From assembly GCA_963663255.1 (NCBI GenBank), contig OY760141.1, forward strand, positions 2,253,103 through 2,317,102: a stretch of DNA of 64,000 nucleotides, given 5' to 3'. The position numbers were made by a program, and so were the translations under genes. Below, piece by piece: positions 1 through 64,000 of the stretch. The stretch comes from Acidimicrobiales bacterium. Its GTDB lineage: Bacteria > Actinomycetota > Acidimicrobiia > Acidimicrobiales > Bin134. Every line of letters begins with the position of its first letter. Position 1 is the first letter of the stretch. Below the pieces are notes generated by a model. That model searched no databases. It was not told the origin of the DNA and saw nothing but the letters and a program-made list of their open reading frames with translations.

Positions 1-1482
1 CACGGGGTGACCAGCGTGATCGGGGGCAATTGCGGGTTCACCATCGCCCCGCTCACCGACGACCCCGCCGACGGCGAATACCTGATGCAGATGCTGGCCC
101 GGGTCGAGGGCATGCCCCTGGAGTCGCTCCAGGTCGGCGTGCCGTGGAACTGGCGCTCCACCGCCGAGTACTTCGACGCCTTCGACGGCACGCTGTCGAT
201 CAACACCGCCTTCAAGGTGGGGCACTCCGCACTTCGCCGCGTGGTCATGGGGCCAGACTGCGTCAAGCGGGAGGCCACCCCTGAGGAGCTGGCCCAGATG
301 CAGGATCTGCTCCGCGCCGGGTTGGAGGCCGGGGCCCTGGGGTTCTCCTCGTCTTACGCCCGCACCCACAACGACCCCTTCGGCAACATGGTGCCCAGCC
401 GCTACGCCAGCCGCCACGAGCTGGTGGAGTTGGCCAGGGTGTGCTCGGAGTATGAGGGCACCTCGCTGGAGATCATCCCCTGTGTCGGCCCGTTCGACGA
501 CGCCGCCATCAACCTGATGACCGACATGTCGGTGGCCGCTCAGACCCAGCTCAACTGGAACGTGATGACCGTGGCCGAGAACAATCTGGACGAGTGCTAC
601 GCCAAGCTGGAGGCCAGCGACCACGCCAAGGCCAACGGCGGCAAGGTGGTGGCCCTCACCGTGCCCATGGCGTTCTCGGTACGCCTCAGCATGGCCGGCG
701 GCTTTGTGCTCGATGCCCTGCCTGACTGGGAGGGCGCCATGCTGGCCCCGCCGGCGGAAAAGATGGCGATTTTGGCCGACCAGGCCGAGCGCGACCGCCT
801 CGATGAACTGGCCCAACAGCCCGGACCCCTGAAGGGACTGGCTGATTGGTCCACCAAGATCATCTTCGACACCTTCGCCCCCGAGAACGAGCAGTATCGG
901 GGACGCACCGTGGGACAGATCGCCGAGGACGAGGGCAAGAAGCCGTTCGACGCCCTGTGCGACATCGTGGTGGCCGATGAGCTGAAGACCTCTTTCGGCA
1001 CCCCGCCGCCGGTGTCCTCCAACGCGGACTGGAAGGCCCGCATGGAGATCTGGCGGGATGGTCGAGCGGTTATCGGCGCCTCGGACGCCGGCGCCCACCT
1101 GGACCTGTTCATGACCGCCAACTACGCCACCTCAATGCTCGGCCAGTGCATGCGGGAGCGTGAGCTCATCTCGATGGAAGAGGCCGTCCACCTGATGACC
1201 GACGTGCAGGCCCAGCTGTATGGGCTCAAGGAGCGGGGCCAGCTCCAAGAGGGCTGGCACGGCGACGTGGTGGTGATCGACGAGAGCCGGGTGGGGGCCA
1301 AGCCCCTCACGGTTGTGGCCGACCTACCCGCTGGCGCTCCCCGCCTTTATGGAGAAGCCGAGGGCATCGACCATGTGTTCTGCAACGGCGAAGAGATCGT
1401 GCAGGACGGGCGATTCACCGACGCCCGGCCCGGCAAGCACCTCCGCAGCGGCAGTGACACCGAGAGAGTCGACCTGTCCTAG
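1..1482 (+). CDS. Amidohydrolase of the N-acyl-D-amino-acid deacylase (D-aminoacylase) family; 5' end cut by window edge
   Basis: Frame 1 is open from nt 1. GVTSVIGGNCGFTIAP, typical of this subfamily, sits at the very start, so the N-terminal metal-binding part is outside the window. Stop TAG at 1480-1482. Confidence 0.7.
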   Translation, partial: HGVTSVIGGNCGFTIAPLTDDPADGEYLMQMLARVEGMPLESLQVGVPWNWRSTAEYFDAFDGTLSINTAFKVGHSALRRVVMGPDCVKREATPEELAQMQDLLRAGLEAGALGFSSSYARTHNDPFGNMVPSRYASRHELVELARVCSEYEGTSLEIIPCVGPFDDAAINLMTDMSVAAQTQLNWNVMTVAENNLDECYAKLEASDHAKANGGKVVALTVPMAFSVRLSMAGGFVLDALPDWEGAMLAPPAEKMAILADQAERDRLDELAQQPGPLKGLADWSTKIIFDTFAPENEQYRGRTVGQIAEDEGKKPFDALCDIVVADELKTSFGTPPPVSSNADWKARMEIWRDGRAVIGASDAGAHLDLFMTANYATSMLGQCMRERELISMEEAVHLMTDVQAQLYGLKERGQLQEGWHGDVVVIDESRVGAKPLTVVADLPAGAPRLYGEAEGIDHVFCNGEEIVQDGRFTDARPGKHLRSGSDTERVDLS

Positions 1483-1542
1483 CCTCCAAGAGGCCCCAAC
1501 TCAACCGATCTACAGATCCCAACCAACCAACAGGAGTCCACC

Positions 1543-2745
1543 ATGCCCGAAGCAGTCATCGTCGCCACCTCCCGCACGCCCATCGGGCGGGCGGTCAAGG
1601 GGTCGCTGGCCGACGTTCGCCCCGACGACATGTCAGCGTTCATCATCGACGACGTGATCGGCAAGGTCCCCCAGATAGAAGGTTCTGACGTCGAGGACGT
1701 GATGTGGGGTTGCGCTCAGCCTGCGGGCGAGGCGGGCTACAACATCGCCCGGCTGTCAGGGCTCTTGGCCGGACTCGACGTGCCCGGCGTTACCGTAAAC
1801 CGCTACTGCTCCTCGTCGCTCCAGACCATCCGCATGGCCGCCCATGCGGTGCGGGCTGGAGAGGGCGATGTGTTCGTGTCGGGCGGAGTCGAGTGCGTGA
1901 GCCGCTTCGCGGCGGGAGCTTCCGACCGGGGCGGCAAGAACGACAAGTTCGCCGAGGCCGAGGCCCGCTCGGCTGAGCGCACAGGCGAGGGCACGCCGAC
2001 ATGGTCACCCCCTGAGGGTCTGCCCGACATCTACATCGCCATGGGCCAGACCGCAGAGAACGTGGCCCAGGCCTGGAATGTGAGCCGCGAGCGCCAAGAC
2101 GAGTTCGGCGTCAGGTCCCAGAACCGGGCCGAGGCCGCCCAGGAGCGTGGCTTCTTCGAGCGGGAGATCACCCCCTATCCCCTGGCCGACGGCACGCTGG
2201 TAAGCACCGACGACGGCATTCGAGCCGGCACCGTCATCGAGAAGGTCTCCCAGCTCAATCCAGTGTTCCGCCCCGACGGCACCGTTACCGCGGGAAACGC
2301 CTGTCCTCTCAACGACGGGGCCGCCGCGGTGGTGGTGATGAGCGACACCAAGGCTGCTGAGTTGGGCGTCAAGCCGCTGGCCCGGATCGTGGCTTCTGGC
2401 GTGGCCGCGGTGAATCCCGAGATCATGGGCCTCGGACCCATTCCGGCCATCGCCCAGGTGCTGGACCGAGCCGGCATGACCATCGACGACATCGACTTGG
2501 TGGAGATCAACGAGGCGTTCGCCGCTCAGGTGATTCCTTCGGCCGATGAGCTGGGCATCGACTTCGACAAACTCAACGTGAACGGCGGCGCCATCGCATT
2601 GGGCCATCCCTTCGGTATGACCGGAGCCCGCATCATGGGCACCTTGCTCAACGGGCTGGAGGATGCCGACAAGACCATCGGGATCGAGAGCATGTGTGTG
2701 GGCGGTGGCCAGGGCATGGCCATGATCGTGGAGCGGTTGAGCTAG
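1543..2745 (+). CDS. Acetyl-CoA C-acetyltransferase / thiolase
   Basis: Thiolase motifs NRYCSSSLQ (active-site Cys), NEAFAAQ, GHPFGMTGAR and CVGGGQGMA. ATG is preceded by caggag RBS. Confidence 0.9.
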   Translation: MPEAVIVATSRTPIGRAVKGSLADVRPDDMSAFIIDDVIGKVPQIEGSDVEDVMWGCAQPAGEAGYNIARLSGLLAGLDVPGVTVNRYCSSSLQTIRMAAHAVRAGEGDVFVSGGVECVSRFAAGASDRGGKNDKFAEAEARSAERTGEGTPTWSPPEGLPDIYIAMGQTAENVAQAWNVSRERQDEFGVRSQNRAEAAQERGFFEREITPYPLADGTLVSTDDGIRAGTVIEKVSQLNPVFRPDGTVTAGNACPLNDGAAAVVVMSDTKAAELGVKPLARIVASGVAAVNPEIMGLGPIPAIAQVLDRAGMTIDDIDLVEINEAFAAQVIPSADELGIDFDKLNVNGGAIALGHPFGMTGARIMGTLLNGLEDADKTIGIESMCVGGGQGMAMIVERLS

Positions 2746-2777
2746 CCGGACCTATCAATCTGGGGTTGTTCGAGCGT

Positions 2778-4040
2778 TTAGGCGAAAGGGTCGGTCGCCC
2801 CAGAACGCGCCCCGGGCGTGAAGGTGGCCGGCATCGATACCACGCCCGTCAGCAATAGATTGCCCGGGTAGGGCTTGAACTGGTCGAGGTCGATCTCATA
2901 GTCGCCGATGCGGGCCAGCACGTCTCTGAGCATGAGCTCTGATTCGATGCGGGCGATCGACGAGCCAATGCAGCGGTGGCCGCCCAGACCAAAGGCCAAG
3001 TGCTTGTTTGCCTGGCGTTCGATGCGAATCTCGCCGGGATCATCGAAAACAGCAGGATCATGGTTGGCTGTTACCCAGCTGATGAGCACAATGTCACCCC
3101 GCTTGATTTGGCGACCGCCCAGCTCCACGTCGCGGGTGGCGGTGCGGGTCAGGGTCTCGCTGGGACTGTAGAAGCGGAGGAACTCCTCGACTGCAGCCGG
3201 GATCAGGGTGGGATTCTCGATTAGCCGGGCGCGGTCCTCGGGGTGGGTTCCCAAATGATGCAGTCCCCACGACACCAGCGACGTGGTGGTGTCGAGGCCG
3301 CCAGCCACCAAGTTCCACATGATGGCGGTGATCTCGTCGTCGCTCAGCATTCGGCCATCCAGCGGGGAGGAAACCAGGGCGGTAGTAACGTCGTCGGCCG
3401 GATTCTCTCGTCGAAATTGGGCGAAGTCGCGCAGCTCGCCCCACATATCCGGCTGATGGGCGATTGCGCTGAGATACCGCTCATCGGTGGGCTCATAGGA
3501 CGAGGTGGCGTGAAAGAAGTCGGCATAGTGCTGCCAGTTGGACGACACCATGCCCATCATCTCGAGCGTCAGCACCGCGGGGACCGGGGTGGCGTAGTCG
3601 AGCACCAAATCTGCCTCGCCCGACTCGACTATCTCATCGATGAACCACGCCGACACTGCCTCCATCCTCGGCCGGGTGCTCTCGACGGCATTGATGGTCA
3701 TGAGCGGGTTCAGCACTCGCCGCAGGTCGGCGTGCTCGGGTCCATCGATCTCGGAAACGCCTTGGCGAGGTATGTACGACGGACGGGGAACGCCGCAAAT
3801 GCCCATGTAGGAGACGCCGTCGGGGGCATCGGGCTCGTACTTGTGGGCGAACGTCTCGTTGTCTCGGGCTACTTGGGCCACTGACTCGTAGTCGGTGACC
3901 ATCCAGAAACCGCCGTAGTGCTCGTTGAACGCCACCGGGCAGCGCTCTCGCAACTCGTGGTAGCGGCTGTGGCGGTCGGCTACGAACTCCAGAGACTGAT
4001 GATCGATGTCGACTGTGTCATCTGCTGTGCCGCCGTCCAC
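2778..4040 (-). CDS. Cytochrome P450
   Basis: Heme-binding loop FGLGGHRCIGSSIAR (FxxGxHxCxG), EXXR (EEFLRF) and I-helix AGGLDTT. GTG start at 4040. Confidence 0.9.
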   Translation of the reverse strand: MDGGTADDTVDIDHQSLEFVADRHSRYHELRERCPVAFNEHYGGFWMVTDYESVAQVARDNETFAHKYEPDAPDGVSYMGICGVPRPSYIPRQGVSEIDGPEHADLRRVLNPLMTINAVESTRPRMEAVSAWFIDEIVESGEADLVLDYATPVPAVLTLEMMGMVSSNWQHYADFFHATSSYEPTDERYLSAIAHQPDMWGELRDFAQFRRENPADDVTTALVSSPLDGRMLSDDEITAIMWNLVAGGLDTTTSLVSWGLHHLGTHPEDRARLIENPTLIPAAVEEFLRFYSPSETLTRTATRDVELGGRQIKRGDIVLISWVTANHDPAVFDDPGEIRIERQANKHLAFGLGGHRCIGSSIARIESELMLRDVLARIGDYEIDLDQFKPYPGNLLLTGVVSMPATFTPGARSGATDPFA

Positions 4041-4066
4041 GCCCGCAGCCTACGCGGCCCCTGCGG

Positions 4067-4339
4067 CTAGGTGCCGTAGCGCAGCACCTCGGCCGCGTAC
4101 TGGTCGGCGAACAGCTTCAGCACCTCGCCGGGTTCAGCGTGGCGACAGCAGTCTTCTTTGGAGTAGAGCATCTCACCGTCGACTTCGACGTCGAATATGC
4201 CCGACGCACCGGTCACCAGAGTCAGATCCTCGATGATGTGCTGGTAGTTCTGAAGGAGGTCCTTGGCAGCGCTCACGGCGTGCTCGGAATAGTTTCAAGG
4301 AACTCAATAGGTGATCGTGATGCGGTGCTTTTGCGCCAT
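4067..4339 (-). CDS. SelW/SelT/SelH (Rdx) family thioredoxin-fold protein with two in-frame TGA codons at the redox motif (candidate U-x-x-U selenoprotein)
   Basis: The listed 69-aa ORF (GTG 4276) lacks the Rdx N-terminus. The same frame upstream reads ATG(4339) AQKHRITITY-TGA(4306-4304)-VP-TGA(4297-4295)-NYSEHAVSAAK..., bounded by TAG at 4351-4349. The C-terminal part (LVTGASGIFDVEVDGEMLYSK) matches the Rdx core. Confidence 0.55.
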
Positions 4340-4403
4340 GGGAGCAGGCTACCGCCAGCGTGGGGTGACTACTACCACCCCGGCTGCAACTACTGTCCAG
4401 CCC

Positions 4404-5018
4404 ATGAACCAAGCAACCGCCGAGGTCGGCGTGTTCGAGGCCATGCACACCCAGCGGGCAGTGCGCCGCTATCTGCCCGACCCGGTGCCCGATGAGCTCA
4501 TTACCAAGGTGCTGGACGCGGCCATCCGGGCCCCCAGCGCCATCAATGGCCAGTTCGCCCGCTTCGTGGTGGTCACCGATCCCGACAAGCGCCGCCGCTT
4601 GGGCGAGCTGTATCTGGATGCACAGCAGCAGTCGTACAACAACCCGGCGGCGGGAGCTGTATGGCTGCGGGGCCAGGAGGCGGAAATCGTTGAGAAGGCC
4701 GCCAAATTCGCCCGCGAGGTCGGCGACGTGCCGGTGTTCATCATCGTGTGCTCCACTCAGCGGGGAGTGAGCCACTCGGTGTATCCAGCGGTGCAAAATC
4801 TCCTAGTCGCGGCCCGCAGCCTAGGGCTGGGCACGGTGCTGACCACGCTGCACACCTTTCGGGCCGACGAGGTGCGGGCCGCTCTCGGCATTCCCGATGA
4901 CGTGCACATTGTGTGCGGCATTCCGATGGGTTGGCCCGCGGTGCCCTTTGGCCCGGTGCGCCGGCGGCCATTGTCTGAAGTTGCCTACTGGAACCAATGG
5001 GAGGGCTCTGATGAATGA
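4404..5018 (+). CDS. Nitroreductase family protein
   Basis: MHTQRAVRRYLPDPVPDELITKVLDAAIRAPSAINGQ is the nitroreductase N-terminal signature. Trimmed to ATG 4404, because the upstream extension would overlap the divergent Rdx gene. Confidence 0.8.
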   Translation: MNQATAEVGVFEAMHTQRAVRRYLPDPVPDELITKVLDAAIRAPSAINGQFARFVVVTDPDKRRRLGELYLDAQQQSYNNPAAGAVWLRGQEAEIVEKAAKFAREVGDVPVFIIVCSTQRGVSHSVYPAVQNLLVAARSLGLGTVLTTLHTFRADEVRAALGIPDDVHIVCGIPMGWPAVPFGPVRRRPLSEVAYWNQWEGSDE

Positions 5019-5862
5019 GCAGCGGAGTGAGCAGGGTTTCGGACCCTTCAAGATGACCGTCGACAACGGGGTTGGCTGGGTAGTGATCGACCATCCGCCC
5101 AAGCAGCTGGTGGACGGCGAATTGATCGGTGGGTTGTTCGGCTTGCTGAACGCAGTCGAGGCTGACGATCAGGTGGGGGTGCTGGTGTTCGAGAGCGCCG
5201 ATCCCGACTTCTTTTTGATGCACGGCGATGTCGAGCAGATCCTGGCCATGGAGGCGTCGGCCGAAGTGCCGACCGAGCCCAACATGGCTGCGGTCACGTT
5301 CGACCGGTGCCGCACTATCGGAGTAGCCACCATCGGCATGATCGACGGCGTGGCCCGGGGCGGCGGTTCGGAGTTCTTGCTGTCGCTCGACATGCGCTTC
5401 GCCGGACCCCGCACCGTGCTCGGCCAGCCCGAGGTGGCCATGGGCATTATTCCTGGAGCCAGCGGCACCCAGCGATTGGCCCGCTTGGTTGGCCGCAGCC
5501 GGGCGCTTGAGATCGTCTTGTCGGGCAACGACGTGACCGCCGAGGAGGCCGCGGCCATCGGCTACGTCAACCGGGTGCTGCCCTCCGACAAGCTCCGGGC
5601 CCATACCGCCCAGGTGGCCCGCCGAATTGCCGCCTCGCCCAGATTGTCCATTGCCAAGGCCAAGCAGGCCGTAGACGCTGCACTGGGACCGGTAGAGCCC
5701 GGACTCTTGGCCGAGACCCAGGCGATGATGGCCTGCTCAGCCACCGGCCAGCACGTGCCCCTCATGCAGCGCTTCCTTGACGTCGGGGGCCAGACTCGAG
5801 AATCTGAGCGCGACCCTGACGCATTGGCCGCGGTGATCGATCAGATGTTGGAGATCGCCTAG
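5011..5862 (+). CDS. Enoyl-CoA hydratase/isomerase (crotonase) family protein
   Basis: Crotonase fold signature (DGVARGGGSEFLLSLDMRFA). ATG 5011 overlaps the nitroreductase stop, and the longer listed ORF is a frame extension. Confidence 0.85.
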   Translation: MNEQRSEQGFGPFKMTVDNGVGWVVIDHPPKQLVDGELIGGLFGLLNAVEADDQVGVLVFESADPDFFLMHGDVEQILAMEASAEVPTEPNMAAVTFDRCRTIGVATIGMIDGVARGGGSEFLLSLDMRFAGPRTVLGQPEVAMGIIPGASGTQRLARLVGRSRALEIVLSGNDVTAEEAAAIGYVNRVLPSDKLRAHTAQVARRIAASPRLSIAKAKQAVDAALGPVEPGLLAETQAMMACSATGQHVPLMQRFLDVGGQTRESERDPDALAAVIDQMLEIA

Positions 5863-6674
5863 CTCAATTCGGGCCAGAGGGCCAGCGCAGTGCCACCCAG
5901 GAACTGGGCTTGCTCGCTAGCGGAGAGCCCAGCACAGGCAGCTCGAGCTTGGTCGGCCAACTCTGAGTAGGGCCGGTCGTGAGTCTGGGAGTAGTCAGAA
6001 CCCCACATCAGTCGGTCAAGCCCAAATTGCTCGGCAAGTCGTTCCAGCATGGCCGCCGGGTCGCCCGCATCCAGCACATGGGGGGTGACTTTCAGATACA
6101 GATTGGCCAGGTGGGCGTAGTCGCCGATCGTCTCCGGGGCGAACCCGCAATGGTCTAGAGCCAAGATCACATCAGGATGTGCGGCCACTGCCTCGACCAG
6201 CGCGGACAGGTACTCGGGCACTGTCGCTGCGCTGACCCGCAGGCCGAGCCGCCGCGCGGTGTCCCAAGTTGCCTCTTCGTGCAGCGGCCCTCCCCCGCCG
6301 ATGGCGTAGAAACGCACCCCACCCGCCCCAGCGGCAGCCAGCGAGTCGAGCTCAGCGGGGTCGTCCACGATCACCACCGCGCTGAATGTCTCGGGATAGG
6401 CCGCCCGAGCGTCCACCACATAGGAGTTATCCGTGCCGTAGCCCCCCTGGGCCTGCACAAGCACGGCCCGATCGACGCCAGCGCCGTTCAATTCAGCCTT
6501 TAGCTCCTCCACCGTCACCGGCGCCTCGTACACCCACTCCACCCCCGGATAGTCGGCCACCTGAAGGGGGTATTTCTCATGGTCGTCAGAGATCACGTGA
6601 GTATGGGTGTCCACTATGAGCACTTGGGTAGTCTGCCCCGCAGCGCCCCCCGACGCCGATCCTTCGGTAGACAC
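5859..6674 (-). CDS. Amidohydrolase-2 (TIM-barrel metal hydrolase) family protein
   Basis: N-terminal VDTHTHV metal motif and C-terminal WGSDY motif. The GTG start at 6674 is uncertain, and an internal GTG before LIVDTHTH is possible. Confidence 0.7.
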   Translation of the reverse strand: MSTEGSASGGAAGQTTQVLIVDTHTHVISDDHEKYPLQVADYPGVEWVYEAPVTVEELKAELNGAGVDRAVLVQAQGGYGTDNSYVVDARAAYPETFSAVVIVDDPAELDSLAAAGAGGVRFYAIGGGGPLHEEATWDTARRLGLRVSAATVPEYLSALVEAVAAHPDVILALDHCGFAPETIGDYAHLANLYLKVTPHVLDAGDPAAMLERLAEQFGLDRLMWGSDYSQTHDRPYSELADQARAACAGLSASEQAQFLGGTALALWPELS

Positions 6675-6704
6675 AACCGGCAGGGCGTGAGAGGAGGCCG
6701 AGAA

Positions 6705-7589
6705 ATGGCCGGTTCATTTCCGACGTATACCTGCTTTGAGATCACCCTCGAAAATGCAGTCGCCCACCTGCGGCTCAGCCGACCTGAGGCCAGGAACTCG
6801 ATGATCCCGGAGTTCTGGTCTGAGCTGCCCGCTGCGGTGAATGATCTGTCCGACTCCGGAGATGCCCGGGCGCTGGTGATCTCCTCCACCGGCCGCCACT
6901 TCACCGCGGGCATGGACCTGTCGGTGTTCACCCAGCCGGATTCGCTGTTCTCGGGTGGCGCTGATTCTGAATCAGGATCAAGCAAAACGCCGGAGTTCGG
7001 CCGGGTCCGGGCCGAAACCCGAAACTTGGCCCTAACCCTTCAGGAGTCCTTCAGCTGCCTGGAGAAGGCCCGGATGCCGGTGCTGGCCGCGATTCAGGGG
7101 GGCTGCGTGGGCGGAGGGGTGGACATGGTCTGCGCCGCCGACATGCGGTATTGCACTGCTGATGCGTTCTTCTGTATTCAGGAAATCAACATCGCTTTGA
7201 CCGCTGATCTGGGCACCCTGCAACGGCTGCCCCGGATCATTCCCGACGGCCTGGCCCGTGAGCTGGCCTACACCGGGCGCCGGCTCACTGCGGATGAGGC
7301 AATGGCAGCTGGCCTGGTCAACCAGGTATTTCCCGATCAAGACGCCATGATCGAGAGCGTGCTATCGATTGCCCGGGAGACCGCCCAGCGCTCGCCGTTG
7401 GCGGTGTGGGGATCAAAGGAAATGCTCAACTACACCCGCGACCACAGTGTGGCCGACGGCCTCAACCACGTCGCCACCTGGCAGGCCGGCATGTTCCACC
7501 CCGACGACATGGCCGAAGTTTTCGCGGCCCGGTCAGAAGGCCGCGACCCGGTTTTCCAGAACCTCCTGCCCATCCGGCGCACTCTGTAG
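6705..7589 (+). CDS. Enoyl-CoA hydratase/isomerase family protein (dienoyl-CoA isomerase-like)
   Basis: Crotonase signature (ARNSM..., IQGGCVGGGVDMVCAADMRY). ATG 6705 follows gagaggagg RBS. Confidence 0.85.
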   Translation: MAGSFPTYTCFEITLENAVAHLRLSRPEARNSMIPEFWSELPAAVNDLSDSGDARALVISSTGRHFTAGMDLSVFTQPDSLFSGGADSESGSSKTPEFGRVRAETRNLALTLQESFSCLEKARMPVLAAIQGGCVGGGVDMVCAADMRYCTADAFFCIQEINIALTADLGTLQRLPRIIPDGLARELAYTGRRLTADEAMAAGLVNQVFPDQDAMIESVLSIARETAQRSPLAVWGSKEMLNYTRDHSVADGLNHVATWQAGMFHPDDMAEVFAARSEGRDPVFQNLLPIRRTL

Positions 7590-7636
7590 TGGTCCCAGTA
7601 GTTCATATGACCGCCCAAGGCCGCTAGCTTCCCTCC

Positions 7637-8104
7637 ATGCCTTCAATTGCAACCGACCGCTATGTCGACCGGGCCGAGATGGAGGACTTCGTCCGTCCCC
7701 GCCACCGAGGCGTCCTGCTCACTACTCGCCGAGACGGCCGCCCCCAGAGCTCGCTGGTCACCCTGGGCCTCGACACCAGCGGCCGCGTGGTGGTGTCTAG
7801 CTACCCCGAACGGGCCAAGTCGATCAACGCCAAGCGCAACCCTGCCGCCTCAATGGTGGTGATGTCCGATGAGTTCGGCGGCGAGTGGGTACAGCTCGAC
7901 GGAACCGCCGAGTGCCTCGACATGCCCGAGGCACTCGACGGCCTCGTCGAGTACTTCCGGGTCATTTCCGGCGAGCACCCCGACTGGGACGAATACCGCC
8001 AAGCCATGGCCCACCAAGACAAATGCCTCATCCGCCTAACCATCGACCAATGGGGCCCAATCTCCAAAGGCGGCTTCCCCGCCCGCCTTGTCGAGGACTC
8101 CTGA
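7637..8104 (+). CDS. PPOX-class (pyridoxamine 5'-phosphate oxidase-like) probable F420-dependent enzyme
   Basis: Typical PPOX split-barrel pattern (RHRGVLLTTRRDGRPQSSLV...VVSSYPERAKSINAKRNP...). Stop TGA at 8102-8104. Confidence 0.75.
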   Translation: MPSIATDRYVDRAEMEDFVRPRHRGVLLTTRRDGRPQSSLVTLGLDTSGRVVVSSYPERAKSINAKRNPAASMVVMSDEFGGEWVQLDGTAECLDMPEALDGLVEYFRVISGEHPDWDEYRQAMAHQDKCLIRLTIDQWGPISKGGFPARLVEDS

Positions 8105-8113
8105 GCATTGGCT

Positions 8114-9397
8114 CTACCTGGGTCGTGCTGCTCCGATCTCTCTCTGCACGATCGCCGGGTCGAGTTGAAGGGAAATGGTCTCGGGTCCTTTGAGTGGAAG
8201 CAGCGGTTTGATTCGCTGGTCAATCTCCCCTCTGAGCGATTCCACAACGGCATGGAATTCATCGCTCTTCCCCAATCGGCGGAAGAACTTTGAGGGAGTG
8301 ACAGCAGCCAGGGCGCTGATCCTTCGCTGAAAATCAAGCACATCAGCCCGGAGCAGATCTTCATTCTCCTGTAGAAGGTTGAACGAGAAGTCGGGGCGAC
8401 CATCAGCCGCTATGACGGCAGCTGCGCCTGCCGCCAGATGGGCCTTGACGGCAGCTGATCGGACAAAAGCGAGTGCGTCCGCATGGAAGTGGGTCGGATT
8501 GCCGAATGCTTCCTTTACCCCTTTGGCCCACGGTACGGCTTGCCCGTGCTTAGCCTCATACAGATCTTGGGCCTTTTCTATGTCGTCGACGAATCTCCGC
8601 ATCTGCTCTCGACGGGCAAAGTAAATGCCCTCGACCTCCCGTCGGGCGACAGCAAGCTCGGTAGCCATCTGCGCGGGAATCACCCCTTCTTGCGCAGCAC
8701 TAATGGCTTCTCGCACGAGGTAGGAAGCAGCTTGAAGCCTCCCGCTGTCGTCATCGACATGACGCTGGTAGAGCTCGTCGATCCCCGCGTTGATTTCCGA
8801 CAGGGCTGCTTCAAGTTGGTACTGCTGGACTGCTGCAGCAGCAATAGCAGTCCCCCCTGCAAGCAGTTGAGGCCATGATGCGGCCACTCGGCTTGCTCCC
8901 CTTCGGCTGAGTTGGCCGATTTCGACTACGCGCGCCGAAGCAGCATCCACTGCTATGGCGTAGTCACCGCTCATCATGCGCATTGACCCCTTGGCCAAAC
9001 CCCGCAGCGTCTCTCTAGAAAAAGTCAGCTGGTATCCCGACGAGGCCAGAGTGTCGAGCAGACCAGGAATTGTCCGAGAGAGCTCCAATACTGCGGCCGT
9101 GACCGTAGTACCGGCCTGCACTGTCTCAACTCTTGAACCAACCTGATCAGGTTCAAGGTCAATGGTGGCCAACAGACGGTCATCGGCTCGTAGTTTCAGC
9201 TGACCGCTATCGGATCGCTGCGAGCAAACCACCGGCGTAGACAGCTCGAAAGCAGCTGACTCCCCTGAGGATTCTTCATGAGCAGCCTCAATGTGGTGCT
9301 TCTCCACCGCTGGCCCAAGCCGGCGAGCGACCACCAGAACGAGCCCGATCAACACTGACAGCAATACGATCAAGACCACGGCCAGGGTTATCTCCAC
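8114..9397 (-). CDS. Hypothetical membrane-anchored protein (single N-terminal TM helix, helical Ala-rich body)
   Basis: 427-aa ORF with a hydrophobic N-terminus (MEITLAVVLIVLLSVLIGLVLVVA). Amino-acid composition looks coding, with none of the Arg/Pro/Gly bias of shadow ORFs. I recognise no family. Confidence 0.6.
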   Translation of the reverse strand: MEITLAVVLIVLLSVLIGLVLVVARRLGPAVEKHHIEAAHEESSGESAAFELSTPVVCSQRSDSGQLKLRADDRLLATIDLEPDQVGSRVETVQAGTTVTAAVLELSRTIPGLLDTLASSGYQLTFSRETLRGLAKGSMRMMSGDYAIAVDAASARVVEIGQLSRRGASRVAASWPQLLAGGTAIAAAAVQQYQLEAALSEINAGIDELYQRHVDDDSGRLQAASYLVREAISAAQEGVIPAQMATELAVARREVEGIYFARREQMRRFVDDIEKAQDLYEAKHGQAVPWAKGVKEAFGNPTHFHADALAFVRSAAVKAHLAAGAAAVIAADGRPDFSFNLLQENEDLLRADVLDFQRRISALAAVTPSKFFRRLGKSDEFHAVVESLRGEIDQRIKPLLPLKGPETISLQLDPAIVQREIGAARPR

Positions 9398-9505
9398 GAC
9401 AGGAGTATCCCCTACCTGATCGTCTTGATTCTTGTTATCACTCTTCTTCTATTTCAACGCCTAAGCACAAGGTTGCGCTGGGCCGGCCGTGTCGAATCAA
9501 TTCCA

Positions 9506-9922
9506 TCAACCGGGAATGGCTCGGGCGGCGGTTTGGTTTTCCAGTGGCCAGAACCAGCGTCGCGAGCCACCTGCCAGCAAAGCGATCCCTTTGGCCTTGC
9601 CCTTCTCGGCCTCCAAGATCAGCTCAGCCAGCGCATCGGCCATCCGCTGCTGCGGCGTGCGCCGAACTTTGGGGTCTTCGGCGTTCCACAACTCCTTCAC
9701 CTTTGCCGCCAGCATCTGCGACTTCATCGCCCCCAACCTGGACTCCGCCCGCCCAATCTCTTTCAACCGCCCCCGCAACCCCTCCTCCGACAGCCCCACA
9801 ACGTCAACACCAGGAACGCATACCCCGCCAAGGCGACAGCCACCTTCAACAGGAAATCCCCCGTCATAGCCGGAAATAGGCTCGAATCTCATGGATGTCA
9901 CTCTACCCACGACCAGTGACAC
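9506..9922 (-). pseudogene. Possible remnant of a DUF222/HNH-endonuclease-type gene
   Basis: Contains RRTPQQRMADALAELI, which resembles the DRTHQQRNADALVALI segment of the intact DUF222 HNH protein at 56440-57777. There is no HNH domain and the ORF is short. Confidence 0.3.
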
Positions 9923-10045
9923 TTACCCTCGCAAATCCCCTGCTTATCGTCCTTTGAACCGAATACATGGGGTCACGGTTCCACAAGATGGCCTGATTCC
10001 CTACCTGGATAGCTGGGGCTGTTCTGACCTCGGTAGCGTGCAGTC

Positions 10046-10633
10046 GTGGAGTTGTCGCAATTCGTTACTGACTTCGCTGACGGCATTAGAGCGGCTGACG
10101 CGGCGATGCCAATTGCCGTCAACCAGCGCTCGGGTAAGCCTTTCCGCCCGGGAATCGGCCCCCACACCGAGTCGGACACGATCCAACTTGCTCTCGGCGC
10201 ACTCTCCCCTGGACGGTTTCCCCCAGCAGTATTCGAAGCACCCTACCCAGCGTCTCCCAACCAGAAATGCGACATCCTCTTCGATGGCGATCCCGGGTGG
10301 GCAATCGAAGTCAAGATGCTGCGCATGTACGGGGACAACGGAAAACCCAACGACAACATGTTGCTTCACCTCCTCTCGCCCTACCCAAAACACCGCAGCG
10401 CCGTCACGGACTGCACAAAGCTCCGCGACTCAGGATTCCCTCAGCGTTTGGCGATAGTCATCTACGGCTACGAGAGCGAACTCTTTCCCTTGTCGCCCGC
10501 AATCTCCGCATTTGAAATTCTTGCCCGAGATCTCACGTCACTCTCCGTAAGGTGTGAGGGCCATTTCGAAGGCTTGGCTCACCCAGTCCATAGGGCCGGT
10601 TGCGTCTACGGCTGGGAAATCCAGAAGCATTAG
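10046..10633 (+). CDS. PD-(D/E)xK-type nuclease-like protein (orphan)
   Basis: CDILFDGDPGWAIEVKMLR fits a D...E-x-K nuclease core. Start is uncertain: GTG 10046 or ATG 10106, neither with a strong RBS. Confidence 0.5.
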   Translation: MELSQFVTDFADGIRAADAAMPIAVNQRSGKPFRPGIGPHTESDTIQLALGALSPGRFPPAVFEAPYPASPNQKCDILFDGDPGWAIEVKMLRMYGDNGKPNDNMLLHLLSPYPKHRSAVTDCTKLRDSGFPQRLAIVIYGYESELFPLSPAISAFEILARDLTSLSVRCEGHFEGLAHPVHRAGCVYGWEIQKH

Positions 10634-10746
10634 ACTTATCCCACTGCGATCCTCCGACCCTTGGGGCCCGTCACCTACCAATCCACCGCTTTTCTAGCTT
10701 CAATCTCCACGCGTCGTTTACCGAACCTCCCCGGCTGCGCCCGCTG

Positions 10747-10890
10747 CTATTTTCCGTCGTTCACCGTCTTCTCCCGTGGCAGCTTCTTGGCCTGCTTCGG
10801 GGTCAGGGTCTTGCCAAATGTGCCGTCGGCGCGACGACCTTGGTTGTTGCCCCGGGAAGTGGGGATCTTGCTTCGATAGTGCTTCGCCAT
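10747..10890 (-). CDS. Small basic hypothetical protein (47 aa)
   Basis: Not in the track because it is under 60 aa. ATG 10890 is preceded by gggggtgagt RBS. Translation is MAKHYRSKIPTSRGNNQGRRADGTFGKTLTPKQAKKLPREKTVNDGK, with stop TAG at 10749-10747. Confidence 0.3.
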   Translation of the reverse strand: MAKHYRSKIPTSRGNNQGRRADGTFGKTLTPKQAKKLPREKTVNDGK

Positions 10891-11040
10891 ACTCACCCCC
10901 GATCCTGTGTTGCATGTTGGCTAGTTCCGTATGTGGTTCCCTCCCAATTGAATTTCTCAGACAATTGATATGCATAATCTCCATCTTTCACATGTCAAGG
11001 CCGATTGACCCTTGAGTCGCTTGAGCCGTTGACAGTTGCA

Positions 11041-11871
11041 TCACTGCATAGCCTGCAAGTCGACACACGCCTTGTACAGGACCCGTTCGAGCTGGAGGTC
11101 TGGTGGAACTCCTTCTCTTCGTCTGTAGTCGGTGAACGAGTCGCCCTCGGGTTCGAAACAGTAGAGGCCGACGGCATCGAGGACTTGCTGTGCAGTTGAG
11201 GCCCATTTGAGGGTTCGTTCGAAATCGCTGTCACTGGTGACCCGTACTGCGATGAAGAAATAGATCTTCGGCTCAACTGTGCGGAGCCAGGTGGTGAGGT
11301 CTCCTCCGCCCGGTCCCCCAGAACGCGGCGCTGTGCCGCTCATGGCCTGGCGCCTGCTGAATTCGCCTTTCAGGTCGATGCATTTGAAGGCAAGCTCTTT
11401 GACCCGCTTGTCGATGTCGGCTGATCCGGGGCGTCCGCTCTTCTTCTGCCTCGGTGAGTTGATGTGCTTGGGTGTGCCCATCATCTTCGCTTCGAGCATG
11501 AACTGGAGGTCCCCTTCTGCGGGATAGACGCAGTCGAGATTGTGTTTGGGCACGATCAGCCCAGGTACAGGTCGACGAGATGTCAAGAGCTGAACGCCAG
11601 AGCACTGCTTGAGGAGCAGAACCAGTAGATCGTTGAAGAAGTCGCCCTTTCCGTTTTGGAGATCAGCACCTAGATCAGACTTCTCGTCGTCCGTCATGTC
11701 TGCACCGACAGAAGCGGCTATGGACGCGTCGAAGTCAGACATTGCGGTCAGAAACGATTCCTCAACCTGATTCCAGCTTGTATACCCCTCTACTTCGGCT
11801 TCGCCATACACGCTGAGAAACGGAGCGCAACGCAGGCTCGTGGCCCATCGGGCATTCGTGGGAGCGGGCAT
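11041..11871 (-). CDS. Type II restriction endonuclease (PD-(D/E)xK-like), partner of the upstream methyltransferase
   Basis: Starts 16 nt downstream of the methyltransferase stop on the same strand. LDCVYPAEGDLQFMLEAKMMG fits D...E-x-K. Confidence 0.6.
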   Translation of the reverse strand: MPAPTNARWATSLRCAPFLSVYGEAEVEGYTSWNQVEESFLTAMSDFDASIAASVGADMTDDEKSDLGADLQNGKGDFFNDLLVLLLKQCSGVQLLTSRRPVPGLIVPKHNLDCVYPAEGDLQFMLEAKMMGTPKHINSPRQKKSGRPGSADIDKRVKELAFKCIDLKGEFSRRQAMSGTAPRSGGPGGGDLTTWLRTVEPKIYFFIAVRVTSDSDFERTLKWASTAQQVLDAVGLYCFEPEGDSFTDYRRREGVPPDLQLERVLYKACVDLQAMQ

Positions 11872-11887
11872 CTATCGATTCTGCCTG

Positions 11888-13609
11888 TCAAATCCGGGAT
11901 GACTGCAAACAACGAGCTGAGAGGACCCCAAGATGGTCTGCGCCTCTGTTCAGGCCATAAGCCTCCACTGCGGCCTCAGTGGCCGCACTTCGATCCCGCT
12001 GCCTGAAAGCGTCCCGCAGGCGTTGCTGCAGCTTCAAACTGATGGAATCAGGTTCGGGCACCCGGACCTTACGTAGGTATTGCGCCTGGAACCGGAAAGT
12101 CCCTCCTCGCATTTTCACGCAATAGGCACCAACGAAGAGGTTTGCGACATCAGATAGAAGAAGCCCGCCCAGCACTTCCAGGTCCCATTTGACGGAGACC
12201 ACGTAGTACAGGTTGTGATGCGGGTAGAACCCGCCAGGGTCCAAGACGGGATGAGAGAGAGCCTTGATATCAGGCAGAAGTAGCTTGGGCCGGTCAATGA
12301 GTTCAGGGTCGACCCGGTCAATCGTCCGGTACCAGGCTCTAGGTTGCTTCTGGGCAACGTGACGAGATCGAAGCTGTTTGCTGTGTTGCGCGAAGTGCCC
12401 TGCTAGTCCCGGATAGCCAGCGAGATCTACAAGCCCATTCTCTCCCCACGGGTTGATCAGGTACTTGCCCGACCAATCAGGACGACCTGTCGCGATATCG
12501 CCTGCGGTCAGGAGCGGGAGCAGGCGATCGGTCTCCACCCCCTCGGCCTCAGCCCGGATATAGACCTGGTCGCATCCAGTGGCAACCCCAATACCAACGC
12601 GGGTCCCCGTCCGAGAATCTTCAAGTGGGGCGAATTGGGATTCGAGATCAGCCAACAATTCAAGCGTCTTCGGAGATCCTGCCGGCCACAGAGCTGGACC
12701 TTCGAACCACCTTGTCAACTCCCCCGCTTCAAAGCCTCGGGAGCTAGACAAGGCATGCTGTGGGTTACGTAGCCAATCGAGCACCAAAGAGGCCTCACGT
12801 TGATCGAAGGCAGCGTTGGCATCCACCACGCGCACAGGACCCTGGACGCCATTACGAAGGATGGCTATGGCCGGGTACGCCGACACCTCTTCTTCGAACG
12901 CGTCGACATCATGCATGACCATGACCGAGTCAACGGAGTACCGGCTCGAAACCAACCTGCGGAGGTGCGCGCCGTATTGATTCCGCATCCACCGATCCGC
13001 GCATATGTAGGCCAACTGCCCTTCAGGACCAAGCAAGGACAAGCCCTTCTCAAAGAACCCGACGTAGATGTCCGCTCGGCCTCGCATGGTTGGCCACATG
13101 GACCTATAGGCATCGTTGACTTCTTTGGGGACGTCTTCAAGACGAACATACGGCGGATTCCCTACAACAAAATCGGCAGGTTGCATGGGCTCTTCACTCA
13201 GCAAGAAATCACTCGTCACGACCCACCGCTGAGCTAAGCGCTCTGCGTTCTCGAGGGTCTCTCCCAAATCGACCAACTTAGCCACCACCGCCTTGCGTGC
13301 GATCTCCGCGTTGTGGTCAAGCAGGTCGAATCCAGCGATGGCGCCCTCTAGCTCGGACAGCCGACGACCATGAGAAGCGCATGACTCCGCAAGCCTCTCG
13401 ACAATTGGAAGAAGAAACGCCCCACAACCGCACGATGGCTCCACGATCACCTTTGCTCCCAAGTCGGCCTCGGGTACATATCCGACAAGGTCAAGCATCA
13501 GGTCAACGACCCACCGCCTAGTAAAAACCTCGCCGTACTCGCCTTGAACGCCAGCTCTGATCCTTGGCTCTTGAGGTTTCACAAGCGGCAATTGCCGGGC
13601 GTCGCTCAC
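11888..13609 (-). CDS. N6-adenine DNA methyltransferase (gamma class, Eco57I/TaqI-like with C-terminal target-recognition domain)
   Basis: SAM motif VEPSCGCGAFL followed by catalytic VGNPPYVR. GTG start at 13609. Confidence 0.9.
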   Translation of the reverse strand: MSDARQLPLVKPQEPRIRAGVQGEYGEVFTRRWVVDLMLDLVGYVPEADLGAKVIVEPSCGCGAFLLPIVERLAESCASHGRRLSELEGAIAGFDLLDHNAEIARKAVVAKLVDLGETLENAERLAQRWVVTSDFLLSEEPMQPADFVVGNPPYVRLEDVPKEVNDAYRSMWPTMRGRADIYVGFFEKGLSLLGPEGQLAYICADRWMRNQYGAHLRRLVSSRYSVDSVMVMHDVDAFEEEVSAYPAIAILRNGVQGPVRVVDANAAFDQREASLVLDWLRNPQHALSSSRGFEAGELTRWFEGPALWPAGSPKTLELLADLESQFAPLEDSRTGTRVGIGVATGCDQVYIRAEAEGVETDRLLPLLTAGDIATGRPDWSGKYLINPWGENGLVDLAGYPGLAGHFAQHSKQLRSRHVAQKQPRAWYRTIDRVDPELIDRPKLLLPDIKALSHPVLDPGGFYPHHNLYYVVSVKWDLEVLGGLLLSDVANLFVGAYCVKMRGGTFRFQAQYLRKVRVPEPDSISLKLQQRLRDAFRQRDRSAATEAAVEAYGLNRGADHLGVLSARCLQSSRI

Positions 13610-13988
13610 CCCGCACCGCCAGAGACGGGCAAATCACATTGGTGGAATCTCATACCTGTACATTAGCTATACACAGTGACAACTATGCGCCGCCCGGTAC
13701 TACCGAAGACAGGGTCTCCAGCCAACATCGAACTGAGTCGTCTCGAGCCGATCCGTGCCTTGTAGCCGCGAAACCAGCGTTCTCGGCCTGCAGCGAAGCG
13801 CTGTACGACTTGGTTTTGGGGAAAAGGTCTCTGCTGTGGTGTCCCGAGGTTGCTGCTCGAAGATCATGCCCAGCCCCTCGTACCGCCTCACCTGGGACTA
13901 CGCAATTGCTATTCCCATCGACCGTCCTCATATCCCCAGTCGTGCTCTACTTGGCAAAGCCTTCCTCTAAGCACTCGACGACATTGTT

Positions 13989-14570
13989 TCAAATTCGCTT
14001 TTGCGGGCTGGCGCTGGTTCCCGCTCTAGCTTGACCACTCGACCTAGACGCCGCAGAACGTGCAATCCTCACCAGGTGGTTCGCAAGTCCTAAGAGTTCC
14101 AGGGCGGTCTCAGGATCGTCCAAGTATCTGTGTTCATGCGCTCTTGGGTTGCGGATCCCTGTAATCACTGCAGCGAACATTTCCATGTACCCGCGCTGTT
14201 GGTCCCTTTCTGATTGGGTTTTCAGGTCGTTTAGCTTCAACACCGGATTCTTTGGCGAGAATGCTCTCTGCATTAGAGGCACACCGTCGAGTTCTGTCAG
14301 GGACGTCAGATCCTTCACAATGTTGTTCAAACACTTGTACGCCTCTCCAACTGCCAATGCGTAGTAGCCATCGAGGAACAATTTCCGACTCGTTTGACGT
14401 AGTTCGTCATCGTCGACAATTTGATCGAAGGTAGGTGGATCAAAATCGCTGGAATGCGTGGTCGGCAGTTGCATGGCAAGACCATCTGCCTTTGCTTGAT
14501 CGGCAATTGCCTTCGCAACCGATAAGCACCAACGGGAATTGTCGCCCGGTAGATCGCTACTCGCCACCAT
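13989..14570 (-). CDS. TIGR02391 / Hypoth_Ymh family protein with Rx4H (HEPN-like) motif
   Basis: FLDGYYALAVGEAYKCLNN...LMQRAF...GYMEMFAAVITGIRNPRAHEH...ALELLGLANHL matches the family pattern as I remember it. Start is uncertain: ATG 14570 overlaps the upstream stop by 14 nt, and ATG 14474 is also possible. Confidence 0.75.
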   Translation of the reverse strand: MVASSDLPGDNSRWCLSVAKAIADQAKADGLAMQLPTTHSSDFDPPTFDQIVDDDELRQTSRKLFLDGYYALAVGEAYKCLNNIVKDLTSLTELDGVPLMQRAFSPKNPVLKLNDLKTQSERDQQRGYMEMFAAVITGIRNPRAHEHRYLDDPETALELLGLANHLVRIARSAASRSSGQARAGTSASPQKRI

Positions 14571-15258
14571 AGAGATGTTCGGCCATGCTCTTGAATATCT
14601 GGTCAATCTGACCAGCAGACGCATCCGACGAAATGTGAACCTGCACGTTGATGTTGAGTGCTGGCTCTACCCTGCCGTTACCTTGCCGAGTTGCTTTCAC
14701 TTCTGATCTGTTGGCCCTTCGAGCAGTCCGGTTTGAGGCTGGCCTTTCGTCTGAACCATTCTTGCTCGTTGTTGTGGTTGGGGCTTTGGTGGCTGCACCC
14801 TCAGGATCGCCGGCAGAGAGAAGGGTGTAGAGCGCTGACATTGCTGTTGCTGTCCCCTGACCCGCTCCAGTATTTCGGCTAAACCAATTCGCTACTCCGC
14901 TTGGATCCTCTGCTGGTGAGGGAAATGCAGACCGCAGCGCATCGGGGTATACCTCTGCAAGTATGTCGGCGCACGCTTGCTTGTAGGACTCGTCGTCCCG
15001 CCAATCGAGTGCACGTTCGGTAGGTGCTCCCTCATCATCGATGAGGCCTAGGGTCCTGAGTGGCCCAATCAGATTTCCAGCCGATGCAGTCGAACTCAAC
15101 CCAAGGACCGACTGCAGGTAGTCGGCATGGACCCTATTTGGCATCGTCTGCTTGAACTTCTCCCGCAGCACCCACCAGTTCTTAGTCGGGAGGCGAGGAA
15201 ATGTTCGCTTGTCCCCTTCATCCGCCATGTCTACCTCCTTGAAAGACTTGACACTCAT
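14557..15258 (-). CDS. DUF5343-like protein (putative winged-helix N-domain, low-complexity linker, short C-domain)
   Basis: FPRLPTKNWW...YLQSVLGLSSTASAGNLIGPLRTLGLIDDEGAPTERAL resembles the DUF5343 pattern from memory. It is followed by a Thr/Ser/Arg-rich linker. Confidence 0.5.
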   Translation of the reverse strand: MSVKSFKEVDMADEGDKRTFPRLPTKNWWVLREKFKQTMPNRVHADYLQSVLGLSSTASAGNLIGPLRTLGLIDDEGAPTERALDWRDDESYKQACADILAEVYPDALRSAFPSPAEDPSGVANWFSRNTGAGQGTATAMSALYTLLSAGDPEGAATKAPTTTTSKNGSDERPASNRTARRANRSEVKATRQGNGRVEPALNINVQVHISSDASAGQIDQIFKSMAEHLYGGE

Positions 15259-15442
15259 CTGTTACGTAGCAGTAGCGGAGGAGAGCATACGGGCACATCT
15301 CGCAAATTTCAATCAAATAATTATGCTCATGTAATTCTGCGCTTGTATCAACCGAGGGATCCGACGCTCCTAACTCCCTGACCTGGGGAAACGAAGAGTG
15401 ATTGGATTGCGCAGCTAGAGGTTCGCAGTAAATGTTCAGCAG

Positions 15443-16825
15443 ATGATCGACGAACACGGTTACCCGCTCGTCGGTCGTGAGGCCAGCAGTCGTAGTGCTC
15501 GGACCCTGTCTGAAACACTATTTCACGTGACTAGGACTTCGTTGGCAGACAGGGCCGAACAAATTCTTCACCGTCACTCAAAGGGGAGGCCTCTGCACTA
15601 CAGACGTCTCACAGAGCTCGGAATCGAAGAAGGGCTTATCGTTGCTCGAGGGTCCACTCCTGAAGCCTCGCTCAATGCCTCTGTCACCCAAGAGATCAAG
15701 AAGCGGGAAGCCTCAGGAGAACCTCAACGCTTCCGCTCCCATGGCAAGGGGTTTTATTCGCTCACCCGGCCCTCAGATCCCCTTGGTGATGCGATCGAAG
15801 CCCACAATAGAGATGTTCGCGATCGCTTGCGCGAGGCGCTGGGAGACATGCACCCTAAGGCGTTTGAGCACCTAGTCGGAGTATTGCTCATTTCCTTGGG
15901 ATTCGAAGATGTCGAGGTGACTAGGTATGTAGGAGATCGTGGCATCGACTTGCGTGCGACGCTGGTGGTCGACGGCATAACCGATGTCCAGACGGCAATC
16001 CAAGCGAAACGTCATACAACTGGGTCCATCGGTGGGCCTGTCGTCCGAGAACTACGTGGAGGTCTAGGACCTCACGATCGAGGACTGATCATCACGCTCT
16101 CCCGTTTCTCCAAAGAGGCCCGCCGTGAAGCATCAGAGCCCGATAGGAGTCCTATCTCATTGGTCGATGGCGAAGGGCTGCTCGAGCTTCTCGTTCAAAA
16201 CCAAATAGGCATAAACGCCACAAGCCGCTCCATCCTTGAATTGGATGAGGGGTTCTTTACCGAGGAGGCAAGCCCGGACAGTGGAGAACTGCCGATGGCT
16301 GCAGCAAGTGGTACCCGCCTGCCTGGTGGGCCTAGTCCTAGCCAGGCGTTATCTCTCTGGCCCCTCCCAGGTGGCGCGAATGCATGGAAGGACTCACTAG
16401 ACCAAATGCTTCGGTACGTGGCCGAAGCAGCACCGACCATGAAGGAGGCAATTGCTTGGCTAATAGGCTCCTTCGAGCGGGTAGCAAGTGCCAATGCCGC
16501 TCGAGGGTACTGGCAAGTGCTACGCAGCTTGGGGCTCATTGAGACGCGAGGCGAACAAGTTGGACTCACCACGGAAGGCTCTGAGTACTTGGAGGATCCG
16601 ACCAGTGACCATTTACTCAGAATCGCAGCGAATCGAATTGTCGGAGTTGAGCAGATGATGCATTGGCTGTCTGAGCGACCTCACACATCTGGAGACCTAC
16701 TTGATCGTGCCCAGGATGAATTAGGGGTCGAGTGGGAGTCACATCAGCAGATCCTGTACCGACTCGGATGGCTGGAAATATTGGGAGCAGCGCAGAAATC
16801 AGGGGACTCCTGGTCTTCGCAGTAG
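15443..16825 (+). CDS. Mrr-type (type IV-like) restriction endonuclease with N-terminal HARE/Mrr_N wHTH and a roughly 190-aa C-terminal extension
   Basis: Mrr_cat core FEHLVGVLLISLGFEDVEVTRYVGDRGIDL...AIQAKRH...VRELRGGL...GLIITLSRFSKEA...SLVDGEGLLELL. N-terminal part is AEQILHRHSKGRPLHYRRL...GKGFYSL. Confidence 0.8.
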   Translation: MIDEHGYPLVGREASSRSARTLSETLFHVTRTSLADRAEQILHRHSKGRPLHYRRLTELGIEEGLIVARGSTPEASLNASVTQEIKKREASGEPQRFRSHGKGFYSLTRPSDPLGDAIEAHNRDVRDRLREALGDMHPKAFEHLVGVLLISLGFEDVEVTRYVGDRGIDLRATLVVDGITDVQTAIQAKRHTTGSIGGPVVRELRGGLGPHDRGLIITLSRFSKEARREASEPDRSPISLVDGEGLLELLVQNQIGINATSRSILELDEGFFTEEASPDSGELPMAAASGTRLPGGPSPSQALSLWPLPGGANAWKDSLDQMLRYVAEAAPTMKEAIAWLIGSFERVASANAARGYWQVLRSLGLIETRGEQVGLTTEGSEYLEDPTSDHLLRIAANRIVGVEQMMHWLSERPHTSGDLLDRAQDELGVEWESHQQILYRLGWLEILGAAQKSGDSWSSQ

Positions 16826-16926
16826 GAGGGCCGTGATTAATCAAGTTGGTATGGAGAATTGGCACTGCCCTGGGTTGATCAGAAATCTCTCACGTCACCA
16901 CCTCGTGGACGTGGCAGCCTCATTGC

Positions 16927-17091
16927 ATGTCCCACGAACTGGAAGAAACTAATGACAAGGACATTTTCCACGACTTTGTCTTGAGCCCAGAGGCATGGGA
17001 TGAACTTCAAGAGAAACTTGATCGGTTGCCAGTACCAAATTTCAATATCGCTGCTCTACTGACGCGGCCTTCGATCCTCGAATCCAATTGA
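16927..17091 (+). pseudogene. 3' remnant of a DUF1778 (TacA-like) antitoxin gene; no RHH part and no cognate GNAT toxin
   Basis: The 54-aa ORF MSHELEETNDKDIFHDFVLSPEAWDELQEKLDRLPVPNFNIAALLTRPSILESN matches the C-terminal half of DUF1778 antitoxins (D+xxFxLxxxxWxxFxxxLDxPxxxNxxLxxLL). An in-frame TGA lies 16 codons upstream of the ATG (16876-16878), and the intervening residues show no RHH-like sequence. Confidence 0.45.
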
Positions 17092-17120
17092 GGCCCAATT
17101 AGATTCAGCCTGAACCGCGC

Positions 17121-18050
17121 TCACCCCAGCCGCCCCAACTGCCGCCTGAGCCAATCTTCTCGGTGGGCGGCGTAGCGTTGGGCGATTTGGGTTTGGGGGA
17201 AGAGGCCTACGCCGTGGGGGGCGCCGGGGTAGACGTGGAGTTCGGTGGGGATGCCGGCGCCGTAGAGGCGTTTGGCGTAGATGATGTCCTCGTCGCGGAA
17301 TCCGTCGGCACCGCCGACGCAGACGTAGGCCTCGGGCAGGCCGGACAGGTCCTCGGCCCGGGCGGCAGCCGCGGTATAAGGGACGTCGTCGGCGCCGTAG
17401 AGGTCGCCGAGATAGCACTGCCAACCAAAGGCATTGGTCTTCTTGGTCCAGATCACCAGGTTTTCGAGTTGGCTTGATGGGGTGATTTGGCGGTCGTCGA
17501 TCATCGGGCAGTCCAAGAGCTGGAACTGCAACGGCACCTCGCCCCGATCCCGAGCCAGCAACGCCAACGCGGCGCACAGCCCGCCCCCGGCGCTGACCCC
17601 GGTGATGCCGATTTTGTCGGGGTCGATGCCGATCTCCGCCGCGTTGTCATGGGTCCACTTCAAACCGGCGTAGCAGTCCTCCAAGGGTCCCGGATAGGGC
17701 GTCTCCGGTGCCAGGCGGTACTCCACCGACACCCCGACAACGCCATAGGCCGGACACCACCGGTCGAACTTGGCGTCGTCCATGTCGTAGGTGCCCCGGA
17801 TGTAACCCCCGCCATGGATTGAGTACACACATGGCACGGCACCCTCCAGCCCCACCGGGCGGTGCACTCGCACCGCCACTCCGGTGGCCTCATCCACCAC
17901 ATGGTCCGACCGCTCCACCGCATCGCTCAGCTCCGGAAACTGGACCGGCAGACTGGCCCGAATTTCAGCCAAGAAGTCAGCGCTGAGATCCCGGGTCGGC
18001 ACCAGATGCTTAACCCGCTCAATCTCCGGATCTAACCGAACCGTGTCCAT
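17121..18050 (-). CDS. Alpha/beta hydrolase (HSL/Aes-type esterase-lipase), copy A
   Basis: HGGGY oxyanion motif, GVSAGGG nucleophile elbow, 309 aa. Confidence 0.85.
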   Translation of the reverse strand: MDTVRLDPEIERVKHLVPTRDLSADFLAEIRASLPVQFPELSDAVERSDHVVDEATGVAVRVHRPVGLEGAVPCVYSIHGGGYIRGTYDMDDAKFDRWCPAYGVVGVSVEYRLAPETPYPGPLEDCYAGLKWTHDNAAEIGIDPDKIGITGVSAGGGLCAALALLARDRGEVPLQFQLLDCPMIDDRQITPSSQLENLVIWTKKTNAFGWQCYLGDLYGADDVPYTAAAARAEDLSGLPEAYVCVGGADGFRDEDIIYAKRLYGAGIPTELHVYPGAPHGVGLFPQTQIAQRYAAHREDWLRRQLGRLG

Positions 18051-18106
18051 TTCAACTCCATTTCACAGGTGGGCCGTTCACAGCAGTCTGACACTGCGGA
18101 GGGCAA

Positions 18107-18126
18107 ACGGACCCGCAAAGGGCCGT
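18107..18126 (-). terminator. Possible hairpin terminator after mazF
   Basis: ACGG(A)CCC-GCAAA-GGGCCGT stem-loop starts 3 nt after the mazF stop. It is followed on the minus strand by UUUGCCC. Confidence 0.3.
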
Positions 18127-18128
18127 CC

Positions 18129-18485
18129 CTAGCGGCTTGAGACCGGCAGGTCAAGGGCCAGGCCCATGCCTGCTTCAATCAACCGCATGGTGGCGGTGTC
18201 TACCCTGCCGACCCAATCAGACAGTCGGGCCTTGTCGATCGTCACGATCTGGGAGACATTGGCTACCGAGTCGCGGTCCAAGCCACTGGTCTCCGATGGC
18301 AGCTCAACGTTGCCGGGCGCATCGGCAAGGCGGAGGTTCGAGGTAATGGCCACCGCCAGCACAGTGTCGATTCTGCTCTGGTTGAATCGGTCGCTGGACA
18401 CAACGAGCACCGGACGGCGGCGGCCTGGCTCTGATCCCGTTGGCTGACGGAGATCCACCCAGTAGATCTCACCCCGGTGAATCAC
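18129..18485 (-). CDS. mazF: MazF/PemK family endoribonuclease toxin
   Basis: RGEIYWVDLRQPTGSEPGRRRPVLVVSSD...VAITSN...VNVSQIVTIDKARL is a classic PemK signature. The GTG start overlaps the antitoxin stop (GTGA). Confidence 0.9.
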   Translation of the reverse strand: MIHRGEIYWVDLRQPTGSEPGRRRPVLVVSSDRFNQSRIDTVLAVAITSNLRLADAPGNVELPSETSGLDRDSVANVSQIVTIDKARLSDWVGRVDTATMRLIEAGMGLALDLPVSSR

Positions 18486-18715
18486 CAGGGATCTGACAGC
18501 GCGTCGTCCTGCGCTTCCTTCAGCGTTTCATCAAGACCCGAGGACACCTCCGCATACACAGCATCGAGGCGAGCGGTGACCTCATCGCCGTCTGCTTCGG
18601 CCAGTAGCCGCTCTAGTGCCTGCGCATACAAGTTCGAACGGGAACACCGGCGGCGGGCCGCCAACTCCTCGGCGGCTTCGAACACCGCATCGGGGATAGA
18701 CACCGCAACCTTCAC
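18482..18715 (-). CDS. Type II antitoxin (ribbon-helix-helix / MazE-like)
   Basis: 77 aa with an N-terminal beta-strand (KVAVSIPDAVFEAAEELA) and an acidic C-terminus. Start-stop coupled to mazF. Confidence 0.75.
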   Translation of the reverse strand: MKVAVSIPDAVFEAAEELAARRRCSRSNLYAQALERLLAEADGDEVTARLDAVYAEVSSGLDETLKEAQDDALSDPW

Positions 18716-18724
18716 AGGGTCAGT

Positions 18725-18742
18725 ATAACCAGGTATTACCAG
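18725..18742 (-). promoter_or_regulatory. Candidate mazEF promoter/operator
   Basis: Minus strand reads CTGGTAAT-ac-CTGGTTAT, two 8-mers spaced 10 nt apart. They run into TATACT 7 nt upstream of the GTG start, which suggests a leaderless transcript. Confidence 0.25.
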
Positions 18743-18770
18743 CTAGGAAACATTGCGCAAGCGCCGCTTT

Positions 18771-19700
18771 TCAGCCGATGCGTTCCAGTTGGCGGCGGAG
18801 CCAATCCTCTTGGTCGGCGGAGTACCGCTGGGCCACTTCGAGGTGGGCGAAGAGGGCGACACCGTGGGGGGCGCCGGGGTAGACGTGGAGCTCGGTGGGG
18901 ACACCGGCGCCGTAGAGGCGCATGGCGTAGTCGATGTCCTCGTCGCGGAATCCGTCGGCACCGCCGACGCAGACGTAGGCCTCGGGCAGGCCGGACAAGT
19001 CCTCGGCTCGGGCGGGCGCCGCGGTGTACGGCACATCGTCAGCGCCGTAGAGATCGCCGAGGTAGCACTGCCAGCCGAAAGTGTTCGAGTTCTTGTGCCA
19101 TATCAACAGGTCGTCGAGCTGGCTTGACGGGGTGATCTGGCGATCGTCGACCATCGGGCAGTCCAAGAGCTGGAACTGCAATGGCACCTCACCCCGATCA
19201 CGAGCCAACAGCGCGAGCGCCGCGCACAGCCCACCCCCAGCGCTGACCCCGGTGATGCCGATCTTGTCGCGGTCTATGCCGATCTCTTCGGCATTTTCGT
19301 ACGTCCACTTCAATCCGGCGTAACAGTCCTCCAGCGGACCTGGATACGCCGTCTCGGGCGACAAGCGGTACTCCACCGACACCCCGACGATGCCGTACTC
19401 CTGACACCACCGGTCGAACTTGGCGTCATCCATCTCGTAGCTGCCCAGGATGTAGCCCCCGCCGTGGATGGAGTACACACACGGAACCGCACCCTCTTGG
19501 CCCACCGCTCGGTGCACCCGCACCACCACGCCGTTGGCCTCATCCACCACATGGTCGGTGCGCTCGACCGCATCGCTGAGTTCGGGAAGCTCCCCTAGAC
19601 GTGATTCCCGCAGCTCAGGCAACACCTCGGCATTGACCTCACCGATGGGAACCATGTCCTTGAGTGGCTCGATTTCCTCGTGCAGTGCAACCGTCGCCAT
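18771..19700 (-). CDS. Alpha/beta hydrolase (HSL/Aes-type esterase-lipase), copy B
   Basis: Same motifs as copy A. Trimmed to ATG 19700, preceded by agagggag RBS, which gives 309 aa like copy A. Confidence 0.85.
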   Translation of the reverse strand: MATVALHEEIEPLKDMVPIGEVNAEVLPELRESRLGELPELSDAVERTDHVVDEANGVVVRVHRAVGQEGAVPCVYSIHGGGYILGSYEMDDAKFDRWCQEYGIVGVSVEYRLSPETAYPGPLEDCYAGLKWTYENAEEIGIDRDKIGITGVSAGGGLCAALALLARDRGEVPLQFQLLDCPMVDDRQITPSSQLDDLLIWHKNSNTFGWQCYLGDLYGADDVPYTAAPARAEDLSGLPEAYVCVGGADGFRDEDIDYAMRLYGAGVPTELHVYPGAPHGVALFAHLEVAQRYSADQEDWLRRQLERIG

Positions 19701-19882
19701 GTCAGCTCCCTCTCTTTGCTTGTCGGCTACCCGACCGGTACGAACGAGCACGAATACTAGACACTGCGGCCAACCGCTTGTCATGGATGGTCCATCGGCA
19801 CCCAGTTCGCTGGCGTGGGTACCCGATGCCCTTGCTGAGTAACCTGCCGGGCGATGCCCTGCGCCAATAGCCTGAGCCCGCG

Positions 19883-22234
19883 ATGATCCTCCAGCACCTG
19901 CGGGTCATTGAGGTGGGCGGTGACATAGCGGCCTCCTACGCGGGGAAGCTCCTGGCCGACGCCGGGGCCGATGTCATCAAGGTCGAGCCTCCTGGCGGCG
20001 AGCCTCTACGCCGGTGGTCGGCGTCGGGCGCGGAGTTGGGCGACAAAGACGGACCCCTGTTCCAGTTCCTCAACACCTCCAAGCGCTCGGTGATCGGCGA
20101 TCCGAGCGACGCGGCAATGGCCGACCTGCTGGCCAGCGCCGACATCCTCATCGACTCCACCGACCAAGGGCTACCTCCCGCAATCGTCGACAGCGCCCGC
20201 CAGGCCAACCCCTCCCAGGTGCTGGTGTCGATATCCCCCTGGGGCCGCACCGGCCCCTACGCGCACCGGCCAGCCACCGAGTTCACCTTGCAGGCCGAGT
20301 GCGGGGGCATCGGCAAGCGGGGCAACCCCGAGCGGCCGCCGGTACAGGCCGGAGGCGTCATCGGCGAATGGACCGCGGCGATCTACGCCGGTGTGGGAGC
20401 GCTGGCCGCTGCCCGAGCCGCCGGACGCAGCGGTCGGGGCGACCACGTGGACGTCTCCATGTTCGAGACCATGGTCATGACCATGAACACCTACGCGTGG
20501 ATCAACGCCGAATTCACCGGCGACACCAACCCCGAACGACCCGGTCGCAATGTGGAGCTGCCCTCCATCGAGCCCACCGCCGACGGCCACGTGGGCTTTT
20601 GCACGGTGGCCCGCCAGCAGTTCCTGGACTTCTTGGTGATGATCGGCCGTCCCGACTGGCTGGAGGACGAGGAGATGTGCGGCTACGGCGGTCGCTGGAA
20701 GCGGCGGGACGAGTTCCGAGCTGCCATGCACGCCTGGACCACCCAGCGGACAACCGCCGAGGTGATCGCCGAAGCGTCGGCCCGGCGCATCCCGGTGGCC
20801 CCCATCGGCAACGGGGCCACCCTGCCGACCCTGGAGGCGTTCTCCGGTCGGGAAGCCTTCACCGAGAACCCGTCGGGCGGTTTCACCCAACCGGCTGTCC
20901 CCTATCAACTGCACGGGGCCGACCCCCGGCCCTTCGAGCCGGTCCCCACCACAGGACAGCACACCGGCCAGATCGAGGCCCATGTCCCCCAACCCAACCG
21001 GGGTGAGCCTGCTGCCCTTCCCCTGGCGGGAGTGCGAGTGATCGACTTCACTGCCTGGTGGGCCGGTCCCATCGCCAGCCACTCGCTGGCTCTTCTGGGC
21101 GCCGATGTGGTCAAGGTCGAGTCCATCCAGCGGGCCGACGGAATGCGCTTCGCTTCCGCCCGCCCGCCCAGCGTGGACCAGTGGTGGGATTGGGGCATGG
21201 TCTTCCACGGAGCCAACACCAACAAGCGGGACGTCACCCTCGACCTCCGCTCTCCCGAGGGAGTGGAGATAGCTAAGGGGCTGATCGCCGACGCCGATGT
21301 GGTGATCGAGAACTTCACCCCCCGGGTGATGGAGGGCTTCGGCCTCACTTGGGAGCGGTTGTCGGAACTCAATCCAAGGCTGATCATGACCCGGATGCCC
21401 GCCTTCGGCCTAGACGGCGCCTGGCGGAACAACACCGGATTCGCCCAGACCATGGAACAGCTCACCGGTATGGCCGCCATCACCGGCTATCCCGACGAGG
21501 ATCCCCAGATACCCCGAGGCCCGTGCGACCCGCTGGCCGGCATGCACGCGGTATTCGCCACCCTGACTGCCCTGGAAGAGCGGGACCAGACCGGCAAGGG
21601 ACGGCTAGTGGAAGTGACCATGGTGGCCGCGGCCCTCAACGCCGCCGCCGAACAATTGGTGGAGTACTCCGCCTTCGGCCGCCAACTCCCCCGAGAGGGC
21701 AACCGGGGACCGCGGGCCGCGCCCCAGGGCGTGTACCCCGCGGCCGGTTTCGAGCGATGGGTGGCGGTGGCGGTGGCCGACGATCGCCAGTGGGAGGCCC
21801 TATGCGGCCTGCTCGAACGCCCCGATTGGTCCGACTACGACTCCGTAGATAAACGCCGAGCCGCCGCCGATGCCATCGATGAAGCGCTGGGCGAATGGAT
21901 CGCCCCCCAAACTGACGCCGACGCGGTGGCACAACTGCTCGACGCCGGGATCCCGGCCAGCGTGGTGGTACTCGGAGCCGAGATCGGCAACCATCCCCAG
22001 CTTCGGACTCGCTCGTTCATCGAGCCGATCCAGCATCCAGTGTGCGGTGAGGTACCCGCCGCCAGCCTACCGTTCCGGTTCGAGTCATCACCTGGCCCCT
22101 GGACCATGGCTCCGGCCCCCACTCTCGGCCAGCACAACCGCGAGGTGCTGGGCGGCGAACTGGGCCTGACCGATGAGGAGCTTGCCGAATTGGAGGCCAA
22201 AGGCGTCATCGGCACCCGCCCCGCCGGGCTTTGA
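19883..22234 (+). CDS. Family III CoA-transferase (CaiB/BaiF), two tandem fused domains
   Basis: The N-terminal signature occurs twice: LRVIEVGGDIAASYAGKLLADAGADVIKVEPPGG and VRVIDFTAWWAGPIASHSLALLGADVVKVES. Confidence 0.85.
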   Translation: MILQHLRVIEVGGDIAASYAGKLLADAGADVIKVEPPGGEPLRRWSASGAELGDKDGPLFQFLNTSKRSVIGDPSDAAMADLLASADILIDSTDQGLPPAIVDSARQANPSQVLVSISPWGRTGPYAHRPATEFTLQAECGGIGKRGNPERPPVQAGGVIGEWTAAIYAGVGALAAARAAGRSGRGDHVDVSMFETMVMTMNTYAWINAEFTGDTNPERPGRNVELPSIEPTADGHVGFCTVARQQFLDFLVMIGRPDWLEDEEMCGYGGRWKRRDEFRAAMHAWTTQRTTAEVIAEASARRIPVAPIGNGATLPTLEAFSGREAFTENPSGGFTQPAVPYQLHGADPRPFEPVPTTGQHTGQIEAHVPQPNRGEPAALPLAGVRVIDFTAWWAGPIASHSLALLGADVVKVESIQRADGMRFASARPPSVDQWWDWGMVFHGANTNKRDVTLDLRSPEGVEIAKGLIADADVVIENFTPRVMEGFGLTWERLSELNPRLIMTRMPAFGLDGAWRNNTGFAQTMEQLTGMAAITGYPDEDPQIPRGPCDPLAGMHAVFATLTALEERDQTGKGRLVEVTMVAAALNAAAEQLVEYSAFGRQLPREGNRGPRAAPQGVYPAAGFERWVAVAVADDRQWEALCGLLERPDWSDYDSVDKRRAAADAIDEALGEWIAPQTDADAVAQLLDAGIPASVVVLGAEIGNHPQLRTRSFIEPIQHPVCGEVPAASLPFRFESSPGPWTMAPAPTLGQHNREVLGGELGLTDEELAELEAKGVIGTRPAGL

Positions 22235-22277
22235 CCTTCCGGTAGCTAGAACCTGACGAGTCGGCTGGATCGACGCA

Positions 22278-23801
22278 TCAGGAGTCGAGGCCCAGCGTGG
22301 CTGTTTCGACGAGGTCCACCAAGTTGTCGGGGTCGCAATCCATGGTGCCAGCAGTGGGAGGATGGCGGCGGATCCAACCGCTAGCAGTGGGGCTCACCAG
22401 CAGGAAGCACGGTGACGGGATTCCCTCGGCGGGGTTGGTGGGACCGTGCAGCCCGCGGCCGTCCCATTCGGTGATGGTGCGAGCCGACTCGATCACCAGC
22501 TCTCGAGTCAGTCCCCCGCCGCTTGAGAACATCGCCCGGTTGACCGCCTCCTCGAACAAGAGCGCTGATGCCCAGCTCGAAAGGCCGATCAAATCCACCT
22601 CGGCTTCCTCGTCCACTTCTTCTCTCAAAAAGAGTACGTATCTAACCAGCTCGACGTTTTCGCCCGGCTCTTCAAAGGGAAGCATCCCGATGCTCACCCA
22701 GAGATCCGACCCCAGTTCTGATACCTCAGCGGCCCAGCTTTGGGAGTAGCAGTCCGTGGAGCAGAGCACGAAGGTCGGACCGTCTGTGGGCTCCTCTTCC
22801 ACCGCCTCTTCCTCTTGAGGCTGATCTTGGTCTTCGACAGTGGGTACTTCCTGGTCAGCTTCAGCAGGGTCACCTTCGGGTGCCGCGCCGGAGTCTTCCT
22901 CCGGCTGGAGAAAATCAAACGTCGGTAGCTGCGCAAACAGGCTTGCCCGAGATTCCAGCAGTTCCATGAGCCGACCGCTGTCTGCAGACCAGGTGATACC
23001 TAGAACACCAGCTTCCACCATGGCTGAGAACAGCGCGTCGTAGTCCTCATCGACTACCTCAGCAGTGGCTTGGAAGACGAAGTTGAATCCCCCTTCGGTC
23101 GCGGCCTCGATTTCCCGCTGGGCTCGGTGGAAGGCAACCGGCAAGTCCAGCACAACCGTGCCCACTGCCCCCGCGGCATCCGGGAAGCGCTCACTCAAGT
23201 GCTGGGCCGGGCCGGCCTGCCAAATGGTGTTGGACGTCGGATTGGAGACGAACGTCACCGATGACGCCCGCCGGGCCGGGCTCAGTGCAGCGGCCGGGAA
23301 GTCGGGAAGGAGGCAGGACTCATCATTCAACAGGTCTACCCCGTCGCCGTCGAACAGGGCATGAGACCCCACCAAGGCGAAGATGTCGCTCTCACAGGCC
23401 TCCCGGACAGCCGCCCGGTGGTCGAACACGTTGGCGTCGAAGAGAACCACCTCGACGTCACGGCCTCCAAGGCCCCCAGTGCTGTTCACGGCATGGGCCC
23501 AAGCCCGCATTGCCAGCCACGCGGCCTCGCTGCCACCGGATGCCGCATTGCCAGCGCTGATGTCGGCGATCACCCCGATCCGGATCACCTCATCGCTCAC
23601 CCCGGTCCGAATCGGTGCAGCGGTGGGCTCCGGTACCTCTGTGTCGAGGGCGGGAGGGGTTGGGGTGGGAGTGGCCAGGTCAGGCGACGACACCACCGGT
23701 CCCTGGAGATTGGGGGCCTTGCAGCCCGCGACCACCAAGGCCAGCGCCACCGTCAACACCAGTGGCGCAGTTGCAAGCTTTAAGAAGCGGGCGAGCCGCA
23801 C
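22278..23801 (-). CDS. Lipoprotein, periplasmic-binding-protein (Leu/Ile/Val-type, type 1 PBP) like, with an acidic insertion
   Basis: Signal peptide plus lipobox LVVAGC. The VIRIGVIADIS...GGLGGRDVEVVLFD pattern fits a type 1 PBP. Start set to GTG 23801 so that it does not overlap metY, and is uncertain. Confidence 0.65.
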   Translation of the reverse strand: MRLARFLKLATAPLVLTVALALVVAGCKAPNLQGPVVSSPDLATPTPTPPALDTEVPEPTAAPIRTGVSDEVIRIGVIADISAGNAASGGSEAAWLAMRAWAHAVNSTGGLGGRDVEVVLFDANVFDHRAAVREACESDIFALVGSHALFDGDGVDLLNDESCLLPDFPAAALSPARRASSVTFVSNPTSNTIWQAGPAQHLSERFPDAAGAVGTVVLDLPVAFHRAQREIEAATEGGFNFVFQATAEVVDEDYDALFSAMVEAGVLGITWSADSGRLMELLESRASLFAQLPTFDFLQPEEDSGAAPEGDPAEADQEVPTVEDQDQPQEEEAVEEEPTDGPTFVLCSTDCYSQSWAAEVSELGSDLWVSIGMLPFEEPGENVELVRYVLFLREEVDEEAEVDLIGLSSWASALLFEEAVNRAMFSSGGGLTRELVIESARTITEWDGRGLHGPTNPAEGIPSPCFLLVSPTASGWIRRHPPTAGTMDCDPDNLVDLVETATLGLDS

Positions 23802-23844
23802 GCCTTTATCGTCGCACGTAGCTGACGCCGCGAGGGCCGCGGGG

Positions 23845-25158
23845 TCAGGCCCGGGCAGCGGCGAAGCCCTGCTCCAGGTCGGCGATGATGTCGTCCACCG
23901 TCTCGAGGCCAACCGAAAGCCTCACCAGTCCGGGGTACACGCCGGTGCTGACCTGCTCTTCTTCGGTGAGCTGCGAGTGGGTGGTGGACGCCGGGTGGAT
24001 CACCAGGCTGCGCACGTCGCCGATGTTGGCCACATGGCTGTGCAGGGTGAGCGCGTTCACGAACTTCTCGCCGGCGTCGCGTCCACCCTTGATGTGGAAG
24101 GCCGGCACCGAGCCATAACCCCTGCCGCCGGTGTAGTGGTTTATCCGCTCGTGCCACGGGCTGGACGACAGTCCGCCGAACTGCACCGATTCCACCTGAT
24201 TGTGGCCCTCGAGGTACTCGGACACGGTTTGAGCGTTGGAGCAATGCCGCTCCATGCGATAGCTGAGCGTCTCCAAGCCTTGCAGGAAGTAGAAGGCGTT
24301 TTGCGGGGAAATGGCCGCGCCGATGTCGCGAAGCAACTGCACCCGGGCCTTGATGATGAAGGAGCCGTTGCCCAGCGCCGGCCAGAAAGCCAGACCGTGG
24401 TAGCTGGGGTCGGGTTCGGTGAAGTTGGGGAAGCGACCGCTGGCCCCGTAGTCAAAGGTGCCGCCGTCGATGATGACCCCGCCGATGGAATTGCCATGAC
24501 CGCCGATGAACTTGGTCATGGAGTGGACCACGATGTCGGCGCCGTATTCCAACGGGCGGATCAGGTAGGGGGACGGAACCGTGTTGTCCACCATGAGGGG
24601 GATGCCTTCGGCGTGGCCCACCGCGGCGACGCCTTCAATGTCGAGGCAGTCGTTCTTGGGATTGCCGATGGTCTCGGCGTAGAGCACCTTGGTGTTCTCC
24701 TGGATGGCGTTCTTCCAGGCACCCAAGTCGTCGGGGTCCTCAATGAACGACACCTCGATGCCCATCTTGGGCAGGGTGTAGTGCAAAAGGTTGTAGGTTC
24801 CGCCGTACAGCGACGCGGAAGACACCACGTGGTCGCCCGACTCGGCCAGGTTCAAGATGGCCAGCGTCTCCGCGGCTTGTCCTGATGCCATGGCCAGCGC
24901 TCCGGGAATACCAATGGCCGTCTCGGTGCCGCCTTCCAGTGCAGACAGGCGGGCCTCCAGCACCATCTGGGTAGGATTCATGATGCGGGTGTAGATGTTG
25001 CCCACCTCGGCCAGCCCGAACAGCGCGGCGGCATGCTCGGTGTCGCGGAACACATAAGAGGTTGTCTGATAGATAGGCACGGCCCGGGCCCCGGTGGCCG
25101 GATCGGGCTCCTGCCCGGCATGGATTTGCTTGGTTTCGAAACCCCAGTTTTCGCTCAC
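23845..25158 (-). CDS. metY: O-acetylhomoserine sulfhydrylase (aminocarboxypropyltransferase), PLP-dependent
   Basis: WGFETKQIHAGQEPD N-terminus and PLP-lysine region SMTKFIGGHG, 437 aa. Confidence 0.9.
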   Translation of the reverse strand: MSENWGFETKQIHAGQEPDPATGARAVPIYQTTSYVFRDTEHAAALFGLAEVGNIYTRIMNPTQMVLEARLSALEGGTETAIGIPGALAMASGQAAETLAILNLAESGDHVVSSASLYGGTYNLLHYTLPKMGIEVSFIEDPDDLGAWKNAIQENTKVLYAETIGNPKNDCLDIEGVAAVGHAEGIPLMVDNTVPSPYLIRPLEYGADIVVHSMTKFIGGHGNSIGGVIIDGGTFDYGASGRFPNFTEPDPSYHGLAFWPALGNGSFIIKARVQLLRDIGAAISPQNAFYFLQGLETLSYRMERHCSNAQTVSEYLEGHNQVESVQFGGLSSSPWHERINHYTGGRGYGSVPAFHIKGGRDAGEKFVNALTLHSHVANIGDVRSLVIHPASTTHSQLTEEEQVSTGVYPGLVRLSVGLETVDDIIADLEQGFAAARA

Positions 25159-25241
25159 GGTTCTTCCTTCTTCCCTTTTGGGTAACCCGATAGATACTAA
25201 TGAATAACTACTGTCTGGCCGCTAGCCGACCATTCGATGGG

Positions 25242-26835
<1,594 letters not shown>

Positions 26836-26839
<4 letters not shown>

Positions 26840-28584
26840 CGGGGCCGGTCCTGCTGGGAGGGATCGACCACCACGTCGCTGTTGGACATCCCGGCCGGAA
26901 CCATGGGAAACACATTCTCGCCGGCCTCGCAGCGAAACTCGACCACAACCGGCTGGTCGTCGATCTCGTTGGCCTGGGCAATGGCCGGGCCGACCTCCTC
27001 GGGCGACTCCACCCGGAGCCCGACGCAGCCCAGTGCCTCAGCCCACAGCTTGTAGTCGGGCACGTCGCGGGTCAGGTACACCTCGGAATAGCGCTCCTCA
27101 TAGAACATCTCCTGCCATTGGCGGACCATTCCCAAATAGGCATTGTTGATCAGAGCCACCTTGATGGGGAAACCCTCAGTGGCCGCGGTGACCAGCTCCT
27201 GGGCGGTCATCTGGAAGCAGCCATCGCCGTCTACCGCCCACACCATGCGGTCGGGCCGGCCGGCTTTGGCCCCGATGGCCGCGGGGATGGCGAATCCCAT
27301 GGTGCCCAGGCCGCCCGAGTTCACCCAGGTGTAGGGGTGGTTGAACTTCCAGTACTGGCTGGTCCACATCTGGTGCTGGCCCACGCCTGAGGCCACGATG
27401 GTGTCTTCGGGGGTGGCGTCGCGCAGCTGTTCCAGCACGTACTGAGGCTTGAGCAGCTCATCGTCTTTCGACTGCTCGTAGGTCAGCGGGAACCGCTCCT
27501 GCCATCCGCTGATGCGGGACCTCCACGGGTTCCGGTCGGGCTGGGCCTCGTTCCCGCCCAGTTCCCCCAGCGCCGTGATCAGATCTTCGATCACCAGCCG
27601 GCAGTCGCCCTGGATGGCCACGTCGGGGCGGCGCACCTTGCCCAGCTCGGCACTGTCGATGTCCACGTGAATGATCTTGGCCAGGGGCGCGAACTCGGCC
27701 ACCTTGCCGGTGACCCGGTCATCGAAACGGGCGCCCAGAGCGATGAGGAGGTCGGACTCCTGCATGGCGGTGACCGCGGTGTAGTTGCCGTGCATGCCGG
27801 GCATGCCCAAACACAGCGGGTGGTCGTCGGGGAACCCGCCTCGGTTCATCAGCGTGGTGACCACGGGGATGCCGGTGAGCTCGGCCAACTCCAGCAGCGC
27901 CTCGGCAGCCCGGGCCTTCAAGATGCCGCCCCCGCTGTAGATCACCGGACGCTCGGCTTCGCAGATGAGCTTGGCCGCCTGACGGATCAGCTCGGCGTCG
28001 CCGGCGCGGTTGGGACGGTAGCCGGGCAGGTCGTGGCTGTCGGGCGTGTACCACTCCATCGCTGAGCGGGGGTTGTTGGGATCGACGATGTCTTTGGGGA
28101 TGTCCACCAGCACCGGGCCGGGGCGGCCGGTGGTGGCGATGTGGAAGGCGTCGTGAATCACCTGGGGGATGTCGGCAGCCTCAGTCACCAGGTAGTTGTG
28201 CTTGGTGACCGACATGGTGATGCCGGTGGTGTCGCACTCTTGGAAGGCGTCGGTGCCGATGGCGGCATAAGGAACCTGGCCGGTGACCACCACCATGGGG
28301 ATGGAGTCCATATAGGCATCGCATAGCGGGGTGACGATATTGGTAGCCGCCGGGCCCGAGGTGACCATGGCCACGCCGGGGCGGCCGGTGGCGTGGGCGT
28401 ATCCCTCGGCCATGTGGCCGGCGCCCTGCTCGTGGCGCACCAGCACATGGCGGATGGACGAGTCGATCAGCGGGTCGTACACCGGCAGGATGGCCCCGCC
28501 GGGCAGCCCGAACAAGATGTCCACGCCCTCGTTCTCGAGGGCCTTCATCAGGGCTTGTCCGCCGTTCATATTCATGTTTGGCAA
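26836..28584 (-). CDS. ilvB: Acetolactate synthase large (catalytic) subunit
   Basis: ThDP enzyme motifs (GGLGTMGFAIPAAIGA, DGDGCFQM), 582 aa. The exact Met among MPNMNMN is uncertain. Confidence 0.95.
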
Positions 28585-28655
28585 CCGTTCACTTAGATTT
28601 CCACCACGATTTTCATGTTTGGATCAACCTTTCGGGGTGTCACCTGAAATGGAAA

Positions 28656-28676
28656 GACCTCCCGGTGTGGGAGGTC
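28656..28676 (-). terminator. Candidate ilvB attenuator hairpin
   Basis: Perfect 8-bp stem GACCUCCC-ACACC-GGGAGGUC followed by UUUCCAUUUC on the minus strand, between the leader ORF and ilvB. A second hairpin lies at 28687-28708. Confidence 0.5.
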
Positions 28677-28713
28677 GGAAGCGCTCGGTCTCCGGGTCGG
28701 CCGGGACCGTGCG

Positions 28714-28761
28714 CTACAGGCGTACTACGAGAATCGCTCCAGAGAGAGGATGGCGCTTCAT
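28714..28761 (-). CDS. Candidate ilvBNC leader peptide (15 aa, branched-chain rich)
   Basis: ATG 28761 gives MKRHPLSGAILVVRL, with stop TAG at 28716-28714, upstream of two hairpins and ilvB. A possible TTGTCA-18 nt-CATACT promoter lies just upstream. Confidence 0.5.
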   Translation of the reverse strand: MKRHPLSGAILVVRL

Positions 28762-28795
28762 AGGATGCCACCAGTATGAACGCTAGGGCCTGCTT

Positions 28796-29347
28796 GTGAC
28801 AAGACGGTTAGGGGTCTATCCCGGCTCGTTCAACCCGCCCACCATCGGGCATCTGGCCATCGCTCGGGCGGCAATGGTCCAGAGGGGGCTTGACCAGGTC
28901 GATTTGGTGGTGTCGCGGGTGGCGCTGGGCAAAGAGCTGGCGGCGGTACCCCCGTTTGAGGATCGCATCTCCGTCTTGGAAGCGTCGGTGGCCGACATCG
29001 AAGGGTTGGAGGTGGTAGTGACCGAGCTTCAACTCTTGGTGGACATTGCCCAGGGTTACGACGTGGTGGTCATGGGCGCAGACAAATGGGCCCAAGTCCA
29101 GGACCCGGCTTTCTATGGGGACTCGGTCGAGGCACGCGACCAGGCGGTGAAAGCCCTATTGAGGTTTGACCTGGCCATCGCTCCCCGGCCACCGTTCCAA
29201 GTGCTGTCGGGCGCAGAACTGGACATCGAGCCAGAGATGATCGCGGTGTCCTCCAGCGGGGCGCGCCAAGGCCGGCTGGAGTGGATGACGCCCGCAGCCC
29301 GGGCCTTCGACGATGCCACCGGCGCCTGGTCTAACCCCGATCCCTAA
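28796..29347 (+). CDS. Cytidylyltransferase-fold nucleotidyltransferase (NadD/CoaD-like)
   Basis: YPGSFNPPTIGHLAIA (GxFxPxHxGH-type motif) at the N-terminus. GTG start at 28796. Specific function not assignable. Confidence 0.6.
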   Translation: MTRRLGVYPGSFNPPTIGHLAIARAAMVQRGLDQVDLVVSRVALGKELAAVPPFEDRISVLEASVADIEGLEVVVTELQLLVDIAQGYDVVVMGADKWAQVQDPAFYGDSVEARDQAVKALLRFDLAIAPRPPFQVLSGAELDIEPEMIAVSSSGARQGRLEWMTPAARAFDDATGAWSNPDP

Positions 29348-29357
29348 GGACGCACCG

Positions 29358-31034
29358 TTAGGCCTCGGTAATGGCGCCCTTTTCCGCTCCTTGGGCCAAG
29401 CGGGCGTATTTGGCCAGCACGCCTTTGGTGTAACGGGGCTCGGGCGGCTTCCAATTGGCCCGGCGCTCGGCCAGGGTGGATTCGTCCACTAGCAGGTCGA
29501 TGGAATGGTCCCGCACATCGATGCGGATGGTGTCGCCCTCGGCCACCAGCGCGATGGGCCCGCCCTCGGTGGCTTCAGGGGCAATGTGGCCCACGCAGAA
29601 CCCATGGGTACCCCCGGAGAACCGGCCGTCGGTGATCAAGGCCGCGTCACCTCCTCGACCGGCCCCCTTCATCGCACCGGTGATGGCCAGCATCTCCCTC
29701 ATACCGGGGCCACCCTTGGGCCCCTCGTAGCGGATCACCACGATGTCGCCGGCCTCGATGCGGCCGGTCAGCACTGCATCCATGGCCGTATCTTCGCCGT
29801 CGAATACCCGGGCCCGGCCCTCGAAGTGGTCAAAGTCGATGCCGGCCACCTTCAACACCGCCCCTTTGGGGGCCAGCGACCCGGTGAGTACCGCGATTCC
29901 GCCGATTTCGTGCAGTGGTTCGCCAAAGCGGTGGATGACCTCACCGTCGGGCCCTGGCGGGTCGAGCAAAGCCAAGTTCTCGGCCATGGTCTTGCCGGTC
30001 ACGGTGATTTCGTCGCCGTGCAGAAGACCCTCGTCGAGCAGCATCTTGAGCACCACCGGGACGCCGCCGATGCGGTCGATGTCGGCCATGTGGTACTGCC
30101 CGTGGGGCTTGGTGTCGGCCAGATGGGGAACCCGGGCCGCCACCTTGTTGAAGTCGTCCAGCTCCAACTCCACACCGGCCTCCCAGGCGATGGCGAGCAG
30201 GTGCAGCACCGCGTTGGTCGACCCGCCCAAGGCCATGGTCACCGCGATGGCGTTCTCGAACGCCGCCTTGGTCATGATGGCGCGGGGCCGGATGTTCTCC
30301 CGCAAAAGGCCGATCACCGCGGTGCCGCTGGCGTAGCTGTAGTCGTCGCGGCGGCGATCGACCGCAGCGGCCGAGGCGCTGCCCGGTAGCGACATGCCCA
30401 GGGCCTCCCCGATCGACGCCATGGTGTTGGCGGTGAACATCCCGGCGCACGAACCCTCGGTGGGGCACGCATTTCGCTCAATGGCGTCGAGCTCCTCATC
30501 GTCGATGTCGCCCACCGCATGGGCGCCCACGGCCTCGAACACGCTCACGATGTCGAGCACTTGGCCGTTGTGGTGGCCGGGGAGAATTGACCCGCCGTAG
30601 ACGAACACCGACGGCAGATTGAGGCGGGCCGCGGCCATCAGCATGCCGGGGAGCGACTTGTCGCAGCCTGCGAAGCTGACGAAGGCGTCCAATCGCTCGG
30701 CGTGCATCACCGCCTCCACCGAGTCGGCGATTATCTCCCGACTCACCAGAGAAGCCCGCATCCCCTCGTGGCCCATGGAGATGCCGTCGGAAACCGCGAT
30801 GGTGTTGAACTCGATGGGAAAGCCGCCCGCGTCTCTCACCCCCTGCTTGGCCCGCTTGGCCAGCCGGTCCAGGGGCAGATTGCAGGGGGTCACCTCATTC
30901 CACGACGACGCCACCCCCACCTGGGCCTTGTCCCAATCGTCGTCGGTCATGCCCACGGCCCGGAGCATGGCCCTGGCCGGGGCCCGCCCTGCCCCGGAAG
31001 TGACCTCGTGAGAACGTGGCTTCATATCGCTCAT
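29358..31034 (-). CDS. ilvD: Dihydroxy-acid dehydratase
   Basis: IlvD/Edd signatures ([26 protein letters not shown]), 558 aa. Confidence 0.95.
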
Positions 31035-31055
31035 GCCGACAGGCTACTGACTGAG

Positions 31056-32393
31056 ATGGCGCGGATTAGAGGGCTATTGGGATTGCACAAGTCGCCCTAT
31101 GACCGGGAGATCGCCCGGTTGGCGGTGCCCGCTCTCGGCGCGCTCATAGCCGAGCCGCTCTACACCCTGGCCGACACTGCGGTGGTAGGACACCTGGGCA
31201 CTCCCCATCTCGGCGGACTGGCCGTTGCCTCGCAGGTGCTGCTGGGCGCGCTCTCGCTGTTCATTTTCCTGGCCTACGGAACCACCGCCGCAGTGGGTCG
31301 GCTCATCGGTGCCGGCGACCACCGCCGGGCTGCCCAGCAGGCGGTGCAGGGGTTGTGGCTGGCCGCGGTGGTGGGAGCGGTGCTGGCCGCGGCCGCTTAT
31401 GCGTTCTCCGACCCCCTGTTGAGAATGCTGGGCGCAAACGGAGAGGTTCTGGCTCAGGGCCGGATCTACCTGCGTATCAGCCTTTTCGGCCTGCCCGCCA
31501 TGCTCATCACGCTGGCTGGGGTGGGCTATCTGCGCGGGCTTCAAGACACGCTGCGTCCGCTGAAGGTGGCGGTGGTCACCGCCGGGCTGAACCTGGCGTT
31601 GGAGCTGGTGTTGATCTACGGGCTGGGCTTCGGCATCGGCGCCTCGGCCCTGTCCACCGTCATTGCCCAATGGCTGGCCGCCTCCGCCTACGTCTGGTGG
31701 ATCCGGCAGGCAGTGGCTGCCCATGGGGTAACCCTGGCGCCCGACCGCATGATCATCGGGCGGCTGGCAGTGGTAGGTCTCGACCTGTTCCTGCGAACCG
31801 CGGCGCTGCGGGCGTCGTTCACCATCTCAGTGGCGGTGGCCGCTCGCCTGGGCGACGTCGAGCTGGCCGCCCACGAGGTGATCTATCAGCTCATGTTCTT
31901 CCTGGCCCTGGCCTTGGACGCGGTAGCCATCGCCGGGCAGGCCATGATCGGCCGCTATCTGGGTGCCGACGAGCCCGACCAGGCTCGGGCTGCGGGCCGC
32001 CGCATGATCGAGTGGGGGCTGGCCTCGGGACTTGCGGCCACGGTGGTGCTGCTGGCCGCCCGGCCGTGGCTGCCCCTGGTGTTCTCCAGCGACGAGGCGG
32101 TGCTCTCGCTGGCTGGATTCCTCATGCTGCACTTGGCATTCCTACAACCGGTAAACGGCGTGGTATTCGCCCTCGACGGGGTGCTGATCGGCGCCGGGGA
32201 CATGCGTTTCCTCGCCGTGGCCATGGCCGGCGCCGCGGCAGTGTTCGTCCCCCTGGCAATGTGGGTGATGGCCGCCGATGCGGGCATCGGCTGGCTGTGG
32301 GGTGCCATGTGGGCGCTCATGGGTGCCCGGCTTGTAGCCCTGCTATGGCGCTTCGCCAGCCCCCGCTGGCTCGTGTCCGGCGCCGTTCGTTAG
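31056..32393 (+). CDS. MATE family efflux transporter (DinF-like)
   Basis: Typical N-terminus REIARLAVPALGALIAEPLYTLADTAVVGHLG and multiple TM segments. Trimmed from 30702, because the extension is antisense to ilvD. Confidence 0.85.
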   Translation: MARIRGLLGLHKSPYDREIARLAVPALGALIAEPLYTLADTAVVGHLGTPHLGGLAVASQVLLGALSLFIFLAYGTTAAVGRLIGAGDHRRAAQQAVQGLWLAAVVGAVLAAAAYAFSDPLLRMLGANGEVLAQGRIYLRISLFGLPAMLITLAGVGYLRGLQDTLRPLKVAVVTAGLNLALELVLIYGLGFGIGASALSTVIAQWLAASAYVWWIRQAVAAHGVTLAPDRMIIGRLAVVGLDLFLRTAALRASFTISVAVAARLGDVELAAHEVIYQLMFFLALALDAVAIAGQAMIGRYLGADEPDQARAAGRRMIEWGLASGLAATVVLLAARPWLPLVFSSDEAVLSLAGFLMLHLAFLQPVNGVVFALDGVLIGAGDMRFLAVAMAGAAAVFVPLAMWVMAADAGIGWLWGAMWALMGARLVALLWRFASPRWLVSGAVR

Positions 32394-33547
32394 CCGGCTG
32401 CTCCCTCGATGTGGGCCTTGATGCCGTCTACTACGCGCTGCATGTTGACCCGGTGGACTCGGATGCGGTTGGCGATGACCCGGTGCTCTTTGCCGGGGTT
32501 CTGGTCGATGAACGTGTTGAGGCCGGATGGTCCGGGGCCGAGCAGGAGGCGGTATAGCAGCCGAGTGCCGCCGCCCATGAGGGGTTGAAGTTCGAAGCGC
32601 CATCGGGCACCGGGGTTGTCGGGGTCGGATGTGCACCAGCCGAAGGCCACCTGCTCCTCACAAACGTCCACAAAACACGGCACCTCCCAGTCGCCCATCA
32701 CTTCGAGACAATTGCGGCCGGTGAACGTGGCCCCTAGCGCGGGGCCGTCGAAGCCGTCGTCCCAACTGGCGCCGGTGAACTCGTCGGAGAACTGCGCCGG
32801 CAGGTCGATGTCGGTGACCACGGCCCATACCTCGTCCAACTCGGCCTCAATATCGGTCTCCACCACCGTGCCGGGGCCGTCCGCCATGTTCACAGGGGTT
32901 CCCGGACCTGACTCAAAGGTGCGGCCGTAGCCGTCGAAGAAGGTGATCTCACGGGCGGGAGTGCGGCGGGCGGGGCGGAAATCGGTGCCCTTGGTCCAGG
33001 CCACCGGGAACATGGCGATCTCGGTGATCTCGTCGGGGATGCCCAGCAACTCCTTTAGCTCGGGGGCTTTGGCCAACACTGCCGTTGTCCACGCAGTGCC
33101 CAGCCCCCGGGCCCGCAGGGCCACGCAGAAACTCCACCCGCTCTGGATAACGGAGTCGAACAGGCCGGGGGCGCCGCTGCCGTCGTGTCGGCCCACGATG
33201 GTGGGGATGACGATCGCCGGCACCTCGGCCAGGTGCTCCACCAGATAGGCCGACGAGCTCACCGTCTTGGCCCGGGGATGGTCGGTGCCCTCCAAGCGGT
33301 CGCGAGCCTCCAGCATGAATCCGCCCACCACCTCGCGGTAGAGCCGGGCCAGCTCCTGCTTGATGTCGGGGTCGCGCACCACGATCCACCGCCGGCTGGT
33401 CTGGTTACCCCCGGTGGGGGCCTGCTCGGCGATGTCGATGCAGTCGAGGATGATCTGATCGTCTACCGGCCGCTCTAGATCCAGCCGCCGCCGCACCGCC
33501 CTCGTCGTGGTCAGCGCCAAATCCACCGCTTCAGTGTCAATGTTCAT
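32390..33547 (-). CDS. Nitroreductase domain fused to a C-terminal SRPBCC/START-like domain
   Basis: N-terminal part TTRAVRRRLDLERPVDDQIILDCIDIAEQAPTGGN is nitroreductase. The C-terminal 150 aa (VETDIEAELDEVWAVVTDID...) is SRPBCC-like. ATG 33547 overlaps the upstream stop (ATGA). Confidence 0.7.
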   Translation of the reverse strand: MNIDTEAVDLALTTTRAVRRRLDLERPVDDQIILDCIDIAEQAPTGGNQTSRRWIVVRDPDIKQELARLYREVVGGFMLEARDRLEGTDHPRAKTVSSSAYLVEHLAEVPAIVIPTIVGRHDGSGAPGLFDSVIQSGWSFCVALRARGLGTAWTTAVLAKAPELKELLGIPDEITEIAMFPVAWTKGTDFRPARRTPAREITFFDGYGRTFESGPGTPVNMADGPGTVVETDIEAELDEVWAVVTDIDLPAQFSDEFTGASWDDGFDGPALGATFTGRNCLEVMGDWEVPCFVDVCEEQVAFGWCTSDPDNPGARWRFELQPLMGGGTRLLYRLLLGPGPSGLNTFIDQNPGKEHRVIANRIRVHRVNMQRVVDGIKAHIEGAAG

Positions 33548-34800
33548 GTCTTGCTGGCCTCGTTGTATATGCCGCGGGACATGAGCGACTGCTCTAGGTC
33601 TCGCCGCTTCCGGTACACCTCGGCTCGCAGCTCGATAACACCGGCATCTTCGGGCGCGGATTGAGCGGCCCATTCGGCGAGTTGGCAGGCAAGTCGCAAA
33701 TCGCCTGCCTCGCTGAGATCTGCGGCCCGACCGGCCAAAGCGGCCGCCCCTCCGGCGAGCTGGGCGACCTCGGCGGCTATCTTCTGATCCGGCGCGGGCT
33801 TGAGTCGGGCGGGATTGCCGTCGTACCAGCCCCCGTAAAGGCGCCAGATGTTGCGAACCACGAACTCGGGCTCGTCGTAGACGGGCCGCAGATAGGGCTT
33901 GGCCAGCAGATCATCGGGTACCCGCACGTGGTGGATGATGTCGTCGAGGCGAGCACCGGCATTCATCATCTCCAAGGTGTCGGCCACCAGCCCCTCCAGC
34001 GCGGTGGCCACATCGTCGAGCACCGCGGCGATGCGCCTCTCTCCCTCGATAGGCAGGCCGTGAGCGGGCAGCAGAAGTGCGGGGCGCAACTCGATCATCT
34101 GGCGCAGGGCGGCGGCCCATTCAGCTGGGTAGCGCTGCACCTTCTGGGGATTGCCCGCATTGGGGAAGAACCAGATGAACAGGTCGCCGGCGAACAGCGC
34201 CCGAGACTGGGGCATCCACACAAGAGTGTGGTCGTCGGTCTCGCCTTGGGCATGGATCAGCCGCATGGATGTGCTGCCCACCTCCACGTCGAGCGTGGTG
34301 GCATAGGTGGTCTGGGGGCGCACCCAATCGCCATCGAACAGATTGGCGAAAGGGCCATCGCCGAACTGGCGGCGGTTGATCACCTGGTTGTATCCCGAAG
34401 TGAGGTCGTAACGGTCGAATCGCTGCGGTACGGCTTCGTGGGCCAACACTCGGGGAGAGGGTTGCCCTTGCTCCTCGGCATCCTCGACAAATGCTCTGGC
34501 ACCGCCGACATGGTCCACGTGGCCGTGGGTGTACACGATGGTGTGGACCGACTGGCCCTTCCACCGGCGGAGGTGGTCGAGAGTTATTGGGGCGAACCCC
34601 GGCAGCGAGGTGTCGATTGCCACCAGCCCCTCATCGGTAGCTACCGACCAGACGTGGGAAAAGGCGCACACCACCGCAATCTGGTCGGCTATCTCGTGAA
34701 ATGAGCCGTCCATGGGCTGCACCGACTGCTGCCCCTCAAAGGTGCCCTCGTCTATGAACCGGGCCGATCGTTCCAGCAGTGACATGCCAACCTGCACCAT
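33544..34800 (-). CDS. MBL-fold hydrolase, alkyl/aryl-sulfatase-like (MBL plus dimerisation domain, no SCP2 C-domain)
   Basis: YTHGHVDHVGG (HxHxDH). The C-terminus GDLRLACQLAEWAAQSAPEDAGVIELRAEVY resembles the alkyl-sulfatase dimerisation domain. Start trimmed to ATG 34800, downstream of the gatB stop. Confidence 0.65.
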   Translation of the reverse strand: MVQVGMSLLERSARFIDEGTFEGQQSVQPMDGSFHEIADQIAVVCAFSHVWSVATDEGLVAIDTSLPGFAPITLDHLRRWKGQSVHTIVYTHGHVDHVGGARAFVEDAEEQGQPSPRVLAHEAVPQRFDRYDLTSGYNQVINRRQFGDGPFANLFDGDWVRPQTTYATTLDVEVGSTSMRLIHAQGETDDHTLVWMPQSRALFAGDLFIWFFPNAGNPQKVQRYPAEWAAALRQMIELRPALLLPAHGLPIEGERRIAAVLDDVATALEGLVADTLEMMNAGARLDDIIHHVRVPDDLLAKPYLRPVYDEPEFVVRNIWRLYGGWYDGNPARLKPAPDQKIAAEVAQLAGGAAALAGRAADLSEAGDLRLACQLAEWAAQSAPEDAGVIELRAEVYRKRRDLEQSLMSRGIYNEASKT

Positions 34801-34820
34801 AGCGGTCAGTCTGATTTGCG

Positions 34821-36272
34821 CTAGCTGCGGCGTGAGTGGAGGAGCTGGGTGACGGCTTTGCCGTCGGCTCGGCCTTGGGTGGCCTTCATCACCTGACCGA
34901 CAAAGAAGCCGGTGAGCTTGGCGTCGCCGTCGCAGAAGCGGGTCCACTCGTCAGGATGGCTGGCGATGAGGCCGTCGACCAGAGGCTCGAGTTCTCCGGT
35001 GTCCATAGCCTCGAACCCCAGTTCCTGGGCCGCCTCTTGGGGCGAGCCCCCAACGTCGACCAATGCGGCAAGCACCTTCTTGGCCTGGGTGGCGGTCAGC
35101 TCGCCATCGTCTTCCATGCCCACCAGGCCCGCCAGCGCCTCCGGGGTCAACTGCCCGGGGCCGTCGGCCAGATTGTGGACGATGTGGGTCATCACCCGCT
35201 CGGGGGCCCCTCCCCCGCCGATGGCGGTCAGAGCCAATTCGTCCATTGAGCGCTCGACAGCCAGGGCAATGTGATCGGCATCGGTCGACGGCGCGGCCTC
35301 AGCCAACCGAATCCGTCGGTCTCGGGGCATCAGGGGAAGCGCCTGGCGGATCTGCTCCACCCACTGCGGACTGGGGTCGAGCGGGAGCAGATCGGGCTCG
35401 GGGAAATAGCGGTAGTCGTAATCCTCTTCTTTGGAGCGCAGGGCGTGGGTGCGACCGTCATCCTCGTTCCAATGGCGAGTCTGCTGCTCGATGGTCTGGG
35501 CGCTGGTCAGCAAATCAATCTGCCGGCGAGCCTCGTACTCGATGGCGCGGCCCATCGAGCGCAGGGAGTTGACGTTCTTGATCTCGCATCGGGTGCCGAG
35601 GCGGTCAGTTCCCACCGGCCTCACCGACACGTTGCAATCCACCCGCAGCGACCCTTCCTCCATCTTGCCGTCCGATGCCCCCACCGCCACCAGAATCGCC
35701 CGCAGCTCGCTCACGTACTGGCGGGCCTCCTCGGCCGATCGCAGCTCGGGATGCCCCACAATCTCGATGAGCGGCACCCCGGCACGGTTGTAGTCCACCA
35801 GTGAGTACCCGGCTTCGTGGATGCGCCCACCTCCGCCGATGTGGACGGTCTTGCCGGTGTCCTCTTCCAGATGAGCCCGCTCGATACTGATTCGCTTGCC
35901 CGAGGGCAGCTCCAACCAGCCGTCGACGTTGATCGGCTGGTCGTATTGACTGATCTGGAAGTCCTTGGGCATGTCGGGGTAGAAGTAGTTCTTCCGGGCA
36001 AACACCGAAGGCTGGATTCGGCAGTTGAGGGCCAGGCCCACCCGGATGGCCAGCTCTACCGCCGTCTCGTTGAGCACGGGCAGCGAGCCGGGCAAGCCAA
36101 GCGATACGGGGTCGATATGGGTGTTGGGATGGCCGCCGAACCGGTTGGGACTGGCGCTGAACAGCTTGGTCTCGGTGGCCAGCTCGGCATGGACCTCCAG
36201 GCCCACCACCGTCTCCCACTCGGTGTCTGCCGGCGCCCCCAAACCGGGTACGTCGAGTGTGGGCCCGCTCAT
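34821..36272 (-). CDS. gatB: Asp/Glu-tRNA amidotransferase subunit B
   Basis: WETVVGLEVHAEL N-terminus and C-terminal GatB/YqeY domain. In gatC-gatA-gatB order with overlaps. Confidence 0.95.
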   Translation of the reverse strand: MSGPTLDVPGLGAPADTEWETVVGLEVHAELATETKLFSASPNRFGGHPNTHIDPVSLGLPGSLPVLNETAVELAIRVGLALNCRIQPSVFARKNYFYPDMPKDFQISQYDQPINVDGWLELPSGKRISIERAHLEEDTGKTVHIGGGGRIHEAGYSLVDYNRAGVPLIEIVGHPELRSAEEARQYVSELRAILVAVGASDGKMEEGSLRVDCNVSVRPVGTDRLGTRCEIKNVNSLRSMGRAIEYEARRQIDLLTSAQTIEQQTRHWNEDDGRTHALRSKEEDYDYRYFPEPDLLPLDPSPQWVEQIRQALPLMPRDRRIRLAEAAPSTDADHIALAVERSMDELALTAIGGGGAPERVMTHIVHNLADGPGQLTPEALAGLVGMEDDGELTATQAKKVLAALVDVGGSPQEAAQELGFEAMDTGELEPLVDGLIASHPDEWTRFCDGDAKLTGFFVGQVMKATQGRADGKAVTQLLHSRRS

Positions 36273-37687
36273 CCCATGCTCGTTTCCAGCACCGCGGCGG
36301 CCCGGAACATGACCGGCTCACCCAGGGCGGGGGCCATGATCTGCACCCCCACCGGGAGGCCGTCGTCGCCCACGCCATAGGGCACCGACATAGCGGCCTG
36401 GCCGGTGAGGTTCACCGGCACAGTGCAAACGTCGCTCATGTACATGGCCATGGGGTCGGCGGTGCGTTCTCCCAGCGAGAAAGCAGTGGTGGGCGATGTG
36501 GGACTCAACAGCAGGTCGAACTGCTTCCATACCGAGGCGAACTCATTGATGATAAGCGTGCGGACCTTCTGGGCCTTGCCGTAGTAGGCGTCGTAATAGC
36601 CCGCCGACAAGGCATAGGTGCCGATCATGATGCGCCGCTTGACCTCGTCGCCAAAGCCGGCCGAACGGGTGGCGGTGTTCATGTCCGGCGTGCTGGAGGC
36701 GTCCACCCGCAGCCCATAGCGGACGCCGTCGTAGCGGGCCAGGTTGCTGGACGCCTCGGCCGGGGCGATCAGGTAGTAGGCCGACAGCCCAAAAACCGCC
36801 GCCGGCACGCTGGCTTCGGCGATGCGGGCCCCGGCTGATTCCAGGGCGTCCACCGCGGCGCTCAGGCGGGCGGCCACATCAGGGGCGATGCCGTTGCCGC
36901 TCAACTCCCCCAGCACGCCTACCCGAAGGCCCTCTACTCCGTCGGCGAGCGATTCAGACACCGATGGCTGGGTTTCGCTGATGCTGGTGGAATCCTGAAG
37001 ATCCGAGCCGCTGACCACGTCCAGCACCGCGGCCGCGTCGGCCACCGTGGTGGCGAACGGCCCAATCTGGTCCAAAGACGAGGCGAAGGCCACCAGCCCG
37101 TAGCGAGACACCAGTCCATAGGTGGGCTTCACCCCGACCACCCCGCAGAGGGCGGCGGGCTGGCGAATCGACCCGCCGGTGTCGCTTCCCAGCGCGACCG
37201 GGGCAAATCCAGCGGCAACCGCCGCCGCGCTCCCCCCCGAAGATCCCCCCGGCACCCGACGGGGGTCGCGGGGATTGCGGGTAGGACCGAAGGCTGAGTT
37301 CTCCGTGGAGCTGCCCATGGCGAACTCATCCATGTTTGTTTTGCCTACCATCACCGCACCGGCTTCGCGGAGCCGCTCCACCACGGTGGCGCTATACGGC
37401 GGCTCCCAGCCTTCCAGAATGCGGGAAGAACAGGTCGTGGCCACTCCACGGGTGCAGAGGTTGTCTTTGAGGGCCACTGGTACTCCGGCCAGCGGACCTG
37501 GGTCATTGCCTGCGGCCACCTGGGCATCGATCTCATCGGCCCGAAGCCGGGCTTGCTCTGCGGTCACCAGGTTGAAGGCATGAATGTCGGCATCCCCTTG
37601 GGCGATCGCCTCCAAGTACTCATCAACCGCGGAGCGGGCCGACTTCTGTCCAGACCGCACGGCGGCGGCAATCTCGACAGCAGTCAC
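36269..37687 (-). CDS. gatA: Asp/Glu-tRNA amidotransferase subunit A
   Basis: Amidase signature GGSSGGSAAAVAAG, 472 aa. Confidence 0.95.
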   Translation of the reverse strand: MTAVEIAAAVRSGQKSARSAVDEYLEAIAQGDADIHAFNLVTAEQARLRADEIDAQVAAGNDPGPLAGVPVALKDNLCTRGVATTCSSRILEGWEPPYSATVVERLREAGAVMVGKTNMDEFAMGSSTENSAFGPTRNPRDPRRVPGGSSGGSAAAVAAGFAPVALGSDTGGSIRQPAALCGVVGVKPTYGLVSRYGLVAFASSLDQIGPFATTVADAAAVLDVVSGSDLQDSTSISETQPSVSESLADGVEGLRVGVLGELSGNGIAPDVAARLSAAVDALESAGARIAEASVPAAVFGLSAYYLIAPAEASSNLARYDGVRYGLRVDASSTPDMNTATRSAGFGDEVKRRIMIGTYALSAGYYDAYYGKAQKVRTLIINEFASVWKQFDLLLSPTSPTTAFSLGERTADPMAMYMSDVCTVPVNLTGQAAMSVPYGVGDDGLPVGVQIMAPALGEPVMFRAAAVLETSMG

Positions 37688-37989
37688 GGCGCCTCGCCCA
37701 GAACTGGGGGGACCCGGAACTGGCCGTCCTCGGCAAAGGGCGCCTGAGCCAGAACCTCATCGCGATCCAACACCTCGCCCGGAATGTCCGGTCGCAGCAG
37801 GTTGGCGATGGGAAGGGCATGCATCGTTGGGGCCAGTCCCTCAAGGTCGAGAGCCTCCACCTCGCCCACATGGTCCAAGAGCTCGTCGAGTTGACTGGTG
37901 AAGCGGTCCAGTTCTTCGTCGGTCAGCTCCAGACGGGCCAAGGCGGCCACGTGGGCACACTCAGCCCGGGTGATGCGTTGCTGCCCCAT
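37684..37989 (-). CDS. gatC: Asp/Glu-tRNA amidotransferase subunit C
   Basis: VAALARLELTDEELDRFTSQLDELLDHV. Trimmed to ATG 37989 (101 aa). Overlaps the gatA start. Confidence 0.9.
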   Translation of the reverse strand: MGQQRITRAECAHVAALARLELTDEELDRFTSQLDELLDHVGEVEALDLEGLAPTMHALPIANLLRPDIPGEVLDRDEVLAQAPFAEDGQFRVPPVLGEAP

Positions 37990-38053
37990 ACCGAAGCGCC
38001 ATCGTACCGTTTCGCTGGTGGGATTCCCGCGCCGAAGTCGATACCTTGATGGG

Positions 38054-38485
38054 ATGGGGACACACCCGTTCCTCAGCCCGGGATGGATCGAGGCGGCGAT
38101 GGCCCTTCGCAGGGAGCTTGCGTCAACTGTCCCGCCCTCGGGCCAGGAGGCCCGGGTGAACCTCGTGGTTACCGACACTCCCTTCGAACAAACCCAGTTC
38201 CGGGCGTACATCGATACCGAGGCTGGCGGACCGCTTCCGGTACCCGGCAGCCTGGAGAACCCCGATGCCACTGTGATCCTGGACTACCCATCGGCGTTAG
38301 CGGCATTCGTCACCGATGACCCCGATGTGGTCGCCAGTGGCTTCCTCACCGGCGCTCTCCGCGTAGAGGGCGACTTGGCCCTCGTCCTCATGCTCTTCGG
38401 CGAGGGCATGACCGATGCACAAGCCGCATTCGCCCACCATGCTCAGACTCGGATGCGGGCCATCACCATCCTCGGTGAGGACTGA
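38054..38485 (+). CDS. SCP2 sterol-binding-domain protein
   Basis: C-terminal FLTGALRVEGDLALVLML pattern of SCP2. Trimmed to ATG 38054, since the listed extension is antisense to gatC. Confidence 0.6.
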   Translation: MGTHPFLSPGWIEAAMALRRELASTVPPSGQEARVNLVVTDTPFEQTQFRAYIDTEAGGPLPVPGSLENPDATVILDYPSALAAFVTDDPDVVASGFLTGALRVEGDLALVLMLFGEGMTDAQAAFAHHAQTRMRAITILGED

Positions 38486-38489
38486 GCCC

Positions 38490-40418
38490 TCAGCCGTCTT
38501 CTTGTGCTTCTTGTGGCCGGGTGATGAGGCTGACGCACGTCCCAAAGTCCACGATGGCTTCGGCAAGCGGGTTGGTGGCCAAGATCTCGGCGTCGGGGGG
38601 ACCCACGATTTCGCCCTGGCATAGGCCAGTTTCCTCAAGGATGTCAGTAGCTTCCTCCACGTTGAGGGTGGCCAAGAAGGGAACCCTTACTTGCTCAGGG
38701 CCGTCGGAGACCACGACCGTGATCACCGAGTTGGCGGCCACCTCTGTTCCCGGCAGAGGCTCCACCCTCACTACGTGGCCTGCTTCCACCTGATTGTCCA
38801 CCACCCGCCACTCGAGCGCCTCCAACCCGGCTTCTTCCAGCTGCTCAAGGGTTGCGGCCAGCGACGTGCCCCTATCGATTCCGGGCACCAGCCGAGGTGC
38901 TGGTCCGAGAGACACCACCAAGTCCACACGGCTCCTCTGCTCGAGCTGGGGGAGCATCTCGTCTACTTCGATGACAACCCCCTGTAGCACCTCCTCGTCG
39001 AAGCGCTCGGTGATCACACCGGCCGACAGCCCCACCGCAGATAGAGCAATCTCGGCGTCCTCAACCGCCAGTCCGACCAGGTTGCCGGGAATGGGCACCA
39101 AATCAGGGCCCAAGGAAATCCAAACCATGATCGTCTCGCCCCGCTCCAGTCCAGTGCCCGGCTGGGGCGCCTGGCGCAGTATTTCGCCCGCCACGGTGCC
39201 GTCTTGACGCAGCTCCATGCGATCTACCACCCAACCGAACTCACTCCCGATGCGAAGCAGGTCGACGTCGGTGGCGCCGACCAGATCAGGCACCGGTTGG
39301 GTCTCGTCACCGAACCAGTTGTCCCACAGCTGGTAGCCCCCGAATCCCACGGCCCCAAGCAGCACGAGCGCTACCACCACGGCCAGCAGACTTCGAGCCG
39401 CCGAACGGCCTTTGGCCGTAGGCACAGCCTCCTCCGGTTGCATGACGGGTACAGTCGCCGCTGCGGATTCGCCGGTATCAGGAATCTCCGGCCCCGGCTT
39501 TGTCAGGGGAAGCGGGGTCGGTCGCGACAGTGTTTCTGCCGCCGCCAACAACCCAAGGCCTAGATCGCGAGCCGTGGGACGGTCATCCCGTTCTGGTCGT
39601 CCAGCTTGCTCCAGCACCCGGCCCAGACGGTGGAATTGGCCGGCGAGATCGAGTTGTCTGCTCATCTTGGCCATCTGGGTGTACTCGGGGTCGTCAGACT
39701 CGAATGGCACTCGGCCCGACAGAGCCTCGGTTAGCACGAGGACGAGGGAATAGACGTCGCTTTTGTGGTCGGCTGTCAGGCCCTGGGCCTGCTCGGGCGA
39801 GGCGTAGCGCGCCGCGTCGACCGCTGAGAAGACCGACCTGGCCGTCAGCGCTCCCTCAGTCTCGGACGAACTCAAGGCCCAAGATGTGCCTAGATCTGCC
39901 AGTCGGGCTCGGCCGCGGCGTGAGAACAAGATATTGGAGGGCCGGATGTCTCCATGGATGATGTCCTGACCGTGGATGTGCTCCAAACCGCGGGTTATGT
40001 CCAAGCCGACCATGAGAACCTGCGACGGAGACAGCAGGTGACCGGCATCCATCATCCCTTGCAAACTCCCGCCCTCCGTGTAGTCGCTCACTACGTAGAG
40101 GCCGAGGTCGGAGTCTCCCCAGCTATGAACGGCCACCAAGTGGGGGTGGCTTACTGCGGCCGCTTTTCCCGCAGCGTCCAGGAATCGGCTGGCAAAGCCG
40201 GCCCACCCGTCGGGCAGGAGATCCTCGGAAACCAGCTTGACCGCCACCCTCCGTGACGAGGCCAGGTCGTAGGCCATGTAGACGTCGGTGAACCGTCCCG
40301 CGCCGATGCGGGTCACGAGCCGGAAGCGTCCAGCCAAGACTCGGCCAATCACCTCGGTCTCGCCGCTGCCTTGGGACACGCAATGAGGGTACTTGCTGTT
40401 TTGAGTTTTCCGCGCCAC
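38490..40418 (-). CDS. Ser/Thr protein kinase with TM segment and four C-terminal PASTA repeats (PknB-like)
   Basis: Kinase subdomains (IGAGRFTDVY, VAVK, HGDIRPSN, DLG, SPEQ), a TM helix (LLAVVVALVLLGAVGFGGY), then repeated VPxLVG...G PASTA units. The GTG start is uncertain. Confidence 0.9.
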   Translation of the reverse strand: MARKTQNSKYPHCVSQGSGETEVIGRVLAGRFRLVTRIGAGRFTDVYMAYDLASSRRVAVKLVSEDLLPDGWAGFASRFLDAAGKAAAVSHPHLVAVHSWGDSDLGLYVVSDYTEGGSLQGMMDAGHLLSPSQVLMVGLDITRGLEHIHGQDIIHGDIRPSNILFSRRGRARLADLGTSWALSSSETEGALTARSVFSAVDAARYASPEQAQGLTADHKSDVYSLVLVLTEALSGRVPFESDDPEYTQMAKMSRQLDLAGQFHRLGRVLEQAGRPERDDRPTARDLGLGLLAAAETLSRPTPLPLTKPGPEIPDTGESAAATVPVMQPEEAVPTAKGRSAARSLLAVVVALVLLGAVGFGGYQLWDNWFGDETQPVPDLVGATDVDLLRIGSEFGWVVDRMELRQDGTVAGEILRQAPQPGTGLERGETIMVWISLGPDLVPIPGNLVGLAVEDAEIALSAVGLSAGVITERFDEEVLQGVVIEVDEMLPQLEQRSRVDLVVSLGPAPRLVPGIDRGTSLAATLEQLEEAGLEALEWRVVDNQVEAGHVVRVEPLPGTEVAANSVITVVVSDGPEQVRVPFLATLNVEEATDILEETGLCQGEIVGPPDAEILATNPLAEAIVDFGTCVSLITRPQEAQEDG

Positions 40419-40423
40419 TCAGG

Positions 40424-40879
40424 GTGTCTCCGGCCTCGGTCAGCGGGCACACTGGAAGAGTGCTGGAGTCGGTAATTCTGCGGCGGGTATTACTGGGTGC
40501 CGCGGCCCTGATGGGCACGGTAGCCATCCTGCTGGCCTTGTTGCTGGCCGACACCGACGACAACGATGTGAGCGTTACCGGCAACGCCGTGGTGGACGAG
40601 CTCATCCCCCCTCGCAACGCCGAGGTCCTCGCCCAAGAAACCGTCGGCATCGACCTGGCCATCGGCTATGACGCCCGCCTGGTTGTCAACGGAGTGGCCA
40701 TCCCTCGGGAGCAGATACGCCATCTGCCCAATCTCAACCGCTTCACATTCCGACCCGGTCAAGACAAGGCGATCGAGAGACTCCAAGCCGAGCAGAACTG
40801 CGTACAGGCGACCTATTGGCGCCAAGAGGTCGGCCCCGACGACGCCGACACCATCTCCTGGTGCTTCACGGCCTCCTAG
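40424..40879 (+). CDS. Hypothetical membrane-anchored protein
   Basis: One TM helix (LLGAAALMGTVAILLALLLA). Divergent from the kinase. No family recognised, and the start is uncertain. Confidence 0.4.
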   Translation: MSPASVSGHTGRVLESVILRRVLLGAAALMGTVAILLALLLADTDDNDVSVTGNAVVDELIPPRNAEVLAQETVGIDLAIGYDARLVVNGVAIPREQIRHLPNLNRFTFRPGQDKAIERLQAEQNCVQATYWRQEVGPDDADTISWCFTAS

Positions 40880-41403
40880 TCGGCCAAACCTACTGTCGGG
40901 CCCCGTCCATCGAGGGACCGAAGGGAGGCCTCCAGCTTGCGCAAGTAGCCGGCGAACTCGTCAGGCTCTCCGGCCTGCAACCACTCCAACCGGTCTCGCT
41001 CCCGTTCCAGGTGCTCGCCCATCAGCCGGTCGATCAGATTTCTACCCTCGGGGCTGAGCTGGGCCATCATGACCCGGCGGTCATCGGGATCGGGCACGCG
41101 GAGCACCAGATTGAGCTTCTCCAGCTGGTCCAATCGCCCGGTCATGCCTCCCGAAGTGAGCATTGTCATGGCAGCCAGGTCGCTTGGCATCGCCTGGAAG
41201 GGCTCTCCGTTTCGCCGCAACGCGGCCAGCACATCAAACAAGCCCAGGGTGAGGCCGTGGGGGCGGAGGAACTCGGCCATGGACTGCTCGAATAAACGGT
41301 CGATGCGGGAGATCCGCCCAAAAATCCCGATGGGAGAAGCGTCCAAGTCGGGGCGTTCGCTGGCCCACTGCTCCAAGATCGAGTCCACGCGGTCAAACGT
41401 CAC
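40876..41403 (-). CDS. MarR family transcriptional regulator
   Basis: Winged-helix MarR pattern (LTLGLFDVLAALRRNGEPF...GMTGRLDQLEKLNLVLRVPDPDDRR). Confidence 0.85.
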   Translation of the reverse strand: MTFDRVDSILEQWASERPDLDASPIGIFGRISRIDRLFEQSMAEFLRPHGLTLGLFDVLAALRRNGEPFQAMPSDLAAMTMLTSGGMTGRLDQLEKLNLVLRVPDPDDRRVMMAQLSPEGRNLIDRLMGEHLERERDRLEWLQAGEPDEFAGYLRKLEASLRSLDGRGPTVGLAD

Positions 41404-42641
41404 GACAACTCCCCTAACACCGCCCCAGCGGTGTCTACCACTCGGTCTACGTCGGCAGTGGTGAACGTGAACGGCGGGTAGATTCCCAAGTGGTCGGCTT
41501 GGGCTCGCACCAACACCCCGGCCGACTGTATGCGCCGCTGGGCTTCGGCTACCAAGGGTGCCGGGCTGTCGCCGGCCAGCTCTACCGCGGCCAGCATCCC
41601 CTCTCCCCGTACCTCGGCCACCACCGGCAAAGAGCCCAGCGTGCCGATTCGCTCCTGAAGATACCGACCGGTCAGGCGGCTGTGGTCAATCAGTCCCTCC
41701 CGCTCGATGATTTCGATCACCTTCAGCCCGGCGACACAGGCCGCGGGGTGCCCGCTATAGGTGTAGCCGTGCATCAGCTCGATAGAGCCTTCGGAGTCGA
41801 CGAACACATCGTGGACTCGATTGCCGGCAATCGCCGCGCCCATGGGAACGTAGGCCGAGGTCAGTCCTTTTGCTGCGGTCATGATGTCGGGAACCACCCC
41901 ATAGCGGTGGCCGCCGAACCAGTGGCCCAGCCGTCCGAATCCGCAAACCACCTCGTCCAGCACCAGAAGTACATCTTGGCGGTCGCACATCGCCCTGACT
42001 TGGCGCAAATAGTCCTCCGGGGGCGGGTAGACGCCTCCGGCGGCCTGCACGGGCTCCATGATTACGGCGGCGATTGTGCTCGGATCCCGGTAGGCCAGCT
42101 CCCGCTCAAGGGCGTCGATGTCGTGGGCCGGAACCTGGGTGCAGCCTTCCAGCAGAGGGCCGAACCCCGCCCGGTTCTCGGTGAGGCCACCCACCGATAT
42201 CCCACCGAAGTTCATGCCGTGGTAGCCCCGGTGCAGCGACACGAATCCGGTCTTGGACCCCTGGTCGACCCGGCGCCAGTACCCTCGGGCCATCTTCATG
42301 GCCGTCTCCACCGCCTCTGAGCCGGAGTTGGTGAAGAAGACGTGGTTCAGATCGCCCGGTGTGCGGTCGGCGACAGCCTCGGCCAGTTCCCGGGCCCGAG
42401 GATGGCTGTACCCGAAGAGGCAGTGGTACTCCAGTGTGCGGAGCTGCTCGGCCACCGCATCGGCGATCTCGGTTCGGCCGTGTCCCAAGATCACACAGGC
42501 CACTCCTCCGGCGGTAGCGTCGAGCAGCCTGATTCCATCGTCGGTCGTCACGTAGTTGCCGTCCCCGGCCATTACCACCGGGGGCCGGCTTCCGCCCGCC
42601 GAGGTGAACGGCATCCACAGGGCACCGGTTGCGCCGCTCAC
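41400..42641 (-). CDS. Class III (omega-type) PLP aminotransferase
   Basis: FFTNSGSEAVETAMK, LVLDEVVCGFGRLG, and PLP Lys in DIMTAAKGLTS. Confidence 0.9.
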   Translation of the reverse strand: MSGATGALWMPFTSAGGSRPPVVMAGDGNYVTTDDGIRLLDATAGGVACVILGHGRTEIADAVAEQLRTLEYHCLFGYSHPRARELAEAVADRTPGDLNHVFFTNSGSEAVETAMKMARGYWRRVDQGSKTGFVSLHRGYHGMNFGGISVGGLTENRAGFGPLLEGCTQVPAHDIDALERELAYRDPSTIAAVIMEPVQAAGGVYPPPEDYLRQVRAMCDRQDVLLVLDEVVCGFGRLGHWFGGHRYGVVPDIMTAAKGLTSAYVPMGAAIAGNRVHDVFVDSEGSIELMHGYTYSGHPAACVAGLKVIEIIEREGLIDHSRLTGRYLQERIGTLGSLPVVAEVRGEGMLAAVELAGDSPAPLVAEAQRRIQSAGVLVRAQADHLGIYPPFTFTTADVDRVVDTAGAVLGELS

Positions 42642-43447
42642 AATCCGCTCCGAGAATTCCGCCAGGCCAGCAGGGATTCCAGCTCATCGATCTGGTAGTC
42701 GGGGCCCGACCGGACCAGGATGAGGTGCTCGGCCCCGGCGGCTGCGTAGTCGTCGTAGGTCGCATCGCTAGCGGTTTCAAATAGCGCTACCGTCCTCTCC
42801 ACTTGAGACGGATCGCGCTCGGCCCGCTCGCACCAGGCGTCCAGCACTTTGTTGAGGTGGGCGATCTCGTCTGGGGTGCCCCAGCCATTCCAGGCGTCGG
42901 CCAGCCGGGCGCACACGTCCAAGGTCATCCGCTCCCCCATCCCGCCGACCAATATGGGCAGCGGGCCTGCCGGTCCAGGACGGAGTTGTCCCAATCGACG
43001 GCGGATGCGGTGGATGGCGACCTCCATCTCCCGTATTCGATCGGCATCGCCCGACATGGCATACCCATAGGAGTGGTAGTCACGCTCCAGCCAGCCCGAT
43101 CCCAGGCCGAGCACCACCCGGCCCCCCGATGCGTGGTCCACGGTGCGAGCCATGTCGGCCAGCAGATCGGGGTTGCGGAACCCCGTACAGGTGACCAGCG
43201 GGCCGATCAGGGCTGTCTTGGTGACCGACGCCATGGCGGCCAGCGTGGTCCAGCATTCAAAGGCGGAGCCCTCGGGATCGCCGTCAATGGGAAAGAAGTG
43301 GTCAAAGGTCCAGATGCTGTCGGCTCCGGCCCCATCGGCGTACTGCCAGGCGGCCACCATGTCGCTCCAGCTCACATGGTTTGGTCGAATCTGGACGCCC
43401 ACCCGCGGCACCATCTCAGGCCCCTTCATGGCCATCTGTCCCTTCAT
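42638..43447 (-). CDS. LLM-class (luciferase-like) probable F420-dependent oxidoreductase
   Basis: Luciferase-like TIM-barrel pattern (GADSIWTFDHF..., GRVVLGLGSGW). The exact start among several Met residues is uncertain. Confidence 0.75.
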   Translation of the reverse strand: MKGQMAMKGPEMVPRVGVQIRPNHVSWSDMVAAWQYADGAGADSIWTFDHFFPIDGDPEGSAFECWTTLAAMASVTKTALIGPLVTCTGFRNPDLLADMARTVDHASGGRVVLGLGSGWLERDYHSYGYAMSGDADRIREMEVAIHRIRRRLGQLRPGPAGPLPILVGGMGERMTLDVCARLADAWNGWGTPDEIAHLNKVLDAWCERAERDPSQVERTVALFETASDATYDDYAAAGAEHLILVRSGPDYQIDELESLLAWRNSRSGL

Positions 43448-44249
43448 GAGATGCGGTCAGACCGGTGATGAGCGACACCAGCTTCTGGGCGTCGGTGCTG
43501 TGGGCGTCTAGCAGTTCGATGAGCTGGCCTCGGCGCATGACCGCGATCCGGTCGGCGAGCCGGAACACCTGGTCGAGGTTGTGGCTCACCACGACGATGG
43601 TCAGCTTGCGCTCGCGCAGCGTGGTGATGAGGTCTTCCACCCGGGCCGTCTCGGCGATGCCCAGCGCCGCGGTGGGCTCGTCCATGATGATCACCTCATT
43701 GCCCCAGTTCATGGCCCGGGCGATGGCCACGCCTTGGCGCTGGCCTCCAGAGAAATGCTGGACCGGGATGCGGACCGATGGGATCTTGATATTGAGACGC
43801 TGAATGATCTGCTCGGTTTCACGCCGCATAGCCCGTTGGCGCAGGAATGTGAACGGTCCCCATCCCACTTTGAGCTCTCGCCCCATGAACAGGTTCTGGG
43901 CGGCATCAAGGTTGTCGGCTAGCGCCAAGTCTTGATACACGGTTTCGATTCCGGCCAAACGGGCGTCTTCAGGGGATCGGAACCGACGGACCTCATCGTG
44001 CAGCACCACCCTTCCGGCATCGGGCTGCTCTGCTCCGGAAATGACCTTCAGCAGTGTGCTCTTGCCAGCCCCGTTGTCGCCCACGATGGCGGTGAGGGTG
44101 CCGGTGGGAAAGTCCAGCGATACGTCTCGGAGAGCGACTACTCCGCCGTATCGCTTGTGAACCCCCGACACGCTCAGCGCGACGTTTGATGACTCGGGCC
44201 CTCCAGAGCGAGGGGCGTCGATGACTGATCCGGATTGACTGGCGGTCAT
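43416..44249 (-). CDS. ABC transporter ATP-binding protein (single NBD, sugar/CUT2-like)
   Basis: Walker A GDNGAGKST, signature FSGGQRQ and Walker B IIMDEPTAAL. Confidence 0.9.
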   Translation of the reverse strand: MTASQSGSVIDAPRSGGPESSNVALSVSGVHKRYGGVVALRDVSLDFPTGTLTAIVGDNGAGKSTLLKVISGAEQPDAGRVVLHDEVRRFRSPEDARLAGIETVYQDLALADNLDAAQNLFMGRELKVGWGPFTFLRQRAMRRETEQIIQRLNIKIPSVRIPVQHFSGGQRQGVAIARAMNWGNEVIIMDEPTAALGIAETARVEDLITTLRERKLTIVVVSHNLDQVFRLADRIAVMRRGQLIELLDAHSTDAQKLVSLITGLTASHEGTDGHEGA

Positions 44250-46567
44250 GTTTTCGCTCCGTGCAGTTGTTCGAATAGATAGTCAGGCGATACCGGTACT
44301 CGGTTCACCTCGACGCCCAGTCCGGCCAGGGCGTCTTCGATGGCGTTGGCCACCGCGGCCGGGGGCGAGATTGCCCCTGCTTCCCCCACGCCCTTGATGC
44401 CCAGCGGGTTGAGGGGCGACGGCGTCTCCAGATGGGCAACGGCCAACTCGGGCACCCCAGCCGCGTCGGGCACCAGATAGTCGGCCAGACTCGGATTCAG
44501 GGGCTGTCCCTCGGCGTTGTATACCGCCTGCTCAAACAACGCGGCCCCGATCCCTTGAGCCACACCACCAGTGATTTGGCCGTCCACGATCATCGTTGAC
44601 AGCAGCGGCCCGCAGTCATGGGCCACCGCATAGTCCAGAATCTCGACCGCGCCGGTGTTCGGATCAACCGCGACTCGGGCCACGTGCACGCCGGCGGCAA
44701 AGGTGACTGTCGGCGGCTCGAAGCAGACCATTTCCTCCAAACCGGCGCGGCTGCCGTTGGCCAACACCCCCCCGGGGGCGAAGCCGGCGGCCACCTCGGA
44801 CAATTCCATGCGGCGAGTGGGGGTTCCCACCACCTCCACGGTGCCGTTGCGGATGCACAGGTCAGCCGGGGCCACCTCCCACTGCCCGGCCACCGCATCC
44901 ACAATCCGGTTGCGCAGCACCGTGGCGGCTTGGTGGATGGCGCTGCCGGCCACCACCGCGCTGCGGCTGGCCAGCGTGCCCCAGCCGAATTCGACCGCCG
45001 CGGTGTCACCTCCGATCACCGTCACCCGTGCGGGGTCGGCCCCGAGCGCCTGTGCGCATACATCGGCAAACACCGTCTCATGGCCCTGGCCCTGAGAGCA
45101 GGCGCCGGTAGCCACTTCCACCCAACCGGTCTCGTCTACCCGCACTCGGGCGCTCTCAAACGGGCCAACCCCCGTGCCTTCCACATAGGAGGACACTCCA
45201 ACGCCCACCAGCCGGCCGGCTTGGTCCCGGGCCCCTCCCCGGAGCCCTTCGGAAATGTCGCTCATGGCAATGGCCGTCTCGAAGCAACCGGAGAAATCGC
45301 CGCTGTCGTAGGTCATGGCAGTGCCATCCCGGTAGTTGAGCCCGACGGAATAGGGCATCTCTTCGGCGGAAATGAGGTTGCGGCGGCGAAGTTCCACCGG
45401 ATCGATTCCCATCTCTCGGGCGGCCACGTCAAGGATGCGGTCCATAGCGAAGACCGCCTCGGGCCGGCCCGCCCCCCGATAGGGCGAGTTCGGGGCCTTG
45501 TTGGTCACCACCGCGGTGGCCTCCACATCCAGCGCCGGTACCCGATAGCACCCGCAAAGGTGGGCCAGCGTGTTGTAGGGCTGGACAACGCCAAGAGGGT
45601 TGGCTGCCCCGCTGTCCATTACGAAGCGGTCGCGAACTCCCAGGATTCGGGCGTCGCCGTCAAGGGCCAGTTCGATGTCGTGGATCTGGTCGCGGGACTG
45701 AATTGCGGCTAGGCCGTGCTCGCTCCGCTCCTCCACCCATTTGAGCGCCACGCCCAGTTCCAGTGCGAGAAAGGCCAAAATCATCTCCTCGGCGTAGGGA
45801 ATGGCCTTGACCCCGAAGCCGCCGCCCACATCGGGGGCTACCACCCTGATCCGGTGGGACGGGTGCCCTAGGGCCTTGGCCAACGCGGTGCGCAGCGGAT
45901 GGGGAATCTGCGTGCTGCTCCATACCGTGAGCAGATCGGTGCGGGGATCGTGCTGGGCCACGACGCCCCTCGGCTCCATGGGGTGACAAGCCAGCCTTCC
46001 CGAGTGCAGTCGGCGGCGACTCACGTGGGCCGCGTCGGCAAAGGCGGCGGCAATGTCGCCGAAACCGGCGGCAACGAACAGCGACCGGTTGTCGGGCCAG
46101 TGGTCGTACAGACGGGGAGCGTCGTCGGCCAGTGCGGCAAAGGGGTCGACCACCGCCGGGCGGCTTTCCAGGTCGAGGCCCACCCGATCGGCCGCATCCG
46201 CCGCGCCGTAGGGAGTGTCGGCGACGACTACGGCAATGGGGTCGCCCACATGGCGCACCCGGTCTACTGCCAACAGAGGCCGCCCCTCATGACGCACGAA
46301 CAGCCGGTCGTCACCTAGAGATTCCAGCAATTTGTCCTGGTAGACGCCGCCGTCGGCTTCATTGGGCGCCATGGTGTCGATCCGCCCGATCAGGTCTTGG
46401 CCGGTCCAGCCGACAACGCCGGGGGGCAGTTCCACCCCGATTACATCGGCGTGGGCCACCGGACTGCGCACAAACGCGGCGTATCGCATCGACGGCTGCT
46501 CGATGTCGGCCACGTAGCGTCCGCGCCCCCGCAGAAGCCGGGGATCCTCGCGCCGCAGTTGTTTCAT
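44246..46567 (-). CDS. Xanthine dehydrogenase / aldehyde oxidase family molybdopterin-binding subunit (CoxL-like)
   Basis: N-terminus REDPRLLRGRGRYVADI and typical a/b-hammerhead and MoCo-binding domain length (773 aa). ATG 46567 overlaps the upstream stop (ATGA), and the listed 885-aa form is an Arg/Gly-rich extension. Confidence 0.85.
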   Translation of the reverse strand: MKQLRREDPRLLRGRGRYVADIEQPSMRYAAFVRSPVAHADVIGVELPPGVVGWTGQDLIGRIDTMAPNEADGGVYQDKLLESLGDDRLFVRHEGRPLLAVDRVRHVGDPIAVVVADTPYGAADAADRVGLDLESRPAVVDPFAALADDAPRLYDHWPDNRSLFVAAGFGDIAAAFADAAHVSRRRLHSGRLACHPMEPRGVVAQHDPRTDLLTVWSSTQIPHPLRTALAKALGHPSHRIRVVAPDVGGGFGVKAIPYAEEMILAFLALELGVALKWVEERSEHGLAAIQSRDQIHDIELALDGDARILGVRDRFVMDSGAANPLGVVQPYNTLAHLCGCYRVPALDVEATAVVTNKAPNSPYRGAGRPEAVFAMDRILDVAAREMGIDPVELRRRNLISAEEMPYSVGLNYRDGTAMTYDSGDFSGCFETAIAMSDISEGLRGGARDQAGRLVGVGVSSYVEGTGVGPFESARVRVDETGWVEVATGACSQGQGHETVFADVCAQALGADPARVTVIGGDTAAVEFGWGTLASRSAVVAGSAIHQAATVLRNRIVDAVAGQWEVAPADLCIRNGTVEVVGTPTRRMELSEVAAGFAPGGVLANGSRAGLEEMVCFEPPTVTFAAGVHVARVAVDPNTGAVEILDYAVAHDCGPLLSTMIVDGQITGGVAQGIGAALFEQAVYNAEGQPLNPSLADYLVPDAAGVPELAVAHLETPSPLNPLGIKGVGEAGAISPPAAVANAIEDALAGLGVEVNRVPVSPDYLFEQLHGAKT

Positions 46568-47280
46568 CGGGCCGTTTCCATGGCCCAATAGTCCCACTGG
46601 GTGTGGGTGTACTCCTCTAGCGTGAGGCCGTCGGTCAACAGATCGTCGGTGAGCTCGTTTCGATCGATGGCCTCCACCGATCCGATGCCCTGGGCCATGA
46701 TCTGCAATCGGGCCGAGCGCTCGAGGTTGACTGCGCTCACCGTGGCCTCCTCGATAGACGAGCCCACCACGGTTAGGCCATGGCCCTTCAACAGCACGCC
46801 TTTGCAGTCGCCCAAGGCCGCGGCCACCTCCCGGCCGCGGTCGGGGTTGTCGATCTGCACGGCGGAGTCGTAAACCGGCACGCCGTCGGCAAACAGGGTG
46901 CACAGGTGCCAGACCGGAGCCAGGGGAACATCGGTCATCGAAAACGCGATGCAGTGCATGGGGTGGGCGTGGATCACTGCGACCACGTCGGGTCGGGCCC
47001 GGTATATCTCGGTGTGCATGAAGCGCTCGCCGGGGGCGTCCATGGATCCTTCGACCATCCCGCCGTCCAAGTCCATCACTACGACGTCGCCTGGCTCGGT
47101 CTCGGCAAGGTCCTTCACGTCATCGTGGGTGTGGCCCAGCACCGCCACCAAGTCGGTGCCGGGAATCCGGGCCGAGGGGTGGCCGAAGGGCCCGATCAGC
47201 CGCTCTCGGACCAGAATCCGAGTCGAGGTGGCGATCTTGTCTTTAAGGGACGAAATGGCCTCGGCCGGTTGGCTGCTCAT
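46564..47280 (-). CDS. Class II aldolase/adducin family protein
   Basis: HTEIYRARPDVVAVIHAHP metal-binding motif. ATG 47280 overlaps the ALDH stop. Confidence 0.8.
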   Translation of the reverse strand: MSSQPAEAISSLKDKIATSTRILVRERLIGPFGHPSARIPGTDLVAVLGHTHDDVKDLAETEPGDVVVMDLDGGMVEGSMDAPGERFMHTEIYRARPDVVAVIHAHPMHCIAFSMTDVPLAPVWHLCTLFADGVPVYDSAVQIDNPDRGREVAAALGDCKGVLLKGHGLTVVGSSIEEATVSAVNLERSARLQIMAQGIGSVEAIDRNELTDDLLTDGLTLEEYTHTQWDYWAMETAR

Positions 47281-48758
47281 GGTCGCGCTCCGATGTCGAG
47301 AAAGTGGACGACTTTGGTCCGGGTGTAGCTGATCAGCGACTCCATCGACCCCTCTGCTCCCAGCCCAGAGTCCTTGTATCCCCCGAACGGGGTTTCCAAG
47401 AAGTGCTGGCCTCGCCCGTTGATCCATACGCATCCGGCCTGCACCCGGCGGGCGGCATCCATGGCCCAGTCCAAGTCGTCGGTGATGATGTTGGCGGTAA
47501 GCCCGTAGCGGGTGGCATTGGCTTGGGCGATGAGGTCGTCTCTGTCGTGCCATTCCAGCACCGACAGCACCGGACCGAATATCTCCTCGGTGGCGATGAC
47601 ATGGCCGGGCGTCACCTGGTCAAACAGCGTGGGTGCGAGGTAATACCCGCCCTCGGGCACACCCCCTGGGGTGCCTCCACCCCGGACCAGTCGGGCACCC
47701 TCTGATTTCCCGGTCTCCACGTAGCCGCGCACCCGGCGGAGCTGGGGCTCGGAGACCAGCGGCCCCATCGTGGTTGCCGGATCGAGGGGGTCGCCCACCT
47801 TGACTTGGTCGAGCCGGGCGGCCACTGCGTCCACCACGTCATCGCGCATTCCAGCCGGCACATACAGCCGCGATGTCGACCCGCACGACTGTCCTTGAGA
47901 AGACTCGAAGTTCATGCCCCCCACCGCTTGTTGCGCCACATAGGCGGGGTCGGCATCGGGTGCCACCAACAAAGGGTTCTTGCCTCCCAGCTCCACGGTC
48001 ACGTGCTTGACGTGGCCCGACGCCGCGGCCGCCTCCATGACCCGCAGACCGGTGGTCCCTCGGCCGGTGAAACCGATCCGGCCGATGCCCGGATGGGCCA
48101 CGAGAGCCTCGCCGGTGGTGGCCCCGTCGCCGGTGAGCACGGTGAGCACGCCGGGAGGCAGGATCTCCGCGGCCAAATACGCCACTTCCAGGGGGGAGAT
48201 CGGGGTTTGATCGGGGGCCTTCACTATCACGGTGTTGCCCGCGGCCAAAGGGGCGGCCGCGTGGAAGAGGGTGAACATAAGCGGGTGATTGAACGGCAGG
48301 ATGCGGGCCACCACGCCATAGGGTTCTCGCAGGGTCAGATGGAGGCCGTTAGCCGACGCCGGAAGGGTCTTGCCGTGCAGTTCCCGGGCGATGCCGGCGA
48401 AGTAGTCCAGGGCGTCGGCTCCGTAGACAACGTCGTTGCGCATGGCAGCCAATGGGTTACCGCTGTCCATGGCGTCGATCCGGGCCATTCGCTCGGCTTG
48501 ACCCCGTACCGCATCGGCCAGATCGCGCAGATACCGCCCCCGTTCAGCCGCCGAGAGACCAGCCCAGGCTTGCTGGGCGTCGGTGGCCGCCGCTACGGCT
48601 AGATCCACTTCTTCGGCATCAGCCAGCGGCACCTCGGCCACCGTCTCTCCGGTGCCCGGCGCGGTGGCGGGCATGAGAGTGCTCGCGGTGACCTCGCGGT
48701 CTCCAACCACTAGCGGGTAGCGGTCGCGAATAGCAGCCTCGGGGAACCCGGCAGTCAT
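47277..48758 (-). CDS. NAD(P)-dependent aldehyde dehydrogenase
   Basis: VTVELGGKNP (catalytic Glu) and SQGQSCGSTSR (catalytic Cys). Confidence 0.9.
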   Translation of the reverse strand: MTAGFPEAAIRDRYPLVVGDREVTASTLMPATAPGTGETVAEVPLADAEEVDLAVAAATDAQQAWAGLSAAERGRYLRDLADAVRGQAERMARIDAMDSGNPLAAMRNDVVYGADALDYFAGIARELHGKTLPASANGLHLTLREPYGVVARILPFNHPLMFTLFHAAAPLAAGNTVIVKAPDQTPISPLEVAYLAAEILPPGVLTVLTGDGATTGEALVAHPGIGRIGFTGRGTTGLRVMEAAAASGHVKHVTVELGGKNPLLVAPDADPAYVAQQAVGGMNFESSQGQSCGSTSRLYVPAGMRDDVVDAVAARLDQVKVGDPLDPATTMGPLVSEPQLRRVRGYVETGKSEGARLVRGGGTPGGVPEGGYYLAPTLFDQVTPGHVIATEEIFGPVLSVLEWHDRDDLIAQANATRYGLTANIITDDLDWAMDAARRVQAGCVWINGRGQHFLETPFGGYKDSGLGAEGSMESLISYTRTKVVHFLDIGARP

Positions 48759-49843
48759 GGCTCAATCACCGGCTTCATCTCCGTGCCAGCCCTCATGGCG
48801 GCTAGGGCGTCGGCCACCTGATCCAGCGAGTAGGTCTTCGAGCACACCACCGATTCCAACTCCAGCCCACCCCCATGACGATCCAAGAACTGAAGGGCGT
48901 CGTGGAAGTGGGAGATGTCGGCCGAAAGGGAGGTTCGCACCGTGAGCTGGCGGACCTTCATGGCTGTGGTCGGCACCGGGACTGATTGTCCGTGGGCCTG
49001 GCCGATCACCATGAGCGCGCCACCGGCCCGTACCATCTCCATTCCCTCGGTAAAGGCGTCGGGAGGCCCCGCGCACTCGAACACCACGTCGGCGCCTCGG
49101 CCGCCGGTCAGGTTGCGGACTGCCTCGATTCGCTCCTCGGGCTCAGTGTGGTCGATATCGATGCGCGTGGTGAGACCCCACTTCTCGGTGGCCGCTAGCC
49201 GGGAGGCGGGCGCACCAATGAGCACCACTTGGTGGGCCCCGCTGTGCAGGGCCGCCGCCGCGCACAGAACGCCCACCGGGCCGGCACCGAGCACGGCCAC
49301 GGTGTCGCTGAAGCGGACGCGGGGTAGGCGGTCTAGGGCGTGCATCACCGTGCGGAGGGCGCAGGTGGCCGCCGACGCCAGCGGACTGGACACGCTGTCG
49401 GGCACCCGCAGCACCCGTGAATCGGGCGACACGTGGAGGTGCTCCGAGAATGTTCCGTTTACTGCCCCCTCCTCGTACGGCCCCCACCCGTAGCCCATGG
49501 TGTTCTCGCAAAGGGTGGGTTGTTTGGCTACTGCGCAGAAGTAGCAACGCCCGCACCAGTTGTGGGCCCAGATGATGCGGTCGCCCGGTCGCAGCGGTTG
49601 GCCACGGGCGTCGCGCTCCAATCCCGCGCCCAGCTCTAGAACTGTTCCGGTGCCCTCGTGACCCATCACCAGCGGTAAGCGGGCCAACTGCTCGAACACG
49701 CCGTCGGAGATGTGGACGTCGGTTCCGCACACCGTGGCCGCGTCGATCTTCACCAAGGCGCCCCCCGGCAGAACCGGGCCGAGCTCCAGGCGCTCGACCG
49801 CGGGACCCCGGGCATAGTCGGCCAAGACTACGGCGCGGCTCAT
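48755..49843 (-). CDS. Zinc-type medium-chain alcohol dehydrogenase/reductase
   Basis: CGTDVH, GHEGTGTV and GAGPVG motifs. Trimmed to ATG 49843. Confidence 0.85.
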   Translation of the reverse strand: MSRAVVLADYARGPAVERLELGPVLPGGALVKIDAATVCGTDVHISDGVFEQLARLPLVMGHEGTGTVLELGAGLERDARGQPLRPGDRIIWAHNWCGRCYFCAVAKQPTLCENTMGYGWGPYEEGAVNGTFSEHLHVSPDSRVLRVPDSVSSPLASAATCALRTVMHALDRLPRVRFSDTVAVLGAGPVGVLCAAAALHSGAHQVVLIGAPASRLAATEKWGLTTRIDIDHTEPEERIEAVRNLTGGRGADVVFECAGPPDAFTEGMEMVRAGGALMVIGQAHGQSVPVPTTAMKVRQLTVRTSLSADISHFHDALQFLDRHGGGLELESVVCSKTYSLDQVADALAAMRAGTEMKPVIEP

Positions 49844-49895
49844 ATTGACAACTCCACAGCCGCTCGGTCTTCCCTGTTCACCCGGTTTGTCCAAG

Positions 49896-50330
49896 TCATT
49901 CTGGGGCCTTCCGCCATATCGGGCCCCGTTCGACAACCGGGTCGAGCAGCCCCTCGGCCACCCACTCGGTGTAGGCAAAGGGATCATAGGTTTTGGCCAC
50001 CTGGCCCGGATAGCCGATGTGGTCGCGCACCACCGGGCTGAGGTAGTAGCAGGCCGCCACCACGGTGGTGAGAGCGGTGTATGCATCTTCATCCTCACAA
50101 AGGAAGGCCGACAGCCGTTCCACCGTGAACGTTGCCGGATCGAGAGCAGCCAAAGCCTCGGCCAGCGGTTGGCGCAGATCGTCGCGCCATCCCAGCACCT
50201 CGTCGAGATACGAATTCACCGCGTCCACTTCGGAGGCCGAGGGCATGCCGTGGGCCGCGGGCAACATGATGTCGGCCAACTGTTTCAATCGGTCAGCTTC
50301 GATAACGGTGCGGTTGTCGGCGGTCGTCAT
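49896..50330 (-). CDS. Gluconate 2-dehydrogenase subunit-3-like small protein (GMC partner)
   Basis: LADIMLPAAHGMPSASEVD resembles the family motif. Start-stop coupled to the upstream GMC gene. Confidence 0.55.
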   Translation of the reverse strand: MTTADNRTVIEADRLKQLADIMLPAAHGMPSASEVDAVNSYLDEVLGWRDDLRQPLAEALAALDPATFTVERLSAFLCEDEDAYTALTTVVAACYYLSPVVRDHIGYPGQVAKTYDPFAYTEWVAEGLLDPVVERGPIWRKAPE

Positions 50331-51937
50331 GCCGGGACTTTCTGCTCGCTTCGGTTTTGAACCAGCAAATCGGCAGTCCGTAACGCCAGTGCAGTGATTG
50401 TGCAGGTGGGGTTGACCCCCGAGCTGGTCACGAACACGCTGGCATCGGCGACATACAGATTGGCCACATCATGGGCCTGCTGGCGGGAGTTGACCACAGA
50501 TGCCGCCGGGTCGTCTCCCATGCGGGCCGTACCCATGAGGTGCCACCCCGAATAGGGAATCATGCTGGCCACCGCGGTCTCCCGGCATCCCGATGCTTTG
50601 AGCGATTCGGTAGCCCTCTCTTCTTGGAAGGCCATCAGCCGCCGAGAGTGGTCAGAGATCCGATAGGTCACCCGGGGCGCGGGAATGCCGTGGCTGTCGG
50701 TACGGTCCGGGTCGAGTTCCACCCGGTTGTACTTTTCGGGGAGGTCCTCCCCGAAAATGGCCCAACTCGCCCCCCGCCCAAATGTCTGTCCCATGAGCAC
50801 GTGGTGATCGGGTCCCCACACCTCGTTGCCGGCCCTCATGGGCAAAATGTGGTTGAGCGGGCCGCCGACTGGCGAAAGGGCCCACTTGGCCCCGCGCACG
50901 AACTCTCGGTCGGCGTCGGTCTCGTAAAACTGGTAGGTGGTGATGCTGGCCCCGAAGTGGCCCTGCCAGCCCTCAACCTGATCGTCCCACCATCCGGTAA
51001 CCACCGAGAACGGGTGCATCATCAAGCGCCGACCCACGAGGCCGCTGGAGTTGGCCAACCCATCAGGGCAGAAGCGGTCGTCAGCCGACAGCAACAGCAG
51101 CCGCGCTGTGCCCACGGCGTTGGCCGCCAGGATCACCACATCGGCTTCCTGATGGTGTTCGACTCCGGCATGGTCCAGCCACACGGCCCCGGTGGCCAAG
51201 CCCCGAGGCCCGATTGTGATCCGGCTGACCCGGGCCCCGGTGATGAGCCGGGCCCCGGCGGCAGTCGCCTGGGGCCAGTGGGTCAAGTCGGTGGAGGCCT
51301 TGGCCCCCTCGGCGCATCCCGAGGTGCACACTCCCCGCTGCACGCACGGCCGCCGCCCGTCGTAGGGGGCCGACAAGATGGCATTGGGCTCGGGCCACCA
51401 GTGCCATCCCAACCGGTTGTGCCCCTCGGCCACCCGCCTCCCTGCCACGCCCAGAGGCAGCGGCGGAAGCGGGTAGTCGTCATGGGGCGGGTAGGCCGGA
51501 TCGCCAGCGAGGCCGGATACGCCGATCTGGCGGTCGATGGCGTTGTAGTAGGGAACCAGATCCCGGTAGGCAATGGGCCAGTCGTCGGCCACCCCGTCCA
51601 GGGTTCGCACCCGCAGATCCGATGGGAGCATCCGCGGCCACGTTCCGGCATAGATGATCATGCTGCCCCCCACCGCGTTGTACATGAGGGGTTCTATGTC
51701 GGAGTCGTCGTGGACAACTGGATAGTCCTCCGGCCGATTCCGAACGTTGGGACTCATGGCCCAGTCCCTGCGGATGGCCAGCTCCCAGTCGGGTCGGGTG
51801 CCGGGGAACGAAGACCTATCGGGCCAATCGCCTTGCTCGAGGCAGACCACGTCGAAGCCGTGCTCGGCGAGGTGGCGCGCTGCCACCCCGCCGGATGCAC
51901 CGGCGCCGATGATGAGGACGTCGGCCCGATAGGTCAT
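50327..51937 (-). CDS. GMC family FAD-dependent oxidoreductase
   Basis: DVLIIGAGASGG FAD motif and C-terminal GMC pattern (HLMGTARMG...ANLYVADASVF). Confidence 0.9.
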   Translation of the reverse strand: MTYRADVLIIGAGASGGVAARHLAEHGFDVVCLEQGDWPDRSSFPGTRPDWELAIRRDWAMSPNVRNRPEDYPVVHDDSDIEPLMYNAVGGSMIIYAGTWPRMLPSDLRVRTLDGVADDWPIAYRDLVPYYNAIDRQIGVSGLAGDPAYPPHDDYPLPPLPLGVAGRRVAEGHNRLGWHWWPEPNAILSAPYDGRRPCVQRGVCTSGCAEGAKASTDLTHWPQATAAGARLITGARVSRITIGPRGLATGAVWLDHAGVEHHQEADVVILAANAVGTARLLLLSADDRFCPDGLANSSGLVGRRLMMHPFSVVTGWWDDQVEGWQGHFGASITTYQFYETDADREFVRGAKWALSPVGGPLNHILPMRAGNEVWGPDHHVLMGQTFGRGASWAIFGEDLPEKYNRVELDPDRTDSHGIPAPRVTYRISDHSRRLMAFQEERATESLKASGCRETAVASMIPYSGWHLMGTARMGDDPAASVVNSRQQAHDVANLYVADASVFVTSSGVNPTCTITALALRTADLLVQNRSEQKVPA

Positions 51938-51970
51938 GTTCGCTATCGAAAATCCGGAGGGGAAGAACCC

Positions 51971-52966
51971 CTATCGGAGATCGGCGTTGGTCGTGCCTTC
52001 GATGGTGTCGGCATCCACCACGATGGTGGGCGCCTGGATGAAGTAGCTCTGGCCGGTGCTGCCGGTGGTGAGGTATTGGTGAGCGACCTCAGCGGTCTGC
52101 CAACCCCACTGGTAACCCCGCAAGGCGATGGTCATATCCACGCCGGTTCCGGCCCGGATCTGATCGAACACCGCCGGCTCGCCGTCGGTGCCGCTGATGA
52201 GGATGTCGGCATGATCGATGCCCGCCTCTTCCACTGCGGTGGCGGCGCCCAGGGCCAAAGCGTCGCTGTCAGCCCAGATTCCGTCGAGGTCGGGATTGGC
52301 GGTCAACGCATCCTGAGCCAAACGGAGGCCCTCTTCAGCGGTGAAGCTGTTGGCGCTCTGGTTAAACACCACCTCGATGCCCGGGTTGGCCTCCATGGTG
52401 TGCTCGAAGCCCTCGCGGCGCTTCTCCACATACTCGCTGGCACCCGGGCCGCCGATACGGGCTATCTTGCCCGATCCGCCGAGCTGTTCGACCATCCACT
52501 CGCTCTGCTTGGTGCCCTCATCGCCCCAATCGGTTCCGATGAAGCCGATCTCCGGGGCGGCCTCCTGCACACTGTCGCCAGTGGAGAGCATGGGAATGCC
52601 AGCGGCCGCCGCCGCCTCATATGCGGGAATGAGCGCTTGGCGGTCGCCGGGCGAGGCGATGATGAGGTCGACCCCTTGGGTCACAAAGTCCTCGATTTGA
52701 GCCACTTGGTCTTCGATCACGTAGGCGGCGTCGGCCGCGACGAAGTTCCAGCAGTTGCCGGCACCGAAGTCTCTCAGCCCAGCCTCGAGGTCGCGGAAGT
52801 ACAAGATGAAGGTCGCCAAATTGGCGTATCTCACCTCATAGGTCTCCGAGCATCCTCCTTCACTGGATGCGGCGTCGTCGTCATCGTCGTTGCCGCATGC
52901 CGACGCCACCAGCCCAAAGGCCAGCAGCAGCGCCAGTAGCTTGAACAACAGGTTTCTGGTTTTCAT
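51971..52966 (-). CDS. Sugar ABC transporter substrate-binding lipoprotein (ribose-binding-protein-like)
   Basis: Signal peptide plus lipobox (LVASACG) followed by a type 1 PBP fold pattern. Confidence 0.85.
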   Translation of the reverse strand: MKTRNLLFKLLALLLAFGLVASACGNDDDDDAASSEGGCSETYEVRYANLATFILYFRDLEAGLRDFGAGNCWNFVAADAAYVIEDQVAQIEDFVTQGVDLIIASPGDRQALIPAYEAAAAAGIPMLSTGDSVQEAAPEIGFIGTDWGDEGTKQSEWMVEQLGGSGKIARIGGPGASEYVEKRREGFEHTMEANPGIEVVFNQSANSFTAEEGLRLAQDALTANPDLDGIWADSDALALGAATAVEEAGIDHADILISGTDGEPAVFDQIRAGTGVDMTIALRGYQWGWQTAEVAHQYLTTGSTGQSYFIQAPTIVVDADTIEGTTNADLR

Positions 52967-52983
52967 TTGTCCCCTCCGGGTTT

Positions 52984-54129
52984 TTATGGTTGCTCCGCCG
53001 CCGAATCGGCTGATTTGCCGGCCGGCTCAGCGGCATGGAGTTCTTGGTCGCCCGATCGGGCCGATTGCTCGGCCAGTTCGATGGCGCGGCGTTCTTCGTC
53101 GAGCTCGTGATCCACTTCCACTTCGATGGCGGTGTCCTCGCTCCGATTGGCCCACCGTTCCAGGTACCTGCGCAAGAACTGCGATGTCATGGCCAATACG
53201 AACACGACACCCAGCCATACGTCTTGCATGTTGGACGACACATTGAGCAGGTTGAGGCTGTTGCGAATCACCCCGATAAGCAGCACGCCGGCCAGGGTGC
53301 GGGGAATCGACCCCCGACCTCCGAACAGGTTGGTGCCGCCCAGTACCACGGCTGCCACTGCGTACAGCTCGGTAAGCACGGCGGCATTGGGCTGGCCAAC
53401 ATTCACCCGCCCCAGCAGTGTGAAACCGCCTACGGCAACGGCGAGTCCCCCCAGCACAAAGACGGTGACCCGCACCCGCGTGACGTTGATGCCGGCTCGG
53501 CGGGCTGCCTCGGCGTTTCCGCCCACGGCGTAGATCCGCAATCCGAACCGGGAATAGCGCAGGATGATGTGGTAGACGACGCCGAGACCCAGCGCCACCC
53601 ATATGGGCATTCTCAGCCCGATGAACTCTCCGCTCCACCACGCCTTCCAGCCGCCGGGGAGGTTGCCCACGGTATTGCCCGCGGTTATCTCCCGGGCCAA
53701 GCCCCGGGCCATGATCAACAGTCCCAGGGTGGTGATGAACGAGGGGACTTTGAGGACCGCGGTGATCAGCCCGTTGAATAGCCCGGCGGCTATGCCCACC
53801 CCCGCTCCGGCCAACAAGCCCAGCACGATGCTGTTGTTGCGGACCATGGTCTCGGCCGCCACTACCCCGATCAGGGCCAAGACCGACCCCTGGGACAGAT
53901 CCAGCTCGGCGGTGATTATCACCAGGGTCATACCGAAAGCCGCGCAGGCCAAGAACGAAGTTTGCAGCAAGATGTTCTGGAGGTTTCCGGTGGTTAGGAA
54001 CACGTCGGACTTGACGGTCATGACTGCGCCCAGGATGACCACCACGAATATGGCGAACCCCGCCTCCACCACCCGGGGAACGGCAACCCGGAACTTGTCC
54101 CAGCTCATGGCGACCGAGGGCTCGGTCAC
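52984..54129 (-). CDS. Sugar ABC transporter permease (RbsC/BPD_transp_2 type) with an acidic C-terminal tail
   Basis: Multi-TM protein with ITAELDLSQGSVLAL, typical of the family. About 60 extra C-terminal residues are rich in E/D/A. Confidence 0.9.
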   Translation of the reverse strand: MTEPSVAMSWDKFRVAVPRVVEAGFAIFVVVILGAVMTVKSDVFLTTGNLQNILLQTSFLACAAFGMTLVIITAELDLSQGSVLALIGVVAAETMVRNNSIVLGLLAGAGVGIAAGLFNGLITAVLKVPSFITTLGLLIMARGLAREITAGNTVGNLPGGWKAWWSGEFIGLRMPIWVALGLGVVYHIILRYSRFGLRIYAVGGNAEAARRAGINVTRVRVTVFVLGGLAVAVGGFTLLGRVNVGQPNAAVLTELYAVAAVVLGGTNLFGGRGSIPRTLAGVLLIGVIRNSLNLLNVSSNMQDVWLGVVFVLAMTSQFLRRYLERWANRSEDTAIEVEVDHELDEERRAIELAEQSARSGDQELHAAEPAGKSADSAAEQP

Positions 54130-54893
54130 GGTGCCACCCGCTGCTTCGACCGGCTGCGATGGTCTTCGATGCCCTCTGCTACCAGGCCGACCAATGCGTC
54201 GAGGTAGAGCACGCCGGCGTCAGCGGTGGCCCCACGGGGGTCGCCGATGACTCCGACTGGGGATAGCGCCGCCATGCCCTCAGAGCGCAGCTTGGCGCTG
54301 GCCGCGGCTGCTGGTCCTACGTGACCGGCGACTGCTGAGGCCATATCCACCCGGTCAGGGGCGATGGCCAACATGATGCTGGTTTCGAAGTGTCCGCCGT
54401 GGGTTCCGACCACTTCCCGATCCATGTTGAGCCGGGCCTCGGCTACCCGATGTACGGCGTCCCGCTGGGCGGGCCAGTCGTCAAACGACACCACTCGGGC
54501 ACGGTCGTCGGCGTCGAGCTCGGTCAGGGCCGCGGCCATTGCCCCGACGTTTCCGGCATGGCCGGTCACCAGATAGGCCCCGCGGAAACCGTGGACCAGC
54601 AGGGTTTGGATCACCTCGGCCAGGACACTGCTGAGGGTCTTGTCGCTCAAGCTGGCTGTGCCCGCGAATGCCAAGTGATGGCTGGAGGAGCCAACGGGAA
54701 TGCAGGGCGACACCATGCACTCCCCAGTTCTTCGAGCCGCCCGGTCGGCCACTGCCTCGGCGATGAGGGCGTCAGTGTCCAGGGGAAGATGCGGACCGTG
54801 CTGCTCTAGGGCGCCCAAGGGGACCATCACATCCAATGGGCCTTGGTCGAGCCGCTCGCTCAGAGCCGTCCAGCTCATCTCTCCCAGTCGCAC
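54126..54893 (-). CDS. Creatininase family amidohydrolase
   Basis: VPLGALEQHGPHLPLDTD signature. Overlaps the permease start. Confidence 0.85.
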   Translation of the reverse strand: MRLGEMSWTALSERLDQGPLDVMVPLGALEQHGPHLPLDTDALIAEAVADRAARRTGECMVSPCIPVGSSSHHLAFAGTASLSDKTLSSVLAEVIQTLLVHGFRGAYLVTGHAGNVGAMAAALTELDADDRARVVSFDDWPAQRDAVHRVAEARLNMDREVVGTHGGHFETSIMLAIAPDRVDMASAVAGHVGPAAAASAKLRSEGMAALSPVGVIGDPRGATADAGVLYLDALVGLVAEGIEDHRSRSKQRVAP

Positions 54894-54900
54894 GGGTTCC

Positions 54901-55380
54901 TCAGAGGTCGGTGAGGGCGGCGTCGAGGTAGGAGGGTTTCTGCGGGCGGCCCACGCCTATCACAACCTGCACCAAGGCCTCTTCATCAGTGTGGTTTCGC
55001 AGGCCGTGCATGATCCCGGAGGGGTTGTAGATCATCTCCCGCTCCTTCAGCACGGTGTCGAGAATCCGGCCGTCATCGTCCTCCCACCATGCGGTCAATT
55101 CGCCCTTGACCACGAAGAACACTTCCTCCACTTCGTGGGCGTGCGACGGGGCTTCGCCTCCCGGGGGCATCATCATCACCGACAGGGTGAAGTTATCGGC
55201 GGTGACGGTTCCGGGCTCGTAGTGCTTTCCGGTGATGCTGGCTCCCACCATACGGACATGGGCCCGGCGGTATTTCTCCTTCAGGTCTCCCTGAGCGGCA
55301 AACGGCTCCCAGTCCAGTTCCTTGCTTCCGTACCGCTGGATGTGCTCGTTGAACTCGTCTTCAGTGAACTCACTCGCCAT
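54901..55380 (-). CDS. Cupin domain protein
   Basis: Cupin motifs (PPGGEAPSHAHEVEEVFFVVKGEL ... NPSGIMHGLRN). Trimmed to ATG 55380. Confidence 0.7.
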   Translation of the reverse strand: MASEFTEDEFNEHIQRYGSKELDWEPFAAQGDLKEKYRRAHVRMVGASITGKHYEPGTVTADNFTLSVMMMPPGGEAPSHAHEVEEVFFVVKGELTAWWEDDDGRILDTVLKEREMIYNPSGIMHGLRNHTDEEALVQVVIGVGRPQKPSYLDAALTDL

Positions 55381-55474
55381 CTGGTTCCTCCCCCAAGGTA
55401 CTTCAGTGCTCGGTATCTTAGAGCCAAAGTTTCCTCGGCGCTTAGGACCTCCTCCTGAACCGGGGGGGTGCGAG

Positions 55475-56392
55475 CTAGATGAGCTGGCGCAGGCGTGCGA
55501 GTTCAACCACCTGCCCGGGACGGGATGGAGCCAGCAGGATGGCGCTGGCCTGGGCTTCTTCGCTTCGGTCTTTCCGACGGGCTGGTGGGACCACGGTGAT
55601 CGGCTGGCTCATGGCGAGCTCGATGATCAAACCAGCGGCCCCTTGGGTCAGATCCAGCGCATCGGATTCACGCGGAGCCGGACCGATTCCGGCCAGCGCC
55701 CGGCGGCGAAGCAGCACGGGGTCTTGGACCGCCTGGTGATCGTGCAGTACGACACCGGCGGGAACGAACACCAACCACCGCCGAGTGAGCGAGTAAAGAG
55801 AACGGGCCCCAAAGACCGCTAGGGCCGTTCCTGCCACGGTGACTGCCACTCCGGCCACCCAAAGTTCGGCGGCCAGCAGTAGCGGCCCGCTCACCACGCC
55901 TCCAACCGTGATCGCAGCCGCCGCGGGCACAGGCCCGGCCAACAGCACCGCATTCGGCCGCAGCAAGAGCCTGATCTCGTCGCCGTAAGAGATGCCGTTC
56001 ACAAACACCTGGCCCACCGGGGCGCTCAGCGAGATGGCTGCCACCGCTCCAGTAACCGCCCCCACTAGCACAACCTCATGCCATACGGCATCGCCCTTCC
56101 CCGCCCACACCAGAGCCACCACGGCAGCCGGTACCGCCAGCCGAACAAGAACCAACGTCGCCGGATGAGCCAGCAAAGAGCCCACCAGCACTGCTGCCCA
56201 CAGCGCCCACAGCCCCACCGATGCCGTCGACCGCCAGGCCGCCGAGGTGTCGCTCAACCCATCGGCCAGCACCGGCCCAGCGGTAAACGGCAACGCCGCC
56301 CACCACACCCGCACGGCCCACACCCATGCCCGATCCCCCCGGAGACCCTTCACCCACCCCACTACAGCACTTTTGACGGCCGGCAAACTCAT
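55475..56392 (-). CDS. Hypothetical integral membrane protein
   Basis: Several hydrophobic helices rich in W/A/V. ATG 56392 is preferred over the listed TTG at 56404. Confidence 0.5.
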   Translation of the reverse strand: MSLPAVKSAVVGWVKGLRGDRAWVWAVRVWWAALPFTAGPVLADGLSDTSAAWRSTASVGLWALWAAVLVGSLLAHPATLVLVRLAVPAAVVALVWAGKGDAVWHEVVLVGAVTGAVAAISLSAPVGQVFVNGISYGDEIRLLLRPNAVLLAGPVPAAAAITVGGVVSGPLLLAAELWVAGVAVTVAGTALAVFGARSLYSLTRRWLVFVPAGVVLHDHQAVQDPVLLRRRALAGIGPAPRESDALDLTQGAAGLIIELAMSQPITVVPPARRKDRSEEAQASAILLAPSRPGQVVELARLRQLI

Positions 56393-56439
56393 CTGAGGCT
56401 CCAAAGTAAAGCTGTCACTGGTTTCGATAGACTAGTGGC

Positions 56440-60481
<4,042 letters not shown>

Positions 60482-60549
60482 CCCCCTGGCAATCTGCCAT
60501 AAGAATGTCGGTTCGGAGGGGCGTCAGAAGGGGAGCCGCGGGCGCGCAC

Positions 60550-61479
60550 ATGCAACTGCTTGAACGAATTGCCACCGCGCCCATTAGCTGGGGTGTATGC
60601 GAGATGCCGGGATGGGGATACCAGCTTCCCGTCGAGGCCGTGCTGACCGAGATGTCCAAGGCCGGATTCACCCATACCGAGCTGGGCTCGCTCGGCTACT
60701 TGCCCACCGAGCCGGCTGAGCTGAGAGCCCTGCTCGAACGGCACGAACTGTCTTTGCTTGGCGGCTTTGTCCCCTTGACACTGCATGACCCATCCCAAAT
60801 TCAGAGCACCCGGAAGGCCGCCACTGAAGCAGCCGCCTTGATTGCCGGAGGCGGTGGCCGCTATTTCGTGTCATGCGCGGTCAGCCATCCCGACAATTGG
60901 CGCCAGACGCCGCTCGCTGAGCACGAAGGGCCGGTCGTGGCCGACGCCCTCGCCGAGGTCGAGCAGATTGCCGCTGAGCACGGTCTGATCCAGGCCCTCC
61001 ACCCCCATTTTGGGTCGTTGATTGAGACCAGCGCGGAGACCGAGCAGATACTCGGCGTCAGCGACGTCGCATTGGTGCTCGACACGGCGCATCTCATTTT
61101 GGGCGGTGGCGACATAGTGGATATAGCCAAGCGCCATCTGGATCGCATCGCATTGGTGCACATCAAAGACGTTGATCTGGGCACCGCAGCCCAGGTCACG
61201 GCGGGAGAGCTGTCGCTCATGCAGGGCGTGCAGCGGGGCTTGTTCCCGCCAATAGGTCAAGGAGGGTTGCCGATCGCTGAGATCGTCGACCTCCTTGAAA
61301 AGTCAGGACGCGACCTCTGGTACGTCCTGGAGCAGGATGCAGCGATAGCGGAGGGTGATCCCTCTGCCATAGCTCGGCTGAGGTTCGACGCCTGTCAGAG
61401 CATCGATTTCCTGCGAAGTCTGGAGCCCGTGTCTGCGGGTGCCGGAACCTCACAAAAGAAACAACAACAACTACCTTGA
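60550..61479 (+). CDS. Sugar phosphate isomerase/epimerase (xylose-isomerase-like TIM barrel)
   Basis: IATAPISWGV..., HPHFGSLIET, LDTAHL and VHIKDV motifs. Trimmed to ATG 60550. Confidence 0.75.
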   Translation: MQLLERIATAPISWGVCEMPGWGYQLPVEAVLTEMSKAGFTHTELGSLGYLPTEPAELRALLERHELSLLGGFVPLTLHDPSQIQSTRKAATEAAALIAGGGGRYFVSCAVSHPDNWRQTPLAEHEGPVVADALAEVEQIAAEHGLIQALHPHFGSLIETSAETEQILGVSDVALVLDTAHLILGGGDIVDIAKRHLDRIALVHIKDVDLGTAAQVTAGELSLMQGVQRGLFPPIGQGGLPIAEIVDLLEKSGRDLWYVLEQDAAIAEGDPSAIARLRFDACQSIDFLRSLEPVSAGAGTSQKKQQQLP

Positions 61480-61495
61480 GAGGGGTAACCCAATA

Positions 61496-62536
61496 ATGAG
61501 AAAGCTATGGAAGCTGTTTGCATTGCTGTTTGCGTTGACACTCGTGGCCGCGGCATGCGGCAACGACGACGACACCAGCGAACCCGCACCCAGCGAGCCA
61601 ACTGAAGCAGCGGCACCAGCCACTGAAGCACCAGAACCAACCGAGGTGGTAGAAGTCGACCCAACCCAGGGCTGCGACCACACCTTCCACGTCATCACCC
61701 ACGGTGACTCCGGTACCTTCTGGTCGGTGGTCGAGGTGGCCGTACGCGACGCCGCCGCAGCCATCGGCTGCGACGTGGTCTACTTCGGCTCCAACAACGA
61801 CGCCTTGAGGCAAGCCCAAGAGATTGAGGCGGCCATCGCTGCCGGCTCCAGCGGCATCGCCATCTCGCTGGCCGACCCGGCTGGCGTTCAGTCGGCTGCT
61901 GAAGCTGTGGTTGCCGCGGGCATCCCGCTGTACACGCTCAACTCGGGTGTGAACAACTACAAAGACCTGGGCGCTACCACCCATATCGGCCAGACCGAGA
62001 CGGTGGCCGGAAACGGTGCCGGCGAGCGGTTCAACGCTCTGGGCGCCACCCACGTGCTCTGCGCCCGCCAGGAGCAGACCAACGTGGCATTGGAAGAGCG
62101 CTGCAATGGCTTGGCCGAGACCTTCGACGGCCAGGTGACCTCGGAGTTCGTCGGTCTCGACGCCACTCCCGATGAGCAGCAGAACACCATCGCCGCCATC
62201 CTTCAAGGCGACGAAAGCATCGACGGCGTGCTCGGCGTCGGTCCGAACCTGCCCTTGCGGGCCCTCGCGGCCGGTGAGCAAGCCGGTAGGGACCTCATCA
62301 TCGGCGGCTTCGACCTGTCCAGCGACCTGATCGACCAGATCGAGCAGGGCAATGTGGCCTTCACCGTCGACCAGCAGCAGTACCTCCAGGGCTATCTGCC
62401 GGTGATCTTGATGTACCTGCAAGCCACCAACCTGAACACCGCTGGCGGCGGCCTGCCCATCCTCACCGGTCCGGGCTTCGTCGACACCGCCAACGCGGCC
62501 GACGTCAAGGCATTGGTTTCCGAGGGAACCCGCTAA
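61496..62536 (+). CDS. Sugar ABC transporter substrate-binding lipoprotein
   Basis: gagagggg RBS, signal peptide plus lipobox (LVAAACG), and a type 1 PBP pattern. Confidence 0.85.
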   Translation: MRKLWKLFALLFALTLVAAACGNDDDTSEPAPSEPTEAAAPATEAPEPTEVVEVDPTQGCDHTFHVITHGDSGTFWSVVEVAVRDAAAAIGCDVVYFGSNNDALRQAQEIEAAIAAGSSGIAISLADPAGVQSAAEAVVAAGIPLYTLNSGVNNYKDLGATTHIGQTETVAGNGAGERFNALGATHVLCARQEQTNVALEERCNGLAETFDGQVTSEFVGLDATPDEQQNTIAAILQGDESIDGVLGVGPNLPLRALAAGEQAGRDLIIGGFDLSSDLIDQIEQGNVAFTVDQQQYLQGYLPVILMYLQATNLNTAGGGLPILTGPGFVDTANAADVKALVSEGTR

Positions 62537-62551
62537 ACCCAATTACCTGAA

Positions 62552-62617
62552 CTGCGACGCCGAACGCGTCGCAGACAACAGAGGAGCGCTGCCCGGGCAT
62601 CCGGGCAGCGCTCCTCT
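62552..62617 (+). terminator. Tandem hairpins (9-bp and 17-bp perfect stems) downstream of the SBP gene
   Basis: CTGCGACGC-cgaac-GCGTCGCAG at 62552-62574. AGAGGAGCGCTGCCCGG-gcat-CCGGGCAGCGCTCCTCT at 62580-62617, followed by catttcg. Confidence 0.6.
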
Positions 62618-62684
62618 CATTTCGTCTACAGTCAACGAAGTTCATTAGTCGGGTAATTCGCCCAGGTTGAGAGGGGGGACTCTC

Positions 62685-64000
62685 GTGGCCGAAGTGACCA
62701 CCACGAATGACTCTGCGGATAGTTCGTCGCCAGCACAAGACGAGCGACTAGCCCATCGGGGACCGGTCCAGCAGCTGCTGACCAGGCCCGAGATCGGTGC
62801 CCTAATCGGCGCAGTCGGGGTCTGGCTGCTGTTCTGGCTGGTTTCTGCGCCGTTCGGAACCGCAGGCGGAACGGCCAACTACTTGGACGTGGCCGCCATC
62901 CTCGGCCTGATGGCTGTGCCGGTTGCCCTATTGATGATCGGGGGTGAATTCGACCTCTCCTCGGGTTCCATGACCGGCGCCACCGCGGTGATCGTGATCC
63001 TATTGAGCAGCGACACCGCTGAGCTGGGCGGTGCCGGGCTAAGCCTTCACCTAGCCGTCCCGCTCTCGCTGGCCTTTGCTCTGGCCATCGGCTGGTTCAA
63101 CGGGACGCTGGTGGACAAAACCTCGCTGCCCAGCTTCATCGTCACCCTGGGTACTTTCTTCATCCTCATAGGGGCCAAGCTTGGATTCACCAAGCTGTTC
63201 ACCAACAAGGTGATCGCCGAAGGTCTCGACAAGTCGGGCGGCTACGAGTTCTGGAACAACATCTTCGGCGCCACTTGGATCCGAAACGGCCACGTCTGGG
63301 ACGACCGAGACTGGGCGTGGGGCGGTCTGCTCATTATCGGCGCGGTCGTTTTGATCTTGGGCACCATGGAGTTGGCCTACGCCCGACGCGAAAAGCCCAA
63401 CATGGGCGGATACCTGATCTCGGCAATCGGTACAGCCGTCGGTGCCATCGGTTTCATCCTGCTGCTGAATCAGGACAGCAAGAGCTCCAACTGGGTTTTT
63501 GGAATCGTCACCGGAGCGGGAGTGCTGGTGGCGGTGGCCGGTTGGTGTCTGGCCCGTTACCAGCCAGCCGAGCGAGAACCAGCCCCAACAGAACACGACC
63601 CGCGGATGGTCAAATTTCTCATCGCCGGGGCCGTAGCCATCGGTGGGGCCATTTTGATCGCCGCGGTCATGGACCAAGAGAATTCCGACCGCCTCGACTT
63701 TTTGACCGGTACGCCGGGACGCGCCGTGCTGGCCATCGGCATCGGGGCCACCGGTGTATTGGCCGTGCTGGCCGCTCTGGGACGAGTCAGCGTGGGATAC
63801 CCGGCCATCGGTGCATTCATCGCCCTCATCCCCGCCGTCAGCTACATGATCACGGTTCAGGGCGCCCGGGCCATCCTCTTTGGCATCTTGGCCATTGCCG
63901 GTGTGGTATTGCTCAGCATTGCCGCTCGGCGCCGAGGGCTGGCGGCGGTGTTCACCCTGCTTACCTCGGTGGGCATTGTGATTCTGGCCTTCTTCATCCA
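62685..64000 (+). CDS. Sugar ABC transporter permease (BPD_transp_2 type); 3' end beyond window
   Basis: Not in the ORF track because there is no stop inside the window. GTG 62685 follows gagagggggg RBS. My translation gives ...LMIGGEFDLSSGSMTGA...SFIVTLGTFFIL... and is open to nt 64000. Confidence 0.7.
   Translation, partial: MAEVTTTNDSADSSSPAQDERLAHRGPVQQLLTRPEIGALIGAVGVWLLFWLVSAPFGTAGGTANYLDVAAILGLMAVPVALLMIGGEFDLSSGSMTGATAVIVILLSSDTAELGGAGLSLHLAVPLSLAFALAIGWFNGTLVDKTSLPSFIVTLGTFFILIGAKLGFTKLFTNKVIAEGLDKSGGYEFWNNIFGATWIRNGHVWDDRDWAWGGLLIIGAVVLILGTMELAYARREKPNMGGYLISAIGTAVGAIGFILLLNQDSKSSNWVFGIVTGAGVLVAVAGWCLARYQPAEREPAPTEHDPRMVKFLIAGAVAIGGAILIAAVMDQENSDRLDFLTGTPGRAVLAIGIGATGVLAVLAALGRVSVGYPAIGAFIALIPAVSYMITVQGARAILFGILAIAGVVLLSIAARRRGLAAVFTLLTSVGIVILAFFI

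Follow-up and report, generated by a model that had tools for sequence, protein, structure and literature searches.

Can a small bacterial redox gene carry two in-frame stop codons, placed on the two residues of its redox motif, and still be translated as a selenoprotein with selenocysteine (Sec) at both? The question is raised by a gene on the minus strand of the window (the whole 64-kb stretch of DNA analyzed here, 64,000 nucleotides in length). The full-length Rdx/SelW-like open reading frame (ORF) occupies positions 4067..4339 and comprises 90 codons plus a TAG stop, with the ATG start codon at 4339-4337 and the TAG at 4069-4067. Positions 4339-4067 of the minus strand translate as MAQKHRITITY-TGA-VP-TGA-NYSEHAVSAAKDLLQNYQHIIEDLTLVTGASGIFDVEVDGEMLYSKEDCCRHAEPGEVLKLFADQYAAEVLRYGT-TAG, and the longer segment 4360-4067 as RWR-stop-PAPMAQKHRITITY-stop-VP-stop-NYSEHAVSAAK...RYGT-stop, which bears out the in-frame TAG previously placed upstream at 4351-4349. 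The first TGA (TGA1, codon 12, 4304..4306, minus strand) lies at the first Cys position of the CxxC/CxxU motif and is a clade-specific candidate Sec codon, and the second (TGA2, codon 15, 4295..4297, minus strand) lies where the CxxU motif in SelW-like proteins canonically has its Sec. Codons 12-15 read TGA-GTT-CCT-TGA and are aligned, at the level of sequence only, to the CxxC of the thioredoxin fold. The coordinates given in the preliminary description for the ATG, TGA1, TGA2, and the stops were all correct on re-translation, and its account of the mechanically called ORF holds as well: this is a fragment of 69 aa (4067..4276) with a GTG start, from which beta1 and the redox motif are missing.

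If two stops were scattered at random among 90 codons, both would fall on the redox positions about once in 4005 cases by calculation. TGA is an ordinary stop elsewhere in this DNA, as had been claimed; it ends 23 of the 38 called genes in the window, and the TGA at 8102-8104 is the normal stop of a complete F420-PPOX-class gene. A GC3 scan of the window for other TGA-interrupted genes gave no redox-motif candidate, but this is a weak filter that missed the Rdx gene itself. A sigma-70 consensus scan found no promoter.

The protein is a member of the Rdx/SelT-SelW-SelH family (PF10262, TIGR02174). When Cys is written at both TGAs in the Pfam and NCBIfam searches, it scores 57.9 bits against PF10262 (Rdx; cutoff 22.6), covering profile positions 1-71 of 74, and 43.6 bits against TIGR02174 CXXU_selWTH (cutoff 34.2). 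Without the restored N-terminus, the 69-aa fragment reaches 30.6 bits against the Pfam Rdx profile. The Rdx family is the only one matched, and there is no Fe-S or flavin domain. The earlier claim that the TGAs sit on both redox residues stands, since in alignments they match the two Cys of the CxxC in solved Rdx structures (the counterpart of the motif is IEYCTQC in 3DEX and IRYCTQC in 2FA8) and in P0036, a natural full-length homologue with Cys at both positions (CVPC). Structure modelling was done on P0036, standing in for the window protein. In its AlphaFold model (pLDDT 82.5), E13-19, C20-x-x-C23, and H26-43 make up the beta1-CxxC-alpha1 arrangement. Superposition of the model on crystal structures of five bacterial SelW-related proteins yields TM scores of 0.74-0.78, and the comparison with 2OBK, 2FA8, and 3DEX gives TM scores of 0.74-0.78 and rmsd values of 1.2-1.7 Å.

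Is the double TGA a peculiarity of this one gene? Of the 202 homologues found by a protein search, almost all had been called at exactly 69 aa, which means that gene callers meet the same stop in many genomes. A genome scan with one genome per species found a relative in 513 Acidimicrobiia, and the best 80 of these loci were read upstream in frame and combined with the window into a comparison set of 81. Within this set (the window and the best 80 of 513), the second position is TGA in 81 of 81 sequences, while the first is TGA in 25, TGC in 55, and TGT in one. The alignment of orthologues that the preliminary description had proposed as a check therefore shows relatives in which position 1 is TGC or TGT and position 2 is TGA. 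Both UGAs align with Cys in homologues, and this Cys/Sec pairing is conserved across species. The 25 UxxU sequences (the window and 24 species-level genomes) form a single clade nested inside the CxxU forms in a tree built with the redox codon masked. The nearest outgroups of the clade are the CxxU genomes L006, L015, L019, and L031; three of these four sister genomes are labelled Candidatus Poriferisocius. From this pattern, the ancestral motif of the Acidimicrobiia was probably C-V-P-U, and the UxxU form would have been derived in the ancestor of a sponge-associated clade.

Sec insertion in bacteria calls for a stem-loop (SECIS). The preliminary description had proposed looking for a conserved one 3' of the UGAs, and such a hairpin is present, covaries, and fits the bSECIS model for both. 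It lies within the coding sequence at 4260..4288 on the minus strand, where a lower stem UCC/GGA underlies an upper stem that folds as GCACGC/GCG(C)UGC with a bulged C (4266-4283, minus strand). The apical loop CGUGA (4273-4277, minus strand) contains the annotated GTG "start" at 4276. The stem-loop is 17-18 nt long and starts 11 nt downstream of UGA2; its apical loop follows UGA2 by 17 nt and UGA1 by 26 nt. In most CxxU sequences the upper stem has 6 bp (17-nt stem-loop), while in the UxxU clade and L019 it has 3+3 bp with the bulged C (18 nt); the lower UCS/SGA stem lies beneath it. By published bSECIS criteria (PMC13188914), the apical loop should have 3-9 nt, the upper stem 4-16 bp, and a G should occupy one of the first two loop positions, with a UGA-to-loop distance of 16-37 nt and an MFE of -7.5 kcal/mol or lower. 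The window hairpin has a G at loop position 2 followed by a U, an upper stem of 6 bp interrupted by one bulge, and an MFE of -9.4. All 25 UxxU sequences fit the model for both UGAs, and the energy threshold is reached by 25 of 25 UxxU and 53 of 56 CxxU sequences.

In the ungapped alignment of all 81 sequences, the chosen register leaves 83% of cells paired, as against 22-56% when the partner strand is slid. Pair 21-45 alternates among CG, GC, and GU, and pairs 24-40 and 27-37 change from CG to UA (n = 81), although the hairpin core is nearly invariant and the covariation is therefore carried by few pairs. For the same alignment, RNAalifold retains the invariant 3-bp core alone, so the fuller structure rests on the fold, the register test, and the fit to the bSECIS model. 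The single-sequence fold energy is not better than that of shuffles, and its z-scores are unremarkable. The pairing named in the preliminary description, CGAGCAC-GCC-GUGAGCG, also does no better than shuffles and was rejected; the supported structure is the overlapping hairpin with the CGUGA loop. At the gathering thresholds, Rfam found no match in the window, as the literature leads one to expect for bacterial SECIS elements.

The codons that make up the hairpin are unusually fixed. The loop codons for Ala-Val-Ser are GCC in 81 of 81 sequences, GTG in 81 of 81, and AGC in 73 of 74, while other four-fold sites vary freely. Third positions of the hairpin codons diverge by 0.049 within the UxxU clade, compared to 0.218 in the rest of the gene, and the ten least-diverged blocks of 10 codons, measured at third positions, all fall within codons 9-27. 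Such frozen synonymous sites within the clade argue that recoding is still operating there.

Taken with the family assignment and the phylogeny, the probable reading is that this is a genuine UxxU Rdx/SelW-like selenoprotein in which both UGAs are decoded as Sec by means of one in-ORF SECIS. Translation from the ATG at 4339 would yield a thiol-selenol oxidoreductase of 90 residues with the motif Y-U-V-P-U. The two UGAs, 9 nt apart, would both be recoded with the single hairpin at 4260-4288; since 17 and 26 nt both lie within the 16-37 nt range, one SECIS could reach both. A single change from TGC to TGA in a CxxU ancestor would have introduced the second Sec with the SECIS unchanged. The hairpin core of the CxxU sister L019 is the same as that of the UxxU clade, which indicates that SECIS remodelling was not needed for the UxxU form. 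By analogy with SelL, the product may cycle between a diselenol and an intramolecular diselenide, and the diselenide may be resolved by clade-specific cysteines in a loop.

The identity of the residue at UGA1 invites another explanation, in which the protein is made at full length but UGA1 is read as Cys, so that the motif stays CxxU or becomes a mixture of Cys and Sec. Two routes could lead there: a SECIS-dependent tRNA of the tRNA-ReC (selC*) type or a tRNA-Sec charged with Cys when selenium is scarce. A 2026 study of Group 4 hydrogenases raised the Cys reading of UGA1 for UXXU motifs and found tRNA-ReC-like tRNAs in about 56% of UXXU genomes versus 2.3%, a significant difference. In the present case, Sec at UGA1 is deduced from sequence, and a SECIS that is the same in L019 and in the UxxU clade would suit a Cys reading too. 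However, a return to TGC or TGT would take one substitution and make translation more efficient; TGA1 has nevertheless been kept in 25 of 25 sequences though their third positions differ by up to 34%. There is also no tRNA of any type near the locus. Cys at UGA1 is thus an unlikely alternative to Sec, and the double-Sec protein remains the preferred reading.

A less likely explanation still is that UGA1 simply terminates translation. The gene would then be inactive or encode a peptide of 11 residues, with at most the 69-aa fragment made from the GTG at 4276. This would agree with public annotations, which call the 69-aa ORF, and with two further observations: a table of functions for one related genome, bin134, is without SelA or SelB, and one of the 25 UxxU sequences (L011) has an extra stop, in which the TAT directly before UGA1 has become TAA. 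The L011 gene may have been inactivated in that species, or the TAA may be a sequencing error.

The pattern of selection makes termination very improbable. Over the whole gene, codon positions 1, 2, and 3 diverge by 0.078, 0.057, and 0.19 among the UxxU sequences, with position 3 reaching up to 0.34; this excess at position 3 over positions 1 and 2 implies that the gene has been under selection ever since the first TGA appeared. For the 13 codons that precede TGA1 or lie between the two TGAs, the corresponding values are 0.029, 0.035, and 0.107, so that purifying selection is seen on both sides of the UGA codons. The start codon is retained in 25 of 25 UxxU sequences, and the N-terminal segment has no indels or frameshifts, while the 5' leader of the same genes, unlike the N-terminal codons, diverges freely. 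The constraint on these codons, the kept start, and the free leader together argue that the N-terminal segment is translated. Also, TGA2, the VP spacer, and the SECIS are invariant within the clade and codons 9-27 have the most conserved synonymous sites of the gene; none of these constraints would persist if translation ended at codon 12. As for the fragment, its GTG sits within the hairpin loop, and it drops half of the Rdx score. The suggestion that the double-TGA gene is genuine and not decayed is therefore upheld by a conserved monophyletic clade of 25, purifying selection, and a conserved, covarying hairpin. Frameshifts, which had been named as one sign of a pseudogene, are not seen in the N-terminal codons of the 25 UxxU sequences, although L011 carries its extra TAA.

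A sequencing or assembly artefact, or a mutation private to one genome, is refuted by the presence of TGA-GTY-CCT-TGA in the representative genomes of 24 species, which were sequenced in different projects and with different technologies, by the two additional UxxU copies (and no others) that a metagenome pattern scan found on JGI/NCBI contigs, by two more contigs encoding the identical protein, and by the diversity of the clade, whose 25 nucleotide sequences include 24 distinct ones and whose proteins are as little as 80% identical.

Recoding also needs the Sec machinery. No sel gene or tRNA-Sec lies within the 64-kb window or any fetched locus: ARAGORN detected neither a tRNA in the window nor a tRNA-Sec among 60 loci, none of about 45 window genes annotated with Pfam is a selA, selB, or selD, and searches of the window and the fetched loci for the SelA PLP-site, SelD, and SelB G-domain motifs found none. 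The genes selA and selB are usually adjacent. The genome bin134, which is the metagenome-assembled genome (MAG) behind the UxxU locus L003, has a completeness of about 90% and consists of 224 contigs; its COG table lists SelD=1, SelA=0, and SelB=0 (Slaby et al. 2017, Table S4). This is a reason for caution and not a refutation of the double-Sec reading. In Actinomarina, which belongs to another order of the Acidimicrobiia (Actinomarinales), selA, selB, selC, and selD have been reported in 84 of 84 complete genomes, and SelA and SelB have been reported as enriched in symbionts of Aplysina sponges. If close UGAs are decoded in a lineage whose published MAG is without SelA and SelB, a non-canonical recoding route may be implied, although such a route seems doubtful at present.

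The surroundings of the gene differ between the UxxU and CxxU loci. A cytochrome P450 gene of the CYP125/CYP142/EryF-like type (2778..4040, minus strand; Pfam p450) lies on the same strand 26 nt downstream of the Rdx gene, as first described. Its nearest PDB entries are an ancestral reconstruction of CYP125, EryF, and CYP142, and the likeness to CYP125 and CYP142 (steroid C26-monooxygenase) fits the beta-oxidation-type genes that surround it. On the other side, a divergent gene of the nitroreductase family (4407..5018, plus strand; Pfam Nitroreductase, 92.5 bits) begins so that the two starts are 67 nt apart. The P450 is found beside the Rdx gene in 24 of 24 UxxU genome loci versus 0 of 56 CxxU loci. 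The nitroreductase is likewise present in 24 of 24 UxxU genome loci, at 87-96% identity, and is missing from the four sister CxxU loci; among all 56 CxxU loci there is one weak match only (34% identity, in L054). The four sister loci retain the outer synteny, consisting of a thiolase, amidohydrolases, and an enoyl-CoA hydratase.

The protein itself has a further clade-specific feature, an extra thiol site formed by vicinal Cys-Cys at codons 64-65 (TGC TGT; 4145..4150, minus strand) in an SK..CC.HA loop. One or two loop cysteines (SK..CC/CM/DC..HA) occur in 29 of 29 sequences of the sponge clade, that is, the 25 UxxU sequences and their four CxxU sisters, compared to 0 of 52 others. Since the CxxU sisters have them too, the loop cysteines arose before the second Sec. 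The associations with neighboring genes and cysteines come down to one or two branches in the tree, that of the P450 to a single branch, and are for that reason suggestive, not statistical.

That a steroid-type P450 and a nitroreductase strictly accompany the UxxU gene is a rare contextual clue to the function of a bacterial SelW-like protein, and a functional link among the three products may be envisaged. P450 redox partners of the ferredoxin/flavodoxin type have a domain with a one-electron cofactor (Fe-S or FMN) that can reduce the haem, and the Rdx protein has no such domain; the redox partnership suggested in the preliminary description would therefore not be of the classical kind, despite the conserved adjacency to the P450. 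It may have another role, such as protection or re-reduction of the P450. One could go further and consider the second Sec, the P450, the nitroreductase, and the loop Cys to be a new functional module, which may consist of a diselenide Rdx protein dedicated to P450-based oxidation of sterols or lipids in sponge symbionts. The module proposal is tentative and far less probable than the double-Sec reading itself.

How new would such a protein be? The preliminary description had supposed that UxxU was confined to eukaryotic SelL, which is wrong. In bacteria, UxxU has been published for Prx-like/SelL proteins, a putative mercuric reductase, the FmdB family, and Group 4 [NiFeSe] hydrogenases, and among eukaryotes SELENOW with UxxU has been reported in amphioxus and Ostreococcus lucimarinus. 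Given these families, the novelty is smaller than had been assumed. Reviews from 2022 and 2026 describe SELENOW-like proteins (PF10262) as CxxU with one Sec, and the literature search brought up neither a UxxU Rdx protein from bacteria nor any selenoprotein from these sponge Acidimicrobiia. The bacterial UxxU Rdx/SelW-like form is most likely previously unlisted.

The closest known system is the bacterial SelW-like CxxU protein, which has the same family, fold, and motif position, Sec at the second residue, and an in-ORF SECIS directly downstream. Indeed, the 56 closest relatives outside the clade, among the best 80 of 513 loci, are ordinary CxxU members; the window clade adds to this plan a TGA at the first Cys, the loop Cys, and the P450 and nitroreductase neighbors. 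The eukaryotic UxxU SELENOW belongs to the same family and has undergone the same change from Cys to Sec at the first motif position. However, it uses a SECIS in the 3'-UTR and has no spacing problem, whereas the window gene has one in-ORF SECIS for UGAs 9 nt apart. As the UxxU clade is nested within bacterial CxxU forms, its origin is independent of the eukaryotic one.

Two other families offer parallels for the double motif. SelL (Prx-like 2) has UxxU in a thioredoxin-like fold, as does the window protein, but it is peroxiredoxin-like (PF00578/PF04592-like) and has no sequence relationship to Rdx. Shchedrina et al. in 2007 reportedly described SelL with a single in-ORF SECIS placed to serve both UGAs. 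SelL is also found in marine bacteria and has been reported to form a diselenide. In the Group 4 [NiFeSe] hydrogenases, UXXU arose from CXXC or CXXU ancestors and the SECIS architecture is the same in the CXXU and UXXU types; the 2026 study proposed one SECIS for both UGAs. The hydrogenase motif binds metal, as a Ni ligand within a large enzyme, whereas the window gene encodes a small redox protein. Also, the hydrogenases show no clear stepwise path from CXXU to UXXU, while in the window clade this step is phylogenetically explicit.

The clade thus provides a natural, phylogenetically resolved transition from CxxU to UxxU with an unchanged SECIS, which makes it a clean system for asking whether one bacterial SECIS can serve two close UGAs. 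It is also suited to asking what an Rdx protein gains from a diselenide compared to a selenenylsulfide. In the meantime, public annotations of more than 500 Acidimicrobiia species carry this gene as a 69-aa truncation that begins in the SECIS loop and is without its active site.

In the clade of Rdx homologues with TGA at both redox codons (UxxU), the SelW-like Rdx gene is flanked by a nitroreductase-family gene (4407-5018, plus strand in the window) and a P450 (2778-4040, minus strand), an arrangement found in this clade only among the loci compared (L001-L029). In the four nearest genomes with a Cys codon followed by a single TGA (CxxU), the outer synteny is retained, but both the P450 and the nitroreductase are missing. 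Since the two genes are confined to the UxxU clade and absent from its syntenic CxxU sisters, the insertions and the Cys-to-Sec change fall on one branch of the tree.

Another feature is shared with these sisters. The SK....HA loop of the protein (4145-4150, minus strand; the same loop in L001-L031) carries one or two additional cysteines in 29 of the 29 sponge-clade sequences (25 UxxU and the 4 CxxU sisters), as CC, CM, DC or TCC, while the remaining 52 homologues have TGRH at the corresponding position. These cysteines are candidate resolving thiols that could serve a selenenylsulfide or a diselenide.

The start codons of the Rdx gene (ATG) and the P450 (GTG) are each preceded, at a distance of exactly 6 nt, by a conserved TANNNT box, which reads TAGCCT before Rdx (4346-4351, minus strand) and TAGGCT, or TACGCT in relatives, before the P450 (about 4047-4052, minus strand). 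A scan for the sigma-70 promoter consensus gave no match, and neither start codon has a Shine-Dalgarno sequence. Such boxes, in the absence of a Shine-Dalgarno sequence, suggest that the two genes are transcribed as leaderless mRNAs from separate promoters and not as a simple operon.

Public gene calls for the family are a near-uniform 69-aa fragment (all protein-search homologues; L081, L082) that begins at a GTG or ATG within the apical loop of the candidate SECIS hairpin, so the active-site motif is absent from the annotated proteins of hundreds of Acidimicrobiia genomes. One UxxU species, L011 (NZ_OZ244791.1), has TAA instead of TAT as the Tyr codon directly 5' of the first UGA (L011:2968-2973). 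With this stop codon the product would end at residue 10. Outside this codon the gene is intact, and either a recent loss of function or an error in sequencing could explain the change.

For bin134 (MPNQ01, locus L003), a UxxU-clade MAG, the published COG Table S4 lists SelD but not SelA or SelB; all three are listed for bin76, the other Acidimicrobiia bin there (PMC5649159). Incompleteness of the MAG or divergent genes may account for the missing entries.

Further along the window, a 9-kb low-GC stretch (about 8100-17000; 54-59% GC versus 64% in the flanks) looks like an acquired defence island, consistent with the defence enrichment reported in sponge symbionts. Its genes include a type II restriction enzyme paired with a methyltransferase (11041-13609), a type IV restriction enzyme of the Mrr type (15443-16825), and one protein each of the HEPN/Hypoth_Ymh and DUF5343 (PDC-M34A) families.

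Several neighbouring genes look tied to F420 or flavins. A TIGR03618 F420-dependent PPOX-class oxidoreductase is encoded at 7637-8104 (plus strand), the nitroreductase at 4407-5018 shows weak similarity of the FbiB C-terminal/BluB type, and 42638-43447 (minus strand) encodes a luciferase-like monooxygenase. Together they hint that the Rdx locus sits in an F420-based redox setting.

Follow-up and report, generated by a model that had tools for sequence, protein, structure and literature searches.

Our analyses of the window, the whole stretch of 64,000 nucleotides from an Acidimicrobiales bacterium, have centred on two small co-directional genes, viz. gene A (14557..15228, minus strand, 223 aa) and gene B (13989..14570, minus strand, 193 aa). 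Gene A is made up of a DUF5343 N-domain, a disordered linker and a conserved C-terminal tail, and it encodes the putative regulatory partner of a HEPN protein; this protein, the product of gene B, consists of an N-terminal helix followed by a HEPN domain of the Ymh family and is a predicted RNase effector.

A sequence-only reading of this DNA had described an ORF at 14557-15258 with a resemblance to DUF5343, and the Pfam model of this family (PF17278) indeed matches aa 37-153 of the ORF, in which the peptide LIGPLRTLGLIDDEGAPTERAL quoted in that reading is present, with an E value of 7.9e-14 and a score of 52.6 bits, above the curated Pfam cut-off of 27 bits. The minus-strand ORF and its stop codon (14557-14559) also stand as described, but the start has to be moved: gene A likely begins at ATG 15228, 30 nt inside the longer ORF, since a perfect Shine-Dalgarno sequence, AAGGAGGT (15233..15240, minus strand), lies 4 nt 5' of this codon and all of the homologues begin with MADxxxK. 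Full-length homologues of gene A number 84, and upstream of the gene AAGGAGG is kept in the related loci L001, L002, and L041 and is replaced by GAGGAGG in L003. Residues 15-148 (14785..15186, minus strand) are modelled by AF2 as a helical, winged-helix-like N-domain (pLDDT 93-97), whose top Foldseek matches in the PDB are wHTH regulators (viz. NsrR, SlyA/MarR, RovA, LexA, Rex, and MotA) at non-significant E values of 0.5-3, and the wHTH-like nature of the modelled domain is suggestive only. DUF5343 was the only domain matched by gene A in profile searches, which found no NTase domain, and the PADLOC profile PD-Lambda-3_A gave no match to it; PDB sequence searches with A and with its tail returned noise only, and a literature search found no paper mentioning DUF5343. 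The N-domain is followed by a low-complexity Thr/Ser/Arg/Lys-rich linker (residues 149-189; 14662..14784, minus strand), which is predicted to be disordered (AF2 pLDDT 32-42), varies in length and is unalignable among homologues. A long low-complexity linker of this kind is unusual among classical antitoxins and counts against a toxin-antitoxin reading.

The proposed assignment of gene B to TIGR02391/Hypoth_Ymh is well supported by matches to both Hypoth_Ymh (PF09509; E 1e-30, 106.5 bits, Pfam cut-off 25) and TIGR02391 (E 7e-22, 77.8 bits, cut-off 39.45), the Pfam match covering residues 55-168 (14067..14408, minus strand). The Rx4-6H signature that had been pointed out in this protein, RNPRAH (R140-H145; 14136..14153, minus strand), is the predicted catalytic Rx4H motif of the HEPN domain, and all six of its residues are invariant in 28/28 homologues (43-81% identity). 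Ymh/TIGR02391, with its conserved Rx4-6H motif and its R-M association, was placed among the HEPN RNases as early as 2013 (Anantharaman, PMC3710099), and the HEPN inference for B is therefore not new. PADLOC models matched by gene B are Aga_HEPN (E 2.7e-12) and PD-Lambda-3_B, the latter in its C-terminal domain only (positions 147-252 of the 270 in the profile; E 4.9e-14). Its AF2 model is all-helical (pLDDT 84), and the top Foldseek matches of the model in the PDB are the HEPN proteins 2hsb (probability 0.91, TM 0.59), 2q00, and 1wol at non-significant E values of 1.0-1.7, with HepT chains lower in the list (E 3-5); a PDB sequence search with B gave no match, and a search of a viral fold library gave nothing significant. 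The homologues of B (175-190 aa) align from ATG 14570, while the database gene call (161 aa, P0085) begins 32 codons late and drops a conserved amphipathic N-terminal helix (residues 9-28, containing LSVAKAIADQAKADG; 14487..14546, minus strand; AF2 pLDDT 82-85), which is a candidate docking site for the tail of A.

The two genes overlap by 14 nt (14557..14570, minus strand; ATGGTGGCGAGTAG), as had been noted, the TAG of A occupying 14557-14559 and the ATG of B 14570-14568, and the two genes are taken to be tightly coupled in translation. The spacing between A and B lies between -14 and +24 nt in 155/156 paired loci and is exactly -14 in 18 of them. A promoter-like site for the pair (15284..15312, minus strand) was located by a consensus scan and consists of a -35 element TTGAAA, a 17-nt spacer and a -10 element TATGCT; the score of the scan by itself is not above chance, but the pattern TTG..17-18 nt..TAnnnT, together with an upstream GAATTACA-N7-AATTA block, is kept in 8 related loci in which A is only 55-86% identical. 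In the reading that we favour, A and B are transcribed together from this conserved promoter and coupled in translation by the overlap. The palindrome CTGCTACGTAACAG (15259-15272), located between the -10 element and the Shine-Dalgarno sequence, was considered as an operator and rejected owing to its lack of conservation in relatives; no conserved operator palindrome was found in the promoter region of the related loci, and an Rfam search across 10.5-19 kb gave no match.

Our analyses have also revealed that the pairing of A and B is near-obligate in both directions, which is a new finding. A HEPN gene of ~170 aa lies directly downstream of A in 79/80 genome loci from distinct species and more than 10 phyla, and in metagenomes a tail-bearing gene lies directly upstream in 74/78 Ymh loci. 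The domain matches lie far outside what chance would give, and so does the conserved pairing, which settles in the affirmative the question of non-random co-occurrence that the sequence-only reading had left to be checked. It is likewise new that the HEPN partner belongs, judging by profile matches, to either of two different families, with 30 Ymh and ~48 DUF4145-like proteins in the forward set, the latter matching DUF4145 at borderline scores only. The rise from 33 to 79 matches of an iterative HMM for B was not accepted as representing Ymh proteins throughout: the additional proteins are DUF4145-like, the jump being due to profile drift through over-extended ORFs, and they were kept as the second partner family. 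Two long Ymh proteins (P0179 and P0191) that were checked as possible A-B fusions proved not to be fusions.

A further new finding is that what stays constant in A across these loci, and accompanies the HEPN gene, is a tail of ~33 aa at the extreme C-terminus rather than the DUF5343 domain. The families named in the sequence-only reading, DUF5343 and TIGR02391, are paired in the window, but DUF5343 is exchangeable, and the constant element of A is what had been passed over as a short C-terminal segment. In the window this tail (residues 190-223; 14560..14661, minus strand) comprises a strand-like LNINVQVHIS followed by a helix, AGQIDQIFKSMAEHLY, and its consensus is PxxHIDxQIHIS..A..EQIDQIFASMAKHLY, with H198, F212, M215, and Y220 invariant in the homologue alignment of A. 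Among 143 distinct pairs, the entropy of the tail core is ~1.1 bits and the pairwise identity of the tail is 52%, vs. 20% for the N-terminal helix of B; synonymous codon choices in the tail vary freely, indicating that its conservation is at the protein level. A profile of the tail matches 983 clusters among 1.84e9 representatives, and among the matches listed it is at the extreme C-terminus in every one of 150. It is joined to at least 5 different N-domains, DUF5343 and others that are mostly wHTH-like, and some tail-bearing proteins contain HTH_24 or AAA_assoc_C domains. The tail sequence shows no difference between loci with Ymh and with DUF4145-type partners. A comparison of these two partner types with each other aligns nothing but the N-terminal helix (hhalign P 0.0044 for the full-length proteins; 7.5e-6, with 84% probability, for the N-termini only), and this helix was again the top-scoring region in a further comparison of the same kind. 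The tail profile search also returned mini-proteins of 30-74 aa consisting of the tail only, but a class of minimal antitoxins was not upheld: the two cases that were checked on long contigs proved to be complete DUF5343 genes with a frameshift within the linker, while one case has no N-domain.

The defence-type surroundings described for this locus, including a divergent Mrr gene, are confirmed by our analyses. The Mrr-type (type IV-like) restriction endonuclease gene (15443..16825, plus strand) contains Mrr_cat (E 7.7e-24) and HARE-HTH (E 3.3e-8) domains and matches PDC-S02 and mREase_IV in PADLOC, and among relatives it is kept beside the pair in L001 only. A weak similarity of the C-terminal region of Mrr to DUF5343 (hhalign P 0.005, probability 7%) was observed, and a relationship between the two was dropped on account of this low probability. 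Downstream and in the same orientation as A-B are a type II MTase (11888-13609, minus strand; PADLOC MTase_II, E 1e-191), which is separated from B by 380 bp, and a type II REase (11041-11871, minus strand; PADLOC REase_II, E 2.4e-11). The A-B-MTase-REase block is syntenic in five related Acidimicrobiia genomes, and tblastn places the two enzymes at the same relative position in L001, L002, L041, and L005, with identities of 65-84% for the MTase and 64-90% for the REase. The pair is located in a GC-poor stretch (~8-17 kb; 0.54-0.58 vs. 0.63-0.68 elsewhere). Across loci, MTases, REases and SNF2/NOV_C helicases are enriched among the neighbours, and in other phyla DUF1156/SNF2-NOV_C systems, MTases and REases often lie immediately beside the pair; an immediate R-M neighbour is, however, absent at most of the 80 loci, and many of these have housekeeping neighbours, a mixture that is expected of a mobile cassette. 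The A family is patchily distributed across many phyla (334 loci in 185,579 species representatives), and this patchiness is the one basis on which the A-B cassette is taken to be horizontally mobile; no match to A was obtained by tblastn in the plasmid and phage collections searched, and in IMG/VR the pair is present on only 3 contigs. One genome has two copies (L073/L074), and frameshifted copies of the A family exist.

Canonical type II antitoxins have a DNA-binding N-domain and a flexible C-terminal toxin-binding part, and are encoded upstream of an overlapping toxin gene. The layout of A-B, two small co-directional overlapping genes that are conserved as a pair, agrees with that of type II systems. 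Similarity to the type II HEPN systems (viz. HepT-MntA/HEPN-MNT, RnlA-RnlB, and LsoA-LsoB) lies in the small two-gene operon and, on the proposed reading, in a HEPN RNase toxin restrained by a cognate protein. MntA AMPylates HepT; A, in contrast, is neither a nucleotidyltransferase nor RnlB/LsoB-like, the gene order is different, and A combines a wHTH-like domain with a linker and a tail. Among tested systems, the one closest to the effector domain of B is, by profile comparison, PD-lambda-3, which reportedly stems from Vassallo et al. in 2022. [quoted passage not shown] Since only this domain is matched, the pair does not appear to be PD-lambda-3, whose B protein is longer with another N-terminal half and whose partner is reported to be PD-(D/E)XK nuclease-like and not DUF5343. 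The A family is already present in PADLOC as PDC-M34A (PDLC04589), a component of a computational candidate system. This profile matches gene A at E 1.1e-16 almost from end to end and through the tail (positions 25-207 of the 208 in the profile), and the distant homologue L164 at E 8e-43. PDC-M34B, at E values up to 10, was matched neither by B of the window, nor by the DUF4145-type partners, nor by the genes flanking L164, so that the composition of PDC-M34 could not, on these profile matches, be brought into line with the A-B pair; a literature search found no paper that mentions PDC-M34. B is a member of the published Ymh HEPN family by profile score and Rx4-6H motif, and shares its R-M operon setting, but that account (PMC3710099) lists no additional gene for a partner with DUF5343 or with the tail, and the short N-terminal helix is likewise missing from it. 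Lastly, in single-chain HEPN defence proteins of the AbiJ and RAZR types an exchangeable N-terminal domain governs a HEPN RNase, a logic that A-B would share, but there the N-terminal sensor is fused to the C-terminal HEPN domain, whereas here the two are separate polypeptides that would be joined by the tail and the N-terminal helix. The HEPN domain of RAZR is a DUF4145 domain, the family that the second partner type matches at borderline scores.

We consider it an even chance (probability about 0.5) that A-B is a self-contained, horizontally mobile cassette of the toxin-antitoxin/abortive-infection type, with B as a latent HEPN RNase that A controls through its tail. A toxin-antitoxin reading is favoured by the resemblance of A-B to the canonical type II antitoxin layout, and the abortive-infection activity of PD-lambda-3, the tested system closest to the effector, argues in the same direction; the near-obligate pairing and tight spacing, the conserved tail and promoter, the N-terminal helix shared by both partner families, the neighbours and the GC-poor island also speak for the cassette. 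The domains, the motif, the coupling, the pairing, the exchange of N-domains and of HEPN families, and the patchy distribution with frequent R-M neighbours are shown by the sequence analyses; binding of A to B, inhibition, RNase activity and the trigger are inferred. B would be a latent RNase of the Ymh family with RNPRAH as its predicted catalytic motif, and A its controller, with a wHTH-like N-domain, a disordered linker of ~40 aa and a strand-helix tail of ~33 aa. The tail would physically hold and restrain B, most economically by docking on the N-terminal helix of B, and the N-domain would bind DNA for autoregulation and/or invader recognition. HEPN enzymes require dimerisation for activity. 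Loss, degradation or displacement of A, upon phage shut-off or another phage trigger, would allow dimers of B to cut RNA, and growth would stop. As the tail is far more conserved than the proposed docking helix and does not differ between the partner types, its main target may be something other than the helix: the tail could bind to itself, to a conserved factor of the host or to the active site of the HEPN domain. Against the cassette reading are the lack of a conserved operator palindrome, the non-significant Foldseek E values and the absence from plasmid and phage collections.

More doubtful is the possibility that A is an activator, with a variable wHTH-type N-domain that recognises invader DNA or protein and with several A molecules gathering tethered B, via tail and linker, into active HEPN dimers or oligomers. 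Exchangeable N-domains beside a constant tail and HEPN partner are what diversifying sensors would be expected to show, the long flexible linker of the AF2 model is suited to tethering, and the need of HEPN enzymes to dimerise is accommodated. By analogy, the logic would be that of the assembly of RAZR on phage rings; phage proteins are the scaffold on which RAZR becomes active (PMC13017515). The small size of the genes and the upstream, overlapping position of A are, however, typical of antitoxin-toxin pairs, the conserved promoter region also fits autoregulation, and binding of A to foreign rather than its own DNA is purely supposed.

It is improbable that the pair instead acts as a back-up of restriction in the manner of PrrC or RloC, with a HEPN RNase that the adjacent R-M enzymes keep inactive, or that monitors these enzymes, and that fires once a phage disables restriction. 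Such an analogy would account for the synteny with MTase and REase genes in Acidimicrobiia and the frequent R-M and DUF1156/SNF2-NOV_C neighbours elsewhere, and Ymh 'solos' in R-M operons have been likened to PrrC (PMC3710099), but B is invariably partnered by A and not by an R-M subunit, most of the 80 loci lack an immediate R-M neighbour while many have housekeeping ones, and in the window B and the MTase are 380 bp apart. A role outside conflict is very unlikely; here A would be an ordinary transcription factor, B an RNA-processing or regulatory RNase of normal physiology, and the island site incidental. The wHTH-like matches of A (Foldseek E 0.5-3), the many housekeeping neighbours and the existence of housekeeping roles for some HEPN proteins (PMC3710099) agree with it. 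The patchy occurrence of the loci, the GC-poor island, the R-M-rich surroundings, the viral contigs, and the duplicated and frameshifted copies are, on the other hand, hallmarks of selfish or defence cassettes and not of core regulators.

We tentatively suggest that the tail is a portable 'leash', which couples interchangeable sensor or DNA-binding domains of the wHTH type in trans to either of two unrelated HEPN RNase families via their short N-terminal helix, possibly as a split strand-helix/helix mini-domain; that the tail is so extremely conserved would then be due to a further conserved target, e.g., self-assembly or a host factor. The pair would in that case represent a class of modular, split HEPN systems of immunity or of the toxin-antitoxin type that has not been described before and comprises ~1,000 protein clusters.

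HEPN RNases often serve as effectors in toxin-antitoxin, abortive-infection and CRISPR-accessory systems, and to our knowledge the means by which individual HEPN RNases are silenced and triggered are usually not understood. The A-B module remains within known categories of biology; it is a compact two-protein system of ~420 aa in total, whose regulatory interface apparently comprises no more than the tail (33 residues) and the helix (20 residues), and around this putative interface nature has exchanged the sensor domain as well as the family of the HEPN protein. If the proposed interpretation is true, it would provide a function for DUF5343 and for a large subfamily of Ymh proteins, explain a PADLOC candidate, and describe a minimal, engineerable RNase switch.

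The two overlapping minus-strand open reading frames (ORFs) proposed in the sequence-only reading are present when the strand is read directly, and profile searches have supported both family assignments. Gene A (stop side 14557) contains the claimed DUF5343 domain (Pfam match, E 7.9e-14), and gene B (13989–14570, 193 aa) exceeds the curated cut-offs for Hypoth_Ymh/TIGR02391 by a wide margin. The ATG of B and the TAG of A overlap by the reported 14 nt (ATGGTGGCGAGTAG), and the RNPRAH motif of B (R140–H145) is invariant in 28 homologues of 43–81% identity. The ORF 14557–15258 does encode A, but its start has been revised: in view of AAGGAGGT just upstream and a MADxxxK opening in all homologues, the true start is almost certainly the ATG at 15228, giving a protein of 223 aa. 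The start of B is supported by homologues of 175–190 aa that align from the overlapping ATG, and the database gene call (161 aa) starts too late. The surroundings are of the defence type described, viz. a divergent Mrr_cat/HARE-HTH nuclease gene assigned by profile matches (15443–16825, plus strand) and a type II methyltransferase (MTase) and restriction enzyme (REase) downstream. Judged from the names carried by homologues, the genome would be that of a sponge-associated member of the Acidimicrobiia (Ca. Poriferisodalis/Poriferisocius).

The pairing of A and B is real and near-obligate, and the suggested co-occurrence beyond chance was found in both directions. A forward scan with an alignment of A against one genome per GTDB species found 334 loci, 80 of which were fetched (from Acidimicrobiia, Chloroflexota, Bacillota, Acidobacteriota, Pseudomonadota, Planctomycetota, Gemmatimonadota, Bacteroidota, and others). 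A same-strand gene of ~170 aa directly follows A in 79 of these 80; in the last locus, overlooked by our list of complete ORFs of at least 50 aa, the contig ends ~400 nt past A and a stop-to-stop scan reveals a DUF4145-like partner. The iterative B profile drifted and the partner groups were therefore checked separately, yielding 30 Ymh partners and ~48 of a second family, which carries the motif GDQSAHSRRY and matches DUF4145, another HEPN family distinct from Ymh, at a borderline 19–25 bits. In the reverse scan, 80 metagenomic loci were picked through B, and a gene with the C-terminal tail of A lies directly upstream in 74 of the 78 that were assessable, the exceptions being a B truncated at its 5' end and a single sequence that occurs three times. 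The distance from the A stop to the B start is −14 to +24 nt in 156 pairs, with a single exception.

Sequence comparisons indicate that the constant element of A is this tail (~33 aa) and not DUF5343. In at least 36 metagenomic loci DUF5343 is absent from the upstream protein and the tail, PxxHIDxQIHIS..A..EQIDQIFASMAKHLY, is still present; tail proteins include four further N-domain clusters, none with an above-threshold Pfam match. When 1.84 billion representatives were searched with a tail-only profile, 983 clusters matched at E ≤ 1e-3, and the tail occupies the extreme C-terminus in 150 of 150 proteins among the matches listed. Tail proteins of at least 160 aa (n = 76) comprise 44 with DUF5343, one with AAA_assoc_C, one with HTH_24, and 30 with no Pfam domain. 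The tail core has an entropy of ~1.1 bits and a mean pairwise identity of 52% across phyla, and synonymous codons vary freely at its invariant residues, which places selection on the protein rather than on an RNA or ribosome-binding signal. The AF2 model of A consists of a confident helical N-domain (aa 15–148; its fold matches, wHTH regulators, are not significant), a disordered linker (148–189, pLDDT 32–42), and a helix (205–220) within the tail. In several homologous loci (L166, 2920–3159; L167, 2785–3195; also L034 and L057) the A gene is frameshifted within the low-complexity linker, so that gene callers annotate a "tail-only" protein of 50–70 aa; these frameshifts could be sequencing errors in homopolymer-rich linkers, decay, or a regulated event. 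The C-terminal third of Mrr (16310–16825, plus strand) contains a segment, ..YWQVLRSLGLIETRGEQ.., resembling the LRTLGLIDDEG wing of DUF5343. Its similarity to AAA_assoc_C, the true N-domain of one tail-bearing protein elsewhere, is weak (E 0.075), as is its similarity to the A family by hhalign (P 0.005, probability 7%), and these wHTH families may be related.

The AF2 model of B is all-helical (pLDDT 84), with an N-terminal helix (aa 9–28) and a low-confidence connector preceding the Ymh domain, and its best PDB fold matches are HEPN proteins (2hsb, 1wol, 2q00, and HepT; E ~1). When the profiles of Ymh-type and DUF4145-type partners are compared, the N-terminal helices alone align (P 0.0044; with the N-termini only, P 7.5e-6 and 84% probability). 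Judged from these alignments, the system has two constants, viz. the tail of A and the N-terminal helix of B, from which we infer, as the economical solution, that the tail would dock on the helix. The tail does not differ between Ymh- and DUF4145-partnered A proteins. The helix is much less conserved than the tail (20% vs 52% identity), an asymmetry that leaves room for another conserved target, which may be self-association, a host factor, or the catalytic cleft.

A consensus scan has located a promoter-like site (−35 TTGAAA, −10 TATGCT) ~55 nt upstream of A. Its TTG..17–18..TAnnnT pattern is kept in eight loci whose A proteins are 55–86% identical, together with a GAATTACA-N7-AATTA block further upstream; a palindrome between the −10 and SD is not conserved in relatives. 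The 380 bp between B and the MTase (13610–13988) hold no convincing gene, terminator-like site, or Rfam match, only a few short imperfect inverted repeats. Mrr, A–B, and the type II restriction-modification (R-M) genes lie in a GC-poor stretch (~8000–17000; 0.54–0.58 vs 0.63–0.68 elsewhere), and no tRNA was found in positions 1–30000. A small overlapping minus-strand pair (18129–18715), flanked by paralogous esterase-like genes of ~310–340 aa (17121–18050 and 18771–19784), consists of a 118-aa ORF starting MIHRGEIYWVDL, which we take to be PemK/MazF-like from its appearance, and, upstream of it, an ORF of 77 aa; the pair probably represents a further toxin-antitoxin (TA) module on the margin of this island.

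We favor, at a probability of about one half, the reading of A–B as a TA or abortive-infection (Abi) type module, in which B would be a latent HEPN RNase and A its restraint, binding through the tail. The wHTH-like N-domain of A would bind DNA for autoregulation and/or sensing, and loss or displacement of A would free B to cleave RNA. By analogy with RAZR, a DUF4145-HEPN defence protein, A may instead serve as a sensor-scaffold on which B is clustered and thereby activated, a possibility that we regard as tentative. A back-up of the PrrC kind, linked to the neighboring R-M system and also suggested by analogy, appears unlikely. The A–B–MTase–REase block is syntenic in four related Acidimicrobiia genomes, with the MTase upstream instead in a fifth (L003) and Mrr kept beside the pair in one. 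Over the 80 loci the immediate neighbors are mixed: R-M methyltransferases, restriction enzymes, SNF2/NOV_C, and DUF1156 proteins recur (Pfam and PADLOC summaries: five SNF2/Helicase_C/NOV_C proteins, three DUF1156 methylases), and housekeeping genes also occur. A regulatory RNase outside conflict is the least probable reading. The mixed neighbors fit a self-contained mobile cassette that would often land in defence islands.

The DUF4145-type pair occurs on three IMG/VR contigs, and searches of plasmid and phage record collections gave no match. Two DUF4145-type pairs with identical match statistics (L073 and L074) lie ~280 kb apart on the Longimicrobiales contig CAUVXA020000004.1, which points to a carrier element that is duplicated or mobile. 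The pair is wedged between very large genes (~1,100–1,200 aa) in several loci from Bacillota, Chloroflexota, and Gemmatimonadota (L009, L010, L020, L030, L063), assigned from the Pfam and PADLOC summaries of the neighbors to a DUF1156/DUF499/DUF3883-type R-M-like system, where HEPN genes were noted in 2013 (PMC3710099). In L168/L169, from a MAG of a lineage related to that of the window, a longer second Hypoth_Ymh gene (1569–2324, minus strand, 251 aa) adjoins a tail + Ymh pair on the opposite strand, with an HTH_3-Fic pair and type I R-M HsdR close by; this region is a dense conflict-gene cluster.

By its profile matches, B is a member of Ymh (PF09509), which is listed among the HEPN families and has Rx4-6H as a conserved motif (Anantharaman et al., 2013, PMC3710099), and A is a DUF5343 member matched along its full length by PDC-M34A, a candidate component in PADLOC (E 1.1e-16). 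PADLOC models found no PDC-M34B match to the pair, and the papers within reach of our literature search mention neither DUF5343 nor PDC-M34. The B domain is shared with pAgo-associated HEPN proteins and with PD-Lambda-3_B, whose C-terminal part it matches (E 4.9e-14); PD-Lambda-3 is an experimentally validated Abi system that serves as an Abi control in PMC13190303. A–B differs from PD-Lambda-3 in its partner gene and from HEPN-MNT in having no nucleotidyltransferase. Its logic would be that of AbiJ, RAZR, and other known HEPN TA/Abi systems. Unlike them, it is split between two proteins that a conserved tail module would join, its N-domains can be exchanged, and its HEPN partner comes from either of two families. 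A–B represents a genomically well-supported module with a predicted function.
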